NCBI GenBank assembly: GCA_031372065.1
Contig: JANMKN010000104.1
Location: 1 to 17,463, forward strand
Reading direction: 5' to 3'
Source of the DNA: Abditibacteriaceae bacterium
GTDB lineage: Bacteria > Armatimonadota > Abditibacteriia > Abditibacteriales > Abditibacteriaceae
DNA length: 17,463 nucleotides
Shown here: positions 1 through 17,463 of the stretch, in pieces
Position numbering within the stretch: the first letter of the stretch is position 1
How the letters are laid out: each line of letters opens with the position of its first letter
Notes under the pieces: model-generated
Told to the model about the DNA's origin: nothing
The model's database searches: none
Seen by the model: the letters and a program-made list of their open reading frames with translations, nothing else
Position numbers and translations under genes: made by a program

Positions 1-193
1 CCATGCCACAACAACCCATTTCATGCGGCACATCTTCCCACGGGATACCGGTCTTGAGAACAAACAAAATTACACTCAGGGCAACACGGTTGTCCACCGG
101 CTTGCGACCGGGAAACTGAAAGCGACGGGGCTTGGGGGCCGAAAGGAGCGGTTCAAACATAGCCCATAATTCATCAGTGACTAACTTCGACAT
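1..193 (-). CDS. IS5-family transposase, N-terminal part (partial; not in the ORF track)
   Basis: Manual translation: MSKLVTDELWAMFEPLLSAPKPRRFQFPGRKPVDNRVALSVILFVLKTGIPWEDVPHEMGCCGM. The VTDELW..EPLL, GR, ILFVLKTGIPW pattern is typical of the IS5 DUF4096 domain. GAGGT RBS upstream. Confidence 0.88.
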   Translation of the reverse strand, partial: MSKLVTDELWAMFEPLLSAPKPRRFQFPGRKPVDNRVALSVILFVLKTGIPWEDVPHEMGCCGM

Positions 194-247
194 GATTTAC
201 ACCTCGCGGGACACTCTGCAAATCAAAGTCCTTTTATTTAGGAACTC
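1..247 (-). mobile_element. IS5-family insertion sequence, left end (runs off the window)
   Basis: Transposase N-terminus at 193->1. Candidate left inverted repeat GAGTTCCTAAATAAAAG at 247->231, preceded by TA (248-249), a plausible target site. The right end is not visible, so the boundary is inferred. Confidence 0.75.
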
Positions 248-299
248 TAAAGGCCAAAAGCTTGGCATTTATTACGTTCCGGGCATTGACGATGACCTT

Positions 300-515
300 T
301 TAGCGCTCAATCCGCCGAATATACTTTTTATCGCCCCAAATCAAGCGATTGCGCCACTCGGTTTCGCGCCCCGACGCAAACAACGAGCGCTGAATGGTGC
401 GTTCGTTATTGCTTTCGTTGACCGTTTCAATGGTCTGAAACGGCAGCGACACCTTCAGCGGCGCGACTTTTCTGCCGCGCTCATCATATTTCCCCGTCCA
501 AATCAATTCAGGCAT
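300..515 (-). pseudogene. Truncated N-terminus of a type III R-M Mod-like DNA methyltransferase
   Basis: MPELIWTGKYDERGRKVAPLKVSLPFQTIETVNES...EWRNRLIWGDKKY resembles the start of Mod-type methyltransferases. It stops at 71 aa, and no minus frame continues to the expected YIDPPF motif. Confidence 0.75.
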
Positions 516-537
516 GAGGAAATTATAAGACAAGATT

Positions 538-597
538 AGGACACGCCATAGCGTGTCCCTACAATTTGCCCCGTAGGGACACGCTATGGCGTGTCCT
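538..597. repeat. Inverted pair of GTAG-type REP elements
   Basis: GTAGGGACACGCTATGGCGTGTCCT at 573-597 and its exact reverse complement at 538-562, with a 10-bp spacer. Each copy is a GGACACGC/GCGTGTCC hairpin. Confidence 0.85.
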
Positions 598-639
598 GTG
601 CGCGTGTCTTGGCCGCGCAATTAGTCGGAATCGCGGCAG

Positions 640-765
640 TTGGGAGACTAATCTCAGCATTTGGGAGACTAATCGCGCCAGTTGGGAGACTAATCTCAGC
701 ATTTGGGAGACTAATCTCGGCAGTTGGAGGGCTAATCGTGGCAGTTGGAGGACTAATCGCCGCGC
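640..765. repeat. Tandem array, 6 x 21 bp (consensus TTGGGAGACTAATCTCRGCAK)
   Basis: Units start at 640, 661, 682, 703, 724 and 745, with a partial unit at 629-639. Units 1, 3 and 4 carry a GAGA-CTAA-TCTC mini-palindrome. Confidence 0.95.
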
Positions 766-873
766 ATCGCTGTCTTTTGCTGATGATTTCCTTGGCCTCA
801 TCGTTTCGGGAAATCCAGATTTCGATCAATGCATTGAACCTTCAAATCAGCGATTTAGAAAAGCATCAAAAAC

Positions 874-1287
874 ATGAAGAACTCTGAATTTTTTATGATA
901 CCCTTTGAAATTACGCGCCTTGCTCAATCCGACGACATTGATATGATGGGTCATGTTAACAACATCGTTTATCTGCGTTGGGCACAGGAAGTCGCTATCA
1001 TCCACTGGCAGGCGGCGGCTTCGCTTGAAGACCAAACCGCAACGGGTTGGGTCGTGATGCGCCATGAGATTGATTACAAGGCGCCCGCTTTTTTGGGCGA
1101 GGAAATCTTGGTTCAAACGTGGGTGGGCATAGCAACCGGACTAACTTTTGAGCGCCACACCAAAATGTTACGAGCCAACGACCAGAAGTTGCTGGCACAA
1201 GCACGCACGCTTTGGTGCCCGATCAACTTGCAGAGCGGGCGTCCTATGCGCGTTGGCGCCAAATTGCGGGCACAATTCTCCAAGTAA
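874..1287 (+). CDS. Acyl-CoA thioesterase (4HBT/YbgC hotdog fold)
   Basis: DIDMMGHVNNIVYLRW motif and VVMRHEIDYKAPAFLGEEI; 137 aa. Confidence 0.93.
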   Translation: MKNSEFFMIPFEITRLAQSDDIDMMGHVNNIVYLRWAQEVAIIHWQAAASLEDQTATGWVVMRHEIDYKAPAFLGEEILVQTWVGIATGLTFERHTKMLRANDQKLLAQARTLWCPINLQSGRPMRVGAKLRAQFSK

Positions 1288-1392
1288 AGTAACTCCAAGT
1301 GAGCTAACTCGTTCAAATGACTTGGCCTTTTGTAGCGGGGTTTGCATCCCAAGAAAGCCATACCAATTGAGTAGCGGACTACTAACGCGATT

Positions 1393-1992
1393 TTACTTTT
1401 GGTGCGAAAATCCCTCGCCCGCTTTCAATTCCGTTTTGGTGTTGCCTTTGGTGACCTCGATGGTGACTTGCTTCCAATCCGTAGGGGCGGGTAGGGTAAT
1501 GCTCCAATTTTGGTCTTCGACCTGCGCCGGATAGCGTTTTTCCTCAAGGCAAATTTGCACTTGAGATTCGGGCGTGACTTCGCCGCTGAGTTGCAATTGG
1601 CCGTTTTCGGTTTTGGCGCGGCTTAAAATGACAAACGGTTGACCGTCCATGAAACTGCGATGATAAGCCATTTGCGCGGCGATTTGGCGCGCCTCAAGCG
1701 GCGCTTGACCTTGATTTTCGGCCATGAGTTCGATGACTTGGCTCAGTTTCTCATCGGATGATTGCGCCAAATGCTTGAGGTCGTAATTCACGCCGTCCGG
1801 CCCATGACAACGCGCGCAATGATCGTTGTAATAGCTAATCGCCGCAAAGTCCAAAGGCGCGCTTTCCTTTTTCGCCGCTCCAAAGATGACACCGAAAAAC
1901 GCGAGCAAAACAGATAGCCGCAAAAAAGCGTAAAAGAACACAAAAAGCAAACCTGTTTTTTGTGTCTTTTGCGCTTTTTTGCGGCTAATCAT
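1393..1992 (-). CDS. Exported monoheme c-type cytochrome with a beta-rich C-terminal domain
   Basis: CARCH heme motif and a basic plus hydrophobic N-terminus. Start reassigned to ATG 1992, which follows AAGGA overlapping the upstream TGA. Confidence 0.8.
   Translation of the reverse strand: MISRKKAQKTQKTGLLFVFFYAFLRLSVLLAFFGVIFGAAKKESAPLDFAAISYYNDHCARCHGPDGVNYDLKHLAQSSDEKLSQVIELMAENQGQAPLEARQIAAQMAYHRSFMDGQPFVILSRAKTENGQLQLSGEVTPESQVQICLEEKRYPAQVEDQNWSITLPAPTDWKQVTIEVTKGNTKTELKAGEGFSHQK
1915..1987. repeat. Long imperfect inverted repeat inside the 5' end of the cytochrome c ORF
   Basis: TAGCCGCAAAAAAGCG (1915-1930) pairs perfectly with 1972-1987. The stem continues through AAAAG/CTTTT and ACACAAAAA/TTTTTGTGT. 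Confidence 0.85.
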
Positions 1993-1997
1993 ATCCT

Positions 1998-3230
1998 TCA
2001 ATTTGCTTTGCTGATGCGGAAAATACGGCCACTGTCGCACGAAAACAGAATGGTGCCGTCCGGCGCTTCGACGCAATCAACCGGGCGATCTAACTGCTGC
2101 CCGTTGGCGCCGAGGGTGCTGACGATGAGTTGTGAGCCGTAAGGTCGTCCGGTCAGTGCATCGAACATCAAGCGCTCAATGCGATAACCCGCTTTGGCGC
2201 TGCTGTTGGCCGAGCCATGAAACGCCACGAACACATCGCCGCTGGCATTCGGAAAGTAGTCTTTGGTGAGAAAAGTCCAGCCGTTGCCGGCCCAATGCGC
2301 GCCGAAACTCCAAGCGGGCGGCGTGGTGCGTGCCGCTAAATCAATAATATCGGGGCGATTTAAATAATCTGGGCGCGGCACGCGATTGCCTTCAACAAAT
2401 GGATGCCCGTAAAAGGCGCCTTCAACGTAATGATTGAATTCTTCGGGTGGCCCAGCATCGGTGAAGGGCTGGCCTTTTTCCTTGCTTTCGCCCCAATCTT
2501 TGCCGATGTTGTCGGTGCCGTGATCGCTGCCCCACAATTCTTTGGTGCCGGGCCGCAAGCGCATTTTTTCTGTGTTGCGGATGCCCGACGCCCACAATTT
2601 GCGCGTCTTGCCATCCAGCGAATACAGCCAGATTTTTTCGCGTTCGGTGGCGAAATTATCGTCGTGATCGCCGCTATCGCCGATGCTGAGATAAAAGCCG
2701 TCTGGCGTGACGCAGAGGCCTTTCCACCAGTGACCGCTGCGCGGCAGCGTGCCTTCGGCGATTAAACCAATGGTTTCATCGGCCACGCCGTCGCCGTTGG
2801 TGTCGCGCGCTTTATGAGCGCCAGTGGCGGTGGCAAACCACAGCCAGCCATCGTAAAAATCCACGCCGTGCGCCGCTTGCATATTCGAAACGAACTGCGT
2901 TTTGGTTTCGTAAACGCCGTCGCCGTCCTTGTCCATCAAGGCGCTGATGCCTTTTTTCTTGTCGGGCTGCGAAAGATAAAGCGTGCCTTTGTCGTCAAAA
3001 ACCATAAAACGCGCTTCGGTGAGGCCATCGGCGGCTAACGTCACCTGATAACCGGGACGGACCGCAAAAGCGGGCACTTTGTCGCCGGTTTTGCCATTGA
3101 ATTTCTCCAACGGCGGCAAGGCTTGCGAGAAAACTTTGGGAATGGCGTCGAGTGTGACCGGCGGAGTCTCATCGGCGGCGCAAAACGAAGCGCCCAGCAA
3201 CAGCGTGGGCAGAAAATAGAGTGATTTCAT
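1998..3230 (-). CDS. Secreted PQQ-dependent glucose/sorbosone dehydrogenase-family beta-propeller
   Basis: Signal peptide MKSLYFLPTLLLGASFCAA. Motifs GIRN, PPEEFN...FYGHPF, VAFHGS and RPVDCVEAPDG. Start set at ATG 3230. Confidence 0.85.
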   Translation of the reverse strand: MKSLYFLPTLLLGASFCAADETPPVTLDAIPKVFSQALPPLEKFNGKTGDKVPAFAVRPGYQVTLAADGLTEARFMVFDDKGTLYLSQPDKKKGISALMDKDGDGVYETKTQFVSNMQAAHGVDFYDGWLWFATATGAHKARDTNGDGVADETIGLIAEGTLPRSGHWWKGLCVTPDGFYLSIGDSGDHDDNFATEREKIWLYSLDGKTRKLWASGIRNTEKMRLRPGTKELWGSDHGTDNIGKDWGESKEKGQPFTDAGPPEEFNHYVEGAFYGHPFVEGNRVPRPDYLNRPDIIDLAARTTPPAWSFGAHWAGNGWTFLTKDYFPNASGDVFVAFHGSANSSAKAGYRIERLMFDALTGRPYGSQLIVSTLGANGQQLDRPVDCVEAPDGTILFSCDSGRIFRISKAN

Positions 3231-3282
3231 TGGGTTTTTGGATGAAAAAGACGCCCGACGGTTGCGCATCTGAATTGATTTG

Positions 3283-3382
3283 ATAGCCGCCAATCTTCGA
3301 TACGCAAAACGGAACAAAAACGACGCAATTTTTTATTGCGTCGTTTTATATGCTGTTTTGCGTATCGAAGACTGGCGGCTAT
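3283..3382. repeat. 100-bp intergenic inverted-repeat element
   Basis: ATAGCCGCCA-a-TCTTCGATACGCAAAAC pairs with GTTTTGCGTATCGAAGA-c-TGGCGGCTAT. Inner stem AAAACGACGCAAT/ATTGCGTCGTTTT. Confidence 0.9.
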
Positions 3383-3390
3383 GGGGCAGA

Positions 3391-4563
3391 TTATTCTACT
3401 TCTACCTGCGGCGGGTGCGCGTAATCGTTCCATGCGCGATTGAATTCGTCTTTGTCCGGCGCGCCGTCGCGCACGACGAAGCGATAACGCGAAACGTAAT
3501 CTTCGCCGGGTTTGATTTCCCAATCGCCGAGTTGTGAAGGTGCCAAACACAAAAACGGCTCGCTGGGATGAGCGCGAAAGGGCTGCGGCGCGCGAAAATT
3601 TTCGGGATGGCACAAAACCGCGATTCCAGTTTCCATTTCATCAACAAGGCCGCCCATCCAACACCAATTGCCGCGCGTTTCGTTGGCGACTGTGCCTTCA
3701 ATGCCTGCGGAAGTCAGAAAATGCGTCTGGCCCGCACCGTTCCAGTCATGGTGGCCGCGAATGCCAAGGCCACCGTAATGATATTTCGGCAATTTCAAAG
3801 GGCTATCGCTTGCGCATTTTTGCGTGGAGATTAAATCGAAAATCCATGCGCCCTCGCCCGCGTTGAAAAGGCGCACTTGCCACGTTTCATTCAGCGCCGT
3901 TTTTGTGGGTTTGGCGATTAAATCAACGAACTTGTGCTGCGCCGAAAAGCTGCCGAAAACCGCGCCGCCGTGAAAACTATCGAGCGAGACAAATTCGACG
4001 CGCCCGGTGCCCTCGCCCATGTTCCAAAAATCGGGATGGCGGCCTTCAAATTCGGTTTTCGTCCACGGAAACCAAATGCCGTGATGATGAATATGATTGG
4101 GCGGAAAATCATCGGTGATTAAACGGCCCGACGGACTCCACACGCTGCCGATATAACCGCCGCGCGCGAAGGCTTCTTTGATGTCCGGGCGCGGCAATTG
4201 GCCCGCTTCGGCCTGATAATCGAAGACCGCTTTTCCGTCCAACGTGAATTTCACTTTGGTGCCGTCGCGTTTGGCTTCGATGGCGTTTTTCGCGGTGGGC
4301 GCGTCCACGATTTCAAAACTCGCGCTGGCACCTTTTTCCAGATCGGGAAGGATGAAAAAGGTGATTTTGCCGTAGTTTTGCAGCGGCAAAAGTGCGCCAT
4401 CGGCACTTTTTAAGCCTTTGCCAGCGGCGTTTTTCATTTCAAACGACACAATCGTGTTGTGGCGCGCATAATTGCCCGCTTGCACCACGATTTTCGGCGT
4501 GGCGACGGCTAAAGTGGCTGTCATCAAACTGGCTCCCAAAGCGAAAAGTAAAAAGGGCTTCAT
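3391..4563 (-). CDS. Secreted DUF6807 / PmoA-like (PF14100) protein, probably carbohydrate-active
   Basis: Signal peptide. Motifs SPSGRLITDDFPPNHIHHHGIWFPW, DFWN, YHYGGLGIRG and HPEN. Start at 4563 or 4575. Confidence 0.78.
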   Translation of the reverse strand: MKPFLLFALGASLMTATLAVATPKIVVQAGNYARHNTIVSFEMKNAAGKGLKSADGALLPLQNYGKITFFILPDLEKGASASFEIVDAPTAKNAIEAKRDGTKVKFTLDGKAVFDYQAEAGQLPRPDIKEAFARGGYIGSVWSPSGRLITDDFPPNHIHHHGIWFPWTKTEFEGRHPDFWNMGEGTGRVEFVSLDSFHGGAVFGSFSAQHKFVDLIAKPTKTALNETWQVRLFNAGEGAWIFDLISTQKCASDSPLKLPKYHYGGLGIRGHHDWNGAGQTHFLTSAGIEGTVANETRGNWCWMGGLVDEMETGIAVLCHPENFRAPQPFRAHPSEPFLCLAPSQLGDWEIKPGEDYVSRYRFVVRDGAPDKDEFNRAWNDYAHPPQVEVE

Positions 4564-4589
4564 CACAGTTTGCAATGTAAAGATTCACT

Positions 4590-4716
4590 GTTTATAGAAC
4601 GCAAATTTCGCAAATCCCCGCAAATTTTCGCAATTTTGGAAAATGCTGTTACCAATGATTTTTCAAAAAATTTGCGAAAATTGTTGTTTAATTTGTGAAA
4701 TTTGCGTTCTATAAAC
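4590..4716. repeat. AT-rich 127-bp inverted-repeat element with 10-bp CGCAAAT sub-repeats
   Basis: GTTTATAGAACGCAAATTTCGCAAAT (4590-4615) pairs with ATTTGTGAAATTTGCGTTCTATAAAC (4691-4716) with one mismatch. Inner stem AATTTTCGCAA/TTGCGAAAATT. Confidence 0.88.
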
Positions 4717-5369
4717 TACAGCTTGCGGCACAAATGAAAACCATCGCCGAAGGGCACTAAAACCGAAATCACACGCGTGTCGGCGGTTAATTTGTCGTTC
4801 AGCGCGCGAATGGCAACGGTGTCGTCGTCATTGATGCTCTCATCCGTCACTTTGCCGTGCCAGAGCATATTATCGAAAATAATCAAGCCGCCGCTTTGCA
4901 CGCGTGGCAAAACCAATTCGTAATACACATCGTAATTCGGCTTGTCGGCATCAATGAAAACAAGGTCGAATTTTTTATCGGACGAGATTTTGGCGAAGGT
5001 GTCGGCGGCGGCGCCAAGATGCAGCGTGACGCGATCACTGAGGCCGCCTTGTGCCCAAAATTCGCGCGCGATGCTCGTCCATTCGTCGCTGATGTCGAGA
5101 CAGGTCAAGGTGCCGCCGGATTTGAGGCCGCGCGCGATACACGTCGAACTGTAGCCGGTAAAAGTGCCGATTTCCAGCGCGTGCATGGCAGCCATCGCCA
5201 TCAGTGTCAAGAACGTGCCTTGTTCGCGCGAAATCAACATCCCGGCGATGTCGCCGAGTTGTTCGGTGCGCGCGCGCAAATCGTTCAGCAGGTCGTCATT
5301 CGTCGCGCCGCTGTGGGCGAGAACGTAATCGTTCAGCTTGTCATCAAGAGAAATAAATTTGGCTTCCAT
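4716..5369 (-). CDS. SAM-dependent O-methyltransferase (caffeoyl-CoA OMT-like, Methyltransf_3)
   Basis: LEIGTFTGYS, FDLVFIDADKPNY and GGLIIFDNMLWHG motifs. Confidence 0.93.
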   Translation of the reverse strand: MEAKFISLDDKLNDYVLAHSGATNDDLLNDLRARTEQLGDIAGMLISREQGTFLTLMAMAAMHALEIGTFTGYSSTCIARGLKSGGTLTCLDISDEWTSIAREFWAQGGLSDRVTLHLGAAADTFAKISSDKKFDLVFIDADKPNYDVYYELVLPRVQSGGLIIFDNMLWHGKVTDESINDDDTVAIRALNDKLTADTRVISVLVPFGDGFHLCRKL

Positions 5370-5400
5370 AGGTAAGCCAAATTATAGCGAATTCGCCTCT

Positions 5401-5461
5401 GTAAGGACGTGATTTATCACATCCGCTGTCAGGTATTGTGGTGCAGCGGACGTGATAAATC
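5401..5461. repeat. Degenerate REP-like doublet
   Basis: GTAAGGACGTGATTTATCACATCC hairpin. 5411-5428 pairs with 5444-5461 at 17/18. The second copy is truncated. Confidence 0.65.
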
Positions 5462-5485
5462 TGCAATTCGCGTTAGCAACTGGGG

Positions 5486-7033
5486 TTATTTATTGTTCAC
5501 CGTGATGCCCGGCCAATCATCGGTGCGAAAGGGCACGGCGGGCAAACCGGCGGCATTGTAAAGCGTGGCTTTGGGATTGTCGGCCCACGCATAACGAACC
5601 GCAATCGGGTCGGCGATTTCGTCATTCGACACCACGATTTCGTTGCCTTCAATTTTCGCGTTGGCCCATTTCCACTTTTTGTCCGCGCCCGCGATGGCAA
5701 AACCCGCAAGGGGGTCAGCTTTGCTCATCAAACCATCAGCGTGCGTGAATTTCAAACGGATTTTGTTGCCGTCTTTGGTCATCGAATTGTAAACCGGGCC
5801 GGAATATTCGATTTTTTGGCCGTAGGTCTGCGCCAAGGCCGCCAACGCCAAACGAATGCCGACATCCTGCTTGTTTTTGGGATGAATATCGCCCGCGTCG
5901 CCGATGTCAATTGCCAAACCTTGACCGTTGCCGGGCATATTGGCCGTCATGGTTTGCGCTTCGCGCAACTCGGCCCAGTCACTTTCGGCTGGATCGGGTT
6001 TTTCGGCTTTGAAGTTCGCCAATTGCACGATGTAAAAGCCGAAATCCTCCGGCTTTTGAATGCCCCACGCCTTGCGCCAATCGGCGATCATAGCGGGCAA
6101 AAGTTTGCGATATTGATAAGCGCGCCCGGCGTTGCTTTCGCCTTGATACCAAATTGCGCCGCGCGAAGCGAAGGGCACAAAGGGCGCGATCATGCCGTTG
6201 TAAAGATTAGCCGGACGATTTTGATTGAGCGGGCCAGTGGGTTCAGCAGGGCGGCGCGGTTCGGGCTTGCCTTCGTCTTTGGCTTTCTTCTTGTCTTCTT
6301 CCCATTTGACCAGCGTTTCGTTGTTGAACTTTTCCATTTGCGCCGGATAATCGGCCAGACGCTTGTCCCATTGGTCAAGCATAGGCTTGAAATCGGCTTC
6401 GGTTTGCAAAGCGGGCATACTCGTCCACGCTTCGGCAGGTGTGCCGCCCCACGAGGTATGAATCACGCCAATGGGCACGTCCGGCATTTTGCGTCGCAGT
6501 TCGCGCCCGAAAAAGTAGCCGACAGCGGAAAAACCACGCGCGCTATTGGGATTCGAAGGCTGCCAACGTCCGTTTTTTACGTCTTTTTGCGGCTCGGTGG
6601 CGGGCGCGCGACTGAAAGTAAACAAGCGCAATTGTGGGTCTTCGGCAGCGGCTAACGCTTCGGCGGAATTGCTGGCGCCGCCCATGCCGAACTCCATGTT
6701 CGACTGCCCCGACGCAATCCACACTTCCCCGACAGCGACATTGTTGATCTTCACTTCGTTGTTGCCGTTGATTTGCAGCATTGCGTTCTGGGCGACAGCG
6801 AGCGGATCGAGTTTGACCATCCACGAACCATCGGCACCTGCCGTGGTTTCTTTGGTTTGTCCGGCGAACTGCACTTTGACCTTTTCGCCCGCATCGGCCC
6901 AACCCCAAACCGGCGAGGCCACGCCGCGCTGAAAAATCATATTGTCGCCGAAAACCGCTGGCAACTTTACATCCGCCTCTGCCACTGCGCAAAACAGCAA
7001 AGCACCACTGAGCACAACAAAATTTCGTTTCAT
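5486..7033 (-). CDS. Secreted sialate O-acetylesterase family (SASA/SGNH) carbohydrate esterase
   Basis: GEVWIASGQSNM, WYQGESNA and DIHPKNKQDVG motifs; signal peptide. ATG 7033 has a GAGGAA RBS. Confidence 0.93.
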   Translation of the reverse strand: MKRNFVVLSGALLFCAVAEADVKLPAVFGDNMIFQRGVASPVWGWADAGEKVKVQFAGQTKETTAGADGSWMVKLDPLAVAQNAMLQINGNNEVKINNVAVGEVWIASGQSNMEFGMGGASNSAEALAAAEDPQLRLFTFSRAPATEPQKDVKNGRWQPSNPNSARGFSAVGYFFGRELRRKMPDVPIGVIHTSWGGTPAEAWTSMPALQTEADFKPMLDQWDKRLADYPAQMEKFNNETLVKWEEDKKKAKDEGKPEPRRPAEPTGPLNQNRPANLYNGMIAPFVPFASRGAIWYQGESNAGRAYQYRKLLPAMIADWRKAWGIQKPEDFGFYIVQLANFKAEKPDPAESDWAELREAQTMTANMPGNGQGLAIDIGDAGDIHPKNKQDVGIRLALAALAQTYGQKIEYSGPVYNSMTKDGNKIRLKFTHADGLMSKADPLAGFAIAGADKKWKWANAKIEGNEIVVSNDEIADPIAVRYAWADNPKATLYNAAGLPAVPFRTDDWPGITVNNK

Positions 7034-7107
7034 TAAATTCCTCTTTTCCTGACTTCGTGTGGCTGGCACACGAAAAAAGTAAGACAACACTCAAGCGTTT
7101 CTGATTC

Positions 7108-7878
7108 TTATAAAAAGTCGCGTGGTGCTGCTAAACCGGGTTTGTGGGGACCACACCTAAAATCTGGCGACCCCGGCACGCGAATGAGGCGATTTTCTTT
7201 TTCTAAAATCATCATGACTTTACGAGCATCATGATAATTATCATGCAACAATCGGCGCAAGGCTTTGAATTCTGCTGTCGTTTCTAAAAATTTTGTAAAG
7301 AAGTAAGGATCAAGCACACCAAATTCATCCCCATAACCCAAGACGACATCTAAATATTGTCCTGTATTTTGATGAGTAAATGCACACTCAAAACCGTGAA
7401 AACCGTAACGCCAATAGTTATCATAGATGCCGTGCCAGCGTTCAGATTCCGGCACTAATTCGTCCAAGTCGCGATTGGATATATTGAGAGTCCCCACGCC
7501 CAAATGGGAGGCCAGCCGTTCAACGCGTTCTGTTGCCACACGCCGAAACATTTGGGCCGCTTCAACAAAAACGTCGGCTTTTTCTGAAACGGTCAGCGAC
7601 GCTATGACGCGTCGGGCACGAATCCATTTGCGTTTGCCTTGCTCACTATTGCTCCAAACACACACTTCGTCGTTGAAAAACCCCTCCACAAAGATTTTTG
7701 TAGCCGCTTCGTCTGTTTCCAGAGGCAGCACAAAAATAACTTCGCTCTCACTGGTAAGCGCGTGTAATTCAGCGGGCGAGGGCATTTGCACAAGCGATGG
7801 CACGCGCACAACAGGATGTGAGCGCAGTTGGTTTTGCTCCCACCGCCAAACATTCAATTTCTGTCGTAAGGTTGACAT
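7108..7878 (-). CDS. Hypothetical protein, C-terminal domain possibly DUF6896-like
   Basis: 256-aa ORF starting 3 bp after the sulfatase stop. WRYGFHGFECAFTHQNTGQYLDV...EFGVLDPYFF; family assignment is from memory. AT-richer than its neighbours. Confidence 0.65.
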   Translation of the reverse strand: MSTLRQKLNVWRWEQNQLRSHPVVRVPSLVQMPSPAELHALTSESEVIFVLPLETDEAATKIFVEGFFNDEVCVWSNSEQGKRKWIRARRVIASLTVSEKADVFVEAAQMFRRVATERVERLASHLGVGTLNISNRDLDELVPESERWHGIYDNYWRYGFHGFECAFTHQNTGQYLDVVLGYGDEFGVLDPYFFTKFLETTAEFKALRRLLHDNYHDARKVMMILEKENRLIRVPGSPDFRCGPHKPGLAAPRDFL

Positions 7879-7881
7879 TTC

Positions 7882-9210
7882 TCACTCCACCGTCATCGGC
7901 GTTTCATGGGGCGATTGGCCGTTGGGGTCGTTGATTTGCGCGCCGCGCGGGGCCGCAACCGGGCCGCGTAGCAGCGGGTCGGCGGTGGCTTCCATCCAAT
8001 TTTCAAGACGCCAGCGCATATCGGCTAAGGCGTTTGCGGCTTCGCGTTTAGACGCTAAATTGTTGTTTTCTTGCGGGTCGAACCACAAATCATAAAGCTG
8101 TTCGTCGGCAATGGCGCGCTCGGCCCAGTCGCGTTCGAGCAACCATTTTTTCGTCGGGCTATCGTCGCAATTGGGCAAGGCGATTTTGCCGCGTTCATCG
8201 AAGCGGCGAATGTATTTCCAGCGCGGCGTTCGCACGCCACGCTGCGGCTCATAGGCGGCGTGATACGTCACTTCGGCGAAAATCGCATCGTTCACTTCAC
8301 GCGCCGCGCCGTTGATAACCGGCAGTAAACTTTGGCCTTGCAGCCACTTTGGTTTTTCGATGCCGAGAAGGTCGCAAATCGTCGGAAAAATATCAATTTG
8401 CGACACCAAAGCGTCGCAAATTTGGCCTTTTGGCAGTTTGGGGCCGCGCATTATCAGCAAAACGCCGATGCCGCGATCTGTGAGGTGACATTTCATGCCG
8501 GGAAAGGCGATGCCGTGATCGGTGGTGCAAACAATCAAAGTGTTTTCCACCAGCCGGTTGCGTTCGAGCGCCTCCAAAATGAGGCCGTATTTGGCATCTA
8601 AAATCTTGGCGGATTCCGCGTAATCGGCGAAATCGGCGCGCGTGATTTCGTTGTCCGGCAAGTGCGGCGGCACGGTGACATATTTGCCGTCGCCCTTTTG
8701 CACCACAACGCCATTTTCTCGGTTGAAATGCGCGCCAAAACGGTGCGTTTCGTTGAATCCGGCATCGAGAAAAAAAGGCTGCCGGGCACCCTCTGGGTGG
8801 GATTTGCTATTCAAAAACTCCACCGCGTTATTTTCGGTGCCGTTTTTGGCATCGCAAAGCAGGTCGTAGCCGAGTTTTTTCACGTCCTCTCCCGCCGCGA
8901 CGTGTTGCACACCAGCCAGCACGCAATGATAACCGGCGCCGTGCAAAGTGGAGGCAAGATGCTGCGACTGATCGTGCAAAGCAAAGCCGCGATGCGCCAG
9001 TCCAATCATGCCCGCGCTATGCGGCGCTTGCCCGGTGAGCAGCGCGGCGCGACTGGGCGAACAAGTCGGCGCGGCGCAAAACGCTTGGCGAAAAAGCAGT
9101 CCCTCTGCGGCCAATTTTTGCAGGTTTAGTGTGTTCAGCGCATGGCCGTAAGGCGAAATATAACGGCCTGTATCGTGCGAGTGCAGATAAACGATATTGG
9201 GTTGGGGCAT
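7882..9210 (-). CDS. Cys-type S1 sulfatase, N-sulfoglucosamine sulfohydrolase-like
   Basis: PNIVYLHSHD, CSPSRAALLTG, TTDHG and QLYDLWFDPQENNNLA motifs. No signal peptide. Confidence 0.93.
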   Translation of the reverse strand: MPQPNIVYLHSHDTGRYISPYGHALNTLNLQKLAAEGLLFRQAFCAAPTCSPSRAALLTGQAPHSAGMIGLAHRGFALHDQSQHLASTLHGAGYHCVLAGVQHVAAGEDVKKLGYDLLCDAKNGTENNAVEFLNSKSHPEGARQPFFLDAGFNETHRFGAHFNRENGVVVQKGDGKYVTVPPHLPDNEITRADFADYAESAKILDAKYGLILEALERNRLVENTLIVCTTDHGIAFPGMKCHLTDRGIGVLLIMRGPKLPKGQICDALVSQIDIFPTICDLLGIEKPKWLQGQSLLPVINGAAREVNDAIFAEVTYHAAYEPQRGVRTPRWKYIRRFDERGKIALPNCDDSPTKKWLLERDWAERAIADEQLYDLWFDPQENNNLASKREAANALADMRWRLENWMEATADPLLRGPVAAPRGAQINDPNGQSPHETPMTVE

Positions 9211-9226
9211 GATTTGATTTTATAGC

Positions 9227-9261
9227 AAAAAACGCCGCGTGCCTTTTGGCGCGGCGTTTTT
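9227..9261 (-). terminator. Intrinsic terminator, possibly bidirectional
   Basis: AAAAAACGCCGCG...CGCGGCGTTTTT GC-rich stem flanked by A and T runs, about 30 bp past the stop at 9294. Confidence 0.8.
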
Positions 9262-9293
9262 CCTTTTGTGGGCAGGTGGGGTTCTGCGATGTA

Positions 9294-9992
9294 TTACGGC
9301 GTCGGCGTGTCCGTTTGGTGGCTTTGCGCGGGGCGAATAATGGATTGATCGAAGTAAACCGCTGCTTTGCTGATGTCGCCGACGTTTTGGGCGGCGAGGA
9401 GCAGCAAATTCTTCATCAATTGCTTTTCCAGCGCGGTTTTGGAGGTTTTGGTGTCACTTTGGCCGCTCGACACAGCGCCTTTTTTGCCCAGTTGCGCGGC
9501 GCGGGCCGTCCTAAAGGCTTGGCGCAGGGCGAAAAACTCGTCGTAAAAGGCTTGTCCCAGTTCCGTGCTGCCTTTGTGCGCGTCGGCTGCGGCCACGAAT
9601 TGATTCATCAAACGCTCGGCCTCGCTCAAATCGGCGCTGCCATATTCGTCCACGCCGTGCGGGAAAAATTCCTGATGCTCCGCCGATTCTTTGCCCCAGA
9701 GGTCGCGAATGCGTCCTTCGCGACGCGAAACGCGGGCGAAAAAGGCGTCCATCGTGTTGTTGACACTAATTGTGAGGCCCTGACGCACGGCAGCGGCAGT
9801 ATCGGTGTCGGTGATGTCGCCGAAAAAGTCGGTGTAGCGCGTGGTAGTGTCGAGCAGCATCTCGTCCAACGCGCCGCCGGTGTTATTCTCCGCCAGACGC
9901 CGCAAGTGGTCTTCGGTGAACGTTTTCAGTTCGTCGTTGCTGATCTGCTTGTCATCGAAGTTGTTCTCAAAATACGTTTGCAGATTCATCAT
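9294..9992 (-). CDS. Hypothetical, probably all-alpha-helical protein (232 aa) adjacent to a repeat array
   Basis: GGAGAGG RBS 6 nt before ATG 9992. No Cys, signal peptide or TM segment. Motif-like stretches FENNFDD, DHLRRL, EFFPHG, KNLLLL and YFDQS. Confidence 0.85.
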   Translation of the reverse strand: MMNLQTYFENNFDDKQISNDELKTFTEDHLRRLAENNTGGALDEMLLDTTTRYTDFFGDITDTDTAAAVRQGLTISVNNTMDAFFARVSRREGRIRDLWGKESAEHQEFFPHGVDEYGSADLSEAERLMNQFVAAADAHKGSTELGQAFYDEFFALRQAFRTARAAQLGKKGAVSSGQSDTKTSKTALEKQLMKNLLLLAAQNVGDISKAAVYFDQSIIRPAQSHQTDTPTP

Positions 9993-10033
9993 AAAAATCC
10001 TCTCCTTTTTCTCAATCGTTGCTGGCAATTCTT

Positions 10034-10063
10034 AATATAGCGCAATATTACCAACTTTGGTAA
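10034..10063 (-). promoter_or_regulatory. Candidate sigma70 promoter for the 9294-9992 gene
   Basis: -10 TATATT (10039->10034) and weak -35 TTACCA (10063->10058) with an 18-bp spacer. The -35 lies inside array unit 1. Confidence 0.4.
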
Positions 10064-10298
10064 TGGCCCCCCACCTGTCGGGAGTGGCATTACCAAAGTT
10101 GATAATGCTCCCCCCGACTTCCCAAGTGGCATTACCAAAGTTGGTAATGCTCCCCCGGACTTCCGTAGCCCAATTACCAAAGTTGGTAATGCTCCCCCGG
10201 ACTTCCGCAGCCGCATTACCAACTTTGATAATGCTCCTCCCGACTTCCCAAATGGCATTACCAACTTTGGTAATGCCCCACCGGAGTTTTTCGGGCAA
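10047..10298. repeat. Tandem palindromic array, 6 x 42 bp
   Basis: ATTACCAA starts at 10047, 10089, 10131, 10173, 10215 and 10257. Conserved core (GC)ATTACCAA-[CT/AG]-TTGRTAATG(C), followed by a more variable CCCCCSGACTTCC-N half. Confidence 0.97.
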
Positions 10299-10304
10299 AA
10301 TGTG

Positions 10305-11321
10305 TCATTTTACACGCCAAAGTTGGACGTAGCCGGAGAAATTACCAACAGCCAGAGTGCAACTGTTGGGAGAGAAAGCCAGTGTGTTGAACCCACCGAG
10401 CCTACCCTGTATAAAGCGAAGACGTTGGCCGCTATTGACATCCCACAATTCAACATTTGTGAGGCCTGTGCTGTTTGGCGTGCTAATAGTCGCCAAAAGA
10501 GAGCCGTCGGGCGAGAGGCAGGATTCGACAAAGCTACCCTTAATAACTCGCTTCCGCTGTTCCTTTTGATAGTCCCAGATTTCTCTATTCCCATTCTCTC
10601 CAAGCAAGCAGATTCCGTTAGATGCCGCATTCATGTAACTGAGATTCGCCATTCCTTTTACGAAATGGCCTTGCAATGTTTGTATGTTCCAAGACTGAAC
10701 GCTTGGGATAATTTCGTCACTATTCTTCCAAGAAATCTCACTAACCAAAACAGTTTTGCTATCTGGCATGAAATCTAAACTATAAAAATTGCCTAAGGCT
10801 GGCGTCGGCAATGGCAATTTGATTATTTTCGTGTCGCCTGTTTTGGTATCCCAAAGAATGATGTCACCTTTTTTATTTTGGGCAGCCAGTGTTTTGTCAT
10901 CGGGCCAAGTAGCACTGAATCGTGGATGAAGATTAGAGGCAGAATGCTGTTTCAAAGGTTGCAACTCAGGAAAAGATAAAACGCGGGCTTGATAGTCATG
11001 GGGTTTGTGCCTAATTCGTTTAAAAACTGCCACACGGTTGCCACGCTCCAAAAAATGCACGACTTCCGCTTCTTTTATGGTATTTACGACACGCCTTGTC
11101 GCTACATCACATACCATCACTGGAGCAAATGAATAATAATCGGTGACCAGCAAATAGCGACCATCTGGCGAGAATTTCAAATCACCGGGCCTGAAGTTCA
11201 TAGGTCCGTCATCAGGCAATTGAATCGTCCTTGGCCGCCACGAATTGTAATAGACAAGATAAGAACCAAGCGCCAACGGCACAAGGAGTAACAGCGCGAG
11301 TTTGAAAAAGCGGCGTTTCAT
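10305..11321 (-). CDS. WD40/beta-propeller repeat protein with an N-terminal membrane anchor or signal
   Basis: FSPDGRYLLV, ILWDTKTG, LSPDGSLLA, VELWDVNSG and LAFSPNS...VQLWRV repeats. Start reassigned to ATG 11321 (MKRRFFKLALLLLV). Confidence 0.88.
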   Translation of the reverse strand: MKRRFFKLALLLLVPLALGSYLVYYNSWRPRTIQLPDDGPMNFRPGDLKFSPDGRYLLVTDYYSFAPVMVCDVATRRVVNTIKEAEVVHFLERGNRVAVFKRIRHKPHDYQARVLSFPELQPLKQHSASNLHPRFSATWPDDKTLAAQNKKGDIILWDTKTGDTKIIKLPLPTPALGNFYSLDFMPDSKTVLVSEISWKNSDEIIPSVQSWNIQTLQGHFVKGMANLSYMNAASNGICLLGENGNREIWDYQKEQRKRVIKGSFVESCLSPDGSLLATISTPNSTGLTNVELWDVNSGQRLRFIQGRLGGFNTLAFSPNSCTLAVGNFSGYVQLWRVK

Positions 11322-11366
11322 AACAAAGCGGGGCCGATGATAGCTTTTTGGCATCATCGGCCCCGC
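11322..11366 (-). terminator. Hairpin, probable terminator after the DUF1080 gene
   Basis: GCGGGGCCGATGAT/ATCATCGGCCCCGC 14-bp stem (11328-11366), followed by TTTGTT on the minus strand. Confidence 0.65.
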
Positions 11367-11396
11367 GAAATCATGGGCGAAAAAGTGCGGAAGTCG

Positions 11397-12122
11397 TTAG
11401 TTCTTCAACACAATGTCTTTGAACTGCACCGTCATGGGCTGTCCGGCGTGCAATTGCAGCGCGAGGACGCCGTTTTTGGCGCCAACAGCGGTTTCATCGG
11501 TGACATCTACGGTTTGCTTGCCGTTGATGAAATGCTGCAAGTGATTGCCTTGCGCGACGATTTTGTATTCGTTCCAATCGGCGGGCTTGATGGCGGCTTG
11601 AATGTCCTCCGATTTGCCGACTTCGCCCGTCACTTCGATTTTGGGCTTATTCGGCGCCTCGCCTTCGTGAATCACGACTTTCTGGCCGCGTTGCGCTAAA
11701 ATGCCGCGCCCTCTTTCTTCGTAAAGAATGCCGGAATAGGTCTTTCCGACTTCAAAATCGGCCTGATAGCCGCCGACAACCCAGTTTTTATCGTCAGCAA
11801 TTTTGCTGCGATATTGCACGCCGGAATTGCCGAAACCGTTGGCGGCGCCGTCTTTGTCCACGATTTTGAATTTGAAAGTCAACTCAAAATCGCCGATGTC
11901 GCCGATTTTGTCGCCGTCTTTCCAAATGAGAAACGTGTTGCCGTTGGCGGGATGCTCCGGCGTGGTTTGGCCGGTGATAGCGCCGTCTTTGACCGACCAT
12001 AATTGGGTATTGCCTTCCCATCCCGTGAGATCGGTGCCGTTGAACAAGGTTTTTTCAGCGGCGCGCGAGGAAGCGGCACCGACAAGCAGGGCTAAAACAG
12101 CCAATGTTGCGGAAATTTTCAT
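11397..12122 (-). CDS. DUF1080 (3-keto-disaccharide hydrolase family) secreted protein
   Basis: LFNGTDLTGW, WSVKDGAITG, NSGVQYRS, GYQAD, WNEYKI and LALQLH motifs; signal peptide. Confidence 0.92.
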   Translation of the reverse strand: MKISATLAVLALLVGAASSRAAEKTLFNGTDLTGWEGNTQLWSVKDGAITGQTTPEHPANGNTFLIWKDGDKIGDIGDFELTFKFKIVDKDGAANGFGNSGVQYRSKIADDKNWVVGGYQADFEVGKTYSGILYEERGRGILAQRGQKVVIHEGEAPNKPKIEVTGEVGKSEDIQAAIKPADWNEYKIVAQGNHLQHFINGKQTVDVTDETAVGAKNGVLALQLHAGQPMTVQFKDIVLKN

Positions 12123-12124
12123 GA

Positions 12125-13030
12125 TTATTTGCGTCCTTTTGGGTCTTGATTCGCCGCTAAATCTTCCGGCGTGATTTTCGATTCGACGCCGTTTTCCGGC
12201 ACGTCGGCTTTGGCCGTCCAGAGGATGGCGTTGAGAACTAATTTGCGCTGGTCGTCGTTACCCCAGCCGCTGTGGAAATGCCCGCCGGTAAAGCCAAAAC
12301 CGCGCCCGCCATCGGCGCGTTCGACGGCCCACGCGACGTGCTGCGGCTCTTTGGCAGCAACGGCGGCGCGCACTGCCGGGTTGCCTTCATGCGCGCCGTC
12401 TTTGCGCTCCATTGTGCTGTCCGGCGCGATGGCGGTCAGAATCGGCGTCACGCCGGTCATTCCGTCCTTGAAGCGCATATGAAAATACCACTCGTCGTTG
12501 GTGGAAAACGGCTTGACGCCGTTGCTAATCGGCGATTTGGGCATTTCTTTGAAATCGGCCTGCCAATGCGGATTGACCGACCAGTCAGTTTCAAAATAAC
12601 CGCCGAGCCATTCTTTAAATTCTGGCCCGCCTTTGTCTTTGGGCACTTCGACAGCATAATGCAGGCAGACAATGCCCGCGCCACGCTTGACTTCTTCGCC
12701 CAATTGCTTCAAACGGTCACCTTGCAAAGCGACGTGCCCGCCGCCGCCGTCGCAATACATGACGATGGTATCAGCGCTATCCAAATCCTGCTGCGAGGGC
12801 CACGCGCCATTGAGATAGGCTTTGGTGTCCGCCGCTTGGGGCGCATAGGTATCGAGGCATTTTTTGAGCAGCAAAATACCGGCGTTGTGTTCATGGTCGC
12901 CCGGCCCGTGACTGGGCCGTCCGGCAATCATGACAATGTTTCGTTTGGGCGCAGCCGAAGCATCCGGCGCCACAGCCGCCAGCGTGGAACTCATTAAGGC
13001 TCCTAAAAAGAAAAGTGATTGTGATTTCAT
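12125..13030 (-). CDS. ThuA-domain (trehalose utilisation-like) secreted protein
   Basis: SHGPGDHEH, GIVCLHYA, DEWYF, GRGFGFTGGH and LVLNAILWTA motifs. Signal peptide from ATG 13030. Confidence 0.85.
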   Translation of the reverse strand: MKSQSLFFLGALMSSTLAAVAPDASAAPKRNIVMIAGRPSHGPGDHEHNAGILLLKKCLDTYAPQAADTKAYLNGAWPSQQDLDSADTIVMYCDGGGGHVALQGDRLKQLGEEVKRGAGIVCLHYAVEVPKDKGGPEFKEWLGGYFETDWSVNPHWQADFKEMPKSPISNGVKPFSTNDEWYFHMRFKDGMTGVTPILTAIAPDSTMERKDGAHEGNPAVRAAVAAKEPQHVAWAVERADGGRGFGFTGGHFHSGWGNDDQRKLVLNAILWTAKADVPENGVESKITPEDLAANQDPKGRK

Positions 13031-13086
13031 GGCTTGATTTTGAACAACAAGGGCAACAGATGTTGCGGTTTGGAGTTTCAAATTTA

Positions 13087-13224
13087 GGACTTACGCAGAC
13101 CCACCGTTGAAGCAGTGGCCTGAGTTTCAAAGCCCGGTCAACCGGGCTGCCTGAGGCCATAATGTAGCCCGGTTGACCGGGCTTTGAAACTCAGACTGCT
13201 CGTTTGCGGGCAGTGCGTAACCCC
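13087..13224. repeat. Nested inverted-repeat element: REP doublet inside MITE-like ends
   Basis: Perfect 29-bp IR at 13120-13148/13166-13194 containing GTAGCCCGGTTGACCGGGCT. Outer ends GGACTTACGCA/TGCGTAACCCC match at 9/11. Confidence 0.75.
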
Positions 13225-13273
13225 AAACAAGAAACGGGACGAGCAAAATTTTGCTCGTCCCGTTTCTTGTTTG
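13224..13273. terminator. Perfect 50-bp palindrome just downstream of the MFS gene, probable terminator
   Basis: CAAACAAGAAACGGGACGAGCAAAA is immediately followed by its exact reverse complement. Confidence 0.75.
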
Positions 13274-13278
13274 AAATT

Positions 13279-14880
13279 TTACGCTTCGACAGCCGCTGGA
13301 AGACCGCCTGCGGCTTCGTCGCCTGATAAATCCACTGCTTTGTAGCCGCCACGCGTTTTGAAATACATGAACAGCCCGATGTAACTAAGCAGCATGATAA
13401 CCGGGAAGATCGAAATCGTGGACAGCGCGCCTTGTTTGGCGCCTTGTTCGGTGGCCTGCACTTTCGCCATCTCGTCGGCAGGCAACGCTTTCACTTTGGC
13501 CCCATCCACCGCGTTATACGGGCCGAGGATATATTTATCCTCTTTGGAAATTCTTTGATATGTGGCCGAGTCAATGGCTTTTTCCGCCGCACCTTCTTGC
13601 ATCCGGCCAATCAGCGGGCCGCCGATGATACCAACCGTAAGCATTCCGATGCCCGCAATAGCATTGAGCGTCAAAGCGCCGCCTTTGGGAAATTGCTCGG
13701 AGACAATGCCCAACGTTGTCGGCCAAAAGAAACTTTTGCCGATACCATACAATGTAGCGGCAAAGAAAATCATCACTAAGCCCTGCGCACCGGCCAGCAT
13801 ATTCAAGCCGAGAATCGCTAAAGTCGCGCACATCAAAAGCAAACCGAGCGGCGTCAGCTTTTTAATGAGCGGCCCAGCGGCTACAAAGCGCAGCACCATC
13901 ATAATGAAAGAGGTGTAAACCAAAACCCACGCCGCGTTTAATCCAGCCGCTTTCATCGGGCCTTCCATAATGCCGGTAATCGCGCCATCGGTGCCCAGTT
14001 CGGTTGTCGCCAGCGGCATCATAATCAGGCACATGATAATCATCAAAGGCCGTCCGAGCGACTGCGCGTAGGCGCCATAACCAATGATAGTTGCCAGCAG
14101 GAATGCCCAAGTGATGAGCGGACTCCAGCCAAAAACGCCTTCCAACTGCTTGAAAACCAGCCAGCCCGCGATAGCCGCGCCGATAACACCAAATTCGGCC
14201 AGCATCTCCTTGTAAGTCGTGCCCGAAGCCACGCGCTCTTGCACGGGAAAGTTCGCGGGAGCCAACATGATGAGATAAACGATAGCGGGCGCCGCCAGCA
14301 AATAAACCACAATGCGCCAATCGGCGGCGATTTGCGAGGCCATCACAATGGAAATAATGCCGCCAATGACCAGACCGGCGGGCCATCCGGCGTGCAAAAT
14401 GTTGAGCCATTTAGCTTTTTCGCGGTTGAACAGCGTGGCGACAACCGGGTTGATAAACGCTTCGACGGTGCCGTTGCCAAGACCGAGAATCACCGAACCC
14501 CAATACAACATTTGGTAAGCGGAATCGGGACTGCCACCGCTATGCACCGAGCTATAGGCCATGAGGGCCATCGCGGCGTAAATGACATAACAAATGGCGC
14601 TGAAAAACATCGCCATTTTATAGCCAATCTTGTCAATGAAAAAGCTGAACAGAATGATGCTAATGGCAAACGGCCAAATGCCGGCGCCAAACAATTCCTG
14701 TCCTTTTACATCGTTCAACCCGAAGTCGGTTTTCCACGCCGTATTGATGAGAATAGCGCGCGTGATAAACGCGGTGGACGTGGTAATCAGGGCGATAAAA
14801 CAGCCCCAGAAAACCTTCATTTGTTCGCTGCTGACCGGTGCGGCTGGCCCTGACTGCTTTGATTCTTCCGATGACAGCAT
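13279..14880 (-). CDS. MFS transporter, probably for sugars
   Basis: About 12 hydrophobic segments; FIDKIGYK, GLGNGTVEAFINP and LNILHAGWPAG. AGGAGG RBS before ATG 14880. Confidence 0.9.
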   Translation of the reverse strand: MLSSEESKQSGPAAPVSSEQMKVFWGCFIALITTSTAFITRAILINTAWKTDFGLNDVKGQELFGAGIWPFAISIILFSFFIDKIGYKMAMFFSAICYVIYAAMALMAYSSVHSGGSPDSAYQMLYWGSVILGLGNGTVEAFINPVVATLFNREKAKWLNILHAGWPAGLVIGGIISIVMASQIAADWRIVVYLLAAPAIVYLIMLAPANFPVQERVASGTTYKEMLAEFGVIGAAIAGWLVFKQLEGVFGWSPLITWAFLLATIIGYGAYAQSLGRPLMIIMCLIMMPLATTELGTDGAITGIMEGPMKAAGLNAAWVLVYTSFIMMVLRFVAAGPLIKKLTPLGLLLMCATLAILGLNMLAGAQGLVMIFFAATLYGIGKSFFWPTTLGIVSEQFPKGGALTLNAIAGIGMLTVGIIGGPLIGRMQEGAAEKAIDSATYQRISKEDKYILGPYNAVDGAKVKALPADEMAKVQATEQGAKQGALSTISIFPVIMLLSYIGLFMYFKTRGGYKAVDLSGDEAAGGLPAAVEA

Positions 14881-14952
14881 GATGCCTCCTGAATTGAAAT
14901 ACGTTGTTTCATTCTGGCGCAAAGGCCAGTGAAATCAGCAATTTGACACAAC

Positions 14953-14999
14953 AAAACGGCGTGGGGATTGGGACAATTCTACCCTTCCCTACGCCGTTT
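14953..14999 (-). terminator. Hairpin or terminator between the oxidoreductase and MFS genes
   Basis: AAACGGCGTGGGGA/TCCCTACGCCGTTT stem (13/14), with a T-rich tail on the minus strand. Confidence 0.6.
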
Positions 15000-15003
15000 A
15001 TCA

Positions 15004-15091
15004 AGTGCGGAATGCGGAATGTGGAGTGCGAAATGAAAAATAGGCAAGATTTTCTGCCTCATTTCGCACTCCACGCTCCGCGTTGCACGCT
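15004..15091. repeat. Inverted pair of short 7-bp tandem repeats (ARTGYGG)n
   Basis: AGTGCGG AATGCGG AATGTGG AGTGCGA faces TCGCACT CCACGCT CCGCGTT. Perfect 16-bp IR at 15021-15036/15059-15074. Confidence 0.8.
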
Positions 15092-15100
15092 TTGCGTTTG

Positions 15101-16519
15101 TTACTTCTGCGCTTTTTTCAGTTCGTCAACCATTTCCTGCGAAATGTCCACGCGCTTAATCATAGTGCGGCCCGGAACGGCTACCGGCGGCACGGGCAAC
15201 GGCCCCCATTCATAATTCGCTTGGAACAATTGCTGGTCGGATTTGAGCAAATCGTCCCATTTGATTTGCTTGCCAGTGTAAGACGCTTCACGGCACATGA
15301 TAGCCGTTAGCGTGCTTTCGGCGACCTGTTGGCCTTCATTGAGAGGTTTACCGTCTTTGATGCTTTGCACCAAATCAATGTGTTCCTGTTGATACGGATC
15401 AATGCCACCACCGGGCGCTTTCCACTCGGCCTCGCCTTTTGCCCAAACGCGATTCGAGCAGTTGGAGGTGCCTTTCGAACCTTGGATAAATTCGGACACG
15501 TTGCTGGCTGTGTTATTCATATGGCGCGCAAAAGACAAAACTTTCACGCCGCCCGGATAAGTCAATTCGGTGGCGAAGTGATCAAAAATATGACCGAATT
15601 GCGGTTGCGTGCGCACTTCGCGCCCGCCCATGCCAACAGCCGATTCGGGATGTGCGCCAATGGCCCAGTTCATAACATCAAGATTATGCAGATGCTGTTC
15701 TACGACAAGGTCGCCGCAAATCCAAGTGAAGTAATACCACTGGGTCATTTGCCATTCCATGTCGTTTTTAAATTTGTCGCGACCTCCGCGATCCCACAGC
15801 AAACCCTGATTCCAGTAGCACTGGCCGCTGATAATGTCGCCAATTGCGCCTTCTTTGATTTTGGCAATGGTTTCGTTGTAGCTTTTGTCATGACGGCGCT
15901 GTGTGCCAGCCACAATAGCCGTGTTGTTTTTCTTGGCAAGCTCGGCAGCGTCCATAACCATCTTCACGCCATGAGCATCTACACCATAAGGCTTTTCGGC
16001 GAAAACGTGCTTGCGTTTTTCAACAGCATAGGCAACGTGCATGGGACGAAAGCCGGGCGGTGTGGCATGAACCATCAGGTCAATGCCGGAATCAACGACA
16101 CCTTTGTAAGCATCGAATCCCTCAAAACAGCGCTCATCGGGGCAGTCCACTTTGTTCTTGTATTTTTCGTCATTACGCACGCCGTCGCGTGCGCCTTTGG
16201 CTTTGGGGAAAGCATCCCCCACAGCCCAAAGCAGCATTTCCGGCGCGGCGTCAAGGTTCTGACGCACTGCGCCACTGCCGCGTCCTCCGCAGCCAACCCA
16301 ACCGACTTTGATGCGTCCCGCGCCCTGCGCGTGCGCGTAGTTGTTACCTAACGCGCCGTAAGCTGTGCCCGCGAAAACGGCGGCTGTTGCCACACTGGCG
16401 CCTTTGATGAAATCGCGGCGCGTTACATCAAGTTCGGCAGATCCTTCTACCGGTTTTACTTCAGCTTCTGCAACCGGCAAAACTGGCTGCTTGTCCTGTT
16501 GTTCAACGTTCATGTCCAA
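15101..16519 (-). CDS. Tat-exported Gfo/Idh/MocA family oxidoreductase
   Basis: TRRDFIK twin-arginine motif, VGCGGRG, ATPPGFRP, HVFAEKP, GTQRRH and VEQHLHNLD. Start at TTG 16519 or ATG 16513. Confidence 0.93.
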   Translation of the reverse strand: MDMNVEQQDKQPVLPVAEAEVKPVEGSAELDVTRRDFIKGASVATAAVFAGTAYGALGNNYAHAQGAGRIKVGWVGCGGRGSGAVRQNLDAAPEMLLWAVGDAFPKAKGARDGVRNDEKYKNKVDCPDERCFEGFDAYKGVVDSGIDLMVHATPPGFRPMHVAYAVEKRKHVFAEKPYGVDAHGVKMVMDAAELAKKNNTAIVAGTQRRHDKSYNETIAKIKEGAIGDIISGQCYWNQGLLWDRGGRDKFKNDMEWQMTQWYYFTWICGDLVVEQHLHNLDVMNWAIGAHPESAVGMGGREVRTQPQFGHIFDHFATELTYPGGVKVLSFARHMNNTASNVSEFIQGSKGTSNCSNRVWAKGEAEWKAPGGGIDPYQQEHIDLVQSIKDGKPLNEGQQVAESTLTAIMCREASYTGKQIKWDDLLKSDQQLFQANYEWGPLPVPPVAVPGRTMIKRVDISQEMVDELKKAQK

Positions 16520-16584
16520 AAAGTCCTTTCAAAAATAAAAACCCGAAACGAGCAAACCAAAGTTTGGTTCGTGCCGGGCCAATT

Positions 16585-17031
16585 TCAACCTTGGTTGTCC
16601 ATCAATTCGTCAATCAAGCGAATACGCTCGATATGTCGTCCGCCCTCGAAGGGCGTTTCAAGCCACGTTTGCACAATCTGCAACGCTGTCGCTTCGTCCA
16701 CCATGCGCGCGCCGATAGAAAGGCCATTGGCATCGTTGTGCAAACGCGATAAACGCGCGGTTTCCACGTTCCAACACAGCGCGCAACGCACGCCGCGCAC
16801 GCGATTGGCAGTTATGGCCTCGCCATTGCCCGAACCGCCCAGCACAATCGCTCGCTCGGCTTCACCGTTGACTGCCGCGCGCGCTGCCGCAAAACAAAAG
16901 GGCGCATAAGGAATCGGCGCGGACGAATCGGTGCCTTTGTCCAGCACTTCATGGCCTAATCCGCCCAAAAACTTCTTGATGCGCTCTTTCAATTCAAAGC
17001 CCGCATGATCCGACCCGATAGCTATTTTCAT
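16585..17031 (-). CDS. rpiB: Ribose-5-phosphate isomerase B (RpiB/LacAB family)
   Basis: IAIGSDHAGF, GGSGNGE, RLHNDAN and FEGGRH motifs. Confidence 0.93.
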   Translation of the reverse strand: MKIAIGSDHAGFELKERIKKFLGGLGHEVLDKGTDSSAPIPYAPFCFAAARAAVNGEAERAIVLGGSGNGEAITANRVRGVRCALCWNVETARLSRLHNDANGLSIGARMVDEATALQIVQTWLETPFEGGRHIERIRLIDELMDNQG

Positions 17032-17037
17032 ACGCAG

Positions 17038-17100
17038 TTTTGAGTTTTGAGGTATGAGTTAGTCGAAAAACTTTTTCAACTCAAATCTCATACCTCAAAA
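17038..17100. repeat. Inverted pair of 7-bp tandem repeats (TWTGAGK)n
   Basis: TTTGAGT TTTGAGG TATGAGT faces ACTCAAA TCTCATA CCTCAAA. Perfect 14-bp IR at 17045-17058/17087-17100. Confidence 0.7.
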
Positions 17101-17105
17101 ATTTC

Positions 17106-17463
17106 TCACTCCTCGCACACTACGCGAAAGCCGGCAAAGGGGCCGTCGGCGAGCCACCATACACTTTTGGGCTTATTCGGGTCGTGCCACGCCGGTGTTT
17201 GCTTGGCGCGCCAGGCGGAATCTACTTTGGCCGCCGGTTCTTTGAATGAACCGCCTTTGAGAACCCAATCGCCATCGTAGCCTTTGGCCCATTCGCCCGC
17301 ATTGCCGAGCATATCGTAAAGACCCCACGCATTAGCTGATTTTTCGCCCATTGGATGAGTGGCTTCATCGGAGTTTTCCTGCACCCACGCCACTTTTTTC
17401 ACATCTTCAGCGCTCAGTTTGCCTTCGCCACCCGCACGGCAGGCATATTCCCATTCGGCTTCG
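17106..17463 (-). CDS. FGE/SUMF1-like domain protein, C-terminal part (5' end outside the window)
   Basis: Frame is open to the window edge: EAEWEYACRAG, NAWGLYDMLGNAGEW, KGGSF and GFRVV. Confidence 0.9.
   Translation of the reverse strand, partial: EAEWEYACRAGGEGKLSAEDVKKVAWVQENSDEATHPMGEKSANAWGLYDMLGNAGEWAKGYDGDWVLKGGSFKEPAAKVDSAWRAKQTPAWHDPNKPKSVWWLADGPFAGFRVVCEE

Follow-up and report, generated by a model that had tools for sequence, protein, structure and literature searches.

Phased 42-bp palindromic arrays paired with genes for a predicted all-helical protein in an Abditibacteriaceae bacterium and at homologue loci

Several bacterial systems contain short repeats, either in tandem or dispersed through the genome, in some cases with a dedicated gene. 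In the type III toxin-antitoxin system ToxIN, as presented in the available part of its description (PMC3401426), about 5.5 tandem repeats are placed directly 5' of a small gene, and the distribution is patchy, with horizontal spread. The REP/BIME elements associated with RAYT are palindromic extragenic repeats, often located after gene ends and unevenly present among relatives, and a genome may hold several sequence families of them, each with a dedicated gene (PMC3733652, in the text accessible). BrickBuilt, a minisatellite-MITE from Porphyromonas gingivalis, is intergenic and dispersed and consists of gap-free tandem repeats of a 23-nt unit; it comprises one sequence family with a leader, a tail and terminal inverted repeats, and the portion of the account at hand describes no partner gene (PMC4596501). 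A further likeness is that to BldC-type cooperative filaments on DNA repeats, with which a presumed polymerisation along phased repeats and control of a promoter would be shared (PMC5859096, partial text). Heptamer repeats constitute a different class, of 7 bp, according to the section available (PMC4679880).

The locus described here, which also holds a tandem array upstream of a gene, lies in a 17,463-nt stretch of DNA from an Abditibacteriaceae bacterium (the window). Read along the minus strand, it presents a WD40 beta-propeller gene (10305..11357), a phased array (10288-10047), a short spacer with a ribosome-binding site, an ORF for a 232-aa protein (9992-9294), a terminator-like stem-loop (9261-9228) and a sulfatase gene (7882..9210); the WD40 and sulfatase genes, both on the minus strand, are outside the cassette. 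The original prediction held that the array fills the gap after the WD40 stop and that the gene has a ribosome-binding site, and both points are corroborated: the stop, at 10305, is separated from the array by 17 bp, and the motif AAGGAGAGG (9999..10007, minus strand), read from the sequence, is located just 5' of the ORF. The gene had also been credited with its own terminator. The stem-loop is indeed present, with A/T runs on both sides, and closes the cassette (9228..9261, no strand assigned), although terminator-like matches of this kind are frequent by chance (three found, 2.5 expected). A terminator-like site also follows the stop codon in 20/71 homologues.

The array (10047..10288, no strand assigned) comprises six 42-bp units, each with a long dyad, ATTACCAA-nn-TTGGTAAT, and a short dyad of the CGGA-CT-TCCG type, the centres of which are 21 bp apart. 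Because the second palindrome is centred 21 bp from the first, the array can be described as twelve 21-nt elements of alternating orientation. The six long palindromes (ATTACCAA-nn-TTG(G/A)TAAT) start at 10047, 10089, 10131, 10173, 10215 and 10257, and a G-to-A change within them is found in units 2 and 5. The exact 42-bp period that had been claimed is confirmed by direct reading, by TRF (period 42, 5.6 copies, 81% matches) and by autocorrelation, with a self-identity of 0.81 at lag 42 and 0.37 at lag 21, compared with a best identity at any lag of 0.41 in 1000 base shuffles. Each unit had been divided into a conserved palindrome and a variable half, of which only the former stands, as the other half holds its own shorter dyad 21 bp away. 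Likewise, the flanking halves of the terminal units decay, as anticipated, but their palindromes are perfect. On the gene side of the array, a promoter-like site (TTACCA-18-TATATT; 10034..10063, minus strand) has its -35 inside the gene-proximal palindrome; it is a consensus match only, in a scan that found two such sites in the window versus 1.1 expected by chance. Open frames run across the array on both strands, one at 10032-10298, with hydrophobic residues at a/d-like positions, and another at 9989-10264, which ends on the ATG of the gene.

Further copies and variants of this array are few. In its own genome, the sequence has one further partial copy only, a near-identical piece at a contig edge (G000:C136:1-39, L156) followed by an unrelated ORF; this piece is probably an orphan sibling truncated by the assembly. 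In a related population (run X4, compared over 9332-10273), one contig carries an array with one additional unit of exactly 42 nt. A weak hint of a deletion form comes from a single contig of low depth, in which the array is fused to the gene's 3' end. A paralogue of the gene with 49% identity (G000:C216:5087-6039, L005) has its own 42-bp array and a terminator, a similar hairpin being located after it, and a gene-less copy of that array, 75% identical, is found at C281:40232-40469 (L155). The window itself contains a second array of the same class (629..760, no strand assigned), with a 21-bp period and 6.3 copies, which is unrelated in sequence and adjoins no family gene; no sibling of it was found in the assembly, and its open frames look like leucine heptads.

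The claim that array and protein form one system was examined at 83 homologue loci, three from genomes and the best 80 of 87 from metagenomes, by the tandem-repeat scan of flanks that had been suggested together with it. Among the 64 loci whose upstream flank reached 350 bp or more, which served as the denominator, an upstream array was detected in 56 (period 42 in 54 and period 43 in two), versus 2/58 downstream flanks and 0/34 far-upstream flanks. Clustering of the proteins at 70% identity leaves the linkage at 31/37, and the pairing is present in relatives from many environments. The claim is thus upheld by the frequency of upstream arrays and by a 42-bp period that is fixed in the family, while 8/64 loci, as well as the homologue in genome G240, showed no array above threshold. 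In the own genome, where a family set of 77 genes was assembled, 64/71 assessable genes have an array against a background of 38/747, a rate that is partly circular because the set was seeded from array-adjacent genes, which is not the case for the homologue loci. The gene-linked arrays of this genome show a sense promoter-like site between array and gene in 23/52 cases (antisense in three; 4.6 expected), whereas the consensus scan found such sites distal to the array in 6/52. No terminator-like site was detected between array and gene, either in the window or in 52 homologue spacers.

The 232-aa protein is acidic (pI about 5.0; family median 5.1) and belongs to a family of 1224 representatives at 50% identity (E up to 0.001). 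Its description as a helical protein of unknown function was borne out by the structure prediction and Foldseek search that had been proposed: the AlphaFold2 model, obtained from a 67-sequence alignment, is all-helical with a pLDDT of 91, and Foldseek gave no match at E up to 0.001 against PDB and viral libraries. The predicted shape is a two-module rod, in which module 1 consists of a short (19-35), a long (43-99) and a tiny helix (104-109), and module 2 repeats this pattern (122-138, 146-202 and 207-213). For the window protein, the duplication is visible in the AlphaFold2 model only, hhalign having given none. A residue of the first long helix, T74, is nearly invariant, and R164, Q167, K178 and R185 are conserved with heptad spacing in the second one, where they would share one helix face. 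By standard rise values, a helix of 57 residues measures ~85 A, and 21 bp measure ~71 A.

Nothing above noise was found for the window protein in Pfam, NCBIfam, PHROGs, PADLOC or PDB sequences, and Pfam gave no match at E up to 1. The best fold-search scores corresponded to VIA (Z 9.3, 76 aligned residues) and to the ligand-binding domain of McpS (Z 9.1, rmsd 3.8, 189 aligned); both were rejected, as scores of this size are also reached by generic helical bundles. A likeness to DUF6261 (PF19775), put forward in the original prediction, found no support in Pfam. This family shares with the window protein a comparable size and an all-helical character, but PF19775 was not matched, with 0/67 family members among the matches listed, and a DUF6261-containing cluster listed as a weak Atlas neighbour (0.88) is a lead at most. 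Longer homologues do give Pfam matches, which correspond to C-terminal CarboxypepD_reg/Ig domains, and many family members carry a C-terminal Ig-like domain. In homologues P0019, P0039 and P0084, plus L137 and L138, CarboxypepD_reg or FN3 Ig-like domains occupy the C-terminus and the helical domain begins at residue 1. Such domains are odd cargo for a putative DNA binder.

Homologue arrays vary widely in sequence and have in common a loose TT/AA step pattern and two dyads kept exactly 21 bp apart, with the second dyad at the fixed +21 offset reaching a mean score of 0.58 versus about 0.25. In 41 non-redundant arrays used for covariation, partner bases 3-8 bp out from the centre of the main dyad are complementary at 0.80-0.90 versus 0.27-0.52 for shuffled partners, a comparison biased by the choice of this dyad for its symmetry. 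The second dyad, which was not chosen but placed at a fixed offset, shows 0.51-0.76 versus 0.28-0.47 at 2-6 bp out. The two central bases of the dyads are non-complementary (0.17). Similar proteins have similar arrays (Mantel p 0.002), a correlation confounded by kinship, which alone could produce it.

An unbiased autocorrelation scan of the own genome returned 293 non-genic repeats, with 129 at period 21, 85 at 42, 27 at 41, 24 at 63 and ten at 20, so that three groups of periods stand out (20/21, 41/42 and 61-63) and 31/32 is empty. After merging, 275 arrays in 124 sequence clusters were obtained, 37 of the arrays having period 20 or 41. Genes of about ten orphan families adjoin 59 of these arrays, and the remaining 216 have no family gene; copies with and without a gene coexist in 37/124 clusters. 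The possibility that the array occurs genome-wide independently of the gene, which had been set against the pairing, is therefore half realised: the class is mostly gene-less, yet the sequence of the window array has the single partial copy mentioned above. Among the orphans, 87 have a gene-linked sibling and 129 have none in the assembly, which is 94% complete. Of the 87 sibling orphans, nine share flanking sequence with the sibling, and only two keep a gene remnant. These two, which look like deletion derivatives, are G000:C233:477-1312, where the promoter is also kept, and C298:15678-16170, where only the 3' end is. Gene loss does not emerge as the main route to orphans, because 129 of them have no gene-linked sibling and so few siblings retain a remnant. 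The orphans are found in convergent (41/526), tandem (107/3121) and divergent gaps (19/541), and 77/107 are closer to 3' ends. Around 182 orphans, target-site duplications and terminal inverted repeats were in no excess over shuffled flank pairs, although old insertions could have lost them.

Some other repeats of this genome merit mention. In two 21-bp arrays (G000:C118:20457-20604 and C94:16800-17021), the units reverse their orientation midway, giving one long palindrome. Two genes for divergent Y1-type (RAYT-like) transposases (G000:C343:2635-3704, L196, and C106:19948-21566, L197) adjoin an array or a cassette. A repeat with a 61-bp period and unique spacers (G000:C183:27584-27992) resembles a CRISPR array, and the genome is also rich in tandem repeats of 7 and 14 bp (39 and 37 TRF rows), which form a separate class.

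The distribution of the family is patchy, with members in 2/301 genomes of the phylum, the own genome counted. No array of the class and no family gene were found in 780 kb (about 15% of the genome) of G002, which belongs to the same genus and whose flanking genes are 72-92% identical; all 13 syntenic orphan sites are empty there, 12 of them with a shorter gap. Either the lineage has been invaded or the relative has lost its arrays, invasion being the simpler reading. Regarding the window locus, the WD40 loci of relatives hold no array and no family gene, and in G001 and G003 the sulfatase orthologues are preceded by different genes and have no array either. Since synteny is broken in the genus relatives (G001-G003), no empty site is seen at this position. 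The proposal that the block is a self-contained insert is thus plausible, with the qualification that it is one of many such blocks in the genome. No conserved neighbour gene was seen at the homologue loci, in an analysis blurred by ORF calls over arrays, and gene calls in the own genome relied on a simple scorer of ORFs that overlooked the WD40 gene of the window. Several WD40 paralogues in G000 (on C184, C228, C116, C159, C292 and C94), together with the one at 10305-11357 of the window, adjoin an array or a whole cassette, and these genes may be a preferred landing context.

The grammar of the arrays tracks the protein family. Arrays were considered simple when identity at lag 21 was about equal to that at lag 42, and alternating when identity at lag 41/42 was far above that at lag 21; the labels F1-F10 were coined for the families in this analysis. 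Alternating arrays accompany the window family (2/2 in the own genome and 54/55 homologue arrays), F1L (9/9) and F7 (5/5). Simple 20/21-bp arrays accompany F1S (6/6), F2 (8/8), F3 (8/8), F4 (4/4), F5 (6/6) and F6 (4/4), while F8 and F9, with two arrays each, are simple or intermediate. F5 (for example, G000 L145:314-790), a family of about 160 aa, has the array downstream of the gene in 6/7 cases, unlike the other families. In the F1L/F1S superfamily, module doubling goes with repeat doubling, from 21 to 41/42 bp. F1L has a duplicated module plus FN3, its helical halves matching each other at 96% in hhalign, and F1S is the single-module form, with a 99.8% match to the C-terminal two thirds of F1L. 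In other genomes, F1L is accompanied by 41-bp arrays in 2/2 assessable cases of three, and F1S by 21-bp arrays in 3/6, the remaining three being without an array or with a gap. F7 is also duplicated (84%).

The AlphaFold2 model of F1L (helices 10-31, 38-91 and 96-101, then 114-130, 145-198 and 203-208, followed by FN3) shares with that of the window protein the twice-repeated short/long/tiny helix pattern, and in fold searches it matched FN3 domains only. F1L, F7 and the window family align weakly in register (hhalign E 0.001-0.009) and may be kin, judging from their sequences. That two modules give 42 bp is nevertheless no law, because F2 has a duplicated module (98%) and simple 20/21-bp arrays in 8/8 cases, an exception that a head-to-tail arrangement might reconcile. 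Moreover, F1L versus F1S is a single evolutionary contrast, and the contrasts in grammar represent few independent events.

According to these data, it is postulated, as the explanation considered probable on balance, that the predicted two-module rod binds its own array as double-stranded DNA and represses its own promoter, the array acting as the self-recognition device of a selfish element. One subunit would occupy each 21 bp, with polarity alternating along the array, in such a way that copies of module 1 would meet at one dyad and copies of module 2 at the other; from this like-with-like pairing, a 42-bp period of two dyads would follow. The filament would end on the promoter, the predicted -35 of which is in the last palindrome, and would in this manner limit the synthesis of the protein. 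Cassettes would be acquired by horizontal transfer, with insertion directly behind genes, and gene loss would leave at least some of the orphan arrays. The coated array would thus serve the recognition of the selfish element by itself and would not be a control element for the neighbouring sugar genes; this purpose is the weakest step of the explanation. We infer the binding, the oligomeric state and the repression. Coating of the double-stranded array by the protein is the simplest account because the helical phase is fixed, the dyads covary and the period tracks the number of modules, although the protein is acidic and has no known DNA-binding fold. A larger claim has also been formulated, in which the cassettes would be a large, fast-diversifying selfish class whose modular rod follows a ruler-like code (one module per half-site, so that doubling of the module doubles the repeat), with the array acting as a sponge that neutralises the protein and the orphans as an immunity library against incoming cassettes; this seems rather unlikely.

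The phased DNA platform was one of two alternatives contained in the original prediction, and it is favoured by the promoter-like site after the array and by the lack of a terminator-like site between array and gene. The other one, an array transcribed into hairpin RNA to which the protein binds, either as in type III toxin-antitoxin systems or as a processed RNA array, finds no clear G-U bias in its favour and is regarded as improbable. The sense strand does fold very stably (z -11.1), the non-complementary central 2 nt of the dyads (0.17) are loop-like, in the window array both variant units become G-U when read on the sense strand, arrays in which G-U outnumbers A-C are 19 versus 10, and read-through from the WD40 gene is possible. 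However, palindromic arrays of any kind fold on both strands, G-U and A-C events stand at 127:107 (p 0.21), and greater stability of the sense strand is seen in only 24/41 arrays. In addition, the promoter-like site is downstream of the array, terminator-like sites separate array and gene in 0/52 cases, upstream neighbours are oriented either way, many sister families have direct 21-bp units with only weak symmetry, and there is no Rfam match. The layout also differs from that given for type III systems in the available text of PMC3401426, since here there is no terminator between repeats and gene, the promoter-like site, a consensus match, comes after the array and the dyads are phased with the helical turn; membership was rejected, as Pfam, NCBIfam and PADLOC gave no ToxN, CptN or TenpN match and the model is an all-helical rod. 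A coding role, in which the array would encode a heptad-repeat peptide (21 nt being seven codons) that pairs with the helical protein, is very improbable. The open frames spanning the window array on both strands, one with hydrophobic a/d-like positions, would fit it, as would the consensus units, which in two of the six frames are free of stops more often than under a null that preserves pairs (29/41 vs 22.8, p 0.018; 25/41 vs 15.7, p 0.001), but the matching sense frame is broken in 26/41 full arrays, variation is flat over codon positions (0.175/0.171/0.148), family-stable periods of 20, 41 and 43 occur, and no ribosome-binding site or fixed start was seen.

It might also be proposed that the free protein is harmful and that binding to its cognate array keeps it inactive, in a DNA-antitoxin addiction where orphans persist as immunity against incoming cassettes. 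Such a function would agree with each gene having its own array sequence, with a patchy distribution, with the number of orphans (216 vs 59 gene-linked arrays, 87 being siblings of the latter), and with two orphans and one run X4 contig that resemble gene deletions retaining the array. It is nonetheless an unlikely one, given that no toxin or defence family was matched, PADLOC yielding only weak partial hits to PDC-S06 (about 90/727 positions, best E 1.4e-5), that no conserved defence neighbours were seen at the homologue loci, and that 7/71 assessable in-genome family genes, apart from the 8/64 homologue loci, lack an array. A comparably doubtful proposal is that the arrays copy themselves round the genome like REP or MITE elements, with the helical protein as a dedicated mobilising or targeting factor. 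Several traits of those elements are present, such as gene-linked and orphan copies within 37/124 clusters, dispersed extragenic copies located mostly after coding regions (at the level of the class), empty sites in G002 (13/13), seven Y1-type transposases encoded by the genome, and a preference of orphans for convergent gaps (41/526) and 3' ends (77/107), even though the bias for convergent gaps is also expected from selection against insertions at promoters. Against it, no excess of TSD or TIR surrounds the 182 orphans, the families have no terminal tag in common, the protein matches neither a nuclease nor a transposase, and a search of viral contigs turned up no family locus. Compared with REP/RAYT, as far as the accessible text of PMC3733652 describes it, the partner here is no tyrosine transposase, the units are contiguous at an exact 21/42-bp phase and the array is on one side of the gene. 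Assignment to that system was rejected because the protein has no Y1_Tnp match, the seven Y1_Tnp genes of the genome sit elsewhere, and no GTAG or CGTC tag flanks the six palindromes of the window. Although similar in unit length, the arrays are also unlike BrickBuilt, as they fall into 124 sequence clusters with linked genes and show no TIR signal. A CRISPR array was discarded too, since the 'spacer' halves are palindromic and homologous to each other, with no Rfam match.

Coating of the array by the rod, the preferred reading, can be likened to a filament on phased repeats, as in plasmid centromeres such as sopC and parC. The window locus does show the phased repeats with dyad or direct symmetry of centromeres and operators, and its surroundings showed neither a partition ATPase nor a replicon. 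The proteins acting in BldC, sopC and parC have MerR-like, HTH or RHH folds, whereas the protein here is predicted to be a long rod of helices, to which Ig-like domains may be added at the C-terminus; searches for HTH, RHH or MerR-like domains gave no sequence match, and fold searches gave generic helical bundles only. No description of the array-gene pairing was found in the main texts of the literature searched, which included few subscription papers, and the array-protein class is apparently undescribed. Coating of the repeat by the modelled rod, if it occurs as predicted, would suggest a mode of protein-DNA recognition that is apparently undescribed.

The locus is a good test case, as it has a paralogue with a different array in its genome and, in addition, relatives with one module and 21-bp arrays or with two modules and 41/42-bp arrays. 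If binding is confirmed, the abundant 21/42-bp arrays, the open frames of which can pass for small genes, would be explained, and the family would provide a fold for reading DNA that differs from HTH, RHH and zinc fingers. Its many natural protein-site pairs (1224 representatives, plus about ten more families in one genome) would then allow a recognition code to be derived, and orthogonal pairs could serve as tools.
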